From: a phage
Sequence record: PQ724392.1
DNA: 64,000 nucleotides
Reading direction: 5' to 3' (one strand)
Shown: one piece after another, positions 1 through 64,000 of the stretch
Layout of the letters: every line of letters begins with the position of its first letter
How positions within the stretch are numbered: position 1 is the stretch's first letter
Position numbers and translations under genes: made by a program
Notes under the pieces: model-generated
The model's database searches: none
The model's input: the letters and a program-made list of their open reading frames with translations, nothing else
What the model was told of the DNA's origin: nothing

Positions 1-2025
1 AGTGGTAACCCAAAAGCTGTTTGTTATAAGATGGATGCAATTGATGGTGAAGTATTTGCATTAATCACGGGGGAAGTAAAAGAAGAGCGACAAGACCCGA
101 CTAAACCTGAAAACGTTGTCGATTCGTTATCTAAGGGCGTTTATAAATTAAATGCTGACACCGATACATGGACACGAGTTTTTGGTAACACAGAGGATGA
201 ACGTCGACGTATTGAACATGGTTACACAAGCATGTCAACCGACGGAATTGAACTTTTTATCAGTTCAAGTAACTTCCGTTATTCCGTAGAGCCGGATACT
301 GAACTCCCTGCTAAGTATCCTGAAGAAGTTAACGAAGCAGTCAAATATGTGTATGACGAACAATGGATACATGACAAGCATTATTTGATGATGAGTTTTA
401 GGTCGAATAAAGATTCAGGTTGGGAAGAGTTTAAACCTGGCCGTATGTCATATTACGCTGAACCGTTCTTTAACTGGTCTCGTCGTGATGATACTCGTTG
501 TTGGATTACTACGTCAGACAGAGCTCTGGTTGTATATAATGACATGCTATATCAAAAGATTATCGATACCTTTGGTGGTTCATCCCCTGAACGTATTGTA
601 CACGAATACTGGAATAAAGGTCAAGTAAAAGTTACTTCTCCTAACATCGAATTCAATGGCTTTAAAAAATACGCCTCGGGTATTATGTTACACAAAAATA
701 CTGGAGAGCTTATTGGTTATTTTGAATTTGACTATCGTAAACGTGATGAAGTTAGATTAATCTGGAAACCGAAAGAAGTTATGTTCACTGCAGAATTACA
801 GAACCAGGAACATGATATTCCATGGACCCCAGATAATGACGAACAAGAGAAAGACCCAGACTTGCGTCCTCTTTTAACAAAGATGGTTCCGGATAGTTAT
901 TTGCTCCAGGATAGCAACTTCGAAAAATTCTGTGAATATTATTTGCAGTTTATCAGTGATGGCTCTGGTACCTATTATAACAACCTTTTGAACTTGATTC
1001 GCAACCAGTACCCGCGCGAGGAAGATGCATGGGAATACCTTTGGAGCGAAATGTACAAAAGAAACATATATTTGTCAAAGACCAAGCGCGACGAAGTAGT
1101 TCGTTTCTTTGAAGCAAGACAGTCTGATTTTTGGGCAACTAAGGGGACTGAAGCATCCTATAAATTTTTGTTCAAATTGTTATATAATGAAGACGTTGAA
1201 ATCGATATTGAATCCAAGAACGGAACCGAGTATGACATAATCGTCGAATCTGATAACATCAGCGAAGATATTGTTGGACAAACAATTTACACACCAACTG
1301 GTCGCAGTAACGTTACCTATATGGAACGTGACTACAAACAGGGTAAATTGAGATGGCGTATCACGATTCATAACTTACTTGGTCGCTTTATTGTTGGGCA
1401 AGAAATTAAATCCGAAAGGACTTCCTTTGAAGGCATGATTGTTCAGGGTGTTCGTGGGAAAGAATTACTTAGCAACAACATCGATTATATCAACCGAAAT
1501 CGTTCTTACTATGTAATGACCATTAAATCAAGTCTCCCAACATCTCGTTATCGTAATGACGTATTGCGATTTGTTCATCCGGTTGGATTTGGATTCGTTG
1601 GAATTACATTATTGACAATGTTTGTTAATGCAGGTCTGTCATTAAAACATACAGAAACCATTATCAATAAACTGAACAACTATCGTTGGTCGTCAGGTAT
1701 TCCGTCAGAATGGTGCGACCGTATCGCAGTTATTGGGGCCGATGGAAACATTGAGCATAGTCCTGTTACAGGTGAAGCAGTATATAATATTGCTCCTAAT
1801 GCAGGTTTACCATTCCCATTACCAGCAGATTATGATGCCGAAAACGATTTTTCGGATTTTCATGGGACTCTCCCGTCTGAACGTCGTAAAAAATACAGTC
1901 CATTGTTTGACCAGTCTGCCGTGACTTTTGCTAACTGGCGCAATTTGGTTAATCAACGTCTTAAGGATGATATTGGTAATCCACGCGACCCGAAAGAACC
2001 CACACAGGTAAAGGTAAATGAATAA
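1..2025 (+). CDS. 7: Baseplate wedge protein gp7, C-terminal ~670 codons; the frame is open to the window edge, so the gene is 5'-truncated
   Basis: Frame-1 ORF with no stop from base 1; lies directly upstream of gp8-gp12 in T4 order; T4 gp7 is ~1032 aa. Confidence 0.75.
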   Translation, partial: SGNPKAVCYKMDAIDGEVFALITGEVKEERQDPTKPENVVDSLSKGVYKLNADTDTWTRVFGNTEDERRRIEHGYTSMSTDGIELFISSSNFRYSVEPDTELPAKYPEEVNEAVKYVYDEQWIHDKHYLMMSFRSNKDSGWEEFKPGRMSYYAEPFFNWSRRDDTRCWITTSDRALVVYNDMLYQKIIDTFGGSSPERIVHEYWNKGQVKVTSPNIEFNGFKKYASGIMLHKNTGELIGYFEFDYRKRDEVRLIWKPKEVMFTAELQNQEHDIPWTPDNDEQEKDPDLRPLLTKMVPDSYLLQDSNFEKFCEYYLQFISDGSGTYYNNLLNLIRNQYPREEDAWEYLWSEMYKRNIYLSKTKRDEVVRFFEARQSDFWATKGTEASYKFLFKLLYNEDVEIDIESKNGTEYDIIVESDNISEDIVGQTIYTPTGRSNVTYMERDYKQGKLRWRITIHNLLGRFIVGQEIKSERTSFEGMIVQGVRGKELLSNNIDYINRNRSYYVMTIKSSLPTSRYRNDVLRFVHPVGFGFVGITLLTMFVNAGLSLKHTETIINKLNNYRWSSGIPSEWCDRIAVIGADGNIEHSPVTGEAVYNIAPNAGLPFPLPADYDAENDFSDFHGTLPSERRKKYSPLFDQSAVTFANWRNLVNQRLKDDIGNPRDPKEPTQVKVNE

Positions 2026-3022
2026 TTCATCTGTAGTTTATCGTTCGATAATTACCTCGAAATTTCGAACTGAAAAAATGTATAACTTTTATAAAATGAT
2101 TGGTAACGAGCCCGACCAGAATACGATGTATGTAACATTCGGTCGTGCTGAACCCTGGGCTTCGAATGAGAATGACCCGGGGTTCGCCCCTCCTTATCCG
2201 GTTGATACAGCACAAGGTGTTGAAGATACTTGGACCAATATGATGGGGGCAGTCAAAGTTTATAAATCAATGCTTGATTGTGTTGTCCCACGTAAAGACT
2301 GGGGCGATATCAGATATCCTAATCCGCTTAACTTCCAGGTAGGGGAAATTGTTGTAGCTAACAGTGCTCCATATAACCGAACTGATGTTGGTAAAGGTTG
2401 GATGGTTTATCGTTGTGTAGATGTTCCTGATGTTGGGACTTGCTCCATTTATTCCATTATCAATAAAGAAGAGTGCTTAAAACTCGGTGGTAAATGGACG
2501 GCAGAATATAACTCGACGAGAGCTCCGGCAGGGACTGGCGACACTGAAGGACGAGTTGATATGGGCGATGGTTATCTATGGGAATATTTGTATGAGATTC
2601 CGCCTGATGTATCCATCAACCGTTGTACTAACGAATATATTGTTGTTCCATGGCCTGAAGAAATCGAAGAAGACCCGTCACGTTGGGGTTACAAAGACAA
2701 TATCAGCTGGCAACAAGATGATTTCGGTTTAATATATAGAATCAAAGGATATACAATCAGATTTAAAGCATTTATGGATTCCATTTACTTCCCAGAATTC
2801 AGTCTCCCGGGAAACAAAGGCTTCCGACAGCTGTCGATTATATCCAACCCACTTGAAGTTAAAGTACATCCTAATGACCCAAATATCAAAGCAATCAAAG
2901 AATACTACGATGCAATTGATTTGGACCGTCATTCTGGGGAAATGATTTATATGGAAAACCGCCCACCAATTATTCGTGCAATGGACCAGACAGAAGAAGT
3001 TAACATTATTTTTGAATTCTAA
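2018..3022 (+). CDS. 8: Baseplate wedge protein gp8
   Basis: 334 aa, same length as T4 gp8; ATGAATAA overlap with the gp7 stop; position in the wedge cluster. Confidence 0.8.
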   Translation: MNNSSVVYRSIITSKFRTEKMYNFYKMIGNEPDQNTMYVTFGRAEPWASNENDPGFAPPYPVDTAQGVEDTWTNMMGAVKVYKSMLDCVVPRKDWGDIRYPNPLNFQVGEIVVANSAPYNRTDVGKGWMVYRCVDVPDVGTCSIYSIINKEECLKLGGKWTAEYNSTRAPAGTGDTEGRVDMGDGYLWEYLYEIPPDVSINRCTNEYIVVPWPEEIEEDPSRWGYKDNISWQQDDFGLIYRIKGYTIRFKAFMDSIYFPEFSLPGNKGFRQLSIISNPLEVKVHPNDPNIKAIKEYYDAIDLDRHSGEMIYMENRPPIIRAMDQTEEVNIIFEF

Positions 3023-3025
3023 CTA

Positions 3026-3048
3026 GGGACCTTCGGGTCCCTTTTTTA
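3026..3048 (+). terminator. Rho-independent terminator after gp8
   Basis: GGGACCTTCGGGTCCC hairpin followed by a T-run. Confidence 0.7.
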
Positions 3049-3051
3049 TTC

Positions 3052-3059
3052 TATAAATA
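3052..3059 (+). promoter_or_regulatory. T4-type late promoter (TATAAATA) for gp9 and downstream wedge genes
   Basis: Exact TATAAATA about 28 nt upstream of the gp9 ATG, just after a terminator. Confidence 0.6.
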
Positions 3060-3086
3060 TAGCTATATCAATAACGAGGCTTACCT

Positions 3087-3956
3087 ATGATTAATCAAAC
3101 CCCAAAATTATTAGTAGACATCGGCGAGATTGGTAACGCCAGCACCGGTGATATTCTATATGAAGGCGGTCGTAAACTGAACGTGGATTTAGACAGTTTG
3201 TATAATACATTTGGCGACCAGCGTCTGTACTCTGTGAACAATGGAGAAAACACCCAGGTCCTTCATGCGACTGGGTACTATCAAAAAGCTACAAATATCA
3301 TCGAATGGAACTCAACTGTTGCTCTCGGTTCTATGCGTGATGTCAATACTGCCGAAGGTGTTATCACTGCAAGAATTGCAAAAGGTAAAGCAGGTGAAGG
3401 TGTTATCTTTATTAACTCCAATGGTTCATTATCTACCTCGATGCCTCTGGAAGTTGAACTACAAGGCACGGATTCATTCCTGACCGCTGCAACGAACAAA
3501 ATGAAATTTACTCAGCCTTATACAAAAATTACATTGTGGTGTATTGACGATGCTAACGGCGTAGGGACCTGGGACTACAAAATTGAAAGTATGTTTGGTA
3601 ACCAATCTGTATTGCTCGACAAAACATACAATATGAGCTCGGTTGTTCGTGATATTCCAATCGCTTACCGCGCAGATTATAAAACTATCAAATTGATGCT
3701 TACGGCTATTTCAACAGACGAAACTAAATACAAAGCATCAGAAATGTTACTTTACATCGACCTTAAGGACCGCAAGGTATATAGCACAGAATACGCTGTA
3801 ATCAGACGTGGACAAGCTAACGACGATGATGAGATATATGCTATCGATTTTAGAATTGATAACCAGGATATCATACAGGCGGCTATAAGCTCACCCACTG
3901 CCATGAAGCTCGCTATTAAAGTAATTTCCGCCCAAACAATCGGAGTACCGGTATAA
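3087..3956 (+). CDS. 9: Baseplate wedge / long tail fiber socket protein gp9
   Basis: 289 aa (T4 gp9 288 aa); preceded by a terminator and a TATAAATA late promoter; Shine-Dalgarno upstream. Confidence 0.8.
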   Translation: MINQTPKLLVDIGEIGNASTGDILYEGGRKLNVDLDSLYNTFGDQRLYSVNNGENTQVLHATGYYQKATNIIEWNSTVALGSMRDVNTAEGVITARIAKGKAGEGVIFINSNGSLSTSMPLEVELQGTDSFLTAATNKMKFTQPYTKITLWCIDDANGVGTWDYKIESMFGNQSVLLDKTYNMSSVVRDIPIAYRADYKTIKLMLTAISTDETKYKASEMLLYIDLKDRKVYSTEYAVIRRGQANDDDEIYAIDFRIDNQDIIQAAISSPTAMKLAIKVISAQTIGVPV

Positions 3957-5767
3957 TGAAACAGAATTTAAAAATTGGCAATATGGTTGATGATGGTACT
4001 GGTGATTACCTTCGTCTCGGCGGTCAAAAAATAAATAATAACTTTGATGACCTTTATTATCAGCTAGGGGACGGTGAAAATCCCCATGCAGCTGGTGCAT
4101 GGAAAACTTGGACTACGCAAGAAGGCACCGAGTTGTCCGCTGTTATGGGTCGAAGCTATACCATCGATACATCAGCCGGTGCAGTTCGAGTTATCCTTCC
4201 AAAAGGAACAACTCAAGAATACAATTATGTAATTCGCTTGCGTGATGTGTTTGCTACCTGGCAAATCAACCCGGTGACAATTGTTCCTGCAGTTGGGGAT
4301 ACGATTAAAGGCTCACCGAATCCAGTAGAAATTAAACGCAACTTAGCCGACCTTGAACTTGTATATTGTTCACCCGGTCGTTGGGAATATATCGATAATA
4401 AACAAGTCGATAAAATTTCAAATAACGACGTTGCCACAGTTGCATCCCAACAGTTTATTGCCACCGAAGGACAAACTGACTTTATCAATGTGTTTGGTGC
4501 TATTCCATATAGCGTATCGAACTTAGAAGTCAAACATCGTGGTAACGACCTGTTTTATGGTAAAGATGATATTTTCGACCCGGTGAATGCTGAATTTGGT
4601 TCCCCTGGTGCAAACCCTGGTGAAATCGTTGCGCTTGATGGTAAAAGCATCCGTCTGAAAATGCCATGTGCTGAAGGTGATACTGTTATCATCCGAACAT
4701 TTAATGATGGTATTGCTCAATGGCGTAGTTCGTATAATCGTCGTGATATACTTGTTCGTAGTCAAGACAGGACCAAAGAAACAACAATTAATGGTTCTTT
4801 GATTGTTACAGATTTGACAACCAAACACACCTTTACAATTGAAGAACTTGGTATTTCTCCGGGTAGCCCAATTAACCCAAACGCATGTCAGGTATTCATT
4901 AACAGTATTTTGCAACATCAAGCTGGTACTGCGGGAACTCCAGTATTTTATTGTGAAGGTGCACAAGGTTCTACTGCTGCAGAATGTAGTGCAAATGGTG
5001 GTAGCTGGTCTGAATCAAACCAGGATTATTTGCTGCAATTTGATGATGATAACCGTATCGAAGGCATTAGCATTTACCGTGAATTTGAAGACGGTGATAT
5101 TCTGTCAGTCATTTGGTACAATAACGATATCGGCACAACTATGACCATGGATGAAATCCGTGATGAGACTGATACTCTTTATGTTTCTCAGGGAAATACG
5201 TTGAGCCTAACCGGTCGTGTGCGTATTACAGATTTTGATAATCCGTTTGCACCAAACGTTGAACCAGTCGGTCTTCAGGAAGTTGTTCCATCTTCTGTTG
5301 GCGCTATCTTTGAATTATTCTATCCGGTCGGTACAATTTACGAAAATACGGTTAACCCAAATAACCCGGTTACTTATATGGGATTTGGTTCATGGAAACG
5401 TTTGAAAGAACGTGTAATTGTTGCCTGGTCAGACGACCCTGCCTCAAACTTCCATACAAACAATAATGACCTGGATTCTGGTGGTAACCCACAAGCGACA
5501 GCAGGTGGTACAGGTGGTAGCGTTGAAGTTCATATTAAAGATATAAACGTACCTAAACTTGAAACTGATGAGAAGGTTTTAGTTGTTGATGATAATGGTC
5601 CGATTGTTGTCGGTGGTTGTCAGGTAGACCCAGATGCACAAGGTCCAGCCTATACCAAATACAGAGAAGACAAAGCCACCATTAATCAGGCGCAAGACCC
5701 TCAAGCTCAACCGGTTTATACAATGCCTCCATATTTGATTGCTCATCGCTGGGTAAGGATTGCTTAA
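3956..5767 (+). CDS. 10: Baseplate wedge protein gp10
   Basis: 603 aa (T4 gp10 602 aa); TAATG overlap with the gp9 stop. Confidence 0.8.
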   Translation: MKQNLKIGNMVDDGTGDYLRLGGQKINNNFDDLYYQLGDGENPHAAGAWKTWTTQEGTELSAVMGRSYTIDTSAGAVRVILPKGTTQEYNYVIRLRDVFATWQINPVTIVPAVGDTIKGSPNPVEIKRNLADLELVYCSPGRWEYIDNKQVDKISNNDVATVASQQFIATEGQTDFINVFGAIPYSVSNLEVKHRGNDLFYGKDDIFDPVNAEFGSPGANPGEIVALDGKSIRLKMPCAEGDTVIIRTFNDGIAQWRSSYNRRDILVRSQDRTKETTINGSLIVTDLTTKHTFTIEELGISPGSPINPNACQVFINSILQHQAGTAGTPVFYCEGAQGSTAAECSANGGSWSESNQDYLLQFDDDNRIEGISIYREFEDGDILSVIWYNNDIGTTMTMDEIRDETDTLYVSQGNTLSLTGRVRITDFDNPFAPNVEPVGLQEVVPSSVGAIFELFYPVGTIYENTVNPNNPVTYMGFGSWKRLKERVIVAWSDDPASNFHTNNNDLDSGGNPQATAGGTGGSVEVHIKDINVPKLETDEKVLVVDDNGPIVVGGCQVDPDAQGPAYTKYREDKATINQAQDPQAQPVYTMPPYLIAHRWVRIA

Positions 5768-6432
5768 TGAAAACATTAACGAATAAAAAGGCTGGAGTAA
5801 TTTCCCGCCTTGCTAGTTGCTTAGAATTTCAAAATACATCAAAAAATATTACGGCTGTCATGGGTCAACGAGCAATCGGCGGCCCATCCGCAACACAAAC
5901 AACCGAGGGTATTTTTTATCCAACAGTTCAGAGCGCAATAGATGATATTGCGTTTCGATATGAGCTTCCGGTTGGCAGTGTAATTACTAATACGAATAAC
6001 CTTTCTCCTGCGGCAATCAGTCAGTCGGATAAAATTAAATTTACCGGGTCTATTTCTGGTGCTGGAGTTGGTGATACTGTTTTATTTTTCATTTTTGGTA
6101 TTCCAGTTGAGGTTATTGTCGGGGATTCGGCTGTATTAGTTGCTTCCAAGGTTAACGATGCTTTGCTGGCGGCTGTTGCTGATAGTTTAATTGTGTCAAG
6201 CTCTGCAATTGATAGTGTAGACCAGTCTATATTAAATATTACATATAACGACTATCAAAACCATAATTTTGCACCCTTTACTCAATATGGTTGTACGCTT
6301 AGCCAGACTATTATACAGCAACCGCGCGGTGGTTATGGTTCCTGGGAATATCTTGGAACTTCAACCCAGACATTATCAGGTGGCACAGCAGATGGCGCAA
6401 TTTCACTTTACCATTATAAGCGAGTATCGTAA
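5767..6432 (+). CDS. 11: Baseplate wedge / short tail fiber attachment protein gp11
   Basis: 221 aa (T4 gp11 219 aa); TAATG coupling with gp10. Confidence 0.8.
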   Translation: MKTLTNKKAGVISRLASCLEFQNTSKNITAVMGQRAIGGPSATQTTEGIFYPTVQSAIDDIAFRYELPVGSVITNTNNLSPAAISQSDKIKFTGSISGAGVGDTVLFFIFGIPVEVIVGDSAVLVASKVNDALLAAVADSLIVSSSAIDSVDQSILNITYNDYQNHNFAPFTQYGCTLSQTIIQQPRGGYGSWEYLGTSTQTLSGGTADGAISLYHYKRVS

Positions 6433-7982
6433 TGACAACGACTAACACGCTAAAACACATTAGCGATAAATCCGAATATAAAACATTCGACCCGACGGGA
6501 ACAGCTTTCCCGTCGACTGTTACCAACGTACAAGAGGCTTTAGGGTCTCTTAATAAAATTGCGTTAGATGGTTATATCCCAGCCTCATCCGAAACGACCG
6601 CAGGACTCATCAGGCTAGCCACCACACAAGAAGTTATTGATGGTATTAGTCCAGACTCTGCTGTCACCCCAGCGACCTTAAAAGCTCGTTTAGACATTCC
6701 TACGCAAGCTACAGAAACTTATGTAGGTATTACCCGTTATGCAACCAATGCCGAAGCAATTGCCGGGACAGTAACCGATGCAGCTATTGTTCCATCTTCA
6801 TTAAAAGCAACAATTGATAATGTTTTTACTGTTCGTGTTGGTACTGAAAATAACCTGGGTGTTCTTCGTATTAGTACCGAGGATGCAGCTTTAGCTGGCA
6901 CAGATGACACAACCGCTATGTCTCCGTTGAAAGTTGCTCTGGCAATTGGCAAAGCAACAGCAGCGCTTCCAACTTATTCAACTGCCACACAAACTGTTTC
7001 TGGTTTAGTACGAATTGCTACAAATGCTGAAGTGCAAGCAGGAACCCTGGGTGACGGTGTAGCAATTTCTCCAGCAGGTTTAAATGCTCGTACAGCAACA
7101 CAAGACCGCGCTGGGATTATTCGTCTTGGTAATCAGTCAGAGATTAATAACAGTGCTGATGGTGTTGCGGTAACTGGCGCAACTCTTAATGGTCGTGGAG
7201 CCACAACCGATAATCGCGGCGTCGTTAGATTAACTACTCAGGCTGGGGTTGCTCCTGGTGGTGATGGTGCCGGTGCACTGGCTTGGAATGCTGATGTAAT
7301 CAACACTCGCGGTGGTCAACGAATTAATGGAAGTCTTTCTTTAGATTATATTTCCACCGGCAATTTTGATTCCAATACAGCTCATATGGGCGGTCAATTA
7401 CTTTCTACACAGCGTTATGCTTCTGAACGGGTTCCGGTTGGAACGGTGATGATGTTCGCAGGTGATAGTGCTCCTCCTGGCTGGATTATGTGTCACGGCG
7501 GCACCGTTAATGGTGACCAATTCCCTGACTATCGAAATACTGTTGGAACTCGTTTCGGTGGCGATTGGACCAACGTCGGTATTCCTGATATGCGTGGTTT
7601 GTTTGTTCGTGGTGCTGGTACCGGTGGACATATTCTGAATAACCGTGGTCAAGATGGTTATGGCAAAGACCGTTTGGGTGTTGGTTGTGATGGTTCATGG
7701 GTCGGTGGTGTACAAGCTCAGCAAATGTCATATCATAAACACGCGGGTGGTTGGGGTGAATACCAACGTAACGAAGCTCCATTTGGTGCATCAGTTTATC
7801 AAGGTTATCTGGGTACAAGAAAATATGCAGACTGGGATAACGCTTCATATTTTACTAACGATGGATTTGAACTCGGTGGCGGCAGAGATGCTTTAGGTAC
7901 GTTAAACCGTGAAGGTCTTATTGGTTATGAAACTCGCCCATGGAATATGTCTTTAAACTATATTATCAAAATTCATTACTAA
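6432..7982 (+). CDS. 12: Short tail fiber protein gp12
   Basis: 516 aa (T4 ~527 aa); N-terminal repeated G-x-(I/V)-R-(L/I)-(A/S)-T motifs and Gly-rich C-terminal domain; TAATG coupling with gp11. Confidence 0.8.
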   Translation: MTTTNTLKHISDKSEYKTFDPTGTAFPSTVTNVQEALGSLNKIALDGYIPASSETTAGLIRLATTQEVIDGISPDSAVTPATLKARLDIPTQATETYVGITRYATNAEAIAGTVTDAAIVPSSLKATIDNVFTVRVGTENNLGVLRISTEDAALAGTDDTTAMSPLKVALAIGKATAALPTYSTATQTVSGLVRIATNAEVQAGTLGDGVAISPAGLNARTATQDRAGIIRLGNQSEINNSADGVAVTGATLNGRGATTDNRGVVRLTTQAGVAPGGDGAGALAWNADVINTRGGQRINGSLSLDYISTGNFDSNTAHMGGQLLSTQRYASERVPVGTVMMFAGDSAPPGWIMCHGGTVNGDQFPDYRNTVGTRFGGDWTNVGIPDMRGLFVRGAGTGGHILNNRGQDGYGKDRLGVGCDGSWVGGVQAQQMSYHKHAGGWGEYQRNEAPFGASVYQGYLGTRKYADWDNASYFTNDGFELGGGRDALGTLNREGLIGYETRPWNMSLNYIIKIHY

Positions 7983-7990
7983 GGACCAAA

Positions 7991-9616
7991 ATGATTAATA
8001 AACTCAGTCTCAAAGAACTGCCGTATAGCATCGGTATTCCAGACGAAGGTCAACAGAGAATTCGTTGGATACAAAACGGCGATTGTATGACTGCGGCCAG
8101 TACCAAATATGGTCATGATGGTAATTTGAACGCCGCTGCAGTTGGCGTTCAAACAAACGTAGATACACTCGACGACAACTCAAATGCATCTAAAGAAAAA
8201 ATAAACGAAATTATTGATAACGTCAATAATATTCAGGAAGCTTTGAATATAACAACTAACACGGAAGTTGTTAAACAAATTGAAAAAAACCGTACGGATA
8301 TTCTTGACCTTGATGAACGTCAATTTAATACCGAATTGTTATCAAGCGAAACATCTGAAGACCTTAAAAAGTTAAAAGAAGATGTTGGTGTTTATGACCC
8401 GTTAACCGATTCATATTATCGCACAGTTCGTAATGACCTCGTATGGATTAAAAATGAATTAGGCCAGTATGTTGACCAAGATATAAATGGTCTCCAGGTT
8501 ATCGGCAATCCGTCAAAAGGCATGAAACGCCGCATCATCGATAACAGTTCGGCTATTGTTGCCCATGGAGTTCGTATTAAGACTCTTGAAGATAACTATC
8601 ATGATTCTGATGTTGGTTCTCTTAACGTAAAAGTAATTAAAATTCGTGAAGAATTAGGTGAGTCTACTTTAGCAACAGGTAAACCGGCTGTATTTGTTCG
8701 ACTGAATACTCTTGATGGTAAAGCAGTTGAAATTGACGAAGATATTGCCAACATTCAAGAAGCTATTGGTTTTGGTACCGGACTTGCAATTACAACTCGC
8801 GTTGAAAATCTTGGTGGACGTGTTTCGGTCAATGAAACAGATATTGCGAATATCAAACCAAGACTTGCTAAGGTTGAAGCTGATATCGGCACCGCTCTGG
8901 AACCGTTAACAATTAATGGTCGAATCAGTGCTTTGCGCTCGGATGTTAATGGCTTACAGGTTGTTGTTGGTCAGGATTCAAGCTCTGGTTTACGCGGAAC
9001 CACTGCATGGCTTTCTCAGAGAATCGGTACAGAGCAATCTCCGGAGCCAAACACTATCACGTATAAGTTGAATGCGACCACTACACTGGCTAACGAAACT
9101 GCATCAGGCCTTCAGGATGTACAGGCCGAAATCGGTACAAATAACACTGGTATGAAAGGCTCTATTTTGACTTTAACTAGCCAGATGAATGGTACAAACC
9201 CTAACGGTGCTACTGTGGCTGAACGTGGTGTTCTTCCGGTTGTAATTAACTTGGATATGCTGATGGCGTCCAAGCTGAACGACGCACCATTGGACAATAA
9301 GTTATATGGTCGCAAGCAAGGAAACTGGACTGAAATTATCGATACCAGAACCGAGATTGATGCAATTAAACTCGATACTGCAAAAATTGCACCATTAACC
9401 ACTCGCGTGACAACCCTTGAAGGTACAGTAACTCCGCTCCCTGGTCGCCTGGATGCGGCCGAGGCGAAGATAACTACTTTAGAAGGTAAAGTATCAGCCT
9501 TAGAAACAGAGCTCGCCAAAAGGCCTCCTGTCGCTCCTGCAGCTGATGGTCTCCCTTATGTGCTCGTTGATAATGCATGGGTTCTTTTGTCTACATTCGT
9601 GACTGTTGGACCATAA
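7991..9616 (+). CDS. wac: Fibritin (whisker antigen control) with C-terminal foldon-like motif
   Basis: Start moved to the internal ATG at 7991 (AAGGA Shine-Dalgarno; the track start at 7940 lies inside gp12). N-terminus matches T4 fibritin; C-terminus GLPYVLVDNAWVLLSTF resembles the T4 foldon; terminator follows. Confidence 0.8.
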   Translation: MINKLSLKELPYSIGIPDEGQQRIRWIQNGDCMTAASTKYGHDGNLNAAAVGVQTNVDTLDDNSNASKEKINEIIDNVNNIQEALNITTNTEVVKQIEKNRTDILDLDERQFNTELLSSETSEDLKKLKEDVGVYDPLTDSYYRTVRNDLVWIKNELGQYVDQDINGLQVIGNPSKGMKRRIIDNSSAIVAHGVRIKTLEDNYHDSDVGSLNVKVIKIREELGESTLATGKPAVFVRLNTLDGKAVEIDEDIANIQEAIGFGTGLAITTRVENLGGRVSVNETDIANIKPRLAKVEADIGTALEPLTINGRISALRSDVNGLQVVVGQDSSSGLRGTTAWLSQRIGTEQSPEPNTITYKLNATTTLANETASGLQDVQAEIGTNNTGMKGSILTLTSQMNGTNPNGATVAERGVLPVVINLDMLMASKLNDAPLDNKLYGRKQGNWTEIIDTRTEIDAIKLDTAKIAPLTTRVTTLEGTVTPLPGRLDAAEAKITTLEGKVSALETELAKRPPVAPAADGLPYVLVDNAWVLLSTFVTVGP

Positions 9617-9621
9617 CAAAA

Positions 9622-9639
9622 GGGCTTCGGCCCTTTTTT
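9622..9639 (+). terminator. Rho-independent terminator after fibritin
   Basis: GGGCTTCGGCCC hairpin (UUCG loop) followed by TTTTTT. Confidence 0.7.
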
Positions 9640-9641
9640 CG

Positions 9642-9649
9642 TATAAATA
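9642..9649 (+). promoter_or_regulatory. T4-type late promoter for gp13
   Basis: Exact TATAAATA 19 nt upstream of the gp13 ATG. Confidence 0.6.
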
Positions 9650-9667
9650 CAGTAAAGAGGAAAACAT

Positions 9668-10606
9668 ATGGCAACTGAATCATACAACCCGAAACAATTA
9701 AAAGATGCAATCCTTCGACGTCTTGGTGCTCCAATTACGAATATCGAAGTTACGACCGAACAGGTCTATGATTGCATCCAGCGTGCATTAGAATTATATG
9801 GCGAATATCATTATAATGGTTATAACAAAGGTTATCAGGCTTTTTATATCGGTCATGATGATGTTTCACAACAGAAATTTCGCGATGGTGTTTTCGATTT
9901 AAAAGGCCGTAATATTTTTGCAGTAACGCAGATTATTCGTACTAACGTCGGTTCATTAACTTCGATGGATGGTCAAGCTACATATCCATGGTTCACAGAT
10001 TTTGTTCTGGGACTGGCCGGGATTAACGGTGGAATGGGTAGCTCATGTAACAGCTTTGGTCCAAATGCTTTTGGTGCAGACCTTGGTTATTTTACACAGC
10101 TTATGCAATATCGTTCAATGATGCAAGACCTGATGGTTCCGCTTCCGGATTACTGGTATAATGACGATACTGAACAACTTAAAATTATGGGCAACTTCCG
10201 TCAGGGAGATGTGATTGTAATTGAAGTTTATACCAAATCGTATAACGGCGTGGATTCAATGGTAGGTAATACAGCTGGATATGGTTTTGCTTCGGCCGAT
10301 TGTGATAATCCGTGGAATGCTGGCGCACAGTGGGATAACCCAGCGCGCAGAATAAGCGGTATGAGAGCCGGTGAGGACCTTGGGCTTCAAGATGGTGCAT
10401 ACAACAACCGTTGGGTGAAAGACTATGCCACAGCGCTCGTTAAGGAAGTTAACGGCAACGTATTGGCTAAACACCAGGGGATGATGATGCCAGGTGGTAC
10501 CACGGTTGATGGTGTTCGTTTAATTGAAGAAGCTCGTATGGAAAAAGAACGTCTCCGCGAAGAACTTGACCTGCTGGATGCACCGACTCCTATATTGGTG
10601 GGCTAA
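9668..10606 (+). CDS. 13: Neck protein gp13
   Basis: 312 aa (T4 309 aa); late promoter and AAAGAGGAAAA Shine-Dalgarno upstream. Confidence 0.75.
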
Positions 10607-11391
10607 TGGCTACTTATGACGCAAGATTATTCGCCCGGCTCGAAGACGGGACCGGGTATGACAATACCAATGCTACAGAGATATTGAACCCTTATGTAAA
10701 CTTTATGCATCATGAAAATACCCAGACTTTAGCCGATGCTATTGTTGCTGAAAGTATTCAGATGCGCGGGATGTCTCTCTATTATATCCCAAGACAATTC
10801 GTTAAACCAGATTTGTTATTTGGTGAAGACCTCCAGAGTAAATTTGATAAAGCATGGAAATTTGCTGGATATCTGGATACGTTCGATGCATATCAGGGTG
10901 ATGGTTCTATCTTTAGTAAATTCGGTATGACTGTGAACGATGAAATTACAATATCCATTAACCCTAATCTGTTTAAACACCAATGCAATGGAACTGAACC
11001 TATTGCCGGGGATTTGATTTATTTCCCTCTTGATAACAGCCTGTTCGAAATTACATGGGTGCAACCTTATGACCCATTCTATCAGGTAGGTCAAAATGCT
11101 ATCCGTAAAATCACCGCGAGCAAATACATTTACTCTGGAGAAGAGCTTAAACCCGAATTGCAACGAAATGAAGGTATTAATATTCCAGAATTCAGTGAGC
11201 TCGATTTACAACCAATCCACAATATCGACGGTCTTACAGATATCAGCGATATCCCTTATGCTGAATCCAATGAGATTAACACAGAAGCAGCTGAATATGT
11301 TAAACCATATTTTGTGCAGAATGGTCGTGGACTTGAGGCTCCACCTAAGGCAAAACAGGATAGCTTTGACGATAGTTTCTTTGATGAATAA
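10606..11391 (+). CDS. 14: Neck protein gp14
   Basis: 261 aa (T4 256 aa); TAATG coupling with gp13. Confidence 0.75.
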
Positions 11392-11434
11392 ATACATTTA
11401 TTAATGCGCCCGAACTGGGCGCCTGGAGGTTACT

Positions 11435-12306
11435 TTGTTTGGGCATTTTTATAATTCGTCTCTGCGTCGCTATATCGTTTTAATGGGCGATTTATTTTCC
11501 CATGTACAAGTGGCCAGAACCAGAGAAGACACTGGACTTAAATATATTAAGGTCCCTATTTCTTATGCTTCAAAAGAAAAATTCATGATGCAGCTTGGAA
11601 AATGGACCGCTATTCAGAATACACCGACTCCTGACATGTCACCACAAGAACGTGCTGCTCAGAAGGCTAAAATCGAGACCGTATTGCCCCGTATGAACCT
11701 ACATATGGTTGACTTGATGTATAACGGGCAATATAAAACGGCTCTCCAGAATCACACACAGGCGCGATTTGCTAATAACGACCCTCGCAAGCAGATATCT
11801 CAATATTCTCCTGTGCCGGTCAAAATGATTTTCGAGCTTGGAATATATACAAGGCATCAAGATGATATGTTCCAGATTATCGAACAAATCATGCCTTACT
11901 TCCAACCACATTTTAATACAACTATCACCGAACTTTACACGAATGAAATTACATTCGAACGTGATATAAGAATCGTATTGCAGTCAATTGCTATGGATGA
12001 GCAAATTGAAGGTGATGCAATGACTCGTCGTAGACTCGAATGGTCCATTATGTTCGAAGTTAACGGTTGGTTATATCCACCGGTCAAGGAAGTAGCCGGG
12101 GAAATCCGTACTATCTATCTTGACTTCTTTGCAAATTCCAGAGAGCTTGCACCGGAGGGCAATTTCGAATCTGTTGACTCGGAAGCTGTTCCACGAGACG
12201 TCGACCAAGAAGACTGGCAAGGTGAATCTGTTCAAACATATTCGCAGGATATTCCTGTACCGGTTGACCCAGCACCGCCAGCCCCAAGAAAAAATAGGGT
12301 ACCACT

Positions 12307-12310
<4 letters not shown>
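11435..12310 (+). CDS. 15: Tail sheath stabilizer / tail completion protein gp15; apparent TTG start
   Basis: N-terminus [13 protein letters not shown]...MGDLFS matches T4 gp15; first codon at 11435 is TTG, 5 nt after a GGAGG Shine-Dalgarno. Confidence 0.75.
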
Positions 12311-14617
<2,307 letters not shown>

Positions 14618-14646
14618 AAGTAAAGCAAACTATTAGAGGACTCAAA

Positions 14647-16626
14647 ATGGCTTTATTATCCCCGGGCATTGAGCTCAAAGAAACAACGGTACAAAGCACT
14701 GTTGTTCGTAACGCGACGGGTCGTGCGGCGCTGGTTGGTAAATTCCAGTGGGGCCCAGCTTTCCAGGTAACTCAAATTACAAACGAAGTTGAACTTGTTG
14801 ATTTGTTTGGTGGTCCGAATAATGAAACAGCAGATTACTTTATGAGTGGGATGAACTTCCTGCAATATGGTAACGACCTCCGTACTGTACGTGTTGTTAA
14901 CCGTGACGAAGCTAAAAACGCATCCCCTATTGCTGGCAATATTGAAACTACCATCGTAACTGCTGGTACAAACTATGCTGTCGGTGATGTTATTCAGGTT
15001 AAACACAACCAGACTGTTGTTGAACCGGCTGGCCGTGTGACCAAGGTCGATGTTGATGGTAAAATTCAGGCAATCTTTATTCCTACCGATAAGATTATTG
15101 CATTTGCCAAAACTATTAACCAGTATCCTAATTTAGGTAGTGCATGGACTGCGGAAGTTACAACCACTTCTTCTGGCGTATCTGGTACCATCACCGTTGG
15201 GAAAATTGTTACCGATTCTGGAATTCTGTTGACTGAAGCAGAAAATAGTGAAGAAGCAATTACTTCTCTGGAATTCCAGGCATCATTAGCAAAATATGCA
15301 ATGCCAGGTGTTGTTGCTCTTTATCCAGGTGAAATCGGTTCGACTCTGGAAGTTGAAATCGTATCTAAAGCTGAATTTGAAAAAGGCGCAGCTGCAAATC
15401 TGAATATTTTCCCGGGCGGCGGAACGCGTGCTTCTGTGGCTCGTGCCGTGTTTAACTATGGCCCTCAGTCTGAAAACCAATATGCAATTATCGTTCGCCG
15501 CGATGGTGCAATCGTCGAAAACGTTGTTTTGTCTACCAAGCAGGGCGAAAAAGATGTTTACGGTAATAACATTTATCTGGATGACTACTTTGCAAAAGGT
15601 ACTTCCAACTACATCTATGCAACATCTCGCAACTGGCCTGTAGGCTTCAGTGGTATCATCAATCTGTCTGGTGGTATTTCTGCAAACGATAAGATTACCG
15701 CTGGTGATTTGATGCAAGGTTGGGACCTGTTTGCTGACCGTGAAGCACTGCATATTAACCTGCTTATCGCTGGTGCAGTAGCTGGTGAAGGTGATGCAAC
15801 CGCTTCCACTGTTCAGAAACACGTGGTTTCTATTGCTGACGAACGTCAGGATTGTCTGGCATTTATTTCCCCACCGAAAGGTCTGTTGGTTAACGTTCCT
15901 CTGACCCGTGCAGTGGATAACCTGATTGACTGGCGTACAGGTGCTGGCGCATTTGATACTGATAACATGAATATCAGCACGACTTATGCAGCGATTGATG
16001 GCAACTATAAATATCAGTATGATAAATATAATGACGTTAACCGTTGGGTTCCTCTGGCAGCTGATATGGCTGGTCTGTGTGCTCGTACTGATGATGTTTC
16101 TCAGCCTTGGATGTCTCCGGCTGGTTATAACCGCGGTCAGATTCTGAACGTTCTGAAATTGGCTGTTGAACCACGTCAGACCCAACGTGACCGCATGTAT
16201 CAAGAAGCTATCAACCCGGTTGTTGGTTTCGCAGGTGGTGATGGTTTTGTTCTGTATGGTGATAAGACTGCAACTAAAGTTCCATCTCCGATGGACCATA
16301 TTAACGTTCGTCGTCTTACGAATATGCTGAAGAAAAATATCGGTGATGCATCCAAATATAAACTGTTTGAGCTTAACGATAACTTCACTCGTGCATCATT
16401 CCGTATGGAAACTTCTCAATACTTGGATGGTATTCGTGCACTTGGTGGCATTTATGAAGGTCGTGTAGTTTGTGATACTACTAACAACACCCCGTCGGTC
16501 ATAGACCGAAATGAGTTTGTTGCTAGCATTTATTTTAAACCTGCGCGCAGCATCAACTACATCACTCTTAATTTCGTAGCCACTAGCACTGGTGCTGATT
16601 TTGATGAGCTGATTGGGCCACAATAA
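14647..16626 (+). CDS. 18: Tail sheath protein gp18
   Basis: 659 aa, same as T4 gp18; late promoter at 14610-14617. Confidence 0.9.
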   Translation: MALLSPGIELKETTVQSTVVRNATGRAALVGKFQWGPAFQVTQITNEVELVDLFGGPNNETADYFMSGMNFLQYGNDLRTVRVVNRDEAKNASPIAGNIETTIVTAGTNYAVGDVIQVKHNQTVVEPAGRVTKVDVDGKIQAIFIPTDKIIAFAKTINQYPNLGSAWTAEVTTTSSGVSGTITVGKIVTDSGILLTEAENSEEAITSLEFQASLAKYAMPGVVALYPGEIGSTLEVEIVSKAEFEKGAAANLNIFPGGGTRASVARAVFNYGPQSENQYAIIVRRDGAIVENVVLSTKQGEKDVYGNNIYLDDYFAKGTSNYIYATSRNWPVGFSGIINLSGGISANDKITAGDLMQGWDLFADREALHINLLIAGAVAGEGDATASTVQKHVVSIADERQDCLAFISPPKGLLVNVPLTRAVDNLIDWRTGAGAFDTDNMNISTTYAAIDGNYKYQYDKYNDVNRWVPLAADMAGLCARTDDVSQPWMSPAGYNRGQILNVLKLAVEPRQTQRDRMYQEAINPVVGFAGGDGFVLYGDKTATKVPSPMDHINVRRLTNMLKKNIGDASKYKLFELNDNFTRASFRMETSQYLDGIRALGGIYEGRVVCDTTNNTPSVIDRNEFVASIYFKPARSINYITLNFVATSTGADFDELIGPQ

Positions 16627-16770
16627 TTATCATCGCTTAGAATGAATTAATCAGTTAGAAACCGTAGAACCATTATACAGTGGTATAAATAAAAGCATAA
16701 TCGGTTCTACGGGCTCCTGTGGTTGATTCTGGGAAGCCATTATCTTGAGATGATGAATCATATTACCTAG

Positions 16771-16778
16771 TATAAATA
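16771..16778 (+). promoter_or_regulatory. T4-type late promoter for gp19
   Basis: Exact TATAAATA about 53 nt upstream of the gp19 ATG; a second TATAAATA lies at 16684-16691. Confidence 0.55.
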
Positions 16779-16830
16779 CATGCATCAGGGACGCGTTCGC
16801 GCGACCTGTGTCTATAAAGAGGATTCCTTA

Positions 16831-17322
16831 ATGGAGTTGACCGATATCACACGCGCTTTCGAATCCGGCGACTTTGCTCGCCCTAACCTGTTCGAAGTCG
16901 AAATCCCATTCCTGGGTAAAAACTTTGCTTTCCATTGTAAAGCAGCCCCGATGCCAGCAGGCATTGTAGAAAAAGTTCCTGTCGGTTACATGAACCGTAA
17001 AATCAACGTTGCGGGCGACCGTACATTTGATGACTGGACTATTACGATTTATAACGACGATGCTCATAAAGTTCGTCAAGCAATTGTTGATTGGCAAAAC
17101 CTGTGTCACGGTATGACTAACGAAATCACCGGTGCAGCTCCTGCTGATTATAAGAAAACCGCTACTGTCCGCCAGTTCCATCGTGATGGCAAGACCGTTA
17201 CGAAAGAAGTTGTTATTACCGGCATGTGGCCAACCAACGTTGGGGAAGTCCAGATGGATTGGGACAGTAACAACGAAATTGAAACGTTCGAAGCAACGTT
17301 CGCAATTGACTGGTGGGAATAA
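16831..17322 (+). CDS. 19: Tail tube protein gp19
   Basis: Start moved to the internal ATG at 16831 (AAAGAGGA Shine-Dalgarno), giving 163 aa, same as T4; sequence closely matches T4 gp19 (TRAFESGDFARPNLF...). Confidence 0.9.
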   Translation: MELTDITRAFESGDFARPNLFEVEIPFLGKNFAFHCKAAPMPAGIVEKVPVGYMNRKINVAGDRTFDDWTITIYNDDAHKVRQAIVDWQNLCHGMTNEITGAAPADYKKTATVRQFHRDGKTVTKEVVITGMWPTNVGEVQMDWDSNNEIETFEATFAIDWWE

Positions 17323-17323
17323 G

Positions 17324-17331
17324 TATAAATA
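17324..17331 (+). promoter_or_regulatory. T4-type late promoter for gp20
   Basis: Exact TATAAATA about 50 nt upstream of the gp20 ATG. Confidence 0.55.
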
Positions 17332-17379
17332 AAGTTATTATGAGGCTTCGGCCTCATTTCCCAAACTTCGGAGACTCTA

Positions 17380-18954
17380 ATGGCAGGTTTTAACACAATA
17401 CTAAATTTTCTTAAGCCTTGGGCTAAAGAAGATGAACAAGAATATAAGCAACAAGAAAAAAATAATTTAGAGTCAATGACCGGGCCGAAGTTTGACGATG
17501 GGGCTCGCGAAATTGAGTCACAAGAACAAAACGTCCCGTATAATGCATTGATGCAACAGATGTTCGGGAGTAATGAACCTGAAGTAAAAAATACCAGGGA
17601 ATTAATTGACACATACCGCAACTTACTAAATAATTATGAAGTTGATAACGCGGTGCAAGAAATTGTGTCTGATGCTATCGTTTTTGAAGACGGTAAAGAT
17701 GTTGTAGCTCTTAACCTTGATGCTACCGAATTTAGTCAGAAAATTAAAGACCGAATCCTCGAAGAATTCACGGAAGTTAATAACCTCCTTAATTTCGAGC
17801 GCAAAGGTTCTGACCACTTTAAACGTTGGTATGTGGATTCTCGAATTTTCTTCCACAAAATTATCAACCCAGCAAAACTTAAAGATGGGGTCCAAGAACT
17901 TCGTCGCCTTGACCCAAGACAAATCCAGTTCATCCGTGAAATCGTTACACGCATGGAAAATGGTACAAAAATTGTCGACGGTTACAGAGAATATTTTGTA
18001 TACGATACTGGCCATGAAAGTTATTGTGCCGATGGTCGTATATATGAAGCAGGTACTAAAATAAAAATTCCTCGTGCGGCGATTGTATATGCGCATTCTG
18101 GATTACTCGATTGTTGTGGCAAGAATATCATCGGATACTTGCAACGAGCAATTAAACCTGCAAACCAATTAAAACTATTAGAAGATGCTTTAGTCATTTA
18201 TCGTATAACTCGTGCACCAGACCGCCGAGTCTTTTATATCGATACCGGGAATATGCCGTCTCGTAAAGCAGCAGCACATATGCAACATATTATGAATACG
18301 ATGAAAAACCGTGTCGTATATGATGCAACCACGGGTAAAATCAAAAACCAACAGCACAACATGTCTATGACAGAAGACTATTGGTTGCAACGCCGTGATG
18401 GTAAAGCTGTCACCGAAGTTGACACTCTCCCGGGTGCGCAAGGCATGTCGGATATGGACGATGTTCGCTGGTTTAAGAACAACCTATATCAGGCTCTCCG
18501 AATTCCATTATCTCGTATCCCTAATGACCAAAACAGCGGCGTTATGTTTGATGCGGGCGCGACAATTACTCGCGATGAATTGAATTTCTCTAAATGGATT
18601 AGGCAGCTACAGAATAAATTTGAAGAAGTTTTCCTCGACCCGCTTAAAACCAACCTTATCCTGAAAAAAATTATTTCAGAAGAGGAATGGGAAAAGGAAC
18701 TAAATAATATTAAAGTTACGTTCAACCGTGATAGCTATTTCACCGAAATGAAAGACGCAGAAATCATGGAACGCAGAATCAATATGCTAACGATGGCTGA
18801 ACCGTTTATCGGTAAATATATTTCGCATCAAACGGCTATGAAGGACTTCCTCCAGATGTCTGATGAAGAAATTAATCAAGAAGCTAAGCAAATTGAATTG
18901 GAGTCCAAAGAGGCTCGTTTCCAAAACCCTGAAGAAGAAGAAGAGGATTTCTAA
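17380..18954 (+). CDS. 20: Portal vertex protein gp20
   Basis: 524 aa, same as T4 gp20; late promoter at 17324-17331; acidic C-terminus. Confidence 0.9.
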
Positions 18955-19205
18955 TGGATGATTTATTTGAAGCCATTAAATCAAACGACCTCGTAGCCGT
19001 TCGCAAATATTTTGCTGAAAACATTGGCCCAGTATGCGGTAGTTTGATTGAAGAACGTAAGATTGAAATTGCACGTTCCATCATGATTGAAGGCGAAGAG
19101 CCTAAAGAAGATGATGAAGACGGTAAAGCAGAAAAGAAAGACAAAAAAGAATCTGATGACGCTGACGAAGGCGACGATGATGAAGATGATGAGGACGATG
19201 AATAA
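18954..19205 (+). CDS. 67: Prohead core protein gp67
   Basis: 83 aa with a poly-acidic C-terminal tail; position between portal and gp68; TAATG coupling. Confidence 0.65.
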
Positions 19206-19633
19206 TGTTTATTATCCCTGATGATTACGAATTAACTCTTGAAAACATTGAAAGTGTTTCCGAAGAAGCTCAGGGACAATTTGATTCATTATCTGAAGCC
19301 TTAGAAAAAGACGATATAAATATTATTGTAGAAAACATGTTTGCAGCCGGTGAATATGAAAAAGCAACGGTTATCGGTGCGCTGAATGAAGGTGTTCAGC
19401 TTAACGAATTTATCGTTAAACATGTATCGTCTCGCGGTGAGTTAACCCGCACAAAAGACCTAGCTACTCGTAAGCGTAATGCTTTCCAAACAACTGGTCT
19501 TTCTAAAGCTAAACGTCGTCAAATTGCCCGTCTGGCTACTAAAACAAAAAGAGCAAACCCATCTACGCAAATCAGAGCAGAGCGCAAGCGCAAAAAAGCT
19601 CGAGCTAAGCGTAAAGCATTCGGACTTGATTAA
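19205..19633 (+). CDS. 68: Prohead core protein gp68
   Basis: 142 aa (T4 141 aa); basic C-terminus; position before the prohead protease. Confidence 0.65.
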
Positions 19634-20271
19634 TGGAACAGAAACCAGAGTTACTAATCGAACACTGGGGTCAACCGGGCGAAATTAAAGATGGCGTACC
19701 GATGTTGGAATCTCATGATGGTTCCAGCACCGGTTTAAAGCCAGGACTTTATATTGAAGGTATTTTCCTACAAGCTGAAGTTGTTAACCGTAATAAACGA
19801 CTTTATCCTAAACATATTTTGGAAAAAGCCGTTGCTGATTATATGACAGAACAGGTTGCTACTAAACAAGCTTTAGGAGAATTAAATCATCCGCCCCGTG
19901 CTAACGTCGACCCTATGCAAGCCGCTATTATTATTGAAGATATGTGGTGGAAAGGTAATGATGTATATGGCCGCGCACGTATTATCGAAGGCGACCATGG
20001 CCCAGGTGATAAACTTGCTGCAAATATAAGAGCAGGTTGGATTCCAGGTGTATCTAGTCGTGGACTTGGTTCCTTGACTAAATCAGCAAAAGGTTATAGC
20101 ATCGTTAATGAAGGTTTTAAATTGACGGTTGGAGTAGACGCAGTATGGGGGCCAAGTGCTCCGGACGCTTGGGTCAAACCAAAGCAGATTACAGAATCAC
20201 AAACGGCAGTTGCCGATACCAGTGCCGATGACGCCTTTATGGCTCTCGCAGAGGCTTTAAAGACGTTATAA
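19633..20271 (+). CDS. 21: Prohead core protease gp21
   Basis: 212 aa, same as T4 gp21; position between gp68 and gp22. Confidence 0.85.
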   Translation: MEQKPELLIEHWGQPGEIKDGVPMLESHDGSSTGLKPGLYIEGIFLQAEVVNRNKRLYPKHILEKAVADYMTEQVATKQALGELNHPPRANVDPMQAAIIIEDMWWKGNDVYGRARIIEGDHGPGDKLAANIRAGWIPGVSSRGLGSLTKSAKGYSIVNEGFKLTVGVDAVWGPSAPDAWVKPKQITESQTAVADTSADDAFMALAEALKTL

Positions 20272-20274
20272 ATA
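20267..20274 (+). promoter_or_regulatory. T4-type late promoter for gp22/gp23
   Basis: Exact TATAAATA overlapping the gp21 stop, 30 nt upstream of gp22. Confidence 0.6.
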
Positions 20275-20303
20275 AATGTATATCTTAACAACAGGACTAC
20301 AAA

Positions 20304-21122
20304 ATGCTTAAAGAACAACTCATTTCTGAAGCTCAGAATATCGATGCTTCCGTTGCTCTCGATAGTATTTTCGAATCAGTTAATTTGTCCCCGGAAGCGA
20401 AAGCTACCTTCGGCACTGTATTCGAAGCTACTGTCAAGCAACACGCCATCAAACTGGCAGAATCTCACATTCACGCCATCGCTGAAAAAGCTGAAGAAGA
20501 AGTCGAAAAGAATAAAGAAGAAGCCGACGAAAAAGCAGAGAAAAAACTGAAAGAATCTGCAGCTAAATTCCTGGACCACGTTGCTAAAGAATGGCTCGCT
20601 GAAAATAAACTGGCTGTCGACCGTGGCATTAAAGCTGACCTGTTCGAATCCATGTTCACCGGCATGAAAGAACTGTTCGTTGAGCACAACGTTGTTGTTC
20701 CAGAAGAATCTGTCGATGTTGTTGCAGAAATGCAGGAAGAACTGGCTGAACAGAAAGAAGAAACCGCTAATCTGTTCGAAGAAGTTGCTAAGCGTGATGC
20801 TTATATCAATTATGTCCAACGTGAAGTTGCGTTGACTGAAGCGACTAAAGACCTGACTGAATCTCAAAAAGAAAAAGTTGGTTCTCTGGTAGAAGGCATG
20901 GAATACTCTGATGCATTCGGTACCAAAATTGGCGCTATCGTTGAAATGGTTAAAGGTCAGGTAGAAGCCACCAACAAACCAATCACCGAAGCCGCTATAA
21001 ATAAAAATGTAGACGATGCTGCGGCACTGAATTACATTTCAGAAGCAGTTGAAGAAAAAGGCACCAAGCCTACCCTGTCCTTTGCGGACTTGTCTGCTCT
21101 CGCAGCATCACGAATTTCTTAA
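20304..21122 (+). CDS. 22: Prohead core scaffold protein gp22
   Basis: 272 aa (T4 269 aa); highly charged K/E-rich helical composition; late promoter at 20267-20274. Confidence 0.85.
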   Translation: MLKEQLISEAQNIDASVALDSIFESVNLSPEAKATFGTVFEATVKQHAIKLAESHIHAIAEKAEEEVEKNKEEADEKAEKKLKESAAKFLDHVAKEWLAENKLAVDRGIKADLFESMFTGMKELFVEHNVVVPEESVDVVAEMQEELAEQKEETANLFEEVAKRDAYINYVQREVALTEATKDLTESQKEKVGSLVEGMEYSDAFGTKIGAIVEMVKGQVEATNKPITEAAINKNVDDAAALNYISEAVEEKGTKPTLSFADLSALAASRIS

Positions 21123-21143
21123 TTTAATAAGGTTATACAACAC

Positions 21144-22703
21144 ATGAAAAAGAATGCATTAGTTCAAAAATGGTCCGCTCTGTTGGAAAACGAAGCTCTT
21201 CCGGAAATCGTTGGTGCTTCCAAACAAGCTATCATCGCTAAAATCTTTGAAAACCAGGAACAAGATATTCTGACCGCTCCTGAATACCGTGACGAAAAAA
21301 TCTCCGAAGCATTTGGTTCTTTCCTGACCGAAGCTGAAATCGGTGGTGACCATGGTTATGATGCTACCAATATCGCTGCTGGCCAGACCTCTGGTGCAGT
21401 AACTCAGATTGGGCCGGCAGTTATGGGCATGGTTCGTCGTGCTATCCCGCATCTGATTGCGTTTGATATTTGTGGCGTACAGCCTCTGAACAACCCGACT
21501 GGCCAGGTATTTGCCCTGCGTGCAGTTTACGGTAAAGACCCTGTAGCTGCAGGTGCTAAAGAAGCTTTCCATCCGATGTATGCTCCGAACGCTATGTTCT
21601 CTGGTCAGGGCGCTGCTCAGACTTTTGAAGCACTGGCTGCAGGTAAAGTTCTGGAAGTTGGTAAAATTTATTCTCACTTCTTCGAAGCAACTGGTTCCGC
21701 ACACTTCCAGGCTGTTGAAGCTGTAACCGTTGATGCTGGCGCTACTGATGCTGCTAAACTGGATGCTGAAGTTACCAAACTGCTCGAAGCTGGTCAGCTG
21801 GCTGAACTGGCTGAAGGTATGGCTACCTCCATCGCCGAACTGCAAGAAGGTTTTAACGGTTCCTCTGATAACCCGTGGAACGAAATGGGCTTCCGTATTG
21901 ACAAACAAGTTATCGAAGCTAAATCTCGTCAGCTGAAAGCAAGCTACTCTATCGAACTGGCACAGGACCTGCGCGCTGTTCATGGTATGGATGCTGATGC
22001 CGAATTGAGTGGTATTCTGGCTACCGAAATTATGCTGGAAATCAACCGCGAAGTTATTGATTGGATTAACTACTCCGCACAGGTTGGTAAATCTGGTATG
22101 ACCAACACCGTTGGCGCTAAAGCTGGTGTGTTTGACTTCCAGGACCCGATTGATATCCGTGGTGCTCGTTGGGCTGGTGAAAGCTTCAAAGCTTTACTGT
22201 TCCAGATTGATAAAGAAGCCGCTGAAATCGCTCGTCAGACCGGTCGTGGTGCAGGTAACTTCATCATCGCTTCCCGTAACGTAGTTAACGTACTGGCTGC
22301 TGTTGATACTTCTGTTAGTTATGCTGCTCAGGGTCTGGGTAAAGGTTTCAACGTTGACACCACTAAAGCTGTGTTCGCTGGTGTTCTGGGTGGCAAATAC
22401 CGTGTCTATATCGACCAGTATGCTCGTGCAGATTACTTCACCATCGGTTACAAAGGCGCTAACGAAATGGATGCTGGTATCTACTACGCACCATATGTTG
22501 CACTGACCCCGCTGCGTGGCTCTGACCCGAAAAACTTCCAGCCGGTTATGGGCTTCAAAACCCGTTACGGTATCGGTATCAACCCGTTTGCTGACCCTGC
22601 TGCTCAGGCTCCGACCAAGCGCATTCAGAACGGCATGCCGGATATCGTTAACAGCCTTGGCTTGAACGGTTACTTCCGCCGCGTATATGTTAAAGGAATT
22701 TAA
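21144..22703 (+). CDS. 23: Major capsid protein gp23
   Basis: 519 aa (T4 521 aa); codon usage typical of a highly expressed gene; strong terminator follows. Confidence 0.95.
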   Translation: MKKNALVQKWSALLENEALPEIVGASKQAIIAKIFENQEQDILTAPEYRDEKISEAFGSFLTEAEIGGDHGYDATNIAAGQTSGAVTQIGPAVMGMVRRAIPHLIAFDICGVQPLNNPTGQVFALRAVYGKDPVAAGAKEAFHPMYAPNAMFSGQGAAQTFEALAAGKVLEVGKIYSHFFEATGSAHFQAVEAVTVDAGATDAAKLDAEVTKLLEAGQLAELAEGMATSIAELQEGFNGSSDNPWNEMGFRIDKQVIEAKSRQLKASYSIELAQDLRAVHGMDADAELSGILATEIMLEINREVIDWINYSAQVGKSGMTNTVGAKAGVFDFQDPIDIRGARWAGESFKALLFQIDKEAAEIARQTGRGAGNFIIASRNVVNVLAAVDTSVSYAAQGLGKGFNVDTTKAVFAGVLGGKYRVYIDQYARADYFTIGYKGANEMDAGIYYAPYVALTPLRGSDPKNFQPVMGFKTRYGIGINPFADPAAQAPTKRIQNGMPDIVNSLGLNGYFRRVYVKGI

Positions 22704-22726
22704 TCCTAGATTAAGTTAAATAAAAA

Positions 22727-22754
22727 GGGACCCTTGAGGTCCCTTTCTTGTTTT
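22727..22754. terminator. Bidirectional terminator between gp23 and the convergent 93-aa ORF
   Basis: GGGACCCTTGAGGTCCC hairpin flanked by an A-run upstream and a T-run downstream. Confidence 0.7.
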
Positions 22755-23035
22755 CATACCATACCATTTAAATGAACTTCTACCCGGCGCTTGATGAGGT
22801 CTCTGAAGTTAACATTGTTTTCTTGAAGTTTCAACCAGTTACCATTTTTATCTTTAGTGTGAGTAGAATAATTACCATTCCACCAGAAATCAGTGTCATA
22901 TGCTAAGTTTTCATATTTTTTAACTAGTTTGTTCAGAGCATTGCCATTAACACCATTTGGGTATTTGTTGACCAATGCAATAACTTCAATTTCCAATTTT
23001 TTAAAGGTATTCAGAAGGAAAGTTGCTTTGTTCAT
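22754..23035 (-). CDS. Hypothetical protein (93 aa) inserted between gp23 and gp24; cargo of a PeSL-like early-promoter cassette
   Basis: ORF with ATG start, preceded by the conserved TGTACA-N17-CATAAT promoter and the CCATACTGAGTTAACA...GGAG leader; ends at the bidirectional gp23 terminator. Confidence 0.5.
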   Translation of the reverse strand: MNKATFLLNTFKKLEIEVIALVNKYPNGVNGNALNKLVKKYENLAYDTDFWWNGNYSTHTKDKNGNWLKLQENNVNFRDLIKRRVEVHLNGMV

Positions 23036-23075
23036 TTTAGACTCCAGGTTTTGTTTGTTAACTCAGTATGGAATC

Positions 23076-23104
23076 ATTATGTCTTATCTTAATCTGGTTG
23101 TAAA
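23076..23104 (-). promoter_or_regulatory. PeSL-like early promoter (sigma70-type) upstream of ORF 22754-23035
   Basis: On the - strand: TTTACA-N17-CATAAT followed by the conserved leader GATTCCATACTGAGTTAACA...GGAG. Confidence 0.55.
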
Positions 23105-23111
23105 CAACTTT

Positions 23112-23119
23112 TATAAATA
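23112..23119 (+). promoter_or_regulatory. T4-type late promoter for gp24
   Basis: Exact TATAAATA 27 nt upstream of the gp24 ATG. Confidence 0.6.
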
Positions 23120-23145
23120 AAGTATATCACAAAAGGAAAGCGCAA

Positions 23146-24426
23146 ATGGCAAAGATTAACAAATTACTGCGCGAGTCAACTATTACTACCAGCAACTCCT
23201 TGGGCCGCCCGAATCTTGTTGCTTTGACCCGCGCTACGACTAAATTGATTTACCGCGATATCATCGCTGAACAACGTACTAACCAGCCTGTTGCTGCACT
23301 GTATGGTGTTAAATATCTTACTCCTGATAACGAATTCAGTTTCCAGACGGGCGCTACTTATGGAGGTGAAGTCGGTTCTAAAGACCGTACAACTATTCCA
23401 GAGTTAGCTACAGCCACTCAACCTGTGGCTAAAGGCGAATATGTAAAATACCAAAATATCGTTTATAAAGCTCTGGTTGATAATCCATTTGCATCGACCA
23501 CAGAAACAGTGTTATCTGATGTTCTGCAAGAAGGTCTTATTGCATCGACTATTCGTTTAGTTCCTGATGCGGCACACACCGAGAAATTCGAAGCTGGTGA
23601 TGTTGAAATTAGCAATGCTGTATTCCAGGTTAACAAATGGAATGCCCCGGTTAAAACACGTAAATTGAAAACTGCATTAACTGTTGAACTTGCTCAGGAT
23701 ATGGAAGCAAATGGTTTTAACGCTCCTGCATTCTTGGAAGACCTGCTTGCCACTATTATGGCAGATGAAATTAACAAAGATGTTCTTCAGTCTCTTATTA
23801 CCGTTTCCAAGCGTTATAAAGTAACTGGCGTTTCTGACAATGGCACCATCGATTTAACATACGATGCAGCCCCAGAAGGTGCACGTAAACTGTACGAACT
23901 GGTTTGCGAAATGAACTCCGAAATTCAGAAAACTACATCTTATTCCGGTACCTTTGTTGTTGCCTCTAGCCGTGTTGCTGCTATGTTGGCCGGTTCTGGT
24001 TGGTTGAAACACAGGCCAGAAGATGAGCAATGGCTCCCCGAAACAGCGTACGGTTATTTGATTAATGGCCTCCCTGTATTCTGTGATGTTAACAGTCCAT
24101 TGGATTATGTAACTGTTGGTGTTAAAGAAAATTACGGCGGAAACGAAGTCGTAGGCTCAATTTTCTATGCTCCTTATACCGAAGGCCTGGACTTGGATGA
24201 TGAAGAGCACGTTGGTGCGTTTAAGGTCATTGTGGACCCAGACAGCTTGCAGCCATCTATCTCTCTGATGGTTCGTTACGCACTTTCAGCTAACCCGTAC
24301 ACCGTTGCTAAAGACGATAAAGAAGCTCGTATTATCGATGCAACCAATATGGATTTAATGGCCGGTCAGAGCAATATGTCTTATCTGCTCGGTGTTAAAC
24401 TTCCGCCAATCATTTATGAGGCGTAA
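23146..24426 (+). CDS. 24: Head vertex protein gp24 (copy 1)
   Basis: 426 aa (T4 427 aa); late promoter at 23112-23119; AAGGAAA Shine-Dalgarno. Confidence 0.85.
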   Translation: MAKINKLLRESTITTSNSLGRPNLVALTRATTKLIYRDIIAEQRTNQPVAALYGVKYLTPDNEFSFQTGATYGGEVGSKDRTTIPELATATQPVAKGEYVKYQNIVYKALVDNPFASTTETVLSDVLQEGLIASTIRLVPDAAHTEKFEAGDVEISNAVFQVNKWNAPVKTRKLKTALTVELAQDMEANGFNAPAFLEDLLATIMADEINKDVLQSLITVSKRYKVTGVSDNGTIDLTYDAAPEGARKLYELVCEMNSEIQKTTSYSGTFVVASSRVAAMLAGSGWLKHRPEDEQWLPETAYGYLINGLPVFCDVNSPLDYVTVGVKENYGGNEVVGSIFYAPYTEGLDLDDEEHVGAFKVIVDPDSLQPSISLMVRYALSANPYTVAKDDKEARIIDATNMDLMAGQSNMSYLLGVKLPPIIYEA

Positions 24427-25710
24427 ATGCAAAAGATTAATGCACTAATTCACGAATCAACATTAACGGCGGCCAACCAGGTCGCCCGTCCTAATTTGCT
24501 TTCTTATACTCAGGCTACGAATAAACGAATTTTTAAAGCACTCGTGGCCGAACAGAAAACTACCCAGCCTGTTGCAGCCCTGTATGGTGTTCGTGTTCTG
24601 AACCCAGATGATAAAATGACTTATCTCGGTGGAGCAACATTTGCAGGTCAGATTGGTATGTTCGAGCGTAAGAATATTCCAGAATTTACAAACAAAGACG
24701 AAGCTTATGCAGTCGGCGATATGTTCCAGTTTGAAAGTGTTGTGTTCAAAGTTTTGGAAGCATCCCCATTCGCCGGTACACTCGAAACTGATTTAGGTGA
24801 AGTTATTTCTGAAGCCATTGCTGCTGGGCATATAAGAATGATGTCAGATGCTGCTTTCACTGATAAATTTGAAAAGGGGCATCCTGAAATTGCTGAAGCT
24901 GGTTTTCGTATCGATAAATGGCAGACTGAAGTTAAATCCAGAAAGTTGAAAACTTCTTTAACTGTCGAGCTTGCCCAGGACCTGGAAGCAAACGGTTTTG
25001 ATGCAACAGACTTCATCGATAATATTCTCGGCATTCAAATGGCAGAGGAAATTAATAAGGATGTACTGCAATCTCTTATTACTGTTAGTTCCCGTTTCAA
25101 GGTGCAAGGTGTTTCTGAAAAAGGTGTATTGAATCTTACTGACCCGAAATATGATAACGCACAGGACCGCGCACGAACCCTGTATTATTATATGTGTGAA
25201 ATGAATTCTGCAGTTCAACGTCAGACTTCGTTTGCTGGTACATATGCAGTTGCTTCTTCCCGTTGTGCAGCTATTTTAGCCGCTTCTGGCTGGGTTGAGA
25301 AAAAGGAAGACCAGGATGAATTGGCCTATGGTGTTCTGAAGAACGGTTTGCCTCTTTACGCTGATATGAATAGTCCATGTGATTATGTTATTGTTGGTGT
25401 AAATGCAGATATGGGTGAAGGTCAGACGGTCGCATCTTTATATTATGCGCCTTATACGGAAGGACTTAGCGAAGTTGATGATGAGGGTGATACCTCGGTT
25501 GGGGAATTCAAGGTTATTGTTGACCCTGAAAGCTTACAGCCTACGGTTGCACTGTTAGCTCGTTATGCTTTGACTGCAAACCCTTACACCGTTGCTAAAG
25601 ATGATAAAGAAGCTCGCCTTATTGATGGAGCTGATATGGATAAGATGGCCAACCAAAGCCAATTGAGTTCTTATCTTGGCGTTAAACTTCCACCGCTGGA
25701 AAAAGAATAA
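24427..25710 (+). CDS. Head vertex protein gp24 paralog (copy 2)
   Basis: 427 aa; roughly 50% identical to the preceding gp24 along its length (e.g. shared QPVAALYGV, ARPNL, YAPYTEGL, ANPYTVAKDDKEAR motifs); starts 1 nt after the copy-1 stop. Confidence 0.8.
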   Translation: MQKINALIHESTLTAANQVARPNLLSYTQATNKRIFKALVAEQKTTQPVAALYGVRVLNPDDKMTYLGGATFAGQIGMFERKNIPEFTNKDEAYAVGDMFQFESVVFKVLEASPFAGTLETDLGEVISEAIAAGHIRMMSDAAFTDKFEKGHPEIAEAGFRIDKWQTEVKSRKLKTSLTVELAQDLEANGFDATDFIDNILGIQMAEEINKDVLQSLITVSSRFKVQGVSEKGVLNLTDPKYDNAQDRARTLYYYMCEMNSAVQRQTSFAGTYAVASSRCAAILAASGWVEKKEDQDELAYGVLKNGLPLYADMNSPCDYVIVGVNADMGEGQTVASLYYAPYTEGLSEVDDEGDTSVGEFKVIVDPESLQPTVALLARYALTANPYTVAKDDKEARLIDGADMDKMANQSQLSSYLGVKLPPLEKE

Positions 25711-25730
25711 GGGCCTTGCGGCCCTTTTTT
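25711..25730. terminator. Bidirectional terminator between the gp24 paralog and convergent rnlB
   Basis: GGGCCTTGCGGCCC hairpin followed by TTTTTT; an A-run on the other side overlaps the rnlB stop. Confidence 0.7.
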
Positions 25731-26736
25731 ATTCACTAATTAATGCAATCCATACATGTCTTAATGTTTCTTTTACATTTGCGATAAGTTGCTTTTTAAC
25801 TTCAACAGGATTTTCTGTCTGGGTTAATTCAAGTCCTTCACGACCCGCTTCTTCCAGGATATCCTGGACAGTCAAACCCATTACCTTTCCAAAATCCTTA
25901 GGTGTTACTTCCCCAATCTTACTGATAACATTATTGATACGGTTGACAGTCACATAATCAGTAAACTTCCATAAAACATCCAGGTCTTCCTGTGACAACA
26001 CAACTGCAGCTTTAATAGGCTTATCAGACTTTTTCTTTTCACTGAATTTAGAGTTCTTGCATTTAATCGCTACGCGCTCGCCGTTATATAACCAGGCAGG
26101 AACATCAGGTTTTAATACAAATCCTTCAGCAGTGAATACTTTACCTTCCACCTTTGCATCAAAATCAGTGGTATTTGCTGTAGTCAATCCTGCGTTATCC
26201 ACTGTAAAATTGTAATCAGGGACCACAGAATCCAGGTCATTAGGGAGCTTAATCAAGTCTTCAAAACTACCTGTGGCCAGGCGTGGAGCAACTTTAAACT
26301 TATGAATAATACAAAAGGCTTCCATAAGTGTGTCAGTCAGGACGGATTCAGAGCCATCTTCCTTAGTAACGCGGATATCAAACACATAGAAATCTTTATC
26401 GCCGTAATCCACATTCTTCTGAATACCTGTACCAGCAAACTCACCATAAATCTGGTAAGCCTGGTAATTAATATCCTGTAAAAGTTTCTGCACAGATTTA
26501 ATAGAATCTGCGTAGTTCTTTAATACAATTTCATAACCATAGAAATCTTCTGCAGGTAAGATAGGTCCAGTGCGTTTCGCGCATGTCACATTGTCTTGTT
26601 CAATAATTAATGAAAAATTGGTACCATGAATCTTTTCACGCGCTACCCATTCACCGCTGGTGAAGCCTTGCAGGCGAATCTTTTCAATGAACTTGTTGTT
26701 ATAGTGATTTTCAAGGCTGTTGTATTTCTTAAACAT
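25729..26736 (-). CDS. rnlB: RNA ligase 2
   Basis: 335 aa; near-collinear match to T4 Rnl2 (MFKKY.SLENHYN.KFIEK...[12 protein letters not shown]...KRTGPI). Confidence 0.9.
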
Positions 26737-26833
26737 AATCTCTCACTTTTGATGTTATAAATATCATTATAAATTAGACCCACTATACTTTCTTTCTCTG
26801 AAAGGAATTAATAGTTGCAAAGGGTCTAGAACC

Positions 26834-26859
26834 ATTATACCGCATTTTTATTTGAAGCA
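26834..26859 (-). promoter_or_regulatory. MotA-type middle promoter upstream of rnlB
   Basis: On the - strand: TTTGCTTCA, 13 nt, TATAAT, then GGTTCTAGACCC, the same downstream block as the uvsY promoter. Confidence 0.5.
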
Positions 26860-26866
26860 AAAAGGG

Positions 26867-27130
26867 TCAGAATTTTACATACAGCATTGGCTTGGATTCT
26901 TGCCAATCATAATTCCAGGTAAAAGATGTAAATTTTTCTGCTCGCAGAAATTCAGATATCTTTGCGCGGTTTCCTTCTTCATACTCTTTTTCAGAAACTG
27001 CCATATTAACAGCATCTTTGCCGTTCTCGGCGGCGGCAATAGCCACTTTGCGAAATATAGAAATAAAGTCATTTGCAACTTTATCTTGTGACTCTTTGGC
27101 TATTTGACGTAGTTCTTCTGCGAATGTCAT
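26867..27130 (-). CDS. Hypothetical protein (87 aa)
   Basis: ORF in the rnlB-hoc interval, coupled to the upstream ORF (ATGA overlap). Confidence 0.4.
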   Translation of the reverse strand: MTFAEELRQIAKESQDKVANDFISIFRKVAIAAAENGKDAVNMAVSEKEYEEGNRAKISEFLRAEKFTSFTWNYDWQESKPMLYVKF

Positions 27131-27330
27131 TTCTTCACCTTTTTGTTATTCAAACGTTTACGATAAACAATCTTTTCTTTCGCTTTAAATTTAGCTTTGG
27201 CTTGTTCTACATCAACCCAGGCCTTTGCCATCTCTTTAGCAGTCCCGCCTAATACCTTGGCGATTTCAATAAATGTCATGCCAGATTCATGCAGAAAATG
27301 TACTTTAACCTTATCCATAATGATTCTCAT
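27127..27330 (-). CDS. Small basic protein (67 aa) with a putative helix-turn-helix
   Basis: Helix-turn-helix-like segment (MTFIEIAKVLGGTAKEMAKAW) followed by a K/R-rich tail. Confidence 0.4.
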   Translation of the reverse strand: MRIIMDKVKVHFLHESGMTFIEIAKVLGGTAKEMAKAWVDVEQAKAKFKAKEKIVYRKRLNNKKVKK

Positions 27331-27474
27331 GTTGAGTTAGTGAAGCTATCTTAACATGGAATTTTTAACTTGTAAACATGATTTTTATGCCAGATGGACC
27401 AATTGTATGGTATGGCCACAAAGACTTACCGGAGAAGGGGCCAGGCAACGTTTGCTCAGTACCATAAAAATAAA

Positions 27475-27495
27475 GGGACCCGAAGGTCCCTTTTT
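27475..27495. terminator. Terminator downstream of hoc
   Basis: GGGACCCGAAGGTCCC hairpin with a T-run on the + side and A-rich flank on the other. Confidence 0.6.
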
Positions 27496-27497
27496 AA

Positions 27498-28631
27498 TTA
27501 ATAAACGTAATCGTATATAATACCAGTTTCTAAAGCGGTGCGATGAATAACTCGACCATTACGAGATTCTTGTACATCAACCTCTGGATAGTCGGTAATC
27601 ATTTTTTGAAGTGTGTATCGGTGCAAATAATACGGGCTATCTGGGTCATCAGTTTTCCAGTCTTGCCCAGCAAGAGTCATTTTCTGAATTTCATCCATAA
27701 CCCACCAACCACACCAGATATAAGCTGAATTACGTACTGGCAATGGGTGAATATATGGTAATTCGCCATCTGGAACTGGTGCGACTTTAGCCGTGACTGT
27801 TACATTACCAGTTTTGGTAACGGTTACAGGGTTATAATCTGTAGCAGATACAACAACAGAAACTTCAATTAACTGGGAACCTTCGGCGCTTGTATCGATT
27901 GCCAAAGTATCCGTGGTGCCAACTACAGGAGAACCGTCTTTCTTCCAAGAATAGGCAAAAGTAGCACCAGCAGGCGCACCGGCTACAGTAGCTTTAAAAG
28001 AAGCCGGAGTTCCTTCAGGAACATTAATAGAGGTCGGTGCTAAAGTAACAGAAACACCCGACATAGTTTTCTTAACAAAAGTTACCGCAGCTCCTTTAGA
28101 TGCGGTGCCATTATTATAATCGGGTGCAGAAACAGTAACTTCACAGTTCAATGTATAATTTGCTTCTGCTGATTCGGTGACGGTAATAGTTTTATCAGTT
28201 TGACCTGCGATTACGCTAGTGTTACGTTTCCAAACGTAAGCGATTGTTGCACCAGAAGGAGCGCCTGTCACGTTAGCAGTAACAACTTGAGATTGCCCCA
28301 CTTCTTTAGTAACAGAGGCAGGGTCTAAAGTCAATGTAATAGCAGGCATTGTTTTATTCTGGATAGTTAAAGTTGTTTCGGCTTCAGCTGTTTCTGGTTC
28401 GCCGTCCGCTGGTGTAGTTGTTGCAACAACTTTAATAGTCTTACTGCCTGCTGGACCAACAGCAACATAATCCATTGCAGCAGTCACAGAAGATTGAGGA
28501 ACGCCATCAACGGTCCAGACAAATGATTCGGTACCTTCAACTGCAGCACCGGAACCGGTCGCAGTGAAATTGGTTGTTGCTCCAATAACGGCCGTAGCCG
28601 CCAAAGGAGCAATAGCTACGGTATAAGCCAT
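27498..28631 (-). CDS. hoc: Highly immunogenic outer capsid protein Hoc (Ig-like repeats)
   Basis: 377 aa (T4 376 aa); internally repeated Ig-like modules (e.g. V(T/A)GAPxGAT(I/F)AY.WK); position between rnlB and inh. Confidence 0.7.
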   Translation of the reverse strand: MAYTVAIAPLAATAVIGATTNFTATGSGAAVEGTESFVWTVDGVPQSSVTAAMDYVAVGPAGSKTIKVVATTTPADGEPETAEAETTLTIQNKTMPAITLTLDPASVTKEVGQSQVVTANVTGAPSGATIAYVWKRNTSVIAGQTDKTITVTESAEANYTLNCEVTVSAPDYNNGTASKGAAVTFVKKTMSGVSVTLAPTSINVPEGTPASFKATVAGAPAGATFAYSWKKDGSPVVGTTDTLAIDTSAEGSQLIEVSVVVSATDYNPVTVTKTGNVTVTAKVAPVPDGELPYIHPLPVRNSAYIWCGWWVMDEIQKMTLAGQDWKTDDPDSPYYLHRYTLQKMITDYPEVDVQESRNGRVIHRTALETGIIYDYVY

Positions 28632-28640
28632 AATAAACCC

Positions 28641-29306
28641 TTATTTTAAAGTGACAAAAGATGAGTTACGAGTTTCTCGTACTAGAACAGACCCATTACG
28701 ATTGATGTAATAAATCAAACTGAATAGGGTTTGATGCGCGGTGGGATGTGGGAAAGCAGTTGGACGTTCTTTCCAATCCGGAGTCTCGGCAATCCACTGA
28801 TAAATCCACCATGGAACAGTACAGAATCCAGGGTTCTTGCCAATAAGCATAAGATTTGGACTAAAGTTTTTTGGTAGAGCAAATACAGGTTTTTCAGATT
28901 CGATAACCTTAGCAACAGCTGCTTCGAACTTTTCTTCGATAAAAGGAACATCTTCTTCGACCAAAACAACTGGTTCTTCGATTTCAACAACTTCAACCTT
29001 TGCTTCGGTTGGAGCATCAAATAAGAGTTTAGCTTCTTCTTTAGCTGACTCATCGCCATCAAATTTAGCACCTGACAATTCATCGTCGGCATCGATAAGG
29101 TCAGTGATGCTCAGGCCTTCATTATCATCAGGCATAGGCATGTCAGCAAATGCTTTAAGTCCTGCTTCCAGGTCAGCCAACATATTATCAAAGGTTTTTG
29201 TTTTCTTAACATCAACGCCAAGTGATGCTGCGTATTCGGCTAATTTTTCTTTGGCTTCTTTTTTCTCGAGGACACGAATTTCCTCAATGTAGTTCTTGTC
29301 AATCAT
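28641..29306 (-). CDS. inh: Inhibitor of prohead protease (Inh)
   Basis: 221 aa (T4 226 aa); position between hoc and uvsW; acidic central region. Confidence 0.6.
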   Translation of the reverse strand: MIDKNYIEEIRVLEKKEAKEKLAEYAASLGVDVKKTKTFDNMLADLEAGLKAFADMPMPDDNEGLSITDLIDADDELSGAKFDGDESAKEEAKLLFDAPTEAKVEVVEIEEPVVLVEEDVPFIEEKFEAAVAKVIESEKPVFALPKNFSPNLMLIGKNPGFCTVPWWIYQWIAETPDWKERPTAFPHPTAHQTLFSLIYYINRNGSVLVRETRNSSFVTLK

Positions 29307-29324
29307 GATGAACCTCGGTTAGTG

Positions 29325-29332
29325 TATAAATA
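29325..29332 (+). promoter_or_regulatory. T4-type late promoter for uvsW
   Basis: Exact TATAAATA 29 nt upstream of the uvsW ATG at 29361. Confidence 0.6.
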
Positions 29333-29360
29333 TAGATATATTTATTACCTTGGAATCATC

Positions 29361-30860
29361 ATGGATATTAAAATCAACTTTCTAAATTTTAGTCACGTGC
29401 ATGTTGAATGTGAAGATGGAATCTTCTACGAACTCCGTGATTACTTCAGCTTCGAAGCTGAAAACTATCGCTTCAATCCAAAATTCAAGCAGGGAGTTTG
29501 GGACGGACGAATCCGCCTCCTGGATTACAATCGTAAATTACCATACGGTTTGGTTAATCAAATTAAAAAGTTCGCTGACCAGTTTGGCTATTCATTCTGG
29601 ATTGACCCACAAATCACAGAGAAAGAAGAAATCTCTCGCGAAGAATTCGACAAATGGGTCGAGTCAAAAGAAATCTATTCAGGCAATACTAAGATAACGC
29701 CCCATTGGTATCAATCTGACGCCGTATATGATGGTCTGGTCAACAGAAGAAAGATTCTGAACTTACCTACGTCTGCAGGTAAAAGTCTCATCCAGGCGCT
29801 TCTGGCGCGATATTATCTCGAGAACTATGAAGGCAAGGTGCTTATCCTTGTTCCTACAACCGCGCTTGTTGACCAGATGATTAATGACTTTGTTGATTAT
29901 CGTCTGTTCCCTCGTGAAGCTTGTCTGGGTATTCGTTCCGGGACTAAACGTGATTCTGATGCGATGATTTATGTATCGACTTATCAGACGGCTGTAAAAC
30001 AACCTAAAGAATGGTTTGAACAGTTTGGCCAGTTTATGAATGACGAATGTCACATGGCTACAGGTAAATCAATTTCGACGGTTATCGAAGGCCTTACGAA
30101 TTGCATGTTTAAATTTGGTTTGTCAGGCTCACTCCGTGACGGCAAAGCCAACCTTATGCAATATATGGGTCTGTTTGGTGATATCTTTAAACCGGTATCA
30201 ACATCTAAATTGATGGAAGATGGTCAGGTCACTGACCTTAAAATAAATAGTATTTTCCTTCGTTACCCTGATGAATTTACCGTTAAAATGAAAGGTAAAA
30301 CTTATCAGGATGAAATTAAGGTAATTACAAAAGCTACACGCCGAAATAAATGGGTAACAAATCTTGCTCTCAAGCTTGCTAAAAAAGATGAAAACGTCTT
30401 TTTGATGTTTAAGAATATCGAGCACGGTAAATCGATGTTTGAAATGCTTAAGGAAGCTGGTCATGAGAAAGTGTATTATGTTTCCGGGGAAGTTGATACC
30501 GAAACTCGTAATGCATTAAAGGTCATGGCAGAGAATGGAAAAGGAATTATTGTTGTAGCTTCATACGGTGTATTCTCGACGGGTATTTCCGTTAAAAACC
30601 TCCATCATATTATTTTCGCTCACCCGGTCAAATCAAAGGTAATTGTACTCCAGACAATTGGCCGCGTGCTTCGAAAACATGAATCCAAATCGACCGCAAA
30701 CGTGTGGGACATCGTGGATGATATGGGGGTCAAACCCAAATCAGCAAACGCTAAAAAGAAATATGTTCATATTAACTTTGCGCTTAAACATGCACTAGAA
30801 CGTATTCAACGGTATGCAGACGAAAAATTCAATTATGTAATTAAACAGGTGGAAATATAA
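29361..30860 (+). CDS. uvsW: UvsW DNA helicase (SF2, recombination/repair)
   Basis: Near-collinear match to T4 UvsW (MDIK..F..FSHV...E...F.ELRD.FSFEA..YRFNP...G.WDGRIRLLDYNR); the track ORF begins at GTG 29322, so the start is moved to the ATG at 29361; late promoter at 29325-29332. Confidence 0.9.
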   Translation: MDIKINFLNFSHVHVECEDGIFYELRDYFSFEAENYRFNPKFKQGVWDGRIRLLDYNRKLPYGLVNQIKKFADQFGYSFWIDPQITEKEEISREEFDKWVESKEIYSGNTKITPHWYQSDAVYDGLVNRRKILNLPTSAGKSLIQALLARYYLENYEGKVLILVPTTALVDQMINDFVDYRLFPREACLGIRSGTKRDSDAMIYVSTYQTAVKQPKEWFEQFGQFMNDECHMATGKSISTVIEGLTNCMFKFGLSGSLRDGKANLMQYMGLFGDIFKPVSTSKLMEDGQVTDLKINSIFLRYPDEFTVKMKGKTYQDEIKVITKATRRNKWVTNLALKLAKKDENVFLMFKNIEHGKSMFEMLKEAGHEKVYYVSGEVDTETRNALKVMAENGKGIIVVASYGVFSTGISVKNLHHIIFAHPVKSKVIVLQTIGRVLRKHESKSTANVWDIVDDMGVKPKSANAKKKYVHINFALKHALERIQRYADEKFNYVIKQVEI

Positions 30861-31087
30861 TGAAATCCTTTGAAGAAATTATGTACGAAGCATCAATTGA
30901 AGGCTTTATGGCTAAGATTGGTTCCTGCCAGACCATAGACGGTCTGAAGGAGTTGGAAAGCTATTATAAAAAACGCAGTAAAGAAGCTGAACTAAAAGAT
31001 TCCGATGATATCAGTGTTCGTGATGCTCTTGCCGGTAAACGCGCCGAGCTTGAGGATATGGACGATGATGAAGACGAAGATTTCTAA
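30860..31087 (+). CDS. uvsW.1: UvsW.1-like small protein with acidic C-terminal tail
   Basis: 75 aa, TAATG-coupled to uvsW; size and position match T4 UvsW.1; C-terminus DMDDDEDEDF. Confidence 0.65.
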   Translation: MKSFEEIMYEASIEGFMAKIGSCQTIDGLKELESYYKKRSKEAELKDSDDISVRDALAGKRAELEDMDDDEDEDF

Positions 31088-31094
31088 ATAAAAA

Positions 31095-31117
31095 GGCCCC
31101 AACCAAAAGGAAGGGGC
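31095..31117 (-). terminator. Terminator of the leftward uvsY operon, after uvsY.-2
   Basis: GCCCC...GGGGC stem; on the - strand it is followed by CTTTTTATTT. Confidence 0.5.
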
Positions 31118-31144
31118 AAAACCAAAAATGGTTAACAACACTAG

Positions 31145-31312
31145 CTAAATTAAAAGTTGGGTCTCGTTCAGTTGCTCTTCTGTATTTTCCGTAACTGGCA
31201 AACTCTGAACATAATTATAACAGGCGCCCGGATGCACCGGACCTTGGTCTGTATCCACAACCAATGCAGAATCGATTGGAGTTTTACAGACAACACAAAT
31301 CTTATCTGACAT
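31145..31312 (-). CDS. uvsY.-2: UvsY.-2-like small Cys-rich protein (55 aa), not in the ORF track because it is under 60 aa
   Basis: Manual translation gives MSDKICVVCKTPIDSALVVDTDQGPVHPGACYNYVQSLPVTENTEEQLNETQLLI; GAGGAGA Shine-Dalgarno; terminator downstream; matches the T4 UvsY.-2 pattern as recalled. Confidence 0.6.
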   Translation of the reverse strand: MSDKICVVCKTPIDSALVVDTDQGPVHPGACYNYVQSLPVTENTEEQLNETQLLI

Positions 31313-31451
31313 GATTGTCTCCTCAGTTAAACTTACATATCTATTTAGTGCTCTTCATAATAGCAGCACGAGCTTTCATCTCATTAACAATTTCAGTTAT
31401 TCGGTTTGCAGAGATAACCATCTCGTCGAGAATCTTACTAATATTTTTCAT

Positions 31452-31685
31452 TTAATTTTCCTTAAAGTATCTCATACCAGTATCTATCCCCATATTGTGA
31501 GAATAGAACGCATCATCGATGTATCCTGCAAATTTACCTTTAACATAGATAACATCTTCACCGCAGGGGTGGTCAGCGCAGATACGAATATCTGCACGAT
31601 TCAATTTCCATTCCTTCATCATATACTTAATTTCTTCTTCGAACTCTTCGTCTTGGTTAAACGCATCGTCGATAGAATATCGCAT
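31452..31685 (-). CDS. uvsY.-1: UvsY.-1-like protein (77 aa)
   Basis: Immediately downstream of uvsY with start/stop overlap; size and position match T4 uvsY.-1. Confidence 0.55.
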   Translation of the reverse strand: MRYSIDDAFNQDEEFEEEIKYMMKEWKLNRADIRICADHPCGEDVIYVKGKFAGYIDDAFYSHNMGIDTGMRYFKEN

Positions 31686-32119
31686 TATTTGCCTGCCTCG
31701 AATTGTCTTATTTCTAACATATGTTTAAGTGCGAAACTTCGCGACTTAACACCATCTAATGCAGCGCTACAGAAGTCCTGGAGTAGTGCCCAATACTGAA
31801 TTGAAGTATCAATCTTCAGTATGTTTGAATCTGCTGCCATGACTGTTTTCAATTCTGACTTCTCGTATACATCCATGCATACTTCTTCCCCAGGGTCACC
31901 TCTTCCCGTATAATGGTCTAGTCGTTTTTTCAGTGCAGTTTTCTTCTGAATCTCAAGACGCATTATTTCTTTCTTGCAGTTGGTATACAATCTCAACCAT
32001 TTGCTATGCAACAAAACGTTGTTTTGTGTTTCATATTGAAGTTGCGTACCATCAATTTTTAAATCTGCATCTAACTCATCCTGAAAGACTTCTAACTTAT
32101 ATTCAATCTCTGTTTTCAT
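31685..32119 (-). CDS. uvsY: UvsY recombination mediator protein
   Basis: C-terminal two-thirds collinear with T4 UvsY (...LQYE..NNV.L.SKWL......KKE.LR.E.QKK.ALK.RLD.Y.GRGD...); start moved to the internal ATG at 32119; MotA-type middle promoter upstream. Confidence 0.85.
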   Translation of the reverse strand: MKTEIEYKLEVFQDELDADLKIDGTQLQYETQNNVLLHSKWLRLYTNCKKEIMRLEIQKKTALKKRLDHYTGRGDPGEEVCMDVYEKSELKTVMAADSNILKIDTSIQYWALLQDFCSAALDGVKSRSFALKHMLEIRQFEAGK

Positions 32120-32147
32120 AATGTATCCAATGTAAGGGTCTAGAACC

Positions 32148-32172
32148 ATTATACAGCCATAAAATTAAAGCA
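32148..32172 (-). promoter_or_regulatory. MotA-dependent middle promoter for uvsY
   Basis: On the - strand: TAATGCTTTAA (MotA box TGCTTTA), 12 nt, TATAAT, then conserved GGTTCTAGACCC; about 30 nt upstream of the uvsY ATG. Confidence 0.6.
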
Positions 32173-32562
32173 TTAACCGTTTTGACTTAGCTGAATCCTG
32201 ATTTGTTCGAGGGTGTCAGGGTCATCAACAATGCTGAACTGAACCGTTACGATAATGGAGTTATCATCATACATAGGGACAACTGCAACCTGTAGATTGC
32301 TTATTCTTGGTTCGAAGTTCCGCACCGCGGAGACGATGTTGCGTTTAATGGTATCTGTAATTAACGGTGTGATATTCTCAAAAAGCTGATTACTTATATC
32401 ACATCCAAATTCAGGCATAAAAGGCCGTGACCCTTTTCTTGTGGTGATTATTCCCAGAAGACTGTTCTTAACAGACCTTGCACCAGTTACTTTAGCAACG
32501 TCTTTATCCCAACTTGTAGATAAGTCGGGAGATACATCGCTATACATTTTGTTTATATTCAT
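32173..32562 (-). CDS. 25: Baseplate wedge protein gp25
   Basis: 129 aa; collinear with T4 gp25 (..INK.YSD..P......W.KDV...LG.RS.KNSLLGIITTRKGSRPF.PEFGCD); TAAATG coupling with gp26. Confidence 0.85.
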   Translation of the reverse strand: MNINKMYSDVSPDLSTSWDKDVAKVTGARSVKNSLLGIITTRKGSRPFMPEFGCDISNQLFENITPLITDTIKRNIVSAVRNFEPRISNLQVAVVPMYDDNSIIVTVQFSIVDDPDTLEQIRIQLSQNG

Positions 32563-33186
32563 TTACATAAACTTAAAGAATTCTTTAAGCCCCTTAATTA
32601 CATGGACAGAATGCGCTCCGCACTCGCAAGAGATAGGAATAGCCATTTGGACCTGTGGCTTGAGAAGTTCTTCGGTTAGTGCATTTATATCATCGAGGGT
32701 AATTGCGTTGTATAGGTCCTCGATTTCGGCTTCATTTAAGTCATCAACAACGATGCGCTCGCCACCTTCCGTGATAATATATTCGATACAACAAGCAATC
32801 ATTTTACCTTTATCGCCGTCTTCAAACAACCCAGGATAACGGAATTTAATTTTAAATGCCCCGAAATCACGAATAACTTCAGACTCATCCACGATGCTTG
32901 CACGACTTATAGTCACAGGAATATCTTGTTCCTTTCCACATTCGCATACCCATGTATGTTCGACATTAACAACCCCAAGACTATTTGCCCAGAGATTAAT
33001 AAGAAGCAGCTCGGCTTCCTGTTTGTTTAACCCTTTAGCATCAGTGCATTTATTAAGCAGTTCAATTATTGCAGGTTCCATACGCTTTTCTAATTTTGCC
33101 TGAAGCAAATCTTTGTATTCGCGCAATGTAAAAGCCCTACAATTTATAGTTTTATTTTTAATTTGGACAATAAATTCATAAGTCAT
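32563..33186 (-). CDS. 26: Baseplate hub subunit gp26
   Basis: Track ORF begins at TTG 33219; the internal ATG at 33186 has an AAGGAG Shine-Dalgarno and gives 207 aa (T4 gp26 208 aa). Confidence 0.75.
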   Translation of the reverse strand: MTYEFIVQIKNKTINCRAFTLREYKDLLQAKLEKRMEPAIIELLNKCTDAKGLNKQEAELLLINLWANSLGVVNVEHTWVCECGKEQDIPVTISRASIVDESEVIRDFGAFKIKFRYPGLFEDGDKGKMIACCIEYIITEGGERIVVDDLNEAEIEDLYNAITLDDINALTEELLKPQVQMAIPISCECGAHSVHVIKGLKEFFKFM

Positions 33187-33203
33187 AATTTGCTCCTTTA
33201 CTG

Positions 33204-33215
33204 TATTTATAAATA
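33204..33215. promoter_or_regulatory. Bidirectional palindromic late promoter (TATTTATAAATA) serving divergent gp26 and gp51
   Basis: TATAAATA reads on the + strand (33208-33215, 25 nt upstream of gp51) and on the - strand (33204-33211, 18 nt upstream of the gp26 ATG at 33186). Confidence 0.55.
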
Positions 33216-33239
33216 TCAATAAAGATAAAAGGGGATTCT

Positions 33240-33992
33240 ATGGCCAATATCGTAAGATGTGAAATGCCAGACGGAGTTCATCGTTTCAAACCGTTTACAG
33301 TCGCTGATTACCGTGATTTACTGCTTGTGCGAAACGACATGAACAACAAACCCGTCGAAGAACAAAAACAATTATTAGACGAACTGTTGGAAGATTATTT
33401 TGGAGAGTATCCAAAAGCATGGAGGCCTTACATATTCCTGAAGGTATTCACTTCCTCTATCGGTAAGACAAAAGTCCCGGTAGCGTTCGAATGTCAAAAA
33501 TGTAAAAAGACAAAGCAGACTTTGTTTAATATGAGCCAAGGTCCATTGACAAATCCAACAATGGAAACCGCGGGGATAAAAATACAATTTAAGTTCCCTG
33601 AAGTAGAATATAAAGATAAGTCGGAGCTTGTTCTAAACACCATCCAGACTGTCGAAGACTCAGAACAAAAATACAATTGGGAAGACCTTCCTGAAGAAAC
33701 GAAGATGCAGGTTATTGATGCAATTGATATAGAGAGTCTCGAAGAGCTCCTTAAGAAAATGCATTCAGTTTATATTCCATTTACATATGGTTGCTGCGAA
33801 AAACACAAAACCGAATATACAGACTTGATTGATGTCTTTAAGCTTATCCTTAACCCGGATGAAGTCTTTGTATTTTATCAAATTAACCACTTACTGGTAA
33901 AGAATCAATATACACTGGATAGCATCATGCACATGATTCCTATCGAACGAGGTATTGCTTTATCGTTAGTTGAGAAGGACTTGAAGAAATGA
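33240..33992 (+). CDS. 51: Baseplate hub assembly catalyst gp51
   Basis: 250 aa (T4 249 aa); divergent from gp26 with a shared palindromic late promoter; ATGA overlap with gp27. Confidence 0.75.
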
Positions 33993-35158
33993 CAGCTAAA
34001 TCTATGCAGCGTGAAGGCTTTCCTAATATCAGTATACGCCTTTACGAAGATTATGATGCCTGGCTCGAACACCGTTTTGTAGAACTGGCTGCGACATTTA
34101 CAACCATGACCATGCGTGATTCCCTTTACGGAAGAAACGAAGGTCTATTGCAATTCTACGACACAAAGAACTTACATACAAAAATGAACGGTGAACAAAT
34201 TATACAAGTCTCCGTTAAGAATGCCAACTCAGACCGAACCCAATCCAGAATATATGGAAGCAAACACTTTGCAGTTTCTGTGGATTCAAAAGGCGATAAT
34301 ATAATTACAATTCAGCTGGCTCCTATTCACGAAATTGAAGACCTGAAATTTAGTCGTATGTTTTACCCGAGTGTACAGGAAACATTAGTCGAAATGACCG
34401 GGGTAATTTATCAGGATAGACCGTTGCTTTCTCCACCAATAAACGGCATAAACGTTTATGCTCCTAACGTTCCATGGTGTGATTCGATGAACCGATATAT
34501 GGAATTCATAAGGGAAGTTGGTCTGGCAGTAGAAACTGATAAATTTGTTTTTGTATGGGAAGATATTGATGGAATAAGTATCCAGGATTATGAATGGTTA
34601 ACATCACAAGAGCCAATTAATTTCGTGGTGGGTGAACCTCGATTGGTTGGTCAGTTTGTACAAAACCTCGAGACTCCATTGGCCTTCGATTTTGAATGGT
34701 TAACAAAGGCGAACCAACACACAAGAAAACCATACGAAAACGCAACCGTGTATGCACATTCATTCCTTGACAAGAACGCAACCAGAATAACTTTTGGGGA
34801 AGGACAAAACAGCATTCTGGTATCTCGTTCAGGCGGCTATTCGGATTATACATACCGAAACGGTTTCGAAGAAGCGCAACGATTAATAACCATGTCTCAA
34901 TATGATGGTTACGCGCATTGCAAAACATACGGGAACTTTGAATTAACCCCGGGTGATAAGATAAATTTCTATGACCCGAAGAACCAATTCAAATATGATT
35001 TTTACGTAGACGAAGTTATTCATGAAGTGAGTAACAATACATCAATTACAAACCTCTATATGTTTACCAATGGTAAGCCTATTGAAGTTGAAGAGCCACC
35101 AAAGGTTAAAAATGAACTTAAAACTGATTCTGCCGACGAAGAAAATACAGCTGGGTGA
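33989..35158 (+). CDS. 27: Baseplate hub subunit gp27
   Basis: 389 aa (T4 391 aa); position in the hub cluster. Confidence 0.8.
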
Positions 35159-35630
35159 TAAAGAGATTCACATTCCTAAGCTGGGTCTTAAACATCACAA
35201 TCTGATTAAAAACGAACCTAACCCATACGCTGCATTAAAAAAGATTATGCAATCGATATTCCCTAATCTTACAGCAGCTGAATCCGACTTTGTATCTTTA
35301 CATCTTCTGGAATTTAATGGTAAGCTAAAAGACAAACGCGAGATTGATGGGTTTACATATAAGCTGGATGATGTTTATATCTGTCAGCGCCTTGAATTCT
35401 CTTATCAAGGAAAAACATTTAAATTCCGCTCTAATAAACCGTATGAAGAATTCGGACCAGTTGACAATCTTCTGGAGACTCTTTATCTCGGGGAAGACGT
35501 TCCAGACTTTCTGGATATGCCTGCTTTTGTTGCTAAGTGGGCAGACGATATCACAAGCACATTAGCAATCCCGGGACCGAATGGTCCTGTTAAGGGGTTA
35601 CTGAAAATAATGGAACTCCTAAATGAATAA
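35112..35630 (+). CDS. 28: Baseplate hub distal subunit gp28
   Basis: Start moved to the internal ATG at 35112 (AAGG Shine-Dalgarno), giving 172 aa (T4 177 aa); overlaps the gp27 3' end. Confidence 0.65.
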
Positions 35631-37368
35631 GAACTCCGAACAAACGAGCTTCAGACGCGGTGGACCGAATAAAAAGCTTATTGAAGAATTAGCACCACAA
35701 AGGAGGGCGGAAGCCCTCTCTGCCGAACAGAATGACGAACTATCGAATCTGAATACAACTCTTACAAATACTCAGGCCGCAACCGAACTTGTGTCGGAAG
35801 CTATTGAGGATAAGGGTAATCAGATTATCGAGAATATCCAAACCAATAATGGAGTCCTCCAGGATATCAGTGCTGGGGTCGAACTGACGGCCGAAGCCAC
35901 CGAGAAGACTCAACAAGGGATTAAAAACCTCACGGATATTCTCTCGGATAAACTCGACAAACTCAGTGCAATGATAAGTGGTAAACTAGGTGTCACGTCT
36001 CCTGTGGCTGGTTCTGAAAGCCTTAAACCTGTGGAGGATGCATTACCAGAGCCTGAAGAGAATAAGCCCACAGCGAGCGTTCCAGAGCTCATACCACCTG
36101 AAGAACAAAAGCCAGACGCAGACTTCATTCCAGAACCAGAACAACCAAAAAACGATGCAGAAGGCAAAGAGACTAATACCTGGTCACTTGGCGATAAGCT
36201 TGACACCCTTTCGAAGATAACCGAAAAAGGATTTAAGGCATCGATTTCTGTTGCTGACCGAATCTCCGGGATGTTGTTCAAATACACAATTACGGCCGCT
36301 GCTGAAGCAGCCAAGCTTATTGGTGGATTATTGCTGTTGGTATTTGGTATCGATGCGATACGAGTTTATTTTCAATATTTCATGAAGCAATTCGAAAAAG
36401 GATGGGCCGAATTTAATGACAAGTTCAAAGAATGGGGACCGTTACTCGAAGGACTAATGACTTGGGCTAAGAATGCTGAAGCGATGTTTAGTGAAAGGAA
36501 CTGGTTGGGATTAGCTGAAGCTATTATCCGTGGGATGGTTAACTTAACGAAGAACATGGCTCAACTTCTTATGCTTGGGATTTCGAAACTGATTTCAGCT
36601 ATCTTAAGCAAAATCCCTGGGATGGGCGATTTAGCGGATAATGTGGAAGCTTCGGCTTTGATGTCTTATCAGCAAAATACAGGGGCAACTCTGGATGATG
36701 AAGACCAAACCAAGATAGCAAAATATCATGACAAACGTTCGGCTGAAGCAATGAAAGCTGCAGAGAAGATGAATAAGAAGTATAAGGATAAACCTGAACT
36801 AATTAATCAAGCCGAAAAATATGGTAACCTTACCAAGGAACAAGCTGACCAACTTCGCGCGGGTGGTATTGACACAAGCTTCAGAGACCTTCCAGAAGAA
36901 GAACGTCTGGACTATTTCAAGAAGCGTGACAAAGCACAGGCTGATATTATTCGTTTGACCCAAACTGCTGACAACCTAATGAAGCCGGATGCGACCGATA
37001 AAAAGAATGCGCTGGAAATGAGAGCTAACATTGAAAAACAATTAGCTGACCCTGCTATGGCAAAAGGTGGAGCTCCGAAAGACTTGAATATGCGTGCTCT
37101 CCTGGAAAAACTTGATAAGTCTCTTGAGAAGTTCAAAGATGAACCGAAGGTTAAACCACCAGACATTAAGACTTCTCCAGATGCACAACAAGCTGCGAAG
37201 GTCGATGAAGGCATGAAGGCCAAAGAAAATAAATACAAGGATGCGCCGGCTCAGGCTCAAATTAACACGGTCAATAATATTCAGAAGACTTCCAGGACGC
37301 AATACAATATGCCTCCCCAAAGTTCAACCCCTGCCCCTGGCATGAGACAGGCTACGAGAATTAACTAA
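35623..37368 (+). CDS. 29: Baseplate hub subunit / tail length determinator gp29
   Basis: 581 aa (T4 590 aa); ATGAATAA overlap with gp28; P/E-rich linker and coiled-coil-rich composition. Confidence 0.8.
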   Translation: MNKNSEQTSFRRGGPNKKLIEELAPQRRAEALSAEQNDELSNLNTTLTNTQAATELVSEAIEDKGNQIIENIQTNNGVLQDISAGVELTAEATEKTQQGIKNLTDILSDKLDKLSAMISGKLGVTSPVAGSESLKPVEDALPEPEENKPTASVPELIPPEEQKPDADFIPEPEQPKNDAEGKETNTWSLGDKLDTLSKITEKGFKASISVADRISGMLFKYTITAAAEAAKLIGGLLLLVFGIDAIRVYFQYFMKQFEKGWAEFNDKFKEWGPLLEGLMTWAKNAEAMFSERNWLGLAEAIIRGMVNLTKNMAQLLMLGISKLISAILSKIPGMGDLADNVEASALMSYQQNTGATLDDEDQTKIAKYHDKRSAEAMKAAEKMNKKYKDKPELINQAEKYGNLTKEQADQLRAGGIDTSFRDLPEEERLDYFKKRDKAQADIIRLTQTADNLMKPDATDKKNALEMRANIEKQLADPAMAKGGAPKDLNMRALLEKLDKSLEKFKDEPKVKPPDIKTSPDAQQAAKVDEGMKAKENKYKDAPAQAQINTVNNIQKTSRTQYNMPPQSSTPAPGMRQATRIN

Positions 37369-37376
37369 GGAATAAT

Positions 37377-38471
37377 ATGAAAGTAAAAGAACTCGATATT
37401 GATATTGCGGGTTTGTTTAACGGAGGTTCTAAGACCTCCGCGGGGCAGTCAAAAGCTGCCCCGACTCAAGCTACTATTGTGGCGCAATATCCAGCAGAAC
37501 GAGCTTCCGGTAATGATTCTTCAGATGATATGCGAGTTAATGACCTTTATAAAAATGGTCTGTTATTCACGGCATACAATTTCAGTTCAAGAACATCTCC
37601 GGAATTACGCTCAGATAGGTCAAGCCAATTGACTTCATTAAAGAACGTTTCAAATGGTGCTTCATTTAACCCGGTTAAAAGTTTAACATCTTTTGCTAAA
37701 TCGAAATTAACCGGGGCTGGCTCAACAGGTAAAAGTTTTGATTCAAATGCTGTTGCAAATATCCTGTTGCCTCGTTCGAAGTCGGATGTAGAATCCGTGT
37801 CGCATCGATTCAATGATGTTGGTGAATCTCTTATTACGAAAGGGGGTGGCTCAGCCACCGGTATTCTTAGTAACATTGCATCGACTGCAGTTTTCGGCGC
37901 ACTCGAATCAGTTACAAACGGTGTAATGGCCGACCACGGTGAACAGATTTACACAACCGCACGAAGCATGTATGCTGGTCCGGATAACAGGACAAAAGTT
38001 TATACCTGGGAAATGACTCCACGTTCGGCCCAGGACTTAATCCAGATAGTGAAGATATACGAGATTTTTAACTATTACTCCTATGGGGAAACTGGTAAAA
38101 GTTCGTTTGCTTCCGAGCTGAAAGAAAAAATCGATACATGGTATAAATCCACCTTCAAAAAGGAAGCAATCGATAACTTTGACGGCAAGTTGCTCGGTGA
38201 AGAGATAACAAGCTTCCTAACGAACGTTCTGGTGGTCTCTAACCCTACTATCTGGTATATCCGCAACTTCGGTGATACAAGCTCGTACGATGGTCGTGGG
38301 GAGCTATTTGGGCCATGTCAGATTCAGAGCATAAGATTTGATAAATCTCCGGATGGTCATTTCGGCGGATTAGCTATTGCTCCTAACCTGCCATCGACTT
38401 TTGTACTTGAAATCACTTTCCGTGAAATCATTACGCTTAACCGCGGCTCGTTATATGCGGAGGGTTTCTAA
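37377..38471 (+). CDS. 48: Baseplate tail tube cap gp48
   Basis: 364 aa, same as T4 gp48. Confidence 0.8.
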   Translation: MKVKELDIDIAGLFNGGSKTSAGQSKAAPTQATIVAQYPAERASGNDSSDDMRVNDLYKNGLLFTAYNFSSRTSPELRSDRSSQLTSLKNVSNGASFNPVKSLTSFAKSKLTGAGSTGKSFDSNAVANILLPRSKSDVESVSHRFNDVGESLITKGGGSATGILSNIASTAVFGALESVTNGVMADHGEQIYTTARSMYAGPDNRTKVYTWEMTPRSAQDLIQIVKIYEIFNYYSYGETGKSSFASELKEKIDTWYKSTFKKEAIDNFDGKLLGEEITSFLTNVLVVSNPTIWYIRNFGDTSSYDGRGELFGPCQIQSIRFDKSPDGHFGGLAIAPNLPSTFVLEITFREIITLNRGSLYAEGF

Positions 38472-39430
38472 TGTTTACTTTACAAGAATTCCAAACGCAG
38501 GCGATTAATATCGACTTACAAAGGAATAACCTTTTTAGTGTGGTCTTCGCGACCACACCTTCCTCCAAATCTCAGAATCTTCTGGACCAGTTTGGCGGCG
38601 CATTATTCAGCAACCTTCCTGTTAACTCAGATTGGTTTGGTTTAACGCAAGGCGACTTAACTCAAGGGATAACAACTCTTGTTACTGCTGGGACACAAAA
38701 GCTTATTCGCAAATCAGGGATAAGCAAATATCTTATCGGGGCAATGAGTAACCGTGTTGTGCAATCATTATTGGGGGAATTCGAGGTTGGTACTTACCTG
38801 CTTGATTTCTTTAATATGGCCTATCCAACGGCTGGTCTATTGGTCCACTCTGTTAAGCTTCCGGATAACACGTTGAACTACGAAATGGACCTCAACCATA
38901 ACGCACCAAATATCAAGATAACAGGAAGAGAATATTCTCCATTGGTATTGAGCTTTAGAATGGATTCAGAGGCAGGGAACTACAGAGCATTTAACGATTG
39001 GGTTAACTCTGTGCAAGACCCAGTTACCCAGCTAAGGGCCTTGCCTGAAGACGTTGAAGCTGATATTCAGGTTAACCTTCACTCACGTAATGGATTGCCA
39101 CATACGGTTGTTATGCTAACTGGTTGTGTTCCTGTAAGTGTATCAGCGCCTGAATTGAGTTATGAAGGGGATAATCAGATAGCTACATTTGATGTTACTT
39201 TTGCTTATCGCGTTATGTCAACTGGTGCGGTGGGAAGAGCTGCTGCATTGGAATGGTTGGAAGATAAGGTCATTAAGGGTGTATCTGGTATTAGTTCAGA
39301 TAACAACTTGAACGCAGAAGTTGCCAAATTGAGTCGCTTGTCTGGTGCTCAATCTGGATTAACAAGTCTATACAATACGTTCACTGGTTCTGGGAGAACA
39401 ATCTCCGGTGGAAGTCAACGTATATTATAA
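38471..39430 (+). CDS. 54: Baseplate tail tube initiator gp54
   Basis: 319 aa (T4 320 aa); TAATG coupling with gp48; strong terminator follows. Confidence 0.8.
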   Translation: MFTLQEFQTQAINIDLQRNNLFSVVFATTPSSKSQNLLDQFGGALFSNLPVNSDWFGLTQGDLTQGITTLVTAGTQKLIRKSGISKYLIGAMSNRVVQSLLGEFEVGTYLLDFFNMAYPTAGLLVHSVKLPDNTLNYEMDLNHNAPNIKITGREYSPLVLSFRMDSEAGNYRAFNDWVNSVQDPVTQLRALPEDVEADIQVNLHSRNGLPHTVVMLTGCVPVSVSAPELSYEGDNQIATFDVTFAYRVMSTGAVGRAAALEWLEDKVIKGVSGISSDNNLNAEVAKLSRLSGAQSGLTSLYNTFTGSGRTISGGSQRIL

Positions 39431-39437
39431 AAAGAAA

Positions 39438-39459
39438 GGGACCCGAAGGTCCCTTTTTT
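39438..39459. terminator. Bidirectional terminator between gp54 and the convergent alt-downstream ORF
   Basis: GGGACCCGAAGGTCCC hairpin followed by TTTTTT, with an A-run upstream. Confidence 0.7.
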
Positions 39460-39748
39460 ATTTGCGGAATGAAATGAAACCTGCTGCAGTCATTACAGCT
39501 TCTTTCTTAGCAAAGACTGTAATTGCAATTGGCGCTTCAGATTCAAGCTGACCAGTTACTACACCATTAAAAATATTTTCTGTTTGTTCAGAATTTACAA
39601 AGTTCTCAACAGGGCGAAGGTCAAACTTCTTATCTTCACCAAATACACGGCGTAATTCATTACCCACTGCGCTGTCAAACTCTTCTGAAGCCGGGATAAC
39701 ATTCTCAACTACCAGTTCCTGACCGTTAAAGCGAAAAGATGATTTCAT
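39458..39748 (-). CDS. Hypothetical protein downstream of alt (96 aa)
   Basis: Internal ATG at 39748 has a GAGGAAA Shine-Dalgarno; position corresponds to the T4 alt.-1 region. Confidence 0.5.
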   Translation of the reverse strand: MKSSFRFNGQELVVENVIPASEEFDSAVGNELRRVFGEDKKFDLRPVENFVNSEQTENIFNGVVTGQLESEAPIAITVFAKKEAVMTAAGFISFRK

Positions 39749-39811
39749 TTTGTTTTCCTCATGTGCAATTGATATGAACATTGTATCGCACTTCCTTGTG
39801 CTTGTAAACCC

Positions 39812-41872
39812 CTATGAAAGGAATTTAGGAGGAATAGCTTCCAAATTAATACAATTAGCAAGAATACCAAGACCTTGATTGACTTTCTTCGTTACCCCAG
39901 AGGATGCAAACGATGCAAAGTCAACAGATTCTACTGGCTCTTCTGTTTCCTCGCCCTGATAAACGACAAGCTCACCAGTTTCCATCAACACATCACCATC
40001 ATAGATAACTGCATTTTCATCCAGTTGGTCCGTAGTCTGGATATCAGCTTCCAGCATTTTGACGTTCGCGTTTCCTTGATACGAAGCATCAGTAATTTTG
40101 GTAATCTTAACTACAGTCCCACGAGGAAGAATAACTTCCTGCTCGGATGGGTTGCCTGACAATTCCCCAGGAACAATTACGTTAATTAAGTCCGCTCCAG
40201 AAATTTTCCAACCAACATGCATCATTACGTGTTCGCGGCGTGCTTCCGGCATATCTGGTAAAACAATTTCGTCATCAGCCTGGAAAGATGTCCCATCACG
40301 ATAGTCCTGATGAACTGCAGCCATAGCAACGTTCGCCACCCAGCCACCAAAGATAATCGGTTTAAACGACGTTGATACATAGTTCCTGAAATAAAATAAT
40401 TTAGATTTCTTAATTTTATCAAATGTAGGAACGTTTAAATATTGACCACGCCAAAGAGTTGTATTAGGTGGCAACTTATGTCCAATTTCAAAGGCCGAAT
40501 CCAATTCCTTAATTGTTTCGACAACTCTGTCTAGATTTAGGAATTCAGCTTCTTCTTCATAATATTTGCCCATCAAATAATTATTAATATCGGCATAGTT
40601 TGCTCCACAATAATCTGCAATTGCTTCTCGCTGACCATAATGGAAACGGTTGTCAGTATACCCTGCTGTGAAATTAAGAGTATTTTCTGATGCTTCTTCA
40701 GCAAAGTCTTTAACTGCAACACGAATGGCGCTTGTGTATTCTTTTTCCCAGAGCGAGGCTGCATAAGTGGCTGCATCCACGTTAGGAGGAGCATCATTCA
40801 TTTTTCTTTCAATAAATGCGGCTTTGCGAAGGTTAAGAATCTCTGCGCATGATTCGGCAAAAATCTGCATCTGCTTCATACTACCAACTGGAGCACGTTT
40901 AAGTTCGCGATGCATACGGTTAAAAATTGGGTCAGAGTCTTCAACACGAATTTCTTCTTTCCAAACACCATTTGCTCGCATAGCCGTATCTGCTGCGCGC
41001 ATACGAGCCATAGTATTCGTTTCGGAAGGTCGAACAAAAATTTCCAGTTCTTCATAATCATCGATAAGTTCTGCCGTAGCCGGTCGACTAAACTTAGCAG
41101 CTTCTGCATCGATTTCGTCCCAACCTTCTGGCACGGAATCACTTGGAGCATACTGGGCTTGTGCAATAGCTCGGCGACTGATTTTAGTTTTCTGGGCAAC
41201 AGCAGCATCGGTCTTTTTGTTTGCTGCGTCAATCAGAATCTCGGCTGCAATTTCTTGTTTGGATACTTGTGCACCATTATCTTTATTGGTGAATACATCA
41301 CCAACTTTAGTTTCGACTTTTTTATATTTCTCAGGGACTGGTGGCATACCATCGACTGAAAGCAGGTCAACACCCCTTTTGTACATAATTACATAAGCGT
41401 TCTTTTTACCAAGGCCAGAAGCATTCGGAAGAACATGATAACGTCCGCTGGTTTTCATTTGAATCAGTCGATTCATAATACGAATAATAGCTTGGTCTTG
41501 TCCTTTCATCTTTTTGGATGGGAAACGGAACAAGACTACATCAGGTTTGCCTAGTTTAATGCTTTCCCAGACTGTAGTAAAAATCAAGTTAATTGCATCA
41601 AGAGGTTTTTCACCTAAACCACCCTTCAGAGGAACAGCATGGCCATGTGAAGTCCCGGATAACAGAAATACCTCGGCAATTGCATCACCGCGTTTATATT
41701 GTTTAACTGTTTCTTTGCCCGTGAATTGCATCAAACGGGCCATAAGAGAATTGGTCCCAGGAACACCGAATTGCCAAACCTGTGGGACCTTGTATTTTGG
41801 ATTCATATTAATGACAGGATAACCGAAGGTTTCGATATATTTGTCAAAGAGTTCATTTAATTGTTCAGACAT
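39812..41872 (-). CDS. alt: Alt-like ADP-ribosyltransferase (packaged RNA polymerase-modifying enzyme)
   Basis: 686 aa (T4 Alt 682 aa); position next to gp54 on the opposite strand as in T4; central segment ...KISRRAIAQAQ... recalls T4 Alt. Confidence 0.75.
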   Translation of the reverse strand: MSEQLNELFDKYIETFGYPVINMNPKYKVPQVWQFGVPGTNSLMARLMQFTGKETVKQYKRGDAIAEVFLLSGTSHGHAVPLKGGLGEKPLDAINLIFTTVWESIKLGKPDVVLFRFPSKKMKGQDQAIIRIMNRLIQMKTSGRYHVLPNASGLGKKNAYVIMYKRGVDLLSVDGMPPVPEKYKKVETKVGDVFTNKDNGAQVSKQEIAAEILIDAANKKTDAAVAQKTKISRRAIAQAQYAPSDSVPEGWDEIDAEAAKFSRPATAELIDDYEELEIFVRPSETNTMARMRAADTAMRANGVWKEEIRVEDSDPIFNRMHRELKRAPVGSMKQMQIFAESCAEILNLRKAAFIERKMNDAPPNVDAATYAASLWEKEYTSAIRVAVKDFAEEASENTLNFTAGYTDNRFHYGQREAIADYCGANYADINNYLMGKYYEEEAEFLNLDRVVETIKELDSAFEIGHKLPPNTTLWRGQYLNVPTFDKIKKSKLFYFRNYVSTSFKPIIFGGWVANVAMAAVHQDYRDGTSFQADDEIVLPDMPEARREHVMMHVGWKISGADLINVIVPGELSGNPSEQEVILPRGTVVKITKITDASYQGNANVKMLEADIQTTDQLDENAVIYDGDVLMETGELVVYQGEETEEPVESVDFASFASSGVTKKVNQGLGILANCINLEAIPPKFLS

Positions 41873-41906
41873 AATAGGTTCCTTATAAAATATGATGTAT
41901 TTATAC

Positions 41907-41929
41907 TAAAAAAGGGCCGAAGCCCTTTT
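41907..41929 (-). terminator. Terminator between alt and gp30
   Basis: GGGCCGAAGCCC hairpin flanked by A- and T-runs. Confidence 0.6.
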
Positions 41930-41930
41930 G

Positions 41931-43463
41931 TTATTTTAACCCGGTCTTTGACCAGTCGCCAAATACATCTTCGAATGTGTCTGCATGGTCTTTATCGAAA
42001 CGGAACCCTTTAATAATCGGCAGGAACAATGCAACCGTATTATCTTTACGAGTCTCGGAAGTCAACCAACCATTACATTCACAGTCGGCAATCATTCCAA
42101 CCAATTCACCTTTACGTGCTTTAACCATCAAGGCTTCACGGTCCATTTCATGACGCTCCTCAATCGGAATAGTAACCCATTTTTTGGTTTTCTTATCTTT
42201 GACTTGAGTTGTGTCTTTAAAACCAGAACCACAGTTATTTGTAATCTTACCACAAGAAGAACGAAGCACCACACCGCCAATCTTATTCGGGTCTTTATCG
42301 TGCTCGTAATATCCAATGATTTCCATTGCAATGTCAATTACTTCTTTGAACTTATACAGGTTCTTTGAGCGCTTGTTTTCCCAAATCGATGCCATGTTCT
42401 TAAGGATAATACCTTCAAGGCCTTCATCCACGTATTTCTTATAGATAACTTTCGCTTCATCAAGATTGTTAACAACATGGTTTTCAATCAGAATCATGCG
42501 GTCAAAACCATGCAGCACCACGTTATCTGCAATCATTTTTTCCAGAACAGCAAAACGCACATCGTATTTCAACGGATTGAGAATCTTAACATCAGAATAG
42601 ACTTCAATCAGCGGAACATAATCCCAAACCTGGAATTTCATACAAGAAGCTTCTGCTGCAGAAATAGTTCCTTTCAATGATTTGTTTGCCATACCATTTG
42701 AAAAGGTTCTTGATTCAGCAGTTTCTTTTGCAGGAGCAATCTCATCTGAATCGTCAAAAAGGAAGCCCAAACCGTCATTCTGGGGAGCTATTTTCTGTTC
42801 ATGGTATACTAACTCGCCATCAATTAAAACGCCCTCAGGATGTCTCTCACGCGCTTCACGGGTGGCTTCAATCAATTCCTTTTTAAGGAGGTCAAGCTTG
42901 AGGTACTCATTTCCGGCTCGGGATAACAATCGAACATCATCCAACTCATCGCCGCGAACTTCTGCAAAACACCGAGCGCCATCGGCTTTCAATTGTGCAA
43001 AGGCCGGGAACTTAATGTTCTTAGCAATACCAGCTTCATCATAAGAAGAAGCGAGCATCTGCGGTTGTTCAGGAATTAAACCTTTCCAAACCTTATTCGC
43101 AATCGATACAGATGCGCCACATTCCAGGTCACGCATCATCACACGCCGCAAGACTTCAACATCGGCCTTTTTACCATCTGCAATATAACCAGATAATTCC
43201 TCGATTGCCGCATTACCTGTTAATTTGCGAGAGGCTAATGTGAATTCGATAAAGTCAAGCATATCATCGATATTCAACATACCAAAGCTTTGAGTCGTTG
43301 CCCCAGGTTTTGGCCATTTCTTTATATAGAACTGGATGCCTTTGGAATATGTCAAACGATACACGCGTTTAAGGGTTTCATTATCAGAATACGATTCCAA
43401 GATAGCTTGTTTCTCTTTAGTAGAATCGGTTGCAGCAATTTCATTTAAAATATCTAAAATCAT
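41931..43463 (-). CDS. 30: ATP-dependent DNA ligase gp30
   Basis: 510 aa; near-collinear match to T4 DNA ligase, including the KADGARCF adenylation-site motif. Confidence 0.9.
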   Translation of the reverse strand: MILDILNEIAATDSTKEKQAILESYSDNETLKRVYRLTYSKGIQFYIKKWPKPGATTQSFGMLNIDDMLDFIEFTLASRKLTGNAAIEELSGYIADGKKADVEVLRRVMMRDLECGASVSIANKVWKGLIPEQPQMLASSYDEAGIAKNIKFPAFAQLKADGARCFAEVRGDELDDVRLLSRAGNEYLKLDLLKKELIEATREARERHPEGVLIDGELVYHEQKIAPQNDGLGFLFDDSDEIAPAKETAESRTFSNGMANKSLKGTISAAEASCMKFQVWDYVPLIEVYSDVKILNPLKYDVRFAVLEKMIADNVVLHGFDRMILIENHVVNNLDEAKVIYKKYVDEGLEGIILKNMASIWENKRSKNLYKFKEVIDIAMEIIGYYEHDKDPNKIGGVVLRSSCGKITNNCGSGFKDTTQVKDKKTKKWVTIPIEERHEMDREALMVKARKGELVGMIADCECNGWLTSETRKDNTVALFLPIIKGFRFDKDHADTFEDVFGDWSKTGLK

Positions 43464-43473
43464 TAATCACCTC

Positions 43474-43752
43474 TTAGTCGTTGACTCTATTATATGCCAC
43501 GTCTTCCAAAAGCAAATCCAGCCGCTTATGATAAGTGAACACAAATTTAGTTGCCCCGTCTGGTTTCATTTTGGTCATGAAGTGAATATAGATAAATCCT
43601 TGCTCAACGCATTCACGCCAAACGGGGTTATCTTTAGCCGGATTAATATCAAACGAGTAATTATGATTCACATGACGAATAAACTGATTAACATGACCGT
43701 AATCCATCGTGGTAGTTGGACCACGGTCAGAAATAGTATGAACGACAAACAT
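43474..43752 (-). CDS. Hypothetical protein (92 aa)
   Basis: Track ORF begins at TTG 43755; the ATG at 43752 overlaps the upstream stop (TGATG coupling). Confidence 0.45.
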   Translation of the reverse strand: MFVVHTISDRGPTTTMDYGHVNQFIRHVNHNYSFDINPAKDNPVWRECVEQGFIYIHFMTKMKPDGATKFVFTYHKRLDLLLEDVAYNRVND

Positions 43753-44576
43753 CAATTACCCCCTTGGCCACCGGTCGGTTGATTGTACCAGTATTCAATA
43801 CCAGTACCTACACGCTGGCCATATTGATATGGATATGCTGGATTATATCCAGGAGTCCACGGTTGACCAGGCTGCCAGCCTTGCTGCATTTGTTGTTGAA
43901 GGCGTCGAGTTTCACGAAACAGCTCTTCCAGTTTACGGAGTTCATCTGGAGTGAATTCTGGTTTGACCGGTTCATCTTTGTGTTTCAGTTTAAGCTGTCC
44001 AGCAACATCGTCCCAATTAAAAACTTTGGAAGCTGTTTTAGGAATAGCATCACGTTCGCCGCGGGCCATCCAATAAACCGGAACCTCAAGAATTTCACTC
44101 GCATGGTCGCAATGGTGTGCAAGGTCATCAATATAACAAATGACATTATATTTGTCTTTTGCCTTCTGAAACAAATCCTCTTTAGAGGCTGTATGACCAC
44201 ACATCATCACTTCTTTAAACGCCCCAGGGAACAAAGCATTCAGGTTGAATTGACGATTCAGGCGAGCATCAATAGAATCACCCAGGGCTGTAACAGCCAC
44301 AAAATCATATTGCTCTTTGAGGTTATTGATAACCCTTAATGCATCCGCATAAGGAGACAAATAGCGAATAAAGTCTGAACAGTTATATTTTTCAATTAAC
44401 TGCGCGCCTAACTCTTCATCACAATTGAAAAGTTTACCAGGGGTCACAAATTTTTCATCCTGAATCATCTTAAGGATATGTTCCAGGGGTAAATTATATT
44501 TTTGGGCGAAATAAGGTAAGCCAGACTGCCATGACAAACATACGCCATCAATATCTGTTAAAATAACGGGTTTCAT
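43752..44576 (-). CDS. HAD-superfamily hydrolase-like protein with Q/P/Y/G-rich low-complexity C-terminal tail
   Basis: N-terminal HAD motif I (VILTDIDGV) and a DD motif (YIDDLAHH); C-terminal ~50 aa rich in Q, P, G, Y, W; ATGA-coupled to the upstream NADAR-like gene. Confidence 0.55.
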   Translation of the reverse strand: MKPVILTDIDGVCLSWQSGLPYFAQKYNLPLEHILKMIQDEKFVTPGKLFNCDEELGAQLIEKYNCSDFIRYLSPYADALRVINNLKEQYDFVAVTALGDSIDARLNRQFNLNALFPGAFKEVMMCGHTASKEDLFQKAKDKYNVICYIDDLAHHCDHASEILEVPVYWMARGERDAIPKTASKVFNWDDVAGQLKLKHKDEPVKPEFTPDELRKLEELFRETRRLQQQMQQGWQPGQPWTPGYNPAYPYQYGQRVGTGIEYWYNQPTGGQGGN

Positions 44577-45031
44577 AATGCATCTCTCAATTGGTTAAGT
44601 ATGTCAATAAATTCTTGTTCAGTCAATATTGTATCATGAACAGTAAGGTGGCTCGCCATCGAATGCTTTAAAACTTTGCCTTTTGTGGATTGTAACGCGT
44701 CGCGAAACCCCCTGTTTTGGAGCGCTGCTTCAAAATATGCATTTGTATACAACTCTTTCCATGCTGCAGAGTATCTTGAAAAGGGAATTCCAAGCCAGAA
44801 AAGCGTCCCACGGTCCGCAGCTCTTGCATAAGCTCTTCCACTTTGCTGGGCGGCCAATCCGGACATCCCAAATATACGTTTTTGTTGTTCAACATTTCTC
44901 ACCTTGCACCCTTGTAGGAAGCCTTCAAGACCTCCAAACTGGATACCCTCCATAACAAAAGGCCATTTGGCAAAGTTACTTAATGCGCATGATGGCCACG
45001 GAAAATTGCTTCTTATTTCTAACTCAGACAT
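44573..45031 (-). CDS. NADAR/YbiA-like (DUF1768) domain protein, candidate ADP-ribose-processing hydrolase
   Basis: Motifs collinear with E. coli YbiA: LSNFAKWP (YbiA FSNFAAWP), GLEGFLQGCK (SEHYFQAQK), ...FRDALQSTKGKVLKHS (LRALLLATAPAKLVEH). Start placed at the internal ATG 45031 (8-nt overlap with the upstream ORF); an alternative start at 45106 would add a hydrophobic N-terminus. Confidence 0.55.
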   Translation of the reverse strand: MSELEIRSNFPWPSCALSNFAKWPFVMEGIQFGGLEGFLQGCKVRNVEQQKRIFGMSGLAAQQSGRAYARAADRGTLFWLGIPFSRYSAAWKELYTNAYFEAALQNRGFRDALQSTKGKVLKHSMASHLTVHDTILTEQEFIDILNQLRDAL

Positions 45032-45236
45032 CTTTGACACTGATAATATCCACATCAGCCCAATGACCATAACCAGGTAGACGGTCTTTAATAGATAATC
45101 CGCCATCAGATTTCAGCATTTTAATTGTTTTAGTATATGGTTCAATATTTCGGGCCCATGGACTTACATCAGTCACGCGATAAGTAACTTCGACCATTTC
45201 TGTTCCCAAAATTTTCTGAATCAGTTTCTTAAACAT
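45024..45236 (-). CDS. Hypothetical protein (70 aa)
   Basis: ORF in the coupled operon downstream of gp30. Confidence 0.4.
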   Translation of the reverse strand: MFKKLIQKILGTEMVEVTYRVTDVSPWARNIEPYTKTIKMLKSDGGLSIKDRLPGYGHWADVDIISVKDV

Positions 45237-45237
45237 A

Positions 45238-45432
45238 TTATCCTCGCTTTAAACATTTGATTACAGACAACTCACCACCCATGCGAACGTCTTCAGTTCC
45301 ATCAACCCACAAGACTGCATATGCTTCTTTAATTTGGGTATTGCCTAATTTAAACGCAGGCAGGACCTTTGAAATCATTCCAGGAATACCCACACCTTTT
45401 AACTGAACAGTTTGTGATAAGAATAATTTCAT
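45238..45432 (-). CDS. Hypothetical protein (64 aa)
   Basis: ORF with TAATG coupling to the upstream gene. Confidence 0.4.
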   Translation of the reverse strand: MKLFLSQTVQLKGVGIPGMISKVLPAFKLGNTQIKEAYAVLWVDGTEDVRMGGELSVIKCLKRG

Positions 45433-45719
45433 TAGAACCTCATCTGGAAACCGTGTGATTTAACATTACCGCCATTAATATCAGATGAATTAATTTCATG
45501 TGCTGCAATTGGGTCAATATCAATGTCGCGTCTAAGCTTGGTGATTGCCAGAGTATCGCGTCCATTAACAGTCCTGAATTCTAGTGGACAAACTACATCA
45601 ACATAGTTCTTAATGGAATCGCGTGTTGGTTCACGCCCAGCAGGAACATTAGGTCCTTTTTTAGAGAAAACAACTTCACAGAAATTTTTACGTGTATCAA
45701 AGTAAGTAGTCATAAACAT
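45432..45719 (-). CDS. Hypothetical protein (~95 aa)
   Basis: Internal ATG at 45719 is preceded by a GAGGAAAA Shine-Dalgarno and a GGGGCGAAAGCCCC hairpin; the track start at 45749 lies in the hairpin. Confidence 0.45.
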   Translation of the reverse strand: MFMTTYFDTRKNFCEVVFSKKGPNVPAGREPTRDSIKNYVDVVCPLEFRTVNGRDTLAITKLRRDIDIDPIAAHEINSSDINGGNVKSHGFQMRF

Positions 45720-45755
45720 AGTATTTTCCTCAAGGGGCTTTCGCCCCATTTAAGA

Positions 45756-46121
45756 TTAGATATCAAATTCATTAAGAACTACATCAAAGATTGCTTCCAG
45801 GTGTTCAGGTTTTGCTTTGTTGCTCAGGATGTGACGAATCCAAGTTTTAACCAGAAGCTTGCGATTAACACCATTCCAGCAAGGATGAGTCCCTAAATCA
45901 CGTTCACGGAAATCATCATCTAACGCGATTTTGAATACCGAACCTTCCATCGTGATTGAAAGAGTAATACCATTTTCAAATCGCATATAAACGTAGTTAG
46001 GGGTCATATATTGTTCAATTTCACACACTGAACCGTTTTGATGTTTCCACAAGCAAATAACTTCAGAAGAACCTGGGATGCAGTTAGAAACATATTTGCG
46101 TTCAAAGTTGATGTAGTTCAT
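45756..46121 (-). CDS. Hypothetical protein (121 aa)
   Basis: ORF preceded by ACTGGAGAATAAAATG leader and a hairpin/promoter-like element at 46150-46185. Confidence 0.45.
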   Translation of the reverse strand: MNYINFERKYVSNCIPGSSEVICLWKHQNGSVCEIEQYMTPNYVYMRFENGITLSITMEGSVFKIALDDDFRERDLGTHPCWNGVNRKLLVKTWIRHILSNKAKPEHLEAIFDVVLNEFDI

Positions 46122-46192
46122 TTTATTCTCCAGTTGTTTTCATTTGTTGGTACAGGTCTATAATATCATAACCTGTACCAAAGTAAACTGTT

Positions 46193-46561
46193 TTATGCGA
46201 CTTTACTCCAATTATCTAAATTTAATTCACCCTTAGCTTTCATTTTTTCAATCAGAAGGTCTGCAGTGGTGCGACCATTTTGATACCATGTAACATCTTC
46301 AGAATAACCAGTTTCTTCATCTTCATAGGTCTTACAACAAATCTTACCCAAAATCAAAGTTTTCAGTTCGTAGGTATCACCAGTAAAAAAGTTTGTTACC
46401 ATAATTTTCCAAGAGAAGTCATCAGAAGGACCTTCAGGAGTCATGCAACCAACAAATTCAAACTGTTCTTTATACAAGTGCCATTGCATCTCTTTAGTTT
46501 CAATGGCTTTGTAACCGTCGTGGTCTTTACCTTTGATGTATGAGTTAAGATTGATTTTCAT
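46193..46561 (-). CDS. Hypothetical protein (122 aa); cargo of a PeSL-like early-promoter cassette
   Basis: Preceded by TGTACA-N17-CATAAT and the conserved leader ...CCATACTGAGTTACACAATAAAACACTGGAGCATAAAATG. Confidence 0.5.
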   Translation of the reverse strand: MKINLNSYIKGKDHDGYKAIETKEMQWHLYKEQFEFVGCMTPEGPSDDFSWKIMVTNFFTGDTYELKTLILGKICCKTYEDEETGYSEDVTWYQNGRTTADLLIEKMKAKGELNLDNWSKVA

Positions 46562-46602
46562 TTTATGCTCCAGTGTTTTATTGTGTAACTCAGTATGGAA
46601 TC

Positions 46603-46631
46603 ATTATGCACTGGTCAAATCCTGTTGTACA
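46603..46631 (-). promoter_or_regulatory. PeSL-like early promoter upstream of ORF 46193-46561
   Basis: On the - strand: TGTACA-N17-CATAAT plus the conserved leader; a terminator lies immediately upstream. Confidence 0.55.
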
Positions 46632-46643
46632 CCCTTTTATGAA

Positions 46644-46670
46644 AATAAAAAAGGGACTCCGAAGAGTCCC
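46644..46670 (-). terminator. Terminator after the 53-aa ORF, upstream of a PeSL promoter
   Basis: GGGACTC-CGAA-GAGTCCC hairpin with a T-run on the - strand. Confidence 0.6.
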
Positions 46671-46675
46671 TGAAC

Positions 46676-46837
46676 TTATGCTTTCGGCTTACCAAAGCAA
46701 GCTGCATCGGCGCGCAATACCGCACGAGCACGAGCCTGAAGTTTATCAGTCACCTGATTGATTCGCTTGTTGGACGCACGCTTGTAACCAGCGCGTTTGG
46801 AGGAGCCATCAACAACTTTAACTTCTTTCTTAGCCAT
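46676..46837 (-). CDS. Small basic protein (53 aa), manually found
   Basis: Manual translation gives MAKKEVKVVDGSSKRAGYKRASNKRINQVTDKLQARARAVLRADAACFGKPKA; followed by a rho-independent terminator on the - strand; not in the ORF track (under 60 aa). Confidence 0.35.
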   Translation of the reverse strand: MAKKEVKVVDGSSKRAGYKRASNKRINQVTDKLQARARAVLRADAACFGKPKA

Positions 46838-47234
46838 ATTAAATTCTCTTTAAAAATAGAATGCAGGACTTATTGGCATTGCCTGCGCAAGCCCTCGAAG
46901 GGAACATTAGGTTTCGGATATTTAACGACAGGATAACCATAAACCTCGTCATCATACCTTATAGCTCTTATCTGTTGCACACCGTTAGCTTAAAGGTTCC
47001 GGGTTCGATTTCTCGAGGATAAGATATATACTGATGGATATATAGGCCTTGAGGCGTACTCCCGATTGGCCATCACCTCGGGGTAGCATGCACTTGCCGC
47101 TATAAGAATAACATTCAAGAGGTACACCGTAAAACTGCCGGGTCTTAAAACTATAATGATTCGCAAATCATTAATCAGACGGTTCGACGGCTCCTCGATT
47201 TTAGCTCACACTAAGGCAGTGAATCTCCAATAAA

Positions 47235-47489
47235 TTACTTCAGGGTTACGACAAAATGACGAACCGCTTTACGGGCAGCAGATGCCAGCGGCTTAGCAAA
47301 TTTCAGTTCATCTTTTGCTTCGAGCACTGCGCGAAGGTCGGTTTGAACCGGGTTAAGATGTTTGAAATACTGCAGAATTTCCAGTGCTTCGGCTTCAACA
47401 TCAATAGATGCGCCGTAGTTTTCGTGACCGTTATTCCATGCAGTGCGTTGCAGTTCAAGAGCGTGTTGTAATTGTTTGTTTAAAGACAT
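47235..47489 (-). CDS. rIII: rIII lysis inhibition accessory protein
   Basis: Start moved to the internal ATG (MSLNKQLQHALELQRTAWNNGHENYGASIDVEAEALEIL...), closely matching T4 rIII over 84 aa. Confidence 0.8.
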   Translation of the reverse strand: MSLNKQLQHALELQRTAWNNGHENYGASIDVEAEALEILQYFKHLNPVQTDLRAVLEAKDELKFAKPLASAARKAVRHFVVTLK

Positions 47490-47660
47490 TTTAGAAGCCT
47501 CAATACGAGGTGAATATTTGGTGGACACGTTCTTCTGAATTTCACTTCCTTTCGGCAAGTCTCTCAGTTGTAGTCCACCGTTTAGGATTGGCTAACCCCA
47601 TACACCAGCAAAGCTCTGTATGACATCAACCAATCCATATTATTATTTATAACGCTAATT

Positions 47661-48008
47661 TTACTTATAAAGACAAGGAACAGCTTTATAATGACAGGTC
47701 ACAAATTTCTGCTTAACTTCTTTAGCCTGCTTAAGTCCCAGTGCAACCAGAGGATGTGGAACGTTTGCAATCTTGCCAACCGGAAGAGGAGTCAAATCAC
47801 CTACTTCGCAGAATCCTTCAGGAACATCCGGACCAACCGAAAATACTTCACACATCTCCGGGATTTCACCCTGATGGAGTTTTCCGATAACGATACCTGA
47901 TGCCGTAGTTTCTTCATCACCAGCTTGCTTTGGCTCAGAAACCAAAATAATATATTCACCTACTGCTTTAATTGGTAATTCCATATTTAATCCATGTTGT
48001 TTGGTCAT
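47661..48008 (-). CDS. 31: Co-chaperonin gp31 (GroES-like, required for gp23 folding)
   Basis: Collinear with T4 gp31 (LPI.AVGEY.ILVSEP.QAGDEE...[20 protein letters not shown]...[29 protein letters not shown]); the start could instead be the internal ATG at 47984. Confidence 0.85.
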
Positions 48009-48039
48009 GTATTAATAATAGCATGCATTGTTTGAAGCA

Positions 48040-48339
48040 TTAAAGAACGAGCAGAGTCTCGGTCTGCAGTCCATTCACGGAAATCAATTTATTGAAACAG
48101 AATGAACGCCATTCATTAAGCTTGGTATCAAATACCCGGATATAGCTAACTGGTTCTTTATTGACTTCTGGCCCAGGGGCCTGGATTTCTTTATACGGAA
48201 GCAGGTCCAGGTCGCGAGTACAAGTCATACGACGGATACTACCATCTGCTTTTTCAAACAGAACTTCGTGAAAGCCAACAGACAAAATAGTCTTGACTTT
48301 TTCACGGAGGCGAATTGTTTCTTGTTCAGTTAAAATCAT
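48040..48339 (-). CDS. Hypothetical protein (99 aa)
   Basis: ORF between gp31 and cd; position corresponds to the T4 31.1 region. Confidence 0.45.
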   Translation of the reverse strand: MILTEQETIRLREKVKTILSVGFHEVLFEKADGSIRRMTCTRDLDLLPYKEIQAPGPEVNKEPVSYIRVFDTKLNEWRSFCFNKLISVNGLQTETLLVL

Positions 48340-48341
48340 AA

Positions 48342-48575
48342 TTATTCCAAAACAGTTTTAATAGTGGTTGCATTACGCTCTTTTAAAGCGCTCAGCAGGG
48401 ATTTGCATTTTTCAAAAACCGGGTCCGTTTTATACCGGATGCTTTCGTCAATCCATTCAGATTTATAGTAAGACTTCCAGCGAGAGAAGAAATACTTTTT
48501 GTATTCCACCGAAAAAGCGATTATACCCGTCCCCCGAGGACTAAGACTGGTTATTTTAACCATACGAAATTTCAT
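48342..48575 (-). CDS. Hypothetical protein (77 aa)
   Basis: ORF; position corresponds to the T4 31.2 region; stop/start coupling with cd. Confidence 0.4.
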   Translation of the reverse strand: MKFRMVKITSLSPRGTGIIAFSVEYKKYFFSRWKSYYKSEWIDESIRYKTDPVFEKCKSLLSALKERNATTIKTVLE

Positions 48576-49156
48576 TATTCACCACAAAATTCGTTAATGT
48601 TTTCCCAGTTCAATTTGTCTAAACTACGCTTAGGCACATTGAACACCTCAATTCCTGCATTCTTCAGGATATCATCCCAACCAGGAATATTCTTGTCATA
48701 CGTTTCGCAGTAAACCAATTTCTTGATTCCCGATTGAGAAATTGCCTTTGCGCAATCAGGACAAGGGGAAAGCGTCACATACATAGTAGCGCCTTCAATT
48801 GACGAACCCATTCTTGCTGCAAACAGAATTGCATTAAGCTCAGCATGGATTTCGTTGTTCTTTGACCATGCAGAATGGGCTTCGCGATGGGCTTTCGCCA
48901 ATACAAAACGGTCAACCTTACTGAATCTCACACATTCTGGCTTGTGACCGGGGACGAGAACAGGTTTAGGTTTATTCAGTAACCAACCTTGCTCTTCCGC
49001 ATGCTCGCAACAGTTGACCCCACCTGCAGGGGAACCATTATACCCTGTAGAAATAATGCGCCCATTCTTTTCAATAACAGCTCCCACTTTCCAGGAGCAA
49101 CATTTGGATTCTTGAGATACAAGGTATGCGATTTGCAGAACAGTAGTTGGTTTCAT
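48575..49156 (-). CDS. cd: dCMP deaminase
   Basis: 193 aa; near-identical over long stretches to T4 Cd (SKCCSWKVGAVIEKNGRIISTGYNGSPAGGVNCC...HAELNAILFAAR...TLSPCPDCAKAI). Confidence 0.9.
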   Translation of the reverse strand: MKPTTVLQIAYLVSQESKCCSWKVGAVIEKNGRIISTGYNGSPAGGVNCCEHAEEQGWLLNKPKPVLVPGHKPECVRFSKVDRFVLAKAHREAHSAWSKNNEIHAELNAILFAARMGSSIEGATMYVTLSPCPDCAKAISQSGIKKLVYCETYDKNIPGWDDILKNAGIEVFNVPKRSLDKLNWENINEFCGE

Positions 49157-49492
49157 TTACATCACCACGAGATAATTGGTTTTAATAGTTTCAACACGAT
49201 ATAATTCATGTCGCAATTTAGTAATGCTCTTAACATGTGTTGTAATTATACTATCACCGTCGCTGAAGCGTTTTTTCTTATCGTCAAAAATCACCCCAAA
49301 CATTCGCTCACCAATTTCTACAGGAGCTTCTGTGATAACAACCGCATCATAATTACTTGGGTGAATACTTTTAAACAGAGCATCATTCGCAAGCGTTACT
49401 TTGATAAATGCAGTTGTTTCTGGGTCCAACTTACGATGGTCACCTAAATCATTTTTAAGTGATTCTTTGAAAATATCCATTAAATTCATCAT
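49157..49492 (-). CDS. Hypothetical protein (111 aa)
   Basis: ORF immediately upstream of cd; ATGA-type coupling. Confidence 0.45.
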   Translation of the reverse strand: MMNLMDIFKESLKNDLGDHRKLDPETTAFIKVTLANDALFKSIHPSNYDAVVITEAPVEIGERMFGVIFDDKKKRFSDGDSIITTHVKSITKLRHELYRVETIKTNYLVVM

Positions 49493-49734
49493 TGAATATA
49501 CACTCGCTGCGCTTCAACCAGACCATCAGAACCCAATTTCAGTTGGGTAAACTGGTCACCACCTTTTAGAGTAATTTTCGGATTAATGACAATCATAAAA
49601 CTGCGTGCAGATTCCTGAATAACTTGCAAAGTCGCAGCAGGGAATCGCTGTGATACGCGGTTAATCATCTCTTGAGCAAATTCCTTCACTTTTTCGTGAA
49701 ACTCTTCAACAGTAATTGGGGTTTCGCTAAGCAT
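49489..49734 (-). CDS. Hypothetical protein (81 aa)
   Basis: ORF with coupled stop/start. Confidence 0.4.
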   Translation of the reverse strand: MLSETPITVEEFHEKVKEFAQEMINRVSQRFPAATLQVIQESARSFMIVINPKITLKGGDQFTQLKLGSDGLVEAQRVYIQ

Positions 49735-50276
49735 CAGATTGCCTCCTGTTTAACTTGTTTAACGATAGAAACTTTTGTGATATCACCTTTGATAATATAG
49801 CAATCTTCTGCAGTACCACGGTTTAACAGGCGTTCTGCTTCGTCTTCCGCATATTCTTTTGACACATGACGAGAGTTAATCTCAATCTTGCCATTTTTAA
49901 CCACAAGCAATTTCCAAACTGATGCAAGTTTTACTGGCACAGGTTCAACTTCTGGCTTAACACCAACTTCCGCCTGGATGAAATATTTGAATTCATCTGA
50001 TAATGGACCAACAGAAACAAACATTGCCCCACGATGCCTGTTCTGCTCGTCAGATATTTTTACCAAATCCACAAAATCATTTTCATCAATCAGACGAATC
50101 TCACAAACTTTTTTACCGCCGCTAACATTATCAGGTAAAATCTTAACTTCAAACGGAGTCATACCGATGTATCCAGCAATTTGGTAATTAGATGCCCATC
50201 CACCAGAGACAAACTGTTTTTTGGCATTTTCAGATACAAATTTGTAAAACTTACCTTCTTCAAAGAAATCGCTCAT
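49734..50276 (-). CDS. Hypothetical protein (180 aa)
   Basis: ORF with ATG start; no recognizable motif. Confidence 0.45.
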   Translation of the reverse strand: MSDFFEEGKFYKFVSENAKKQFVSGGWASNYQIAGYIGMTPFEVKILPDNVSGGKKVCEIRLIDENDFVDLVKISDEQNRHRGAMFVSVGPLSDEFKYFIQAEVGVKPEVEPVPVKLASVWKLLVVKNGKIEINSRHVSKEYAEDEAERLLNRGTAEDCYIIKGDITKVSIVKQVKQEAI

Positions 50277-50336
50277 TTTGTTTTCCTCATGTGTTGATGA
50301 AATTCATTATACACCATCCATGGTGAAAGTAAACAC

Positions 50337-50615
50337 TTAAATTGCTTCGACAACTACCGTTTGTTTCTGGAAGTCCATTTTGCATGAAATAGCCAAAATG
50401 TGGTTATCAATTTTAAATGGAACAATTGCAAATGCTGCACCAGGCGTGAGTTGAACAGTGATTGCATCAACTGCATCCGGGAACATGATTTCCAGAATAG
50501 CAGACAAACGACCGTGCACTTTTAGTTCAGTCGACACGTCGACGCTTTCGTATAGATAATCAGATACAATCTGACTAAAAAGTACTTTAACAATTTCAGA
50601 ATATGTAGGAAACAT
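50337..50615 (-). CDS. Hypothetical protein (92 aa)
   Basis: ORF preceded by a MotA-type middle-promoter-like element at 50663-50687. Confidence 0.4.
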   Translation of the reverse strand: MFPTYSEIVKVLFSQIVSDYLYESVDVSTELKVHGRLSAILEIMFPDAVDAITVQLTPGAAFAIVPFKIDNHILAISCKMDFQKQTVVVEAI

Positions 50616-50662
50616 TTCTTTTCTCGCTTAGTTATTGGGGCTATCCAAAGGACCTAGACCCC

Positions 50663-50687
50663 ATTATACCATAAAATTTTTAAAGCG
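50663..50687 (-). promoter_or_regulatory. MotA-type middle promoter-like element upstream of ORF 50337-50615
   Basis: On the - strand: AACGCTTTA, 12 nt, TATAAT, then GGGGTCTAGGTCC. Confidence 0.4.
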
Positions 50688-50903
50688 TTAATGGACGGTA
50701 TGCACCTTGACATTAACGATAAATCGGTCAATGACTTCAGTCAGCGGAACGAATTCAACATAATATTCGCCCTTGTACCGTTCGTTGATGTCATTACGCA
50801 GTGCAGCCAGGTTATTGATAAGAGCAGGAGACATATTCTGACCTACCAGTTTCTGAAGCTCTTTATAAGCTTCTTCTTCAACTTCATGGTGTTTGTTATA
50901 CAT
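50688..50903 (-). CDS. Hypothetical protein (~71 aa)
   Basis: Start moved to the internal ATG at 50903, which overlaps the upstream ORF stop (ATGTATAA). Confidence 0.35.
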   Translation of the reverse strand: MYNKHHEVEEEAYKELQKLVGQNMSPALINNLAALRNDINERYKGEYYVEFVPLTEVIDRFIVNVKVHTVH

Positions 50904-51092
50904 AATGTTCTTCCAAGAAGGCCAAGAGTTCTGGAGCGGATTTAAAGATACCGCCATCGACCTTGTCTTCATCTTTATAGTCCATTACATCCAGGCCAAT
51001 ACGTCCATCAGTTAAAGGCCATACGCTGAAAAAGTATTCGTAACGTTTTTCAATTTCTTCGATTGTACGAAAAATCTTTTCGATATTATTCA

Positions 51093-51093
<1 letters not shown>
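50896..51093 (-). CDS. Hypothetical protein (~65 aa)
   Basis: Start moved to the internal ATG at 51093, which overlaps the pseT stop (TAATG). Confidence 0.35.
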
Positions 51094-52311
<1,218 letters not shown>

Positions 52312-52315
<4 letters not shown>

Positions 52316-52800
52316 ACGCCAAGCTCCTTATAAAGTTCTTCGCGACAAGTTTTAAGGATTTTACCAGTTTCATAAGCTGCGCTTTCAGAAACATCACCAA
52401 GTGTAGCGGCAGCTTGCATTTGTCCATGACGTTTAGCCGCGTATTCAAAACTTTTTACTAGCTCACGAATACGTTCTTTTTCATTGTATTCTTCAATGAA
52501 TTCTGGGTATTCCCAAACAGGTCGCATCATACGATACCAATGCTGAATAGTAATATAATTACTTCCATCCAGATTAATAATTTGTGAAGGCTTAATAGCA
52601 CCCGGAGCATAAAAAGTTACCTGTCTTACTACATCAATACCGTCCACCATAGCCCAAGCAAAATCAAAAGTTGCCTTCTTTTCAATTGGTGTACTTGCAC
52701 AGGACCCTAATTTTAAGAGCTTTTGTAATGCAGGGGATTTAACACCTGAAATGTATTCAGGATTAGCTACAAAAGAATTGTCACGTAAAGTCATAGTCAT
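52312..52800 (-). CDS. Hypothetical protein (162 aa); PeSL-cassette cargo inserted between the spanin genes and the pseT.1-like gene
   Basis: Internal ATG at 52800 with a GAGGAA Shine-Dalgarno; directly preceded by TGTACA-N17-TATAAT with the conserved AAAGTAGTGTACA upstream block. Confidence 0.45.
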
Positions 52801-52828
52801 TTCCTCAAATTTTATAATCCGTAGGAGC

Positions 52829-52857
52829 ATTATACTCTGCTCCCATGAGTTTGTACA
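52829..52857 (-). promoter_or_regulatory. PeSL-like early promoter upstream of ORF 52312-52800
   Basis: On the - strand: AAAGTAGTGTACA-N17-TATAAT; the -10 sits in a GGAGCA...TGCTCC hairpin. Confidence 0.5.
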
Positions 52858-52961
52858 CTACTTTCCAAAAAGACCTTGAACACATAAAGTGGCCGCAATT
52901 CCAAAACAAAAACAGAATGCGCCAAATCTAACAATATCCCAACCAAGGCTACATGTCTCTA

Positions 52962-53252
52962 TCATTTGCAACGTTCCTCTTTTAGTTCAGAACGATAATA
53001 ACATAACATACCTTTTTGGTCATGTACATACCTTTTTACATCATTCATCCAAATCCGGAATTCTTGCGATGCTTCAAAAGGCATACCAACCCAGGCTTGA
53101 CCATCAATTACCTTAACTTCCCATTTCTGTTTGTAATCAGCCAATGCAACAGGCCAATTAGGATGAACTTGGATTGTGGGCTCCACAACGGGCTTCTGGG
53201 CACATGAAACGAGTCCAATAGCCAAACATACTGCCATGATAGATTTCATCAT
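52962..53252 (-). CDS. Outer-membrane spanin lipoprotein (o-spanin, PseT.2-like)
   Basis: N-terminal lipoprotein signal with lipobox (MMKSIMAVCLAIGLVSC); about 96 aa; directly downstream of the i-spanin with overlapping stop/start. Confidence 0.7.
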   Translation of the reverse strand: MMKSIMAVCLAIGLVSCAQKPVVEPTIQVHPNWPVALADYKQKWEVKVIDGQAWVGMPFEASQEFRIWMNDVKRYVHDQKGMLCYYRSELKEERCK

Positions 53253-53602
53253 TTGGTGAGCTCCTGGAAGTCCTGGGCGAACTTATCAAAAGACTGATTA
53301 ATCTGTTTTTCAACTAATTTAGGCTTCGCTACCACAACCTTAGTACGTTTTGCATCTGCACGGAGTTTATCATTTTCCTTCTGTAGGAGTTCAACATATT
53401 CCTGACGCTCCTGGTCAAGGAGATTAATTTGATTAATCTGGTCTTTTACTGATTGCAGATTTTTCGCGTTATCTTCTGCAACTTTGGTGACTTCCGCCAC
53501 CGCCGTCTTGAGATTATCTACTTTTGCTTTTAGATAGAAACCACTACCAGCAGTTACTACCAGGGCGAGCATAAGCCCTGCAGTGAGATTACTTATTTGC
53601 AT
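53249..53602 (-). CDS. Inner-membrane spanin (i-spanin, PseT.3-like)
   Basis: 117 aa; N-terminal transmembrane helix followed by charged coiled-coil sequence; paired with the o-spanin as in T4. Confidence 0.7.
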   Translation of the reverse strand: MQISNLTAGLMLALVVTAGSGFYLKAKVDNLKTAVAEVTKVAEDNAKNLQSVKDQINQINLLDQERQEYVELLQKENDKLRADAKRTKVVVAKPKLVEKQINQSFDKFAQDFQELTK

Positions 53603-54096
53603 AACTTGATGATTACCTCAACAATATCATCCTGGGATAAACCATTCAGGAGGATGTGATTTGTACTGTCAGATGCTGAAATGCGGAACTGATTACCAAC
53701 TTCATCCGCCATATCATCCTGGGTTAACACTGGGTGTTTAATCCCCAGGCGGTGTTGAAGTGTCAGGGGTTCAACCACAACATAACAAACACATCCATTG
53801 ATATGTACATTAGGTTGGGTCTGGTTAATGAACACTTCTGCATCATATTTAACCAAATGGTTCTTTAAGAAGTCAACCATTTCAGGAACAGATTCATGCA
53901 GTGCTTCTTTCCGCTCTTCTGATTTTTTATCACGATATTCTTTTTGTTTCGCCTTCAACTTTTTATTGGAGGCGAGTTTTTTCCGCAGGTCAGTCATGAG
54001 ACCAATTTTCTTGGTCCCTTTATAGACATAAATTCCGTCATGACGGTCACCATATTCATTGACAATCATTTCGTTTGAAATCAGTTGCATATCCAT
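53593..54096 (-). CDS. alc: Alc-like protein (candidate host transcription-elongation inhibitor), assigned by synteny and size
   Basis: Internal ATG at 54096 (GAGGAAA Shine-Dalgarno) gives 167 aa, the length of T4 Alc; located between rnlA and the spanins as alc is in T4. Confidence 0.5.
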   Translation of the reverse strand: MDMQLISNEMIVNEYGDRHDGIYVYKGTKKIGLMTDLRKKLASNKKLKAKQKEYRDKKSEERKEALHESVPEMVDFLKNHLVKYDAEVFINQTQPNVHINGCVCYVVVEPLTLQHRLGIKHPVLTQDDMADEVGNQFRISASDSTNHILLNGLSQDDIVEVIIKLCK

Positions 54097-54109
54097 AATA
54101 TTTTCCTCA

Positions 54110-54343
54110 TTAGTAGCGGTTGTAACCTCTAGGGCCAAAAGAGTTGGCACCCAGGCGTTCATCTTTCTTTTTGGCTCTTGCTCTAAACCCAGAATCACTT
54201 GTTTGAGCTTTCAATTCTTTTAACAATTTGGCCTTCAGGTCAGTAATGAAACCAATCCGGCGGTCTCCCTTGTAGACATAGATTCCATCATTTCTGTCAC
54301 CATATGCCTGTGTAACTCTGTCATTTGTAATTAAGTTTAACAT
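54110..54343 (-). CDS. Truncated paralog of the Alc-like N-terminal region (77 aa); PeSL-cassette cargo
   Basis: Shares YGDR(N/H)DGIYVYKG.(R/K).IG(F/L)(I/M)TDL(K/R)(A/K)KL with the N-terminus of the adjacent alc-like gene; internal ATG at 54343 with GAGGA Shine-Dalgarno; preceded by TGTACA-N17-CATAAT. Confidence 0.45.
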   Translation of the reverse strand: MLNLITNDRVTQAYGDRNDGIYVYKGDRRIGFITDLKAKLLKELKAQTSDSGFRARAKKKDERLGANSFGPRGYNRY

Positions 54344-54374
54344 GTTTTGGTCCTCATCAGTAGTTGATGGAACC

Positions 54375-54403
54375 ATTATGTATAGAAAGAAGGGGCTTGT
54401 ACA
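54375..54403 (-). promoter_or_regulatory. PeSL-like early promoter upstream of the Alc-fragment ORF
   Basis: On the - strand: GGGGTGTACAAGCCCC (the -35 TGTACA inside a short GGGG/CCCC stem), N17, CATAAT. Confidence 0.5.
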
Positions 54404-54413
54404 CCCCTTTTTA

Positions 54414-55550
54414 TTATTCAGGAAGGATTACTTCCGCTTGGTAGTCCAACGGAATGTAAAGTTTATGATTTTTAAGGAAAACTTTATTGATTTGAGCAAT
54501 CGTTTGTTCAGTTTCCTGTGGGCGTTGATAGGTGTTCATTAATACGGAGAACAATCCCGGGTACGGTTTACACAACTCTTGACCTTTAATCGCAAACTCG
54601 CGACGGTCTTTTCCTGCCAATTGTTTCTGAGCATCAAGCAACAGTCCAAGAGTGTTGGACAGATAATCCAGATGTGTTGCAGTAAAGGCAGTAACTTTTT
54701 CGCGGGCATAAGTATCACCAGTAAACATGGCAATAACATCATCTGCACCGCCAGCAACAACAACTTCAAACAGTCGCTCATTATTATTAATGGAGTCTTT
54801 GGTATGATGCAGGGCACAATACCATTCTGTTTTCATCTTGAACTTCTGACCACTCGCCAGCTCATAGACGAAACCTTCAATCTCTTTCATATCACGAACA
54901 TTCTCAATGCTCGCCGGGTCATATGCTTCAACCAGGAATGGACGGAGTGCAGCATCTTTGAACAGCTCCTGATAAGGAATATATTCACCAGTTTCATTAT
55001 GGCGAACGTTCAACAAAATCAAGTCACGTTCCTGGTAAGGAAGAACAATGCGATTTGTTGGTGCAACATATTCCATATTGCAAGTATATCCAGCTTCAGT
55101 GATTTCAGTCACACGGGCTCTGAACGCTTCACGATGAGGTTGTTTAAACACCTGCAGAGCTTCAGCAGCTTGTGAGCTTTTGATTGACCCTTTGGATTTA
55201 AACGCGATATTAGTCTGGTCCATATAAGTGGAAACCAAACTACCATCAGCTTTTGCAGTAACCAGGACAACTTCATCAAGGTTAAGACCAATAGTCATTG
55301 GGTTCTCACCCAGATTAAAGAATTTTTCCATTGGACGGGCCGCAATGCGAACTGGACCATTGTCATCCATTTCAAACATAATGCCACGGCACTCCAGCGC
55401 ATCATCAAGGAGCCAATCACTATAGGAAGCATAGTTATAGCTAAAGATGCGGAACTTAGTTTCAAATGGAGAAACAAAATCCGTATAGAAAAACTTACCT
55501 TTATCAGATTCGGCGCAAAGCTTCATTAAGTTATCATATAATTCAATCAT
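54414..55550 (-). CDS. rnlA: RNA ligase 1
   Basis: 378 aa; near-collinear with T4 Rnl1 (FFY.D.VS......RIFSYNYASYSDWLL.DALECRGIMFEMD...PVRIA.RPMEKFFNL). Confidence 0.9.
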   Translation of the reverse strand: MIELYDNLMKLCAESDKGKFFYTDFVSPFETKFRIFSYNYASYSDWLLDDALECRGIMFEMDDNGPVRIAARPMEKFFNLGENPMTIGLNLDEVVLVTAKADGSLVSTYMDQTNIAFKSKGSIKSSQAAEALQVFKQPHREAFRARVTEITEAGYTCNMEYVAPTNRIVLPYQERDLILLNVRHNETGEYIPYQELFKDAALRPFLVEAYDPASIENVRDMKEIEGFVYELASGQKFKMKTEWYCALHHTKDSINNNERLFEVVVAGGADDVIAMFTGDTYAREKVTAFTATHLDYLSNTLGLLLDAQKQLAGKDRREFAIKGQELCKPYPGLFSVLMNTYQRPQETEQTIAQINKVFLKNHKLYIPLDYQAEVILPE

Positions 55551-55957
55551 TTCTTCACCTTATGTTGGTAATTCCACGGGGGATTAAAAAGCTTGATGAA
55601 CATCGGCTCTTCCAGTGACATAGTTTCGACTGACATTGTGCCAAGTTCATTGGTCATTGACAGATTGAAACACTGTCGAGCATAGAATACCACCTTTTTA
55701 CCTTCTTGTAAAGCTTCATGTATCATCCGGGATTTGTTTGAATCACTCGTCTGGTCAATTCGGTTAATTGCAGTCCGGTAATAGTTGATACGCTTCTTAA
55801 GGTTGTTCGTCTTACCAATATACACTAGTTCATCATCAACTGAAATAGCATAGATAACATTTTTCTTGTTCGCGAGAGTAAGGGTAGGGATTGTACCATC
55901 GACTAACTCCAACTCCGCGTATTTTATAAAACTATATTCGTCAGCGATTTGTTTCAT
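55547..55957 (-). CDS. denA: Endonuclease II (GIY-YIG-like)
   Basis: Start at the internal ATG 55957 (the track ORF begins at TTG) gives 136 aa; near-collinear with T4 DenA (EYSFIKY.ELEL...NVIYAI...DELVYIGKT.NL.KRINYYRTAINR). Confidence 0.85.
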   Translation of the reverse strand: MKQIADEYSFIKYAELELVDGTIPTLTLANKKNVIYAISVDDELVYIGKTNNLKKRINYYRTAINRIDQTSDSNKSRMIHEALQEGKKVVFYARQCFNLSMTNELGTMSVETMSLEEPMFIKLFNPPWNYQHKVKK

Positions 55958-55961
55958 AGAC

Positions 55962-55978
55962 AAAAAGGGCCGAAGCCC
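55962..55978 (-). terminator. Terminator between nrdB and denA
   Basis: GGGCCGAAGCCC hairpin with a T-run on the - strand, directly after the nrdB stop. Confidence 0.55.
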
Positions 55979-55983
55979 TTTCC

Positions 55984-57162
55984 TTATAGATATTTACGGA
56001 AACCAGCAAGAACGCTCTCATCAACGTCATTGTCAATCTGGGCTACCAGGTAAGCGGACAACTCGACTTCTTGTGGTGCTGATTGCACGTTATCAGAGTT
56101 AAGATATTCGCGAATCCATGGAATCGGGTGCTTAGTAGATTCTAACACGATTTCACAAGGGAGGCCGCATTGCTTCATACGAGAAACCGTCAGATAATCG
56201 ATGAACCGGTTAAGAATCTCGACGCTCAGACCAGGGAGTCCACCATCTTTAAACAGATGCACGGCCCATTCTTTTTCCTGGCGATTAACTTCCATGAAAA
56301 TGGCTGCGGCTTCTGCTTCACATTCGTGAGCGATTTTAACCCATTCGTCACCGTCAACACCAGTCTGCAGCTGACGAAGAATATATTGGGTCCCCTTAAG
56401 GTGGAGCTGTTCATCACGGGCGATGAACTTCATTATCTTCGCATTGCCTTCCATGATTTCCATGTTCTTATGGAAGTTGAAAGTACAAGCAAAAGATACA
56501 TAAAAACGAATGGCTTCCAGGGCATTAATGACATGCAGGCAGAGATAAAGAGACTTCATCAATGCTCGTTTGGCAATAGCTTCTTGTTTGATAGCCCGTT
56601 CCAAACGTTCATCTGCTTCCGGAGTTTCTTTAGCCAGTTCAACAAAAGCAATCTGGTTTTGCCATTGACGAGTTTTATTCAGAACATCATCATAGTAATG
56701 ACCGATGGATTCTGCGCGCTTCATGATTGCATCATCTAACAGGATTTCGTCGAATACCTTCGCCGGGTCCGTATAGAGATTTCGCATTATGTGCGTATAA
56801 GAACGAGAGTGAATTGTCTCGCTGAATGTCCAAGTCTGAATCCAGGTATCAAGACTCGGGTCAGAAACTAATGCGGCTAATGCTGCTGCAGGAGCACGAC
56901 CCTGGATACTATCCAGAAGCGACTGGTATTTCAGGTTGTTGGTAAAAATATTTTGTTGATGTTCAGGAAGCTTATTAAATTGGGCTCCGTCCATCATCAG
57001 GTTTACTTCCTCTGGACGCCAGAAGAATGATAATTGCTTTTCTGTTAATTCTTCGAAAACTTTATGACGCTGGATATCATAACGGGCAATCCCCAATCCT
57101 GAACCGAAGAACATTGGCTCGGCTAAAACATCCACCGGAGTGGTATTAAAAACTGTACTCAT
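55984..57162 (-). CDS. nrdB: Ribonucleotide reductase small subunit NrdB, uninterrupted (no intron)
   Basis: 392 aa continuous ORF (T4 NrdB 388 aa); position between denA and nrdA. Confidence 0.9.
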   Translation of the reverse strand: MSTVFNTTPVDVLAEPMFFGSGLGIARYDIQRHKVFEELTEKQLSFFWRPEEVNLMMDGAQFNKLPEHQQNIFTNNLKYQSLLDSIQGRAPAAALAALVSDPSLDTWIQTWTFSETIHSRSYTHIMRNLYTDPAKVFDEILLDDAIMKRAESIGHYYDDVLNKTRQWQNQIAFVELAKETPEADERLERAIKQEAIAKRALMKSLYLCLHVINALEAIRFYVSFACTFNFHKNMEIMEGNAKIMKFIARDEQLHLKGTQYILRQLQTGVDGDEWVKIAHECEAEAAAIFMEVNRQEKEWAVHLFKDGGLPGLSVEILNRFIDYLTVSRMKQCGLPCEIVLESTKHPIPWIREYLNSDNVQSAPQEVELSAYLVAQIDNDVDESVLAGFRKYL

Positions 57163-57200
57163 TTTATTTCCTCAATAGCTCATCCATGAGCATAATTATA

Positions 57201-59456
57201 TCAAAGTTTACAGGCAGAGCAGTCTTCTGCTTTAGGAGCTTCGATTTCGTAATCGTCTGTACCAGAACCATCTCTAGTGTTATGATAATAAAGGTTTTTA
57301 CCGCCAAAATACCAGAAGTACATCAAGTCGTCAAGCATAACTGACATCGGAACTTTTCCTTTCGGATAATTCTGCGGGTCGTAATAGGTATTGGCTGATG
57401 CTGACTGGCAAATCCATTTCAACATAATCGCGACTTGGGTCAGATAAGGTTTGTTACCTTGCTTAGCTAATACCCATGCGTAATCGTACAATCCTTTATT
57501 GTGCTCGATATTTGGAACAACTTGATTAAAGGAACCTTCTTTAGATTCTTTAATACTTACCGGACCACGCGGAGGTTCGATACCGTTTGTAGAGTTGGAA
57601 ACTTGACTGCTCGACTCGCAAGGCATGAGCGCAGATAAGGTGCTATTACGGATGCCGTGTGCAACCAGGTCTTCCCGCAGCAGCGCCCAGTCACAAACGT
57701 AGTTTGGAGCTGCGATTTGGTCAATCTTTTTATTGTACCAGTCGATAGGTAATTCGCCTCGAGCCCAACGAGTGTCTGAATAATATTCGCAAGGTCCTTT
57801 TTCTTTGGCGAGCTTAATTGATGCACGGATAAGGCCATATTGTAATCTCTCAAACAGTTCATGCGTTAAATCGTTTGCATCGGCATAGGAAGCGAAATTG
57901 CTTGCCAACCATGCAGCATAGTTAGTAACCCCGACACCCAGGTTGCGCCGTTTTTTGGCTTTCAGAGCTTCTTTAACCGGATAACCCTGGTAGTCCAACA
58001 GATTATCAAGAGCACGAACTTGTACTTCGGCCAGCTCGTTAATTTTATCTTGGTCCTGCCAGTCAAAACTATCCAGAACAAATGCAGACAATGTGCACAA
58101 TCCGATTTCAGCATCTTCGCTGTTTACATCAGCGGTCGGGATTGCAATTTCGCAGCAAAGGTTTGATTGACGAATTGGAGCCTTATCACGGATGAACGGG
58201 GTGTAGTCATTCACGTTATCAACGAACTGTGGATAAACCCTGGCTGTCCCGGAACGTTCGGTCATGAATAATTCAAATAAATCTTTTGCTTTGATGCGCT
58301 TCTTACGAACCGTCGGGTCTTTTTCCAAGGCTTCGTATAACTCACGGAATTTATCCGGGTTATCAAAATATGAATAATATAATTCACCACCGGCTTCGTG
58401 TGGACTAAACAGAGTGATGTAATCATTCTTGGCCAGTCGTTCCATCATCAGGTTATTCAGCTGGACGCCATAGTCCATATGTCTGATGCGGTTTTCTTCA
58501 ACACCCTTGTTGTTCTTCAGAACGAGTAAATTTTCAACTTCCAAATGCCAAATAGGATAATAAGCAGTAGCAGCGCCGCCACGGATTCCACCTTGTGAAC
58601 ATGATTTAACAGCCGTTTGGAAATGCTTCCAGAACGGAATAACACCAGTATGCTTGACTTCGCCCATACCGATTTTCGAACCTTCGGCACGAATCATGCC
58701 AACGTTGATGCCGATACCTGCACGCTTACTGATATATTCGATGATTGAGTTAGCAGTCTTATTGATTGACTTCAGGGAGTCAGCAGCTTCGATAACCACA
58801 CACGAACTGAACTGCCGGGTAGGTGTTCTGGCACCCGCCATGATAGGTGTGGGCAACGAAACCTGTTGCGTGGATACTGCATCATAAAAACGGCAAACAT
58901 GCTTCAGGCGGTCCGTTGGTTCATCCTGGTGCAGTGCCATGCCGATAGCCATGATGGCGAACTGTGGAGTCTCATAGATTTTCCCAGTGGTTTTATCTTT
59001 AACCAGGTATTTCTCTTTAAGCTGCATCGCGCCTGCATAAGTCAGGTCAAAATCGCGTTCGTGCTTAATACGAGATTCCAGGTAAGTAATCTCTTCAGCT
59101 GAGTAGCTTGACAACAGCTCTGGGTCATATTTACCTTCATTAACACAATAAGAAATCTGGTCAATAAAAGAACGTGGCTCAAACTGGCCATAAACATCTT
59201 TACGCAGAGCAAACATCGTAGCTTTGGCTGCAACATATTGGTAATCTGGTTCTTCAACCGAAATAAGCCCAGCAGATACTTTGATGATAACCGTCTGAAT
59301 ATCGCGAGTAGTCATACCATCGCGCAGATGTGGTTTGATTGTTTCGTATAATTCATACGGGTCGATATTAGTTCCTTCGCATGACCAGGAAAGAACTTTA
59401 ATAATTTTCTGGCCATCAAAATCTTGAGATACACCACTACTTTTTTGTACTTGCAT
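57201..59456 (-). CDS. nrdA: Ribonucleotide reductase large subunit NrdA
   Basis: 751 aa (T4 NrdA 754 aa); class Ia RNR large-subunit organization including the C-terminal CxxC tail (...EDCSACKL). Confidence 0.95.
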   Translation of the reverse strand: MQVQKSSGVSQDFDGQKIIKVLSWSCEGTNIDPYELYETIKPHLRDGMTTRDIQTVIIKVSAGLISVEEPDYQYVAAKATMFALRKDVYGQFEPRSFIDQISYCVNEGKYDPELLSSYSAEEITYLESRIKHERDFDLTYAGAMQLKEKYLVKDKTTGKIYETPQFAIMAIGMALHQDEPTDRLKHVCRFYDAVSTQQVSLPTPIMAGARTPTRQFSSCVVIEAADSLKSINKTANSIIEYISKRAGIGINVGMIRAEGSKIGMGEVKHTGVIPFWKHFQTAVKSCSQGGIRGGAATAYYPIWHLEVENLLVLKNNKGVEENRIRHMDYGVQLNNLMMERLAKNDYITLFSPHEAGGELYYSYFDNPDKFRELYEALEKDPTVRKKRIKAKDLFELFMTERSGTARVYPQFVDNVNDYTPFIRDKAPIRQSNLCCEIAIPTADVNSEDAEIGLCTLSAFVLDSFDWQDQDKINELAEVQVRALDNLLDYQGYPVKEALKAKKRRNLGVGVTNYAAWLASNFASYADANDLTHELFERLQYGLIRASIKLAKEKGPCEYYSDTRWARGELPIDWYNKKIDQIAAPNYVCDWALLREDLVAHGIRNSTLSALMPCESSSQVSNSTNGIEPPRGPVSIKESKEGSFNQVVPNIEHNKGLYDYAWVLAKQGNKPYLTQVAIMLKWICQSASANTYYDPQNYPKGKVPMSVMLDDLMYFWYFGGKNLYYHNTRDGSGTDDYEIEAPKAEDCSACKL

Positions 59457-59489
59457 GTTTTCCTCTATAGTTCAAAAGGGTTGGGAACC

Positions 59490-59735
59490 TTAAATTGTCT
59501 CTGGTAGTTCCGAAGTCATTTCATCATTATATTCTTCTTCTGACTGGACAGTGATGTCAAAATATGACTGGACATCACCGGCTGAATCATGACAGTAGAC
59601 ACGTTCATGTCGTTTGGCCAGAAATTTGATTCCGTCAATAGTGATATAAGAATTTGGTGCAGGTAAATCCTGTTCGGTAAATTGTGGCATTTCAAAAATG
59701 ACTTCGCCTGATTGGCGTTTAAATCGTAAATTCAT
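59490..59735 (-). CDS. Hypothetical protein (81 aa)
   Basis: ORF between td and nrdA; position corresponds to the T4 nrdA.1/nrdA.2 region. Confidence 0.4.
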   Translation of the reverse strand: MNLRFKRQSGEVIFEMPQFTEQDLPAPNSYITIDGIKFLAKRHERVYCHDSAGDVQSYFDITVQSEEEYNDEMTSELPETI

Positions 59736-59794
59736 AATTTCCTCTCATTAAATTTTAAATAATTATATCACGGTGTCCTGAAGCGGAATCGTAT

Positions 59795-60094
59795 TTATGT
59801 ACCCAAATCCTCGAGCGAAAAGGTATCTTTGAAAAGTTTATTAACGACCAGAGCGATAACATCACCATGGCATGCTTTCGGTTTGCATGTACAAGCTAAT
59901 CGCATTCCGCGAAGGGTTTCAAGGTGTTCTCTTTTGATTTCACCCGATTTAATCTTTGATATGAAATATTCTTTAAAGTTCTTTATATTTTCTTCTCGGG
60001 TACCATCTTTGTATGGGTTTCCCCACATGGTACCCCGTTGAATATTCACATCAAAGTCGGATTGATATTTGTTAACAACCCGACAGGCTTTCAT
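59795..60094 (-). CDS. DUF4326-like small protein (99 aa)
   Basis: Motifs WGNPY, GTREE and LRG..L.C.C.PK.CHGDV match the DUF4326 family pattern as recalled; preceded by a sigma70-like promoter around 60100-60150. Confidence 0.5.
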   Translation of the reverse strand: MKACRVVNKYQSDFDVNIQRGTMWGNPYKDGTREENIKNFKEYFISKIKSGEIKREHLETLRGMRLACTCKPKACHGDVIALVVNKLFKDTFSLEDLGT

Positions 60095-60155
60095 AGTAGG
60101 AAGTTAAGTCCGACCATTATGGCCAGAAATAAAATACCGGCAATTTGAATTTTCA

Positions 60156-60352
60156 TTAGACCTCGACAATAAACCAGATAGACCGATTGAAATCATCGTA
60201 TTCATACGATTTAATCACACGCATAACATAAAGTTCTTTGTTCTGGACAAAAATCGTTGTTTTCTCTTTAGGCAGTTCATCGAGACTTATATTCATTTTT
60301 TCAAACAGCACCTCATTGGTGCCGTATCTATTGTTTACTATACGAATATTCA

Positions 60353-60353
<1 letters not shown>
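60156..60353 (-). CDS. Hypothetical protein (65 aa)
   Basis: ORF with its start immediately downstream of the td stop. Confidence 0.35.
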
Positions 60354-62129
<1,776 letters not shown>

Positions 62130-62139
62130 TATATTTTCC

Positions 62140-62379
62140 TCACGCTTTCTTGGCAACTTTCCAGTCAGCTTTAAATTGGTCAACGTCAGAGTGGTAAATC
62201 CAGAAACCGGATGAGCTACCATCTTCATAAAGAGGACAACCATCACACTCATCTTTCCAACCCATTTCACACAAAGCTTGTTCAGCTTTTTCCAGAGCTT
62301 CTGGATTGTTACCTTGGATTGTGAAGTACCATTTGCCTTTAACTTCTGAATCTTTGATGCTCTCACGTTGTAATTTCAT
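62140..62379 (-). CDS. Hypothetical protein (79 aa) with a CxxC motif; PeSL-cassette cargo
   Basis: Preceded by TGTACA-N17-CATAAT and the conserved leader CCATACTGAGTTAACAACTAAAACACTGGAGAATAAAATG; contains ECDGCP. Confidence 0.45.
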   Translation of the reverse strand: MKLQRESIKDSEVKGKWYFTIQGNNPEALEKAEQALCEMGWKDECDGCPLYEDGSSSGFWIYHSDVDQFKADWKVAKKA

Positions 62380-62420
62380 TTTATTCTCCAGTGTTTTAGT
62401 TGTTAACTCAGTATGGGACC

Positions 62421-62449
62421 ATTATGTCATAGCCCCATTTGGTTGTACA
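62421..62449 (-). promoter_or_regulatory. PeSL-like early promoter upstream of ORF 62140-62379
   Basis: On the - strand: AAAAAAGTAGTGTACA-N17-CATAAT plus the conserved leader. Confidence 0.55.
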
Positions 62450-62457
62450 CTACTTTT

Positions 62458-62712
62458 TTAAATTTTATCAAGCCATTTGCCAAGTTTAATCATTTCCTTG
62501 TTGGCTTTTTCCATACTTCTGAACTTAACTAATAAAGGATATGTATCTACACCCATAACAAGATTGGTTGCAAGACTGTGCTCACCCACAAGCCATAATG
62601 AGTAGGTTTGAACATCCAGACCATAATTTCTGTCTTTATGCAAACGCACACCCATCACTTCAAATTGTTCACTGGCTTTTTCCACTGCATCCAGGAAATC
62701 ATCTTTAGTCAT
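62458..62712 (-). CDS. Hypothetical protein (~84 aa)
   Basis: Track ORF begins at TTG; start moved to the internal ATG at 62712, directly downstream of the preceding stop. Confidence 0.4.
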   Translation of the reverse strand: MTKDDFLDAVEKASEQFEVMGVRLHKDRNYGLDVQTYSLWLVGEHSLATNLVMGVDTYPLLVKFRSMEKANKEMIKLGKWLDKI

Positions 62713-62713
62713 G

Positions 62714-63079
62714 TTAAATTCCAAAGGTAGCTTTAATCAAGGCAACAACTTCTGCCGCATTTTTGTGATTTACCTGTACATGAATGGTTTGGGTATCAAC
62801 AGCAGGAGCATCACCATCAACTTCCATGAAATGTTGGAATTCCCATTCACCAAGTTCAAAGTACTCATCAGCATCACCCATACTATTCAGGATGGTGCCA
62901 TCTTTCATTTCAACTTTTTCAACAAAATAATCACCTTCAATATAACACATATCCAGGACTTTGAAGGAATTACCATGTTGTTCCATCAACTTGACCATAC
63001 ACGAATTATCATCAGGACTACCAGCGATGAATTGTTTTTTGGCAGCGGGGTCTAATACGTAAAATTTACCAGTTTCCAT
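62714..63079 (-). CDS. Hypothetical acidic protein (121 aa), paralog A of the 63429-63791 gene
   Basis: Shares ME.GK.Y, DDYFEL/DEYFEL and a C-terminal (I/V)..L.KA(F) pattern with the 120-aa ORF about 700 bp upstream. Confidence 0.45.
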   Translation of the reverse strand: METGKFYVLDPAAKKQFIAGSPDDNSCMVKLMEQHGNSFKVLDMCYIEGDYFVEKVEMKDGTILNSMGDADEYFELGEWEFQHFMEVDGDAPAVDTQTIHVQVNHKNAAEVVALIKATFGI

Positions 63080-63138
63080 TTTAATTTCCTCATATTCAAT
63101 TGAGGGAACATATTATCATGTTCCCGTTTGTTTGTATA

Positions 63139-63366
63139 CTAAGCTTCAATCAAATTCATATAAAATTTAGTGTCTTCAGGGTACATACCATCACAATATT
63201 CATTTTGCATAAAGCGGGTAATGTCTTCAAGAGGACCTTGGACTTCAATTTGAATACCAAAGACTTCAGTATCTTTAATGTAAGTCATACACAAAGAAGG
63301 ATAACGATTGCGGATAACTTCGTAAGTGTATTCAAAATCAACGATATCAATATTAACCTTAGCCAT
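63139..63366 (-). CDS. Hypothetical protein (75 aa)
   Basis: ORF preceded by a GAGGAAAATAAAATG leader and a hairpin/promoter-like element at 63385-63425. Confidence 0.4.
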
Positions 63367-63428
63367 TTTATTTTCCTCATGTAGTTGATAGGTCTATAAT
63401 ATCTCAACCATAGACCCGTTGTAAACTG

Positions 63429-63791
63429 CTATTTGAAAGCTTTTTGTAGAAGTTCAATGATTTGGTCGACGTTATTAGCATCCACAACACAATTAATAGA
63501 AACCGCCCCAGAAGGTGTTTTTGCACAATTAGAGTATTCGCGGAAGCAATAAAACTCTTCTTCGCTAAGTTCAAAATAATCATCACCCATGCCATCATCA
63601 TTATAGATTGCACCATTAGCACAAATGATTTCGGTTACATAATCATAGCCGTCTGCACTTGATATTGATTTAACTTCAAACCAACCGCCATTTTCTTGGA
63701 TGATGTCGACCATACTGGCATTCGATGAACTAATATCAATGAAAGATTTAATACGGTGTGGATTGAACTCATATTTTTTGCCGATTTCCAT
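63429..63791 (-). CDS. Hypothetical acidic protein (120 aa), paralog B; PeSL-cassette cargo
   Basis: Preceded by TGTACA-N17-CATAAT and a GAGGAAATAAAAATG leader; paralogous to 62714-63079. Confidence 0.45.
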   Translation of the reverse strand: MEIGKKYEFNPHRIKSFIDISSSNASMVDIIQENGGWFEVKSISSADGYDYVTEIICANGAIYNDDGMGDDYFELSEEEFYCFREYSNCAKTPSGAVSINCVVDANNVDQIIELLQKAFK

Positions 63792-63829
63792 TTTTATTTC
63801 CTCAGTTGTTATCAGTAGTTGATGGAATC

Positions 63830-63858
63830 ATTATGCCTTAGCTCAAAGGACTTGTACA
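63830..63858 (-). promoter_or_regulatory. PeSL-like early promoter upstream of ORF 63429-63791
   Basis: On the - strand: AAAAAGTAGTGTACA-N17-CATAAT; terminator hairpin immediately upstream at 63880-63895. Confidence 0.55.
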
Positions 63859-63870
63859 CTACTTTTTGAA

Positions 63871-63895
63871 AATAAAAAAGGGACCCGAAGGTCCC
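63871..63895 (-). terminator. Terminator immediately upstream of the 63830-63858 PeSL promoter
   Basis: GGGACCCGAAGGTCCC hairpin, identical to those at 27475 and 39438, with a T-run on the - strand. Confidence 0.55.
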
Positions 63896-64000
63896 CTTAT
63901 ATTAAAGGCCAGCCAGAAGGTCATCAAGACCATCATCGGAAGGCTCTGGAGTGCTTGGAGCAGTCGCAGTGCGTTCAGACTTAGCAGGTTTGCTGGAAGT

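Follow-up and report, generated by a model that had tools for sequence, protein, structure and literature searches.

Gene 30.3 of the phage DNA described here encodes, on the evidence of its sequence, an orthologue of AdfN, the anti-DarT factor NADAR of phage T4, while the neighbouring gene 30.2 is predicted to encode an independent HAD phosphatase and the ATGA overlap that joins the two genes is read as gene packing; taken as a whole, we hold this account to be highly probable. In this scheme gp30.3 would be a stand-alone NADAR-fold glycohydrolase that cuts the N-glycosidic bond linking ADP-ribose to guanine, its substrate would be phage DNA modified by the host DarT1 toxin, and the removal of ADP-ribose would allow phage replication in DarTG1-carrying bacteria. 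The gene 30.2 product would be a separate Mg2+-dependent HAD phosphomonoesterase with a small-substrate (C1) cap, closest to the 5'(3')-(deoxy)nucleotidases and also bearing a lineage-variable disordered tail, and its most probable role in infection is to remove phosphate from a nucleotide or other small phosphorylated metabolite.

The window, meaning the whole 64,000-nucleotide stretch from record PQ724392.1, derives from a VR7-like T-even phage of the genus Gaprivervirus with close sequenced relatives at 99% identity, to judge from DNA identities in the region of 99% to Escherichia phage EAWsc9 and about 94% to VR7. The gene order 30.4 > 30.3 > 30.2 > 30.1 > 30 (ligase) > alt, all on the minus strand, agrees with that annotated in T4 and VR7 (Table 1). 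A first-pass annotation of this DNA had described a coupled pair of NADAR/YbiA-like and HAD-like genes lying downstream of the DNA ligase gene. Both ORFs are present where it put them (45031 to 44573 and 44576 to 43752), but on the minus strand 30.3 and 30.2 stand upstream of the ligase in the direction of transcription, the ligase gene following 30.2/30.1 and being transcribed in the same direction. The first ORF, given as 153 aa, exists, although its product is 152 aa long and the larger figure includes the stop codon. An extended 30.3 ORF of 177 aa, starting from an ATG at 45106, was rejected, as T4 and VR7 annotate 152 aa and both the homologues and the Pfam match start at MSELEI. The Alt ADP-ribosyltransferase said to share the window is encoded there, with 35% identity to T4 Alt over its full length (686 aa, E 4e-127); this co-location is ordinary T4 synteny, and T4-like NADARs were already described as early genes close to ARTs (PMC9503650). 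A promoter and terminator scan gave counts not over shuffled expectation, with two hairpins noted.

Table 1. Features of the alt to 30.3 region, in coordinates of the window.
Feature	Coordinates	Strand	Basis
Gene alt, protein ADP-ribosyltransferase	39812..41872	-	similarity to T4 Alt; VR7 annotation
Gene 30, ATP-dependent DNA ligase	41931..43463	-	PF01068 E 2.2e-28; 70% identity to T4 gp30
Gene 30.1 (DUF3045)	43474..43752	-	PF11243 E 3.6e-18; VR7 and T4 annotation
Gene 30.2, whole ORF, 274 aa	43752-44576	-	ORF
Gene 30.2, C-terminal tail, residues 196-274 plus stop	43752..43991	-	AF2 model
Gene 30.2, N-terminal domain, residues 1-195, predicted HAD-superfamily phosphatase fold with helical C1-type cap	43992..44576	-	
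ATGA overlap, 30.3 stop (TGA) / 30.2 start (ATG)	44573..44576	-	
GAGAGA run resembling a Shine-Dalgarno site, within the 30.3 3' end and 6 nt before the 30.2 ATG	44583..44588	-	sequence
Gene 30.3 (adfN), 152-aa predicted NADAR-fold DNA ADP-ribosylglycohydrolase	44573..45031	-	PF08010, T4 orthologue, AF2, Foldseek
8-nt overlap (ATGTCTGA), 30.4 stop / 30.3 start	45024..45031	-	sequence; same overlap annotated in T4, VR7

The motifs quoted earlier in support of a NADAR protein can all be found in gp30.3, with ALSNFAKWPF at residues 16-25, FGGLEGFLQGCK at 32-43 and LQSTKGKVLKHS at 113-124. Profile searches bore out the family call only by another route: PF08719 (NADAR/DUF1768) gave no match to gp30.3 at E<=0.1, whereas PF08010 (Phage_30_3) matched at E 1.3e-63 (213 bits vs a gathering cut-off of 36); NCBIfam returned nothing significant, with TIGR02464 weak at E 0.055. 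Precomputed PF08719 matches do occur in homologues with 34-43% identity to gp30.3 (P0021, P0030, P0070, P0084 and P0119), and a profile of the gp30.3 family finds YbiA at E 0.0087, with EGFLQ..K aligned to SEHYFQAQK. The AF2 model, with a pLDDT of 94, matches YbiA/NADAR structures only, as the first-pass call would have it; the top three Foldseek matches were YbiA 2b3w (1.7e-5), PnNADAR 8bau and GlNADAR 8bat, and no further PDB entry matched below E 0.05, or even below E=1. The PF08010 match, the fold and the family-profile match to YbiA point the same way, and for this reason the missing PF08719 match is not taken as refuting NADAR membership; gp30.3 is a NADAR-fold enzyme of the phage gp30.3 / AdfN(T4) clade. 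Across 44 homologues E36 never varies and K43 reaches a conservation of at least 90%, and gp30.3 has both. H123, in the sequence KHS, is likewise invariant in the 44 and sits in the model strand 120-122/123; the phage clade has been reported to carry a last-strand His where YbiA has Glu and DarG1 has Asp (PMC11125620). The ORF is full length and the C-terminal helix, residues 138-151, is present in the model. PADLOC models matched neither gp30.3 nor gp30.2.

Johannesman et al., (2025; PMC11825919) described T4 gp30.3 under the name AdfN as a guanine ADP-ribosyl-DNA glycohydrolase able to overcome DarTG1 (PMC11125620, 2024; PMC11825919, 2025). AdfN alone de-ADP-ribosylates DNA in vitro (PMC11125620; PMC11825919), it strips DarT1-made ADP-ribose from DNA, and T4 resistance to DarTG1 requires it (PMC11825919; PMC11125620). 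The published genetics and biochemistry of the T4 protein include E36A, K43A and a C-terminal truncation (PMC11825919; PMC11125620), and the inactive RB69 allele is without the C-terminal helix, which is required for activity (PMC11825919). The gp30.3 analysed here is 85% identical to its T4 counterpart at equal length, with 23 substitutions, and given this identity, the conserved E36/K43/H123 and the retained C-terminal helix it would be expected to have anti-DarT1 activity. The earlier suggestion of a NADAR with a counter-defence role is thus correct but already known, since the T4 orthologue has been shown experimentally to reverse DarT1 ADP-ribosylation of DNA, both DarT relief and guanine-ADPr hydrolysis having been published for it (PMC11825919, PMC11125620). 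In the proposal of Iyer et al., (2022; PMC9503650), phage NADARs would work chiefly on soluble ADPr derivatives, and a YbiA-like gp30.3 directed for the most part at riboflavin intermediates or soluble ADPr-derived signals, instead of DNA adducts, could also draw on the weak TIGR02464 match. We regard this as extremely unlikely, as the T4 orthologue acts on guanine-ADPr DNA in vitro and in vivo (PMC11125620; PMC11825919) and in the last strand the clade has His where YbiA-type proteins have Glu.

The second ORF had been called a HAD-like hydrolase, and its motifs uphold this: D8-x-D10 (motif I, within DIDGV at residues 8-12), T96 (II), K132 (III) and D150-D151 (IV) are all intact; across 52 gp30.2 homologues T96 is conserved to at least 90% and the other five residues (D8, D10, K132, D150 and D151) are invariant. 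The AF2 model (pLDDT 88) displays a Rossmannoid HAD core with canonical strand order, in which D8/D10 come after beta1 and D150/D151 after beta4, T96 lies at the end of beta2 and K132 stands ahead of a helix, and the C1 cap is modelled as four helices within residues 16-65. Judged by these motifs, gp30.2 is a predicted catalytically intact HAD-fold hydrolase. No Pfam or NCBIfam model matched gp30.2 over threshold; among the 52 homologues PF00702 matched weakly in 10 and PF13419 weakly in 6. The tail consists of a long helix (210-233) and then a low-confidence Q/P/W/Y/G-rich stretch, pLDDT 43-70 past residue 235, that ends in the conserved GTGIEYWYNQPT. It is missing or unrelated in many homologues, and a motif GIEY..N.PT in it is common to T4 and the Klebsiella/Enterobacter-type phages.

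Considering what this enzyme might act on, gp30.2 itself has no NT5C (PF06941) match, with 2jao at E 0.28, and PDB searches with the single sequence and the family profile returned noise or the weak 2jao match. Weak NT5C matches appear in 8/52 close homologues (best 0.002) and stronger ones, up to 1.1e-8, in 10/34 more distant family members, while a broadened profile finds the deoxyribonucleotidase-like protein 3bwv at 2.9e-6 followed by pyrimidine and XMP nucleotidases; the link of gp30.2 to NT5C, drawn from such comparisons, is transitive. T5 Dmp (deoxynucleoside-5'-monophosphatase) was discarded as a candidate relative, hhalign aligning motif I alone with a probability of 1.6% and Dmp having no Pfam match. 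The extra regions of the distant relatives P0292, P0334, P0278 and P0237 matched no Pfam family, and a literature search found no paper discussing gp30.2. The ligase gene lies next to 30.2, just downstream, in 68/68 loci, and together with a weak PHROG match to polynucleotide kinase (E 0.0034) and a DxDGV motif resembling that of Pnkp this could point to a DNA-end 3'-phosphatase readying nicks for the adjacent ligase, comparable to the phosphatase domain of T4 polynucleotide kinase/phosphatase (Pnkp), with NADAR, HAD and ligase forming a DNA-repair module. However, T4-like core regions are syntenic in any case, remote relatives (PA5oct, KVP40-like) carry the gp30.2 homologue away from ligase, and by both structure and sequence gp30.2 matches better with capped small-molecule phosphatases and NT5C-type nucleotidases. 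The four-helix C1 cap also speaks against it; such caps in HAD enzymes generally enclose small substrates, and the phosphatase of Pnkp is capless. A role in end repair is therefore improbable, and a small-molecule phosphatase, perhaps a nucleotidase, is the reading that we keep for gp30.2.

The ATGA stop/start overlap pointed out in the first-pass annotation is present (44576-44573) and is kept in T4 and other close T-evens, as TTATGA or CTATGA, though not in the locus L016; of the Shine-Dalgarno-like run before it, AGAGA is retained in the relatives compared. Such overlaps chain the whole 30.6-30.1 block, the 30.1 ATG and 30.2 TGA for example sharing 1 nt (TGATG), and most genes are linked in this way here and in T4. 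For this reason the two-step processing pathway that the first-pass annotation had drawn from the ATGA does not follow from it, and the overlap looks like ordinary T4 gene packing with no dedicated two-enzyme pathway, its role presumably being the tight head-to-tail arrangement of the early-gene block 30.6 to 30, ensuring co-expression.

In its fullest form the pathway would have gp30.3 free ADP-ribose or else a phosphorylated derivative of ADPr, which gp30.2 would then dephosphorylate, with the coupling fixing the stoichiometry of the two proteins. The conservation of the ATGA and internal SD in close T-evens would suit such a scheme, as would a nucleotidase-like gp30.2 that is catalytically intact by its motifs. 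The two genes also share nearly all of their phage records (about 1,450-1,500) and have equal host-genus distributions, and given this near-identical distribution there may be a functional relation between them at genome level. Their linkage is another matter: 30.3 lies within 6 kb of 30.2 in 33/68 loci and not within 6 kb in 35/68, a distance of about 55-60 kb separates the two genes in no fewer than 10 complete genomes of T4-like phages, and adjacency is limited to close T-evens. Around 30.3 homologues of <80% identity, clustering of 263 flanking ORFs gave no family in >5 loci; these homologues have no conserved neighbour, and distant ones have no HAD gene beside them; in the context of one of these homologues, P0084, no HAD, Nudix or ART was seen. 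The chemistry is also unfavourable, as the NADAR product, ADP-ribose, offers a HAD phosphatase no phosphomonoester and would first need Nudix-type cleavage before any such step. To this may be added the generic nature of overlaps across the block and the ability of AdfN to de-ADP-ribosylate DNA by itself in vitro (PMC11125620; PMC11825919). The pathway is thus very unlikely, and the sequence evidence argues against, not for, a dedicated NADAR-HAD system.

A different partnership is suggested by the report that AdfN(T4) needs a further T-even factor for full activity, postulated by its authors on finding that it fails in uninfected E. coli and is poor for T5 and Bas25, yet rescues RB69 (PMC11825919). 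It is conceivable that gp30.2 is this potentiating factor, binding, stabilising or localising AdfN, perhaps via its disordered tail and possibly without catalysis: in Tevenvirinae 30.2 is the translationally coupled neighbour of 30.3, RB69-type phages retain 30.2 (L006/L009-type loci), and the tail has a short conserved motif of the kind seen in docking peptides. Most other T4-like lineages with both genes have, however, lost the adjacency, the tail and its motif are also present where 30.3 is unlinked and missing in many phages having 30.3, and more than 200 other shared T-even genes fit equally. That AdfN needs such a factor is in turn a deduction, and the Toxins paper takes the failure described above as substrate specificity (PMC11125620). 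That gp30.2 is the T-even factor required by AdfN is accordingly unlikely, and we give very little credence to the docking scheme and just as little to a wider one, in which gp30.2 would serve AdfN(T4)-type NADARs either by binding or localising them or by removing a phosphorylated by-product.

A phage NADAR reversing DarT-type guanine ADP-ribosylation was predicted bioinformatically years before its demonstration, in 2024-2025, with the T4 orthologue, and the gp30.3 found here is one further allele of the known AdfN. The putative nucleotidase-like HAD enzyme gp30.2 is present in about 1,400 sequenced T4-like phages.

Among known systems, the closest is T4 gp30.3/AdfN itself, which gp30.3 resembles in identity and length; its gene is likewise flanked by 30.4 and 30.2, which it overlaps by 8 nt and 4 nt as in T4, and E36 and K43 are kept, as are the C-terminal helix and the His typical of the phage clade; the allele in the window is Gaprivervirus-like whereas T4 is a Tequatrovirus, and none of the substitutions falls at the tested catalytic positions. 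E. coli YbiA (2b3w), the Phytophthora NADAR (8bau) and the Geobacter DarG1-type NADAR (8bat) share the fold (Foldseek prob 0.99-1.0, TM 0.5-0.68) and the same ALSNF...E..xxQ..K active-site segment at 16-18% identity, but gp30.3 has His, not Glu/Asp, in the last strand. It is also without the DarG1-type N-terminal extension and is not encoded beside a DarT. The 5'(3')-deoxyribonucleotidases of the NT5C family, PF06941 (mdN 2jao, cdN 6g2n and 3bwv), stand at about 15-20% identity to gp30.2, which differs in its extra C-terminal helix and disordered tail and in having no NT5C match of its own, while the phosphatase domain of T4 Pnkp is capless and kinase-fused, in contrast to gp30.2 with its C1 cap and lack of a kinase.

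Both open reading frames that the first-pass annotation placed within 43752-45031 are present, as is every motif it quoted from them. The 1.9-kb region shows 99% identity to Escherichia phage EAWsc9, and a group of T-even phages of the VR7 type (Gaprivervirus) matches it at 93-98%. On the minus strand the genes run 30.4, 30.3, 30.2, 30.1, 30 (DNA ligase), alt, as judged against the annotated VR7 and T4 records. Transcription thus reaches the 30.3/30.2 pair before ligase, which puts the pair upstream; its earlier description as downstream holds in plus-strand coordinates only. An Alt homologue is indeed encoded in the window, though its proximity to the pair is ordinary synteny. The 30.2 ATG is preceded, at a distance of 6 nt, by a GAGAGA run. 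A 177-codon form of the 30.3 frame, with its start at 45106, can be dismissed, because 152 codons are annotated in T4 and VR7, and the homologues and the Pfam match begin at MSELEI. According to the methods of PMC11125620, the T4 NADAR was cloned as 'residues 1-208', versus the 152 codons annotated for T4 30.3.

Features of the 30.3/30.2 region and its surroundings
Feature	Position	Strand	Details
Gene 30.3 ORF	45031->44573	-	152 codons + stop
Gene 30.2 ORF	44576->43752	-	274 codons + stop
30.3 stop/30.2 start overlap	44576-44573	-	ATGA
gp30.2 C-terminal tail	43752-43991	-	residues about 196-274
30.3' ORF	44668-44895	-	75 codons, other frame within 30.3; annotated in T4, VR7
Alt homologue	39812-41872		686 aa; 35% identity over full length
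GC-rich hairpin AAAAGGGCCGAAGCCCTTTT	41910-41929	both	in 58-nt ligase-alt gap
Strong terminator-like hairpin + T-run	46652-46671	-	after small ORF 46676-46837

The product of gene 30.3, gp30.3, is a NADAR and an orthologue of AdfN, as T4 gp30.3 is now called. Its family is PF08010 (Phage_30_3; E 1.3e-63), and PF08719, the Pfam profile proposed earlier as a check, gave no match to gp30.3 at E<=0.1. The NADAR assignment stands despite this miss because a profile of 44 gp30.3 homologues matches E. coli YbiA (2b3w; E 0.0087), laying LSNF...EGFLQ..K over YbiA FSNF...SEHYFQAQK, because PF08010 and PF08719 occur together in several homologues of 34-43% identity, and because the AlphaFold2 model (pLDDT 94) matches YbiA, a Phytophthora NADAR-ADPr complex and a Geobacter DarG1-type NADAR, with no other PDB match at E below 1.

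The HAD assignment of the second gene was also correct, although gp30.2 matches no Pfam, NCBIfam or PADLOC model significantly and is filed as unknown in PHROGs (phrog_420). Its AlphaFold2 model (pLDDT 88; above 90 to residue about 190) shows the HAD strand order, with D8-x-D10 after strand 1, T96 at the end of strand 2, K132 before a helix, D150-D151 after strand 4 and a helical cap (helices 16-65) inserted after motif I; these six residues are invariant or nearly so among 52 homologues. By model and alignment, gp30.2 is a HAD phosphatase with intact catalytic residues, probably nucleotidase-like. In an exhaustive profile search, 1,200 representative clusters scored E<=1e-3, proteins of about 200 aa for the most part; Pfam NT5C is matched by 10 of 34 sampled distant relatives (up to 1e-8), and the profile extended with distant members finds 3bwv at 2.9e-6, then pyrimidine and XMP nucleotidases. 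We conclude that gp30.2 is likely an outlying NT5C-like phosphatase, its presumed substrate being small. Some distant metagenomic relatives (P0292, 591 aa; P0334, 660 aa; P0278; P0237) join the HAD domain to long N- or C-terminal regions, in which no Pfam family was matched.

The C-terminal tail of gp30.2, in which the model has a single long helix and then a Q/P/W/Y-rich stretch of low confidence, is absent or unrelated in many homologues. In the homologue alignment it is hypervariable, P/W/Y/Q-rich and, by prediction, disordered. A terminal motif, GIEY..N.PT / G(T)GIEY(L/W)xN(Q/R)PT, is nevertheless common to several lineages (the window phage, T4 and Klebsiella/Enterobacter-type phages) and suggests a short docking peptide for a partner.

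The ATGA overlap had been read as a sign that NADAR and HAD enzymes act in a two-step pathway, which our comparisons leave unsupported. Overlapping junctions are the norm in this block: 30.6/30.5, 30.4/30.3, 30.3/30.2 and 30.2/30.1 all overlap in the window, and 13 adjacent gene pairs do so, by 1, 4 or 8 nt, in a 12-kb stretch of T4. We examined 80 viral loci that carry a homologue of 30.3 for 30.2 within 6 kb: it followed directly only in close T-evens (>=85% identity) and in one further locus, L016, there after a short gap; in five others it lay 0.7-1.3 kb away, and the remainder had none, except L079, with a 26%-identical match upstream. The neighbours of distant 30.3 homologues form no recurrent family. 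Conversely, of 68 viral loci that carry a homologue of 30.2, only 33 have 30.3 within 6 kb, and in at least 10 complete genomes about 55-60 kb separate the two. Matches by tblastn occur in 1,511 (30.3) and 1,440 (30.2) phage records, and the host-genus counts of the two sets agree. T4-like phages carry both genes as quasi-core, and their genome-level co-occurrence is therefore uninformative for or against a pathway. The chemistry also argues against a pathway, as a HAD enzyme would find no phosphomonoester on free ADP-ribose. AdfN alone, moreover, removes the DNA modification in vitro (PMC11125620, PMC11825919).

Linkage of 30.2 to ligase is much tighter than to 30.3: an ATP-dependent DNA ligase lies directly downstream, at times with 30.1 between, in 68/68 T4-like loci (L083-L150). 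Such adjacency suggests a DNA-end phosphatase working with ligase, but we disfavour this role given the C1 cap and nucleotidase affinities of gp30.2, and the remote relatives in PA5oct and a KVP40-like Vibrio phage (L154, L155) have no ligase nearby. A small-substrate, nucleotidase-like phosphatase remains our preferred reading.

The 30.3' frame is apparently not a conserved gene but a by-product of the frame for 30.3. Across relatives it diverges faster than 30.3 (identity to T4, 62% versus 85%); several phages have another codon in place of its ATG, and in one relative (L009) an internal stop interrupts it. The two hairpins may together bound a transcription unit from 30.8 to 30. The ligase-alt gap (41873-41930), occupied in T4 by the small gene alt.1, contains no minus-strand ORF >=40 aa.

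The counter-defence reading of gene 30.3 is correct but already published. T4 gp30.3 appears in lists of phage NADARs from earlier comparative work, and Iyer et al. 2022 remarked that T4-like NADARs are early genes near ARTs (PMC9503650). In vitro, the T4 protein hydrolyses ADP-ribose linked to guanine in DNA (PMC11125620), and it was renamed AdfN after genetic proof that T4 requires it for resistance to DarTG1 (PMC11825919). In uninfected cells AdfN(T4) reportedly fails to neutralise DarT1, and it is reported to help non-T-even phages just weakly, although it suffices in trans for RB69; the authors of that study propose a T-even potentiating factor (PMC11825919). As the coupled neighbour, gp30.2 is an obvious candidate, but nothing beyond adjacency in Tevenvirinae singles it out, and we consider it very improbable that it is this factor. 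The window's gp30.3, at 85% identity to T4 gp30.3, retains E36 and K43, both of which were mutated in the work on T4, and H123, the His of phage NADARs where the YbiA type has Glu and the DarG1 type Asp; it also keeps the C-terminal helix, the loss of which by frameshift inactivates the RB69 allele.

What the first reader, a model, noticed from the sequence alone, without database searches (positions are those of the whole stretch)
43752..43910. Low-complexity Q/P/G/Y/W-rich C-terminal tail on the HAD-like protein
The last ~50 residues (QQQMQQGWQPGQPWTPGYNPAYPYQYGQRVGTGIEYWYNQPTGGQGGN) are aromatic- and Gln/Pro-rich with little predicted structure, which is atypical for a small phage metabolic enzyme. 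Such tails can mediate condensate formation, cell-wall or protein binding, or be a remnant of a fused domain.
Basis: seen in the sequence. Interest (0 to 1): 0.4.

Follow-up and report, generated by a model that had tools for sequence, protein, structure and literature searches.

The report
Disordered enzyme tail carrying docking motif
The odd Gln/Pro/Gly/Tyr/Trp-rich end of this T4-type phage phosphatase (gp30.2) is real and under selection, and it looks like a floppy tether ending in a 12-residue peptide (GTGIEYWYNQPT) that also turns up in unrelated small phage proteins, so it probably docks the enzyme onto a partner that is still unknown.

Summary
The last 48 residues of the minus-strand ORF 43752..44576 are 75% Q/P/G/Y/W, against 19±7% for other ORFs in the window. 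The ORF is the orthologue of T4 gene 30.2 and has a HAD phosphatase fold.

The tail is not a frameshift artefact. Within the genus its dN/dS is 0.02-0.06 at dS 0.4-0.56, like the core.

AlphaFold2 gives a confident core (residues 1-200) and helix (210-232), then a low-confidence tail (pLDDT 44-65). An orthologue from another genus gives the same picture.

About half of the orthologue clusters have long tails. Pro and Trp enrichment is general, but the Q/G richness is specific to Gaprivervirus.

One island is conserved across genera with synonymous codon drift: G-T-G-I-E-Y-[L/W]-x-x-Q-P-T (residues 257-268). The same peptide occurs in at least four unrelated small phage or metagenomic proteins. 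One of them matches 15 of 15 residues with about 8 synonymous differences.

The best reading is a disordered tether presenting a portable docking motif, with the partner unknown. A T4 sliding-clamp (gp45) epitope resemblance is only a lead. The prion-like or condensate reading is weakly supported: Q+N is 14 per 80 residues and the composition is not conserved. The last codons also carry the ribosome-binding site and start codon of gene 30.1.

The parts
43752..44576 (-). Whole gene: orthologue of T4 gene 30.2 (274 aa), a HAD-fold phosphatase with a C-terminal extension.
   Evidence: ORF listing. phrog_420 hit at E=1e-78. 100% identical to Escherichia phage EAWsc9 and 97% to VR26, whose record annotates it 'similar to T4 gp30.2'.
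43992..44576 (-). Catalytic HAD core, residues 1-195. Motif I is D8-x-D10; T96, K132 and D150-D151 are conserved.
   Evidence: Invariant columns across 69 orthologues. AF2 pLDDT 93-98. Foldseek against PDB hits HAD hydrolases, including 5'(3')-deoxyribonucleotidases 2jao, 2i7d and 1mh9, at E about 1e-7. BFVD hits are phage '5' nucleotidase' proteins.
43881..43991 (-). Linker (residues 196-209) and amphipathic helix (residues 210-232, PDELRKLEELFRETRRLQQQMQQ).
   Evidence: AF2 predicts helix 210-232 with pLDDT about 88-93. The CC31-type orthologue has an equivalent long helix 194-224. An amphipathic helix is present in all long-tail classes.
43809..43880 (-). Disordered Pro/aromatic-rich spacer, residues 233-256 (GWQPGQPWTPGYNPAYPYQYGQRV). 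It includes the semi-conserved W-x-x-P-G...P-[WY]-Y pattern.
   Evidence: pLDDT 49-65. W234 and P249 are at least 90% conserved in alignment A1. Composition drifts between genera. Close relatives differ by indels here: QR is deleted in L013.
43773..43808 (-). Conserved short linear motif G-T-G-I-E-Y-W-Y-N-Q-P-T (residues 257-268). This is the proposed docking peptide.
   Evidence: E is invariant and Y, P and T are at least 90% conserved across 16 tails. Third-codon positions vary while the residues are kept. There are no amino-acid changes among Gaprivervirus relatives. AF2 predicts a one-turn helix at EYWY, or IEYLN in the orthologue, at low pLDDT. The motif recurs in unrelated proteins. It occurs only once in the 64-kb window.
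43752..43772 (-). Last six codons (GGQGGN) plus the stop. The DNA also carries the Shine-Dalgarno sequence AAGGGGG (43759..43765), and the stop overlaps the ATG start of gene 30.1 (TGATG).
   Evidence: The sequence reads ...GGC CAA GGG GGT AAT TGA TG.... T4 has the analogous CAA GGA (AAGGA) at the same place. That these bases act as the ribosome-binding site is inferred from position and consensus.
43474..43752 (-). Context: gene 30.1 (DUF3045), translationally coupled to 30.2.
   Evidence: Pfam PF11243 at E=3.6e-18. It is present downstream of every tail-bearing 30.2 examined, but also downstream of several tail-less ones.
41931..43463 (-). Context: ATP-dependent DNA ligase (gp30). It lies just downstream of 30.2, with or without 30.1 between, in most related loci.
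   Evidence: Pfam PF01068. Synteny in most of the 79 related loci; a minority show no ligase match within the flank.
44573..45106 (-). Context: gene 30.3, a NADAR domain protein, equal to AdfN (anti-DarTG1) in T4.
   Evidence: Pfam PF08010 at E=2e-63. The T4 function comes from PMC11825919. It is absent from CC31-type phages that keep the tail motif.

Best explanation
The tail is a genuine, selected C-terminal extension of the gp30.2 HAD phosphatase. It works as a flexible tether with a docking peptide at its end. The parts, in order, are the catalytic core (residues 1-195), a linker and amphipathic helix (196-232), a disordered Pro/aromatic-rich spacer of about 24 residues, the 12-residue motif G-T-G-I-E-Y-[W/L]-x-x-Q-P-T (257-268), and six terminal residues whose codons double as the ribosome-binding site and start of gene 30.1. 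The spacer's exact sequence and its Q/G richness are free to drift. Shown: the tail is coding, is under purifying selection and is predicted disordered, and the motif is conserved at the protein level and recurs in unrelated phage proteins. Inferred: the motif folds on binding (it has a one-turn helix propensity at EY[WL]) and recruits the phosphatase to a partner protein or complex. The partner is not identified.
For: (1) The sequence is real coding sequence. Against three Gaprivervirus relatives, tail dN/dS is 0.02-0.06 at dS 0.41-0.56. The core gives 0.01-0.03.
(2) It is predicted disordered. pLDDT is 44-65 for residues 233-274, against above 93 for the core. A CC31-type orthologue gives the same result.
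(3) It shows a conserved island in variable flanks. Against T4, tail dN is 0.49 and core dN is 0.12. The motif nevertheless persists in Gaprivervirus, Tequatrovirus (GG[IV]EYLYNRPT), CC31-type, Cronobacter and Citrobacter phages, with third-position codon drift.
(4) The motif is portable. A profile built only from 30.2 tails retrieved small unrelated proteins that end in ...GTGIEYLxxQPTSK. A motif profile run against 1.84e9 representative proteins added three kinds of hit. P0123 carries PYGVGTGIEYWYNQPT, 15 of 15 identical to a Gaprivervirus tail (L013) but with about 8 synonymous codon differences. P0129 is Cys-rich. Further members of the small family have different N-termini.
(5) The carriers are phage-like. 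One sits in a prophage-like replication module, and its N-domain homologue in Cobetia phage Carin1 lacks the tail. Another sits on a 22.7-kb phage contig with tail genes.
(6) Pro (13%) and Trp (4.6%) enrichment is common to long tails of all clades. Q/G richness is not.
(7) No RNA structure explains the conservation (z = -0.29).
Against: No partner was identified, and no binding was tested.
- About half of the orthologue clusters have no long tail, including very close relatives of 196-202 aa.
- Some T4-like phages carry a decayed motif, PGDAGYFNRLT. The motif is therefore dispensable.
- Other clades end in different peptides (..DLRAYYG....[DE]Y.LLN....NDWWN....ALRASF). A single common partner is therefore not guaranteed.
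- E-values of the first, unbiased profile search were individually weak, 0.3-8 against 5.8e9 proteins. The later profile included those hits, so its E-values for them are circular. One hit (P0125) and the single bacterial-genome hit (L109) look like chance.
- The non-30.2 carriers are predicted ORFs on short metagenomic contigs.
- A single-chain AF2 model cannot exclude docking in cis or across a dimer.
Confidence: 0.6

Rival explanations
1. A specific version of the docking idea: the motif is a sliding-clamp (gp45) binding epitope. It would tether the phosphatase to the replisome or clamp, next to the ligase it is encoded with.
For: The T4 clamp ligands end in hydrophobic, acidic peptides on divergent unstructured linkers (PMC2988020). 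These are gp43 ...SLDFLFG*, gp55 ...SLDFLYEAND* and gp33 ...LDFLL*. I scanned all ORFs of at least 40 aa in 131 kb of T4 for [ILVM][DE][FYW][LIM][FYW] in the last 30 residues. The scan hit only gp43, gp55 and gp30.2 (IEYLY). Gene 30.2 sits just upstream of DNA ligase in most related loci. One unrelated motif carrier lies in a phage replication module that encodes its own beta-clamp and SSB.
Against: The pattern was written after seeing the sequences, and about 0.3-1 chance hits are expected. The 30.2 motif is longer (G-T-G before, Q-P-T after), is not at the extreme C-terminus, and lacks the second aromatic in CC31-type phages (IEYLN/T/D/M). The gp55 match reaches the C-terminus across genera, whereas 30.2 tail ends differ between clades. 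The other carriers come from non-T4 phages without a known gp45.
Confidence: 0.15
2. An intramolecular or oligomeric role: the motif docks back on the HAD core or on the partner subunit of a dimer, as a lid, an auto-inhibitor or an assembly strap.
For: The related deoxyribonucleotidases are, as I recall, dimers. The helix 210-232 is predicted with high confidence and may pack on the core. Conserved C-terminal peptides often regulate active sites.
Against: Two AF2 runs, with 22 tail-bearing sequences in the alignment, give pLDDT 41-65 for the motif and so no confident docking. The same motif occurs on proteins with no HAD domain. Tail-less orthologues keep all catalytic residues.
Confidence: 0.1
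3. A low-complexity, prion-like or condensate-forming domain. Its composition (I recall it as resembling the G/Q/P-rich SSB linker or FUS-type Y/G/Q domains) would drive phase separation or partitioning into replication foci.
For: The composition is extreme: 75% Q/P/G/Y/W, 17% aromatic, almost uncharged. The segment is predicted disordered. From memory, the E. coli SSB linker is similarly G/Q/P-rich with W and F; this was not checked here.
Against: Q/G richness is limited to Gaprivervirus. Tails of other genera average 10% Q+N, 7% G and 20% charged residues. The segment is only about 42 residues. Q+N peaks at 14 per 80 residues, against the 30 per 80 Q/N-rich criterion as I recall it. What is conserved is a specific peptide, not a composition.
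Confidence: 0.07
4. A cis-acting nascent-peptide element. The Pro/Trp-rich segment plus ...QPT would slow or pause the ribosome near the end of 30.2. This would tune translational coupling into 30.1 and ligase.
For: The pattern of a variable N-terminus with a conserved C-terminal 15-35 residues, in small ORFs and in 30.2, resembles arrest peptides. Pro and Trp are enriched. The 30.2 stop overlaps the 30.1 start, and the ribosome-binding site lies in the last codons. The ribosome is a partner common to all hosts, which would explain portability across contigs of 36-55% GC.
Against: The distance from motif to stop varies from 2 to about 50 residues. There is no known arrest signature (no RAGP, RAPP or PPP). 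No mRNA structure sequesters the downstream start (z = -0.29). Nothing here tests pausing.
Confidence: 0.05
5. Non-functional extension or artefact: a frameshifted or read-through tail, or neutral junk tolerated at the C-terminus.
For: Half of the orthologues lack the tail. Indels occur between close relatives. Some database entries are clearly aberrant: P0003 has a truncated odd tail, and P0021 reads through into 30.1.
Against: dN/dS is 0.02-0.06 with abundant synonymous change in this frame. The motif is kept across genera with codon drift. The tail is identical in independent genomes.
Confidence: 0.03

Closest known systems
Bacteriophage T4 gp30.2 (NP_049815, 278 aa, function unknown)
   Same: It is the orthologue: 66% identity over residues 1-270. 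It has the same position between 30.3 and 30.1/ligase. It has the same architecture of core, helix, aromatic/Pro-rich tail and the motif GG[IV]EYLYNRPT.
   Different: The T4 tail is N/H/Y/P/T-rich rather than Q/G-rich. The motif has GG for GTG and R for Q. Tail dN is 0.49 against 0.12 for the core. I found no paper on gp30.2 or on the motif in the library searched.
C-terminal sliding-clamp-binding epitopes of T4 gp43, gp55 and gp33 (SLDFLFG, SLDFLYEAND, LDFLL)
   Same: A short hydrophobic/acidic/aromatic peptide sits at the end of a divergent, length-variable, unstructured linker. It is physico-chemically parallel to [IV]-E-Y-L-Y in T4 gp30.2.
   Different: The 30.2 motif carries additional conserved residues (G-T-G, Q-P-T). 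It lies 2-13 residues from the end, or further. It varies between clades while the clamp epitope does not. No binding has been shown.
Bacterial SSB: OB fold, G/Q/P-rich disordered linker and conserved C-terminal tip (from memory, not checked here)
   Same: A folded domain is followed by a low-complexity G/Q/P-rich spacer that ends in a short conserved peptide acting as a protein-docking hub. The Gaprivervirus spacer composition resembles the SSB linker.
   Different: The tip here is neutral and aromatic, not acidic (DDDIPF). The spacer is much shorter. There is no DNA-binding domain.
5'(3')-deoxyribonucleotidases (cdN/mdN, NT5C family) and phage HAD '5' nucleotidases'
   Same: The core has the same fold and the DxD catalytic motif. 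These give the best low-rmsd Foldseek hits (2i7d_B at rmsd 4.3 over 209 columns, E about 1e-6) and a weak sequence hit to 2jao.
   Different: The sequence match is below significance (E=0.08-0.28) and Pfam gives no hit. Those enzymes have no comparable C-terminal tail. The substrate of gp30.2 is unknown.
Prion-like or FUS-type low-complexity domains
   Same: The composition is enriched in Q, G, Y and P, with few charges, and the segment is predicted disordered.
   Different: The segment is too short. Q+N is 14 per 80 residues. The composition is not conserved among orthologues, whereas a specific peptide is.

Membership tests
T4 gp30.2 family (phrog_420) | Full-length sequence similarity to the family profile and to T4 gp30.2. 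| tested here: met
   phrog_420 at E=1e-78 over residues 1-268. tblastn finds 1439 phage records. The VR26 record annotates its copy 'similar to T4 gp30.2'.
T4 gp30.2 family (phrog_420) | Conserved position upstream of 30.1 and DNA ligase. | tested here: met
   The order 30.3-30.2-30.1-ligase is seen in the window and in most related loci.
HAD (haloacid dehalogenase-like) phosphatase superfamily | Catalytic motifs I-IV: DxD nucleophile/acid, then T/S, K and DD. | tested here: met
   D8, D10, K132, D150 and D151 are invariant, and T96 is at least 90% conserved, in 69 orthologues.
HAD (haloacid dehalogenase-like) phosphatase superfamily | Rossmann-like HAD fold with a helical cap. | tested here: met
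   The AF2 core has pLDDT above 93. Foldseek probability is 1.00 to many HAD structures.
NT5C 5'(3')-deoxyribonucleotidase family | Significant match to the family sequence model or to solved members. | tested here: not met
   No Pfam or NCBIfam hit. The profile against PDB gives 2jao at E=0.08. The resemblance is at fold level only.
NT5C 5'(3')-deoxyribonucleotidase family | Deoxyribonucleotide phosphatase activity. | not testable with these tools
   An enzyme assay is needed.
Short linear motif (SLiM/MoRF) on a disordered tether | Lies in an intrinsically disordered region. | tested here: met
   pLDDT is 44-65 in two independent models. This is a proxy for disorder.
Short linear motif (SLiM/MoRF) on a disordered tether | A short conserved island flanked by fast-evolving sequence, conserved at the protein level. 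| tested here: met
   Alignments A1, A3 and A4. Synonymous codon drift across the motif. dN values for tail and core.
Short linear motif (SLiM/MoRF) on a disordered tether | Recurrence in otherwise unrelated proteins. | tested here: met
   P0117-P0122, P0123, P0124, P0126-P0129 and the ORFs on L095-L098. Caveat: these are predicted ORFs, and some E-values are circular or weak.
Short linear motif (SLiM/MoRF) on a disordered tether | A defined binding partner and interface. | not testable with these tools
Co-occurrence argues against 30.3 as an obligatory partner and leaves 30.1 open within the 30.2 family.
T4 gp45 clamp-binding epitope | A hydrophobic/acidic/aromatic peptide at the extreme C-terminus. 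| tested here: inconclusive
   IEYLY in T4 gp30.2 matches a post-hoc pattern shared only with gp43 and gp55. It lies 15 residues from the C-terminus in T4 gp30.2 and varies between clades.
T4 gp45 clamp-binding epitope | Binding to gp45. | not testable with these tools
   No experiment or complex model was possible.
Q/N-rich prion-like domain | At least 30 Q+N in an 80-residue window (Michelitsch-Weissman criterion, from memory), and a conserved compositional bias. | tested here: not met
   The maximum is 14 Q+N per 80 residues. Q/G richness is absent from orthologous tails.

The most novel reading that the evidence does not exclude
G-[TS]-G-I-E-Y-[LW]-x-x-Q-P-[TA] is an undescribed, portable docking peptide. 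Unrelated phage early proteins would use it to plug into one conserved hub of the infected cell, for example a replisome or sliding-clamp component or another universal bacterial machine. The carriers are the gp30.2 phosphatase of several T4-type genera, a family of about 76-81-residue proteins with interchangeable N-termini, Cys-rich small proteins, and a prophage replication-module protein. The gp30.2 tail would then be the first handle on that hub.
Probability: 0.3. Interest if true: 0.7.

Novelty: new member of a known kind. Interest (0 to 1): 0.42.

Why it matters
Gene 30.2 has no function assigned in the T4 record or in the papers I could search, although it is conserved and sits between DNA ligase and the anti-DarTG1 factor AdfN (30.3). 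Separating the tail into drifting spacer and a 12-residue conserved peptide turns a vague 'odd composition' into a testable reagent. A synthetic peptide or a two-residue mutant could identify what the enzyme is recruited to, and so suggest its substrate and role.

If the same peptide really serves unrelated phage proteins, it marks a shared target in infected cells. It could then be used to find further phage effectors by motif. If no partner is found, the result is still useful: the tail is an ordinary accessory, lineage-variable extension, not a prion-like domain and not an assembly error.

Tried and rejected
- **Frameshift or artefact.** Rejected by dN/dS and by the tail's presence in independent genomes.
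- **Overlapping gene on the other strand.** ORF 43764..44339 (+, 191 aa) was treated as spurious. Conservation follows the minus-strand frame.
- **RNA structure as the source of conservation.** The 201-nt 3' region folds no better than shuffles (z = -0.29). A 10-bp hairpin inside the motif codons is specific to this lineage.
- **Promoter and terminator scan.** Counts were at shuffle level.
- **30.3 (AdfN) or 30.1 (DUF3045) as the tail's partner, tested by co-occurrence.**
  - CC31-type phages keep the motif but lack 30.3.
  - 30.1 is present behind all tailed copies once diverged copies are recognised. It is also present behind tail-less copies (P0006-P0008, RB69-type).
  - No DUF3045 was recorded near the one other motif carrier with Pfam annotation (L001).
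  - The result is not informative beyond 'a tail implies 30.1'.
- **RB69-type 'VEWI' ending.** I first took it for a mini-motif. By alignment it belongs to the conserved helix, so I dropped it.
- **Acinetobacter-type 'LHYL'.** It is part of the last core helix, not the motif.
- **Sequence families for the core.** Pfam and NCBIfam gave no hit, and PDB sequence searches were not significant.
- **Literature.** Nothing was found on gp30.2 or on the motif string. The only text hit for GTGIEYL is an unrelated antisense ORF of eno.
- **Motif DNA-pattern scans.**
  - IMG/VR returned only T4-type 30.2 genes.
  - GTDB genomes returned 0 hits, then 1 probable chance hit.
  - Metagenomes returned four small-ORF loci.
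- **Identifying the phages that carry the other motif proteins.** No match in cultured-phage records, and the PHROG hits were uninformative.
Full report
**What is there.** The coordinates 43752..43910 are the stop codon and last 52 codons of a minus-strand ORF, 43752..44576 (274 aa). The peptide is TRRLQQQMQQGWQPGQPWTPGYNPAYPYQYGQRVGTGIEYWYNQPTGGQGGN. Its last 48 residues are 75% Q/P/G/Y/W. All ORFs of at least 100 aa in the window average 19% with sd 7%. Only this tail reaches 75%, and its entropy is in the lowest 0.4%.

**Which gene.**
- The protein is 100% identical to a hypothetical protein of Escherichia phage EAWsc9 and 97% identical to that of VR26 (genus Gaprivervirus). The VR26 record calls it 'similar to T4 gp30.2'.
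- It matches phrog_420 (unknown function, E=1e-78) but no Pfam or NCBIfam model.
- The minus-strand neighbours are 30.3, 30.1 and DNA ligase. Gene 30.3 is a NADAR protein, known in T4 as AdfN, which counters DarTG1 (PMC11825919). Gene 30.1 is DUF3045.
- An AlphaFold2 model built on 69 orthologues gives a confident core with a HAD fold. The nearest solved structures include 5'(3')-deoxyribonucleotidases, and the nearest viral models are phage '5' nucleotidases'.
- D8, D10, K132, D150 and D151 are invariant, so the enzyme is probably active. The substrate is unknown.

**Is the tail real coding sequence?** Yes. Against three Gaprivervirus relatives the tail has dS 0.41-0.56 but dN 0.010-0.029, giving dN/dS 0.02-0.06. 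The core gives 0.01-0.03. A frameshifted or non-functional tail would not show this. Against T4 the tail diverges four times faster than the core (dN 0.49 against 0.12), and the linker and helix faster still. Close relatives also differ by small in-frame indels in the spacer and at the very end.

**Anatomy.**
- AF2 predicts residues 1-200 at pLDDT above 93.
- A helix at 210-232 has pLDDT about 88-93.
- Residues 233-274 have pLDDT 44-65, with a single helical turn at E261-Y264.
- A second model, of a CC31-type orthologue that is 54% identical, gives the same picture, with the turn on IEYLN.
- The extreme end, GGC CAA GGG GGT AAT TGA TG, contains a Shine-Dalgarno-like AAGGGGG 6 nt before the ATG of 30.1, and that ATG overlaps the 30.2 stop. 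T4 has CAA GGA at the same place. The final 'QGG' is therefore constrained by the next gene's ribosome-binding site. This last point is inferred from position.

**Comparison of orthologues.**
- Among about 115 clusters of homologues (196-347 aa), roughly half have a tail of at least 40 residues beyond the core. The other half have almost none.
- Tail-less forms include very close relatives (75-82% identical cores, 196-202 aa), so the tail has been lost repeatedly.
- Long tails share a helix followed by a Pro-rich (13%) and Trp-rich (4.6%) segment.
- Q+N (24%) and G (22%) richness with few charges (4%) is peculiar to Gaprivervirus. The averages over all tails are 10%, 7% and 20%.
- Different clades end in different short aromatic peptides: GTGIEY[LW]xxQPT..DLRAYYG....[DE]Y.LLN....NDWWN....ALRASF.

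**The conserved island.**
- The peptide G-T-G-I-E-Y-[L/W]-x-x-Q-P-T is shared by Gaprivervirus, Tequatrovirus (as GG[IV]EYLYNRPT), CC31-type Enterobacter and Klebsiella phages, and Cronobacter and Citrobacter phages. Their cores are only about 50% identical.
- E is invariant, and Y, P and T are at least 90% conserved.
- Codon third positions differ freely across these phages, so selection acts on the peptide.
- The motif occurs once in the 64-kb window.
- It is not indispensable. Two T4-like contigs carry an in-frame decayed version, PGDAGYFNRLT.

**Portability.** A profile made only from 30.2 tails, searched against 5.8e9 proteins, returned small unrelated proteins that carry the motif at their C-terminal end.
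- One family of 76-81 residues ends in ...LTGGILPxSEPxxxPxxGTGIEYLxxQPTSK.
- P0119 (93 aa) ends in ...GTGTGIEYLKSSPT....
- P0120 (96 aa) is Cys-rich.

Individually these had weak E-values (0.3-8). However, matches such as GTGTGIEYLKRQPTSK against GTGTGIEYLNRQPTSK (15 of 16) are far beyond chance by simple residue-frequency arithmetic, which is my estimate.

A motif profile that included those hits was then run with HMMER over 1.84e9 representatives.
- It added P0123 (152 aa). Its internal PYGVGTGIEYWYNQPT is 15 of 15 identical to a Gaprivervirus tail (L013), yet differs at about 8 synonymous codon positions.
- It added P0129 and further members of the small family with different N-termini.
- One hit, P0125, is a repeat protein and probably false.

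The genomic contexts are phage-like.
- P0119 lies in a prophage-like replication module with integrase, repressor, MazG, exonuclease, a beta-clamp and SSB.
- Its N-domain has a homologue in Cobetia phage Carin1 that stops before the tail.
- A 22.7-kb metagenomic contig with tail genes carries a member of the small family.
- GC content of the carriers ranges from 36 to 55%.
- Scans of bacterial species genomes gave 0 hits, then one probable chance hit.
- IMG/VR returned only T4-type 30.2 genes.

**Mechanism.** The pattern fits a short linear motif presented on a tether. It combines a folded enzyme, a rapidly drifting disordered spacer, a small peptide kept at the protein level with helical propensity, and reuse of that peptide on unrelated proteins. 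I therefore read the tail as a recruitment device. The spacer's low complexity is incidental, and the 12-mer carries the function. The steps shown are coding status, selection, predicted disorder, motif conservation and motif recurrence. The steps inferred are binding and recruitment.

**Who is the partner?** I could not determine this.
- Co-occurrence argues against 30.3, which is absent from CC31-type phages that keep the motif.
- Gene 30.1 is uninformative. After recognising diverged copies it is present behind every tailed gene, but it is also behind tail-less ones. No DUF3045 was recorded near the one other motif carrier with Pfam annotation (L001).
- A lead is the T4 sliding clamp. Its known ligands gp43, gp55 and gp33 end in SLDFLFG, SLDFLYEAND and LDFLL on divergent unstructured linkers.
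- A scan of 131 kb of T4 for [ILVM][DE][FYW][LIM][FYW] in ORF C-termini hits only gp43, gp55 and gp30.2.
- That pattern was chosen after the fact, and about 0.3-1 chance hits are expected.
- The 30.2 motif has extra conserved residues and is not at the extreme terminus.
- The gp55 match reaches the C-terminus across genera, while 30.2 tail ends vary between clades.
- I give the clamp idea about 15%.

**Rivals.**
- A cis or dimer docking role is not supported by two AF2 runs, or by the motif's presence on proteins without a HAD domain. It is not excluded.
- A condensate or prion-like role fits the local composition. It does not fit the tail's length, its Q+N count (14 per 80 residues) or its lack of compositional conservation.
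- A nascent-peptide pausing role would explain portability across hosts and the Pro/Trp bias. It has no direct support. The motif-to-stop distance varies from 2 to about 50 residues, and no mRNA structure is present.
- An artefact is excluded.

**Comparison with what is known, and novelty.**
- The gene is a member of the T4 gp30.2 family and of the HAD superfamily. Membership of the NT5C deoxyribonucleotidase family is not met at sequence level.
- The tail works like known tethered docking peptides (clamp-binding epitopes, and from memory the SSB tip and the RNR beta tail), but it is not shown to belong to any of them.
- I found no paper on gp30.2 or on the motif in the library searched.
- I class it as a new member of a known kind: a short linear motif on a disordered tail.
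- Interest is moderate. The tail itself is ordinary for an accessory phage protein. The recurring 12-mer is a concrete and cheap experimental handle on a conserved T4 gene of unknown function, and possibly on a shared target of several phage proteins.

Noticed in passing
L095:3131-3358(-), L097:8268-8495(-), L096:459-662(-), L003:643-888(+); proteins P0117, P0118, P0121, P0122, P0124, P0126-P0128: A family of 75-81-residue predicted phage proteins shares a roughly 33-residue C-terminal module, [LY][HY]LTGG(I/D)xPxSxP....G[TS]GIEYLxxQP[TA]SK*. The N-terminal halves look unrelated to one another. A neighbouring ORF in L098 (1217-1456, -) has the LHLTGGILPP part alone. The LxLTGG segment is reminiscent of ubiquitin-like C-termini, but the N-terminal parts are too short or too helical for a beta-grasp fold.
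   Followed up: partly
L103:41-499 (P0123): A 152-residue protein from a 1.1-kb contig (GC 42%) carries PYGVGTGIEYWYNQPT internally. It is followed by about 50 residues that end in a G/S-rich stretch. The contig has no match in the cultured-phage collection.
   Followed up: partly
window 43752-43772: The 30.2 stop overlaps the 30.1 start (TGATG). The last codons of 30.2 (CAA GGG GGT) form the likely Shine-Dalgarno sequence of 30.1. Part of the terminal Gly richness is therefore imposed by the next gene.
   Followed up: yes
window 43776-43808: The motif codons GGTACTGGTATTGAATACTGGTAC contain an 8-nt direct repeat (TACTGGTA) and can form a 10-bp hairpin with two G-U pairs. This is seen only in this lineage and is not conserved in T4 or CC31-type phages.
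   Followed up: partly
L016:3001-3855, L017:3001-3849: Two T4-like contigs have an in-frame degraded motif (PGDAGYFNRLTSG in place of PGGIEYLYNRPTSG) and a longer His/Tyr-rich spacer. This looks like natural loss of the motif within Tequatrovirus relatives.
   Followed up: partly
P0063, P0064, L043:3001-3939, L083:3001-3939: Yersinia phage phiR1-RT-type 30.2 orthologues replace the tail with an unrelated C-terminal region of about 115 residues (...KHPKGFGWVYxSNRKNLxEEYTKRFL) that looks like a folded domain.
   Followed up: no
P0021 (302 aa); compare L028:3001-3886: One cluster is a read-through fusion of a short-tailed 30.2 core with the complete DUF3045 (30.1) protein. It is either a natural fusion or an assembly error. 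If it is real, it links 30.2 and 30.1 functionally.
   Followed up: no
P0096 (347 aa): A distant 30.2 homologue carries a 150-residue acidic tail that ends in a Cys-rich segment (...CVGCSKEGP...YYCGGAPWCCP).
   Followed up: no
window 44573-45106 (-): The ORF for 30.3 (NADAR, AdfN) runs 177 aa from its first ATG. The Pfam match starts at residue 37, and VR26 and T4 annotate 152 aa. The true start is therefore probably the internal Met near 45031. An internal alternative-frame ORF (30.3') is annotated in VR26 and T4.
   Followed up: no
window 41931-43463 (-): The DNA ligase here is 510 aa, against 487 aa in T4 (69% identity), so it carries extra residues. In most related loci, ligase follows 30.2 directly or after 30.1.
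   Followed up: no
L001:10001-10282 and neighbours: The motif-bearing P0119 sits between a MazG-like gene and a DUF3799 exonuclease gene in a prophage-like region. The region also encodes its own DnaN-type sliding clamp and an SSB.
   Followed up: partly

Follow-up and report, generated by a model that had tools for sequence, protein, structure and literature searches.

A conserved, covarying RNA between rIII and 30.9 of T4-like phages is a candidate new RNA family

Introduction

Purine and lysine riboswitch aptamers combine a closing helix, a multi-way junction and many invariant unpaired junction and loop bases with two adjacent hairpins that are joined by a covarying loop-loop interaction of 6-7 bp. 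Structured RNAs are also encoded by T-even phages; the gene 32 mRNA of T2, T4 and RB69 carries a pseudoknot operator that is the site of gp32 autoregulation (PMC3014915), and the stable RNAs C and D of T4 (species 1 and 2), which are 120-140 nt long, are encoded in the tRNA cluster. Genomes of T4-like phages further contain PeSL cassettes (promoter-early stem-loops), i.e., short conserved non-coding units that consist of a terminator-like stem-loop and an early promoter, that are permuted, gained and lost, and that mediate the shuffling of modules in hyperplastic regions of T4-type genomes. Finally, 3'UTR-derived and operon-embedded sRNAs lack a promoter of their own and form part of a longer messenger. 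According to a review of post-transcriptional control, T4 has no functionally characterised riboswitch or small trans-acting RNA (PMC3014915).

Here we describe the interval between genes rIII and 30.9 in a 64,000-nucleotide stretch of phage DNA (sequence record PQ724392.1; hereafter "the window"), for which an initial annotation, made from the letters alone, had suggested a structured small RNA, a degenerate tRNA, or a replication or packaging cis-element. Two of the RNA modules in this interval, the core RNA B and the pseudoknot C1, resemble junction-plus-kissing-loop aptamers and the gene 32 operator, respectively, and neither belongs to a described family. B shares with the purine and lysine aptamers all of the features listed above, i.e., a conserved, covarying fold with invariant unpaired bases, but it has no Rfam riboswitch match and no adjacent expression platform, and its position is intercistronic or 3', with no gene after it in Cronobacter phage GAP161 and with variable, permuted modules between it and the next gene elsewhere. 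The apparent likeness to the gene 32 operator concerns C1 only, not B; C1 is likewise a two-stem H-type leader pseudoknot about 100 nt upstream of a ribosome-binding site and is followed by the A/U-rich UUAAAUAU, but its sequence and the gene concerned are different. While B is, like RNAs C and D, a phage-encoded RNA of T-even phages, it has no homology to them, lies at another locus and is absent from T4. The modules of the gap behave like PeSL cassettes in that they are short, conserved, non-coding, permuted, gained and lost, and occupy the same part of T4-like genomes; by contrast, PeSL act at the level of DNA and transcription, whereas the gap modules are selected for pairing in one RNA strand, and no terminator stem-loop followed by an early sigma-70 promoter occurs in 46838-47234 (such a pair is located downstream, beyond 30.9 and outside the gap). 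As with 3'UTR-derived and operon-embedded sRNAs, B would be part of a longer messenger without a promoter of its own, and at a second locus, near uvsY, it lies between the last ORF and the terminator; unlike Hfq-type sRNAs, B has a much more elaborate tertiary architecture, and no seed or target was identified.

Results

The window comes from a T4-like phage whose closest records are Escherichia phages TH40, P479, MN01 and VR26. Every gene around the interval is on the minus strand, in the order gp31, rIII, interval, gp30.9, terminator and gp30.8 (Table 1); rIII, which starts with an ATG at 47489, carries the same name in the records of relatives, and a Pfam search with gp30.9 gave no match. 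The gap comprises 397 nt (46838-47234), exactly the non-coding island of about 400 bp, between rIII and a 53-aa basic ORF, that had been delimited initially. Its description as the longest ORF-free stretch holds for ORFs of at least 60 aa (473 nt at 46762-47234, including part of 30.9, vs. 223 nt for the runner-up in the 64-kb window), but not strictly, since the gap contains six ORFs of 25-58 aa; none of these six has a PHROG family match and none is kept in relatives.

Prediction yielded neither a sigma-70-type promoter nor a terminator inside 46838-47234, making transcription by read-through most likely and agreeing with the earlier remark that the 53-aa ORF has a terminator, now placed at 46652-46671, and no obvious promoter. 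An exact T4-type late promoter motif, TATAAATA, whose role we presume from the known T4 late promoter consensus, is a likely, if putative, source of late transcripts that cross the interval. The terminator, which is also annotated after 30.9 in fPS-65 and Muldoon, is the probable 3' end of transcripts that carry the modules.

Table 1. Genes, signals and predicted RNA modules at the rIII-30.9 locus; coordinates are those of the window
Feature	Position	Strand	Remarks
gp31	47661-48008	minus	
T4-type late promoter motif TATAAATA	47644-47651	minus	exact motif, upstream of rIII
rIII CDS	47235-47489	minus	84 aa, lysis-inhibition accessory protein; phrog_1457, E = 3e-42; upstream neighbour
A1 hairpin	47205-47223	minus	UUCAC / 9-nt loop UGCCUUAGU / GUGAG; directly 3' of rIII stop codon
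A2 long irregular hairpin	47115-47198	minus	closed by UCGAGG/CCUCUUGA; tip AATGATT..AATCATT, 47155-47172
B core RNA	46957-47108	minus	152 nt, self-contained; RNAalifold, model R1, covariation
B closing stem P0	47099-47106 with 46958-46965	minus	
B arm P1	47045-47098	minus	with internal loops
Kiss, 5' strand UGAUGG	47070-47075	minus	P1 apical loop; pairs with 47032-47037
B hairpin P2	47025-47044	minus	
Kiss, 3' strand CCAUCA	47032-47037	minus	P2 loop; pairs with 47070-47075
B stem P3	47018-47024 with 46966-46972	minus	
B hairpin P3a	47005-47016	minus	GAAA loop
B hairpin P3b	46979-47004	minus	15-nt loop, largely invariant
C1 H-type pseudoknot	46910-46950	minus	two crossing covarying helices
C1 stem S1	46944-46950 with 46927-46932	minus	GAC-g-AGG with CCUGUC
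C1 stem S2	46935-46938 with 46910-46913	minus	GGUU with AACC
H small hairpin	46888-46905	minus	GUN-CCCU-UCG-AGGG-CUUG, contains CCCTCGAAGGG; covarying stem
Variable hairpin	46863-46886	minus	GCAGG..CCUGC; seen in sequence
Shine-Dalgarno-sequestering hairpin	46843-46862	minus	AUUCU..AGAAU, 30.9 Shine-Dalgarno; seen in sequence
gp30.9	46676-46837	minus	53 aa, Lys/Arg-rich; phrog_1427, E = 3e-26; downstream neighbour
Intrinsic terminator	46652-46671	minus	3' of 30.9; 8-bp GC-rich stem, then T run

The arrangement of rIII, gap and 30.9 is shared by Tequatrovirus, Gaprivervirus, Jiaodavirus, Karamvirus, Roskildevirus, Kagamiyamavirus and Muldoonvirus, and approximately 1,000 phage records match the gap sequence. 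Among 40 rIII loci from IMG/VR, rIII and 30.9 are direct neighbours in 36; 35 of these have 120-398 nt of non-coding DNA between the two genes, and one has 38 nt. None of the 36 has an intact gene between rIII and 30.9, so the gap is not the decayed remnant of a gene still intact in relatives, an outcome for which the initial annotation had allowed.

From a MAFFT alignment of 24 non-identical copies of B, RNAalifold derived 44 consensus base pairs, of which 15 already showed compensation, and a covariance model, R1, was built from this alignment. R1 has only one real match in the window (46959-47106, minus strand, 181.6 bits, E = 2e-40), and a search of the 64 kb with filters off found no paralogue of B; the copy in the window has every element that defines the model, i.e., P0, P1, P2, P3, P3a, P3b and complementary P1 and P2 loops. 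The architecture of B combines the closing stem and a four-way junction with a loop-loop kiss of 6 bp. About 45 of its unpaired positions vary little or not at all, the most divergent copies included; the P3a loop reads GAAA, GUAA or UAAA among homologues. Divergent copies score 158 (Muldoon), 155 (Cronus), 104 (EcS1) and 100 bits (L120, a phage from IMG/VR). In 25 distinct homologues, standard pairs occupy 98.7% of pair cells, vs. 26-44% in a control with partners slid by 1-3 columns, and 32 of the 44 pairs show changes on both sides, figures to be read with the bias of model-derived alignments towards the model structure in mind, and beside the 15 compensated pairs that the first MAFFT alignment had given beforehand. 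No shuffle in a test of 500 reached any of the pair measures of B. The helices of B contain 59 G·U cells vs. a single A·C cell, which indicates that pairing is selected in the sense (minus) RNA and neither in DNA nor on the opposite strand.

Tertiary pairing came to light in a mutual-information scan that flagged one column in the P1 apical loop together with one in the P2 loop. In all homologues the two loops can pair with each other over 6-7 bases, and the duplex occurs in seven sequence versions (CGAUGG/CCAUCG, UGAUGG/CCAUCA, CUAUGG/CCAUAG, CAAUGA/UCAUUG, CAAUGAU/GUCAUUG, UUGUAUU/AAUACAA and UGCAUUU/GAAUGCA). This kissing-loop took the place of a small helix (helix 4, GGY/RCC) that RNAalifold had proposed, because it accounts better for the same bases; the tertiary pairs UGCAU/GUGCA and CCUU/AAGG within B showed no covariation and were dropped. 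These comparisons among homologues show that B is a genuine family of structured, self-contained RNAs of the sense strand, with tertiary pairing and under strong purifying selection; very strong comparative evidence thus marks it as a candidate new RNA family, in line with the structured small RNA suggested initially.

Folding by energy and database searches would have given another impression. The whole interval, folded on both strands as the initial annotation had advised, is no better than shuffled sequence (z = -0.87 and -0.42 for the minus and plus strand, respectively), so energy alone would have missed the element; for B alone, z is -1.93 on the sense and -0.97 on the antisense strand. 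Rfam, also named there as a check, gave no match at curated thresholds, and no family of Rfam 15 overlaps 46838-47234 at E<=10. Taken alone, these checks would have made the finding look negative; the recommended comparison with related phages is what revealed conserved, covarying RNA modules. With four divergent homologues, Rfam likewise returned nothing over B at E<=10, and the self-cleaving ribozyme classes (hammerhead, twister, twister-sister, pistol, hatchet, HDV-like) gave no hit at that threshold. ARAGORN found no tRNA or tmRNA gene in the whole window, and the Rfam tRNA and tmRNA models found nothing at gathering score in the window or at E<=10 in 46500-47700. The T-loop-like motif that had suggested a degenerate tRNA, GGGTTCGATTTC, is present at 47001-47012, but on the plus strand, antisense to the P3a/P3b junction of the core RNA and thus on the non-transcribed strand, with selected pairing on the minus strand; its flanks (CCGGG/TCTCG) are not complementary and form no T stem. 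Homology of B to RNAs C and D was ruled out by an R1 search, with filters off, of T4 positions 69000-75000, where the best hit (6.3 bits, E = 0.85) lay outside rnaC and rnaD. A study by Driukas and Nivinskas (Biologija, 2003) reportedly deals with the expression of rIII and 30.9. We found no description of the rIII-30.9 interval in the literature; an earlier one outside Rfam is possible, for instance in PMC10690425, which catalogues over 10,000 candidate RNA structures of viruses.

B occurs at the rIII locus in about 404 records, including those of SP18, fPS-65 and Klebsiella, Enterobacter and Erwinia phages besides the window, and at the uvsY locus in about 20 genomes. All carriers are T4-like phages of Enterobacterales, infecting E. 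coli, Shigella, Klebsiella, Enterobacter, Citrobacter, Yersinia, Serratia, Erwinia and Cronobacter. B is 90-100% identical where the flanking genes are 64-84% identical; between the window and fPS-65 (Tequatrovirus), the central 148 nt are 100% identical, vs. 76% for gp31, 84% for rIII and 67% for 30.9, and the corresponding values for a Klebsiella Jiaodavirus are 91%, vs. 64-77% for the same three genes. The 100% identity between genera could, beside constraint, partly reflect recent recombination of co-infecting phages. What is missing from the gaps of T4 (244 nt) and T2 (288 nt) is precisely P0 plus B, and B is found in 18 of the 40 IMG/VR rIII loci and missing from 22; this distribution, read from the genomes compared, shows that B is gained and lost as a unit. 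Several GenBank records carry spurious small "hypothetical protein" CDSs across B.

Outside phages, a blastn search of 5,426 E. coli genomes and of plasmids gave no match to B, and a host origin or host mimicry was rejected on that result. A wider scan used exact patterns over metagenome, viral and bacterial genome collections; all hits outside T4-like phages (GC-rich coding DNA, MAGs) failed against the model and are chance matches. Resemblances of 9-11 nt to 16S h27, tmRNA PK1 and RNase P J11/12, which no search supported, are presumably chance as well.

Besides Yersinia phage JC221 and Cronobacter phage GAP161, about 20 related genomes of Pseudotevenvirus-like phages carry B at a second locus, which lies 3' of uvsY.-2 and ahead of the convergent uvsW.1/uvsW; the same site in the window measures 57 nt and is empty of B. 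B is full-length there and is followed by module H and a shared terminator, and R1 scores are 82 bits for JC221 and 75 bits for GAP161. In both, different bases re-pair every helix and the conserved unpaired bases are unchanged. GAP161 has no ORF between B and the terminator, JC221 and Miro have a possible small ORF downstream of the modules, and no promoter or terminator was predicted around the JC221 copy. Comparison of the two loci shows B, as far as genome context tells, to be independent of any one neighbouring gene.

The remaining modules of the gap differ in distribution. A1 has a stem of 3-5 bp that covaries (CAC/GUG, CGC/GCG, UGC/GCA) around a conserved 9-nt loop, and it accompanies B at the second locus in JC221. 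A2 is limited to Escherichia-type T-evens, T4 and T2 included, and shows the compensatory changes CCGU/ACGG to CCAU/AUGG (loci L018 and L043) and ACUGUC/GGCAGU to AUUGUC/GGCAAU (SP18); with two compensated helices and low sequence diversity, we place moderate confidence in its predicted fold. C1 was found in all rIII-30.9 gaps examined, the minimal gap of 120 nt included, at 73-113 nt upstream of the 30.9 ATG; both of its stems covary (S1: GGC..GCC, GUC..GAC; S2: GUGAG/CUCAC, GGUAGU/ACUACU), with double changes in 9 of 13 pairs and a covariation score of 0.39 vs. 0.08-0.135 in slid controls. Hairpin H, which also accompanies B at the uvsY locus, has conserved flanks (GUA/CUUG), a GCC..GGC stem in Cronus and a GAAA loop in Miro. 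At the position of the variable hairpin, other genera have hairpins of unrelated sequence, and they hide the 30.9 Shine-Dalgarno in a different hairpin (UUCUCC-AAAA-UGGAAGA); the Shine-Dalgarno-sequestering hairpin may have a regulatory role. T2-type gaps carry, in place of B, a hairpin D with a CAGA/UCUG or CAGC/GCUG stem and the loop AAAAGGUUA.

The short inverted repeats pointed out initially, which like the T-loop-like motif were quoted from the plus strand (CCCTCGAAGGG, 46892-46902; AATGATTCGCAAATCATT, 47155-47172), are present but not significant alone; comparison with relatives identified two of them as real helices, namely the repeat CCCUUCGAGGG, which is hairpin H and covaries to GCCUUCGAGGC in phage Cronus, and AAUGAUU..AAUCAUU, which is the tip of A2.

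A1, A2, B and the T2-type D are optional inserts, and C1, H and the Shine-Dalgarno-sequestering hairpin most likely form a constant translational leader of 30.9, judging by their presence across gaps; the minimal gap (L109, 120 nt) contains only H, C1, one hairpin and the Shine-Dalgarno hairpin. Module order is A1-A2-B-C1-H in the window, C1-A1-B-H in Jiaodavirus, H-B-C1 in EcL8g and EcS1, and C1-B-H in Muldoon, and in several genera the modules start right after the rIII stop codon.

Discussion

We regard it as evenly balanced whether B is an autonomous partner-binding RNA domain embedded in a messenger, which is the reading that we infer and favour. The interval is an RNA mosaic whose modules fold independently of one another, in the sense (minus) orientation of the rIII-30.9 messenger. 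Its transcription is most likely by read-through, starting at the late promoter ahead of rIII and at other promoters beyond it, and transcripts most likely end at the terminator after 30.9. Within B, the closing stem P0 isolates the four-way junction, the 6-bp kiss locks arms P1 and P2 side by side, and arm P3 branches into two hairpins, one of GNRA type and the other bearing the 15-nt loop that is largely invariant. The conserved bases thus exposed may bind a conserved partner, which would be a protein of host or phage or, possibly, a small ligand, and B would work independently of the adjacent gene, as a decoy, sponge, scaffold, or RNA part of a ribonucleoprotein. This reading draws on the closing stem, the rigid kissed junction and the exposed invariant bases, as well as on the second locus without a downstream ORF and on the accessory presence and absence of B next to accessory genes in a hyperplastic region; a point against it is the constant placement of B upstream of 30.9 at the rIII locus. 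Since B is absent from T4 and T2 and hence dispensable in laboratory phages, its effect may be subtle or host-specific. Tentatively, and with confidence somewhat short of even, B may be the first member of a new functional RNA class in T-even phages, either a trans-acting decoy or scaffold or a riboswitch aptamer of a new class.

The position of B relative to 30.9 makes a cis role at the rIII locus possible, since B is always upstream of this gene and the ribosome-binding site of 30.9 is structured. B would then be a riboswitch-like or protein-binding sensor that, together with C1, H and the Shine-Dalgarno hairpin, controls gp30.9 translation in cis, a proposal that we judge rather unlikely. 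It fits the invariable location of B 100-170 nt upstream of 30.9, the sequestration of the 30.9 Shine-Dalgarno by a hairpin in all lineages, and the many invariant unpaired bases and kiss-locked junction that are typical of aptamers; moreover, gp30.9 is small and basic, and autoregulation through RNA binding is conceivable. Against it, B lies in a 3' region without a downstream ORF in GAP161, its distance to the Shine-Dalgarno and the order of the modules vary and are permuted, a search for alternative pairing between B and the Shine-Dalgarno hairpin of 30.9 found none, and the Rfam riboswitch models do not match; in addition, T4, T2 and 22 of the 40 IMG/VR loci retain 30.9 and its leader without B.

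It is improbable, in our estimate, that the modules separate or stabilise the rIII and 30.9 parts of the transcript as elements of mRNA processing or stability (exonuclease barriers, or RNase E/G, RNase III or RegB sites), or that B does so as a new self-cleaving ribozyme. T4 early messengers do undergo RegB and RNase E/G processing (PMC3014915), the modules directly follow the rIII stop codon in several genera, and those at the uvsY locus lie in a 3' untranslated region ahead of a terminator. However, known stabiliser hairpins are far simpler than a kissed four-way junction in which about 45 unpaired bases are invariant, P0 (8 bp) is too short for RNase III, and no known ribozyme model matched at E<=10; the GGAG in B is absent from Muldoon, EcS1 and JC221, and a sequence so poorly conserved is no RegB site.

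Readings at the level of DNA, protein or tRNA are essentially excluded. That the interval serves as an origin of replication or a packaging signal, as a site of recombination or homing, or as a mobile element bounded by terminal inverted repeats is very improbable: the 59 G·U vs. one A·C are the signature of an RNA whose pairing is selected on one strand only, which also speaks against the replication or packaging cis-element suggested initially, P0 covaries in sequence with complementarity kept, unlike transposon ends, a loop-loop kiss has no rationale in DNA, no repeats, promoter or endonuclease gene adjoin the interval, and the known origins and the pac site of T4 are located elsewhere. What speaks for a DNA-level role is that B comes and goes as a unit with complementary ends (P0), that modules are shuffled between genera, and that this region of T4-like genomes is recombinationally plastic (PMC2839356, PMC4122927). 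A decayed gene, small proteins encoded by the ORFs of 25-58 aa, or a degenerate tRNA can be dismissed as similarly improbable, because small hypothetical CDSs placed over the interval in some GenBank records, a peptide-like stretch (YD..V.GYP.VK.PKP) in several lineages and the T-loop-like motif are outweighed by the lack of an intact gene here in any relative and of any PHROG family match, by single-base indels in T4 and T2 that break the putative peptide frame and keep the helix, by compensatory changes that alter codons (P/G to A/A in Cronus), and by the empty ARAGORN and Rfam tRNA searches and the antisense position of that motif.

Conclusions

T4 and its relatives rank among the best-studied viruses, and about 400 sequenced phages, many of them therapy candidates, carry B, an RNA that is conserved more strictly than the adjacent proteins. 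As a practical point, spurious "hypothetical proteins" stand over B in several GenBank records. Because natural phages with and without B are otherwise near-identical (e.g., fPS-65 vs. T4), the function of B is directly testable. If B does represent a new RNA class, then as a decoy or scaffold it would bind a conserved protein of host or phage, for example to counter host defence or to redirect an RNA-binding factor, and the rIII-30.9 gap would be a "hyperplastic non-coding region" whose RNA genes undergo the same shuffling as the small accessory ORFs beside it.

Alternative RNA cassettes and their annotation

The core RNA of the rIII-30.9 gap, B, has a divergent subfamily at a second locus in approximately 20 Pseudotevenvirus-like genomes, including those of Cronobacter phage GAP161 and Yersinia phage JC221, in which it lies 3' of uvsY.-2, ahead of the convergent genes uvsW.1 and uvsW, and is followed by the small hairpin module H and then by a bidirectional terminator. 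The equivalent site in the window, the uvsW.1/uvsY.-2 convergent junction (31088-31144), spans only 57 nt and contains no B; it holds a GC-rich hairpin, GGCCCCAACCAAAAGGAAGGGGC, which looks like a bidirectional terminator. In T2-type phages, the place of B in the rIII-30.9 gap is occupied by a conserved hairpin (CACG..CAGA-AAAAGGUUA-UCUG..CGUG), the CAGA/UCUG stem of which covaries to CAGC/GCUG in other phages, and which is a further optional RNA cassette.

Small "hypothetical proteins" overlie the structured RNA modules in several GenBank records, some of them on the opposite strand, and are most likely false gene calls. Downstream of uvsY.-2, Klebsiella phage Miro and JC221 probably have a small ORF missing from the annotation; it starts inside module H or directly 3' of it, its peptide reads ..RTLLRRP(M/I)EFTFG(G/E)VID(N/K)IPS(I/S)KG, and most of the differences between Miro and JC221 fall on the third base of a codon.

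Coordinates of RNA modules, probable small ORFs and rIII features in the window and in loci of related phages (L-numbers)
Feature	Sequence	Position	Strand	Remarks
B	Window	46957-47108	-	core RNA
Divergent B	L092 (GAP161)	1796-1951	+	
Divergent B	L044 (JC221)	1393-1547	+	
Gap with T2-type hairpin module	L005 (T2)	1199-1486		also L094, L097, L101, L103 (IMG/VR)
Small CDS calls over RNA modules	L004 (Klebsiella phage 15882-6)	1391-1753		CDS0047-0049
Small CDS call over RNA modules	L044 (JC221)	1299-1475		JC221_170
Small CDS calls over RNA modules	L003	1752-2068		WMU95679/80
Probable small unannotated ORF	L093 (Miro)	about 1790-1880	+	3' of uvsY.-2
Probable small unannotated ORF	L044 (JC221)	1585-1695	+	3' of uvsY.-2
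Hairpin CCUC-GUAUU-GAGG	Window	47490-47520	-	holds rIII ribosome-binding site; directly 5' of ATG
Locus with partial rIII match	L131, L132	about 1720-2150		

The rIII locus and probable exchange between phages

The hairpin holding the rIII ribosome-binding site shows the same motif in relatives (CCUCAUUUGAGG). In two IMG/VR contigs, L131 and L132 (97 and 150 kb), the match to rIII is confined to its C-terminal half (residues 43-82), and the context is unlike that of every other rIII locus, with what look like several tRNA genes downstream in place of 30.9. Two Escherichia phages that we take to be unrelated to T4, phi92 (148.6 kb) and muut (146 kb), nevertheless carry rIII and this gap in its form lacking B. 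Their identity of approximately 93% indicates that the rIII-leader block has probably been transferred horizontally. As for B itself, the copy in the window is 100% identical to that of the Tequatrovirus Yersinia phage fPS-65 (L002), whereas the genes on either side are 67-84% identical, and this difference suggests that, in addition to selection, the B cassette may have been exchanged recently between genera.

What the first reader, a model, noticed from the sequence alone, without database searches (positions are those of the whole stretch)
52312..52865. Cassette-driven 162-aa gene inserted between the spanin pair and the pseT.1-like gene
T4 order is alc, i-spanin, o-spanin, pseT.1, pseT. 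Here an extra 162-aa ORF with no motif I recognise sits between the o-spanin and the pseT.1-position gene, directly behind a PeSL-type promoter whose -10 lies in a short hairpin. It is a clear accessory insertion in an otherwise syntenic block.
Basis: partly seen in the sequence, partly recalled or inferred. Interest (0 to 1): 0.5.

Follow-up and report, generated by a model that had tools for sequence, protein, structure and literature searches.

The report
Uncharacterised early accessory gene, T4-like phage
This is a real, conserved small phage gene of unknown function that T4 lacks; it sits behind a resident early promoter in a gene-shuffling hot spot of T4-like phages, which makes it an ordinary but uncharacterised accessory gene.

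Summary
A minus-strand gene (52312..52794, 160 aa; 162 aa from the ATG at 52800) lies between the o-spanin and the genes before pseT. It sits behind a sigma-70-type early promoter (TGTACA-N17-TATAAT) whose -10 box is inside an 8-bp hairpin. T4, RB69 and RB49 lack the gene at this locus.

The interpretation needs three corrections:
- The 106-aa downstream gene is not a PseT.1 homologue. It belongs to the RB69 ORF231c / JS98 ORF217 family.
- The promoter-hairpin does not travel with the gene. The same element drives the 106-aa gene in RB69 and SP18, where the 160-aa gene is absent from start codon to start codon.
- The gene is not a one-off insertion. It is the first gene after the o-spanin in all 25 carrier loci checked (at least 7 Tevenvirinae genera), and tblastn finds it in 263 phage records. 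It is under strong purifying selection (dN/dS 0.04-0.13).

The parts
52312..52794 (-). Coding sequence of the 160-aa protein (phrog_4482 family). The stop TGA (52314..52312) overlaps the ATG of the next gene (ATGA). In 162-aa numbering, residues 1-98 form the N-terminal alpha/beta domain and residues 99-162 the helical hairpin.
52803..52806 (-). Shine-Dalgarno GAGG, 8 nt upstream of the conserved start ATG 52794 and 2 nt upstream of ATG 52800.
52829..52857 (-). Sigma-70-type early promoter: -35 TGTACA (52857..52852), 17-nt spacer, -10 TATAAT (52834..52829).
   Evidence: same element in VR7, SP18, JS98 and RB69
52822..52845 (-). 8-pair stem-loop (UGGGAGCA, loop GAGUAUAA, UGCUCCUA) that encloses the -10 box. 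The core GGGAGCAGAGTATAATGCTCC is identical in VR7, SP18, JS98 and RB69. Together with the promoter it forms a PeSL-type element.
51995..52315 (-). Downstream 106-aa gene with an overlapping start (phrog_2364; JS98 ORF217 / RB69 ORF231c family). It is not a PseT.1 homologue.
51093..51998 (-). pseT, polynucleotide kinase/phosphatase; the last gene of the overlapping run 160-aa gene, 106-aa gene, pseT.
52858..52965 (-). 35-aa hydrophobic micro-ORF. Its ATG overlaps the o-spanin stop and its stop abuts the -35 box, so it fills the apparent intergenic spacer upstream of the promoter.
52962..53252 (-). o-spanin (T4 pseT.2 equivalent), the upstream boundary of the variable slot.

Best explanation
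The feature is a real, conserved but dispensable early gene of T4-like phages (family phrog_4482). It lies in a gene gain-and-loss hot spot between the o-spanin and pseT.

Shown:
- It lies 28 nt or more downstream of a resident sigma-70-type early promoter that is combined with a stem-loop (PeSL type).
- A conserved SD/ATG at 52794 precedes it, and its stop overlaps the start of the 106-aa gene, which in turn overlaps pseT.
- It is a member of a phage-restricted family that keeps the same slot across genera.
- It evolves under purifying selection.
- The predicted architecture has two domains: a generally basic N-terminal alpha/beta domain with five strands and three helices and no PDB neighbour, and a C-terminal antiparallel helical hairpin.

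Inferred:
- Host RNA polymerase transcribes it in the first minutes of infection, starting near 52822, as the first gene of a unit that continues into the 106-aa gene and pseT.
- The protein is cytoplasmic.
- It most likely works by binding rather than catalysis. The N-domain, with its conserved loop G32-S-C-x-x-T-P-L-E-K-K-A-T-F, would recognise a host macromolecule (protein or nucleic acid). The hairpin, with facing conserved glycines G126 and G146, would act as a scaffold or oligomerisation element.
- The outcome would be a host-takeover or counter-defence effect that helps only in some hosts, which would explain the repeated natural losses.
For: Real and coding:
- Full-length PHROG match, E 1.5e-72.
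- tblastn matches in 263 phage records.
- dN/dS 0.04-0.13 in both domains across 28 allele pairs.
- AlphaFold pLDDT 88.8 for the full protein and 92.4 (pTM 0.83) for the N-domain.

Early promoter:
-.
- VR7, JS98 and RB69 carry TTTACA-N17-TATAAT, which fits the T4/PST PeSL promoter consensus TTTACW-N17-TAYWAT (PMC4122927). The window's TGTACA differs from it at one base.

Conserved slot:
- It is the first gene after the o-spanin in every one of 25 carrier loci, with 0-4 variable genes before pseT.

Dispensable:
- SP18 lacks exactly the ORF and keeps the promoter.
- P0054 is an in-frame internal-deletion remnant, and CUA3 keeps only residues 107-162.

Phage-restricted:
- Only 27 clusters at 50% identity among 1.84 billion representatives; 24 of them are small phage-type proteins and 3 are weak Ig-repeat matches.
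- All 18 IMG/VR loci lie on contigs of 155-178 kb.
- No relative was found in one genome per 185,579 bacterial and archaeal species (pattern-limited scan).

Non-enzymatic:
- Only G32, K42 and P66 are invariant across the family.
- No significant Pfam, NCBIfam, PADLOC or PDB-sequence match.

Fold:
- The only strong BFVD matches are uncharacterised proteins of T4-like phages.
- The N-domain is basic in most members, pI about 8.5-9.9.

Allele exchange:
- Against JS98, DNA identity falls to about 40-48% across the N-domain coding part, while the promoter and the C-terminal part are 80-97% identical.
Against: - No experiment or annotated relative says what the protein does. Binding, host target and counter-defence are inferred only from small size, early promoter, lack of catalytic-type conservation and patchy distribution.
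- Early timing rests on a consensus match. In the 2.7-kb local scan the number of promoter-like sites was not above shuffles (6 versus 7.0). The enrichment appears only for the specific motif over the whole window.
- The stem-loop has no U-tract. It shows no covariation because it is identical in all relatives. The spacer as a whole is no more stable than shuffles (z 0.16).
- Within one allele type both domains are under purifying selection, so there is no sign of an arms race at that scale.
Confidence: 0.6

Rival explanations
1. One reading: a recent insertion of a mobile PeSL cassette, in which promoter, stem-loop and ORF moved together into an otherwise T4-like block.
For: - A PeSL-type element lies directly upstream.
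- The gene is absent from T4, RB69, RB49 and SP18.
- The element is almost identical in RB69, JS98, VR7 and the window, while the flanking genes diverge. That fits a conserved recombination substrate.
Against: - The same promoter-hairpin is present without the gene in RB69 and SP18, where it drives the 106-aa gene.
- No second PeSL flanks the gene. Its stop overlaps the next start.
- The presence/absence junction runs from ATG to ATG, at a shared TATGA.
- The gene holds the same slot in at least 7 genera at identities as low as about 20-30%, and behind different spacer elements in Moonvirus, Karamvirus and Gelderlandvirus.
Confidence: 0.15
2. The protein is an RNA-polymerase secondary-channel factor of the Gre type. 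Its helical hairpin, with the acidic tip G135-D-V-S-E-x-A-A-Y, would mimic the GreA tip G40-D-L-K-E-N-A-E-Y.
For: - Weak matches to GreA models: NCBIfam E 0.099 on residues 123-147, and Pfam GreA_GreB_N in 2 of 26 members, best E 0.011.
- The tip motifs resemble each other by eye against E. coli GreA.
- The gene lies near alc, a transcription inhibitor.
Against: - hhalign of the family against GreA gives probability 0.8% and does not align the tips.
- The tip varies in length and sequence across the family.
- A profile search of PDB sequences found nothing at E up to 10.
- Domain order is reversed relative to Gre factors.
Confidence: 0.04
3. It is functionally tied to its neighbours: either an RNA-binding helper of the PseT tRNA-repair pathway, or a cytoplasmic regulator of the spanin lysis step.
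For: - It is always adjacent to the o-spanin and upstream of pseT on the same strand.
- It forms an overlapping-gene run with pseT in the window.
- The N-domain is basic, with sub-threshold resemblance to small SH3-like barrels.
Against: - Zero to four unrelated genes lie between it and pseT.
- SP18, T4 and RB69 keep pseT and the spanins without it.
- It has its own promoter and no membrane segment.
Confidence: 0.1
4. It is a spurious or decaying ORF with no function.
For: It is lost or truncated in several natural isolates.
Against: dN/dS of 0.04-0.13, conserved length across genera, a conserved start and SD, and a confident structure prediction.
Confidence: 0.02

Closest known systems
PHROG family phrog_4482 (for example VR7ORF239c / YP_004063920, Merlin gp247, phiR1-RT g225 and g223); all annotated as hypothetical proteins
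   Same: Full-length profile match (E 1.5e-72), the same length of about 155-165 aa, and the same slot directly after the o-spanin.
   Different: Nothing distinguishes the window copy from the family. The family itself has no known function, no Pfam model in the copy searched and no solved structure.
PeSL elements (promoter-early stem-loops) of T4-type phages: Arbiol et al. 2010 (PMC2839356), Comeau et al. 2014 (PMC4122927)
   Same: A sigma-70-like early promoter, a stem-loop overlapping the -10 box (a common placement in those papers), a position directly upstream of the SD and start of an ORF of unknown function in a variable region, and several similar copies in the genome.
   Different: No flanking second PeSL. 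The natural presence/absence junction is at the start codons, not in the PeSL. The element stays in place when the gene is absent. Promoter and terminator activity were not tested.
T4 PseT.1 (phrog_2347; PF26888 in precomputed annotations)
   Same: It occupies the same o-spanin-to-pseT slot. Its first helix shares the motif [LI]-[RK]-x-L-I-x-x-x-E-x-A-A-x-x-x-G with helix 1 of the C-terminal hairpin (hhalign P 0.0005, probability 32%). PseT.1 is the top-scoring segment for the family profile in both the T4 and the RB69 loci, although neither score is significant.
   Different: PseT.1 is 75 aa with no N-terminal domain. The second helix does not align. The PseT.1 profile does not find the window protein. 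Both genes coexist in five loci. Homology is not established.
RB69 ORF231c / JS98 ORF217 (phrog_2364); relevant to the neighbouring 106-aa gene only
   Same: 59% identity over 106 aa, and the same promoter-hairpin upstream in RB69.
   Different: It is a neighbour of the 160-aa gene, not a relative of it.

Membership tests
phrog_4482 (uncharacterised T4-like phage protein family) | Full-length match to the family profile | tested here: met
   E 1.5e-72; residues 3-162 against profile positions 1-162 of 162.
phrog_4482 (uncharacterised T4-like phage protein family) | Conserved genomic slot: first gene downstream of the o-spanin, upstream of pseT | tested here: met
   All 25 carrier loci examined.
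PeSL (promoter-early stem-loop) | Sigma-70-like early promoter hexamers with a spacing of about 17 nt | tested here: met
   TGTACA-N17-TATAAT, 10 of 12 matches. The motif occurs 7 times against 1.17 expected.
PeSL (promoter-early stem-loop) | Stem-loop within or overlapping the promoter | tested here: met
   An 8-pair stem encloses the -10 box. It has no U-tract, and no covariation is available.
PeSL (promoter-early stem-loop) | Located directly upstream of the SD and start of a variable ORF of unknown function | tested here: met
PeSL (promoter-early stem-loop) | Gene flanked by two PeSLs, with indel junctions inside them (mini-circle model) | tested here: not met
   There is no downstream element because the genes overlap. 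The SP18 and RB69 junction is at the start codons, and the promoter is retained.
PeSL (promoter-early stem-loop) | Measured promoter and terminator activity | not testable with these tools
   Needs reporter fusions or transcript mapping.
T4 PseT.1 family (asked of the 106-aa neighbour) | Sequence similarity to T4 PseT.1 | tested here: not met
   BLASTP finds no alignment at E up to 100. The two fall in different PHROGs, 2364 and 2347.
T4 PseT.1 family (asked of the C-terminal hairpin of the 160-aa protein) | Profile-profile similarity over the domain | tested here: inconclusive
   hhalign P 0.0005, probability 32%, helix 1 only. An earlier run without RB69 gave P 0.0025, and its reversed-sequence control gave P 0.42.
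Gre-factor-like secondary-channel proteins | Similarity to the GreA/GreB N-terminal coiled coil with a conserved acidic tip | tested here: not met
   hhalign probability 0.8%. The tip is not conserved in the family.
Known anti-phage defence proteins (PADLOC models) | Significant match to a PADLOC model | tested here: not met
   Only SduA at E 0.024 on the helical hairpin.

The most novel reading that the evidence does not exclude
The family would be a phage-only host-interaction module: a new-fold N-terminal recognition domain that is swapped between lineages as whole alleles (the JS98 type versus the window type), joined to a conserved helical hairpin. T4 PseT.1 and the stand-alone 59-87-aa hairpin ORFs would be N-terminally truncated paralogues of it. 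That would give the unexplained T4 gene pseT.1 a family and an origin, and would mark the o-spanin-to-pseT slot as a locus for counter-defence or takeover factors.
Probability: 0.2. Interest if true: 0.5.

Novelty: new member of a known kind. Interest (0 to 1): 0.3.

Why it matters
The practical value is modest. It adds a clearly delimited, uncharacterised early gene family to the list of candidate host-takeover or counter-defence genes of therapeutic T4-like phages. The family is restricted to phages, has a confidently predicted domain with no structural neighbour in the PDB, and comes with natural knock-out isolates (SP18 and probably TH41 and UPEC01).

It also corrects annotation. The likely start codon is 52794. 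The neighbouring 106-aa gene is not pseT.1. RB69 ORF231c is probably annotated too short.

Finally, it gives a concrete case in which a conserved PeSL-type promoter stays in place while genes are exchanged exactly between start codons. That refines the PeSL shuffling model.

Tried and rejected
- **Sequence libraries.** Pfam, NCBIfam, PADLOC and PDB-sequence searches gave nothing significant for the protein or for 26 family members.
- **Other structure libraries.** BFVD returned only uncharacterised T4-like proteins. The afdb50 library was unavailable.
- **Gre-factor idea.** Rejected by hhalign.
- **Ig-repeat matches.** Three proteins of 1231-1566 aa matched profile positions 28-68 at E of about 2e-4 to 8e-4. 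I treat these as a repeated beta-hairpin motif inflated by repeat number, not as homology.
- **ToxIN escape paper.** The deletions in Serratia T4-like phages (PMC5449768) lie in the tRNA region, not at this locus.
- **phiR1-RT toxicity screen.** PMC6893735 does not mention g223 or g225.
- **AV110 Emp.** Emp (gp94) lies next to a MotA-like regulator gene in AV110 and is a different gene.
- **Accession searches.** Literature searches for the family accessions found nothing.
- **Locus search with the wide alignment.** It failed for lack of conserved stretches. The narrower alignment worked.

Full report
**Origin of the window.** The region 51000-54400 is 97.7% identical to Escherichia phages TH22, TH55 and UPEC07, and 88-95% identical to the Gaprivervirus phages VR20, VR26, VR7 and VR25. 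All genes discussed here are on the minus strand.

**The observation.** The ORF listing gives an ORF at 52312..52830. Three in-frame ATGs are possible.
- ATG 52830 (172 aa) lies inside the -10 box.
- ATG 52794 (160 aa) is 8 nt after it. VR7, SP18 and JS98 have an ATG only at this position, and most homologues begin M-T-L-R.

I therefore take 52312..52794 as the gene. Residue numbers below follow the 162-aa form used in the alignments.

**Promoter and hairpin.**
- The promoter is TGTACA (52857..52852), a 17-nt spacer, then TATAAT (52834..52829).
- An 8-pair stem-loop at 52845..52822 encloses the -10 box.
- The motif TKTACA-N17-TATAAT, with at most one mismatch, occurs 7 times in the window, all on the minus strand, against 1.17 expected.
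- A family of six 50-nt copies is found at 40-64 kb.
- Four of the eight promoter copies folded carry a hairpin over the -10 or -35 box.
- This fits the published description of PeSLs: a strong sigma-70-like early promoter plus a stem-loop that often overlaps the -10 box, directly upstream of an ORF of unknown function (PMC2839356; PMC4122927).
- The stem-loop has no U-tract. The spacer as a whole is no more stable than shuffled sequence (z 0.16). The hairpin is identical in all relatives, so there is no covariation to test.

**Comparison with T4, RB69 and RB49.**
- T4 has alc, pseT.3, pseT.2, pseT.1, pseT with overlapping genes and no spacer. A profile of the family finds nothing significant in T4 130-142 kb.
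- RB69 has pseT.2, pseT.1, then the same promoter-hairpin (TTTACA-N17-TATAAT with GGGAGCAGAGTATAATGCTCC), then ORF231c, ORF230c and pseT.
- RB49 goes straight from pseT.2 to pseT.
- The 106-aa gene downstream in the window shows no similarity to T4 PseT.1 (different PHROGs). It is 59% identical to the RB69 ORF231c product.

**Distribution and synteny.**
- tblastn finds the protein in 263 of 50,697 phage records, under Klebsiella, Escherichia, Enterobacter, Serratia, Salmonella, Citrobacter, Yersinia, Erwinia and other host names.
- Only 57 of those records are named Escherichia phages. I infer that T4-type and RB69-type coliphages as a group lack the gene; only the T4, RB69 and RB49 loci were checked directly.
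- In 25 carrier loci the order is always alc, i-spanin, o-spanin, this gene, then 0-4 variable genes, then pseT. These loci include Gaprivervirus, Dhakavirus, Jiaodavirus, Moonvirus, Tegunavirus, Karamvirus and Gelderlandvirus.
- True pseT.1 follows the gene in five loci.
- phiR1-RT has two paralogues. An EcS1-like contig has an extra hairpin-only copy.
- An exhaustive profile search of 1.84 billion representatives found 27 clusters. Twenty-four are small phage-type proteins and three are weak Ig-repeat matches.
- A pattern-limited scan of one genome per 185,579 bacterial and archaeal species found no relative.

**Gain and loss.**
- SP18 lacks exactly the ORF. Its sequence runs GAGGAAATTATTATG|AAAGAG, joining the start codon of this gene to the second codon of the 106-aa gene. 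The promoter, hairpin and SD are intact. The two junctions share TATGA.
- TH41 and UPEC01 cover only 86% of the 3.4-kb query, a shortfall of about one gene length. I did not confirm which part is missing.
- P0054 is an in-frame remnant, residues 1-28 joined to the last 14. CUA3 keeps only residues 107-162.
- The gene is therefore dispensable and repeatedly lost, and the promoter is resident rather than part of a mobile unit.
- With RB49 empty, and T4 and RB69 carrying other genes in the slot, the direction of change relative to T4 cannot be decided here.

**Evidence that it codes for a protein.** Pairwise dN/dS among eight alleles of the window type is 0.04-0.13, and it is similar in both domains.

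**The JS98 allele.** Against JS98, DNA identity is 97% over the promoter. It falls to about 40-48% across the N-domain coding part and returns to 80-97% from 52482 onwards. Some phages with JS98-like spanins carry the window-type allele at 91-94% identity. Whole N-domain alleles have therefore been exchanged between lineages.

**The protein.**
- No Pfam, NCBIfam, PADLOC or PDB-sequence match is significant.
- Every homologue that carries a name is called hypothetical, conserved hypothetical or uncharacterised.
- AlphaFold gives pLDDT 88.8 for the full protein. Strands are at 9-11, 44-52, 55-64, 73-76 and 92-94. Helices are at 14-19, 23-29 and 85-91. A hairpin of helices 99-133 and 139-160 follows.
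- The full model matches only generic helical hairpins. In BFVD it matches only uncharacterised proteins of T4-like phages.
- Across 26 diverse members only G32, K42 and P66 are invariant. The best-conserved stretch is the loop G-S-C-x-x-T-P-L-E-K-K-A-T-F. Glycines 126 and 146 sit on the two hairpin helices at similar distances from the turn.
- The N-domain is basic in most members.
- I infer a non-enzymatic binding protein. This is inference, not a result.

**Leads that did not hold.**
- The hairpin tip G-D-V-S-E-S-A-A-Y resembles the GreA tip G-D-L-K-E-N-A-E-Y, and weak GreA model matches appeared. However, hhalign gives 0.8% and the tip is not conserved in the family.
- Helix 1 of the hairpin resembles helix 1 of PseT.1. 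hhalign gave P 0.0025 in the first run, and the reversed-sequence control for that run gave P 0.42. Adding RB69 gave P 0.0005 and probability 32%.
- The PseT.1 profile aligns to the same site in six divergent members. PseT.1 is the top segment for the family profile in both the T4 and RB69 loci.
- This points to a possible distant relationship but does not establish one.

**Verdict.** The insertion story needs correcting as described above. This is an uncharacterised member of a known kind of feature: an early ORF of unknown function behind a PeSL-type promoter in a hyperplastic region of a T4-like genome.

Noticed in passing
window 52858..52965 (-): A 35-aa hydrophobic micro-ORF (MIETCSLGWDIVRFGAFCFCFGIAATLCVQGLFGK). 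Its ATG overlaps the o-spanin stop (ATGA) and its stop abuts the -35 box. Frame and position are kept in Gaprivervirus and Dhakavirus relatives, with 54-100% identity by tblastn and the same 35-aa length wherever the full ORF was read. Other genera carry different small hydrophobic ORFs of 23-32 aa right after the o-spanin. It is unannotated in VR7, SP18 and JS98.
   Followed up: partly
window 54110..54376 (-), next to alc (53593..54096): An 88-aa ORF that duplicates the N-terminal part of Alc. A 65-nt direct repeat links 54017-54081 and 54267-54331 at 71% identity. VR7 and SP18 annotate a second 'inhibitor of host transcription' at this position.
   Followed up: no
L029 (RB69) 5554..5616 (-): RB69 ORF231c is annotated as 78 aa. 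The similarity to the window's 106-aa protein spans 106 aligned positions (5616-5320), and an ATG behind the same promoter and SD lies at about 5614. The annotated start is therefore probably too far downstream.
   Followed up: partly
L004 (JS98, EF469154) 2480..2944: The JS98 homologue of the 160-aa gene is not annotated in the original JS98 record. The record shows an empty gap of about 625 nt between pseT.2 and ORF217.
   Followed up: partly
L007 (phiR1-RT) 1789..2265 and 2495..3001; L025 2989..3147: The family has tandem paralogues. phiR1-RT carries g225 and g223. An EcS1-like contig carries a hairpin-only extra copy. Stand-alone hairpin ORFs of 59-87 aa exist elsewhere (P0041, P0050, P0053).
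   Followed up: partly
window 46556..46644 and 62374..62462 (-): Two 89-nt copies, 75% identical, of a longer promoter-plus-leader unit that belongs to the same early-promoter family. They could serve as substrates for recombination.
   Followed up: no
window about 51093, compared with L001 and L002: VR7 and SP18 carry a MobE-like homing endonuclease gene of about 700 bp on the opposite strand, just downstream of pseT. The window lacks it.
   Followed up: no
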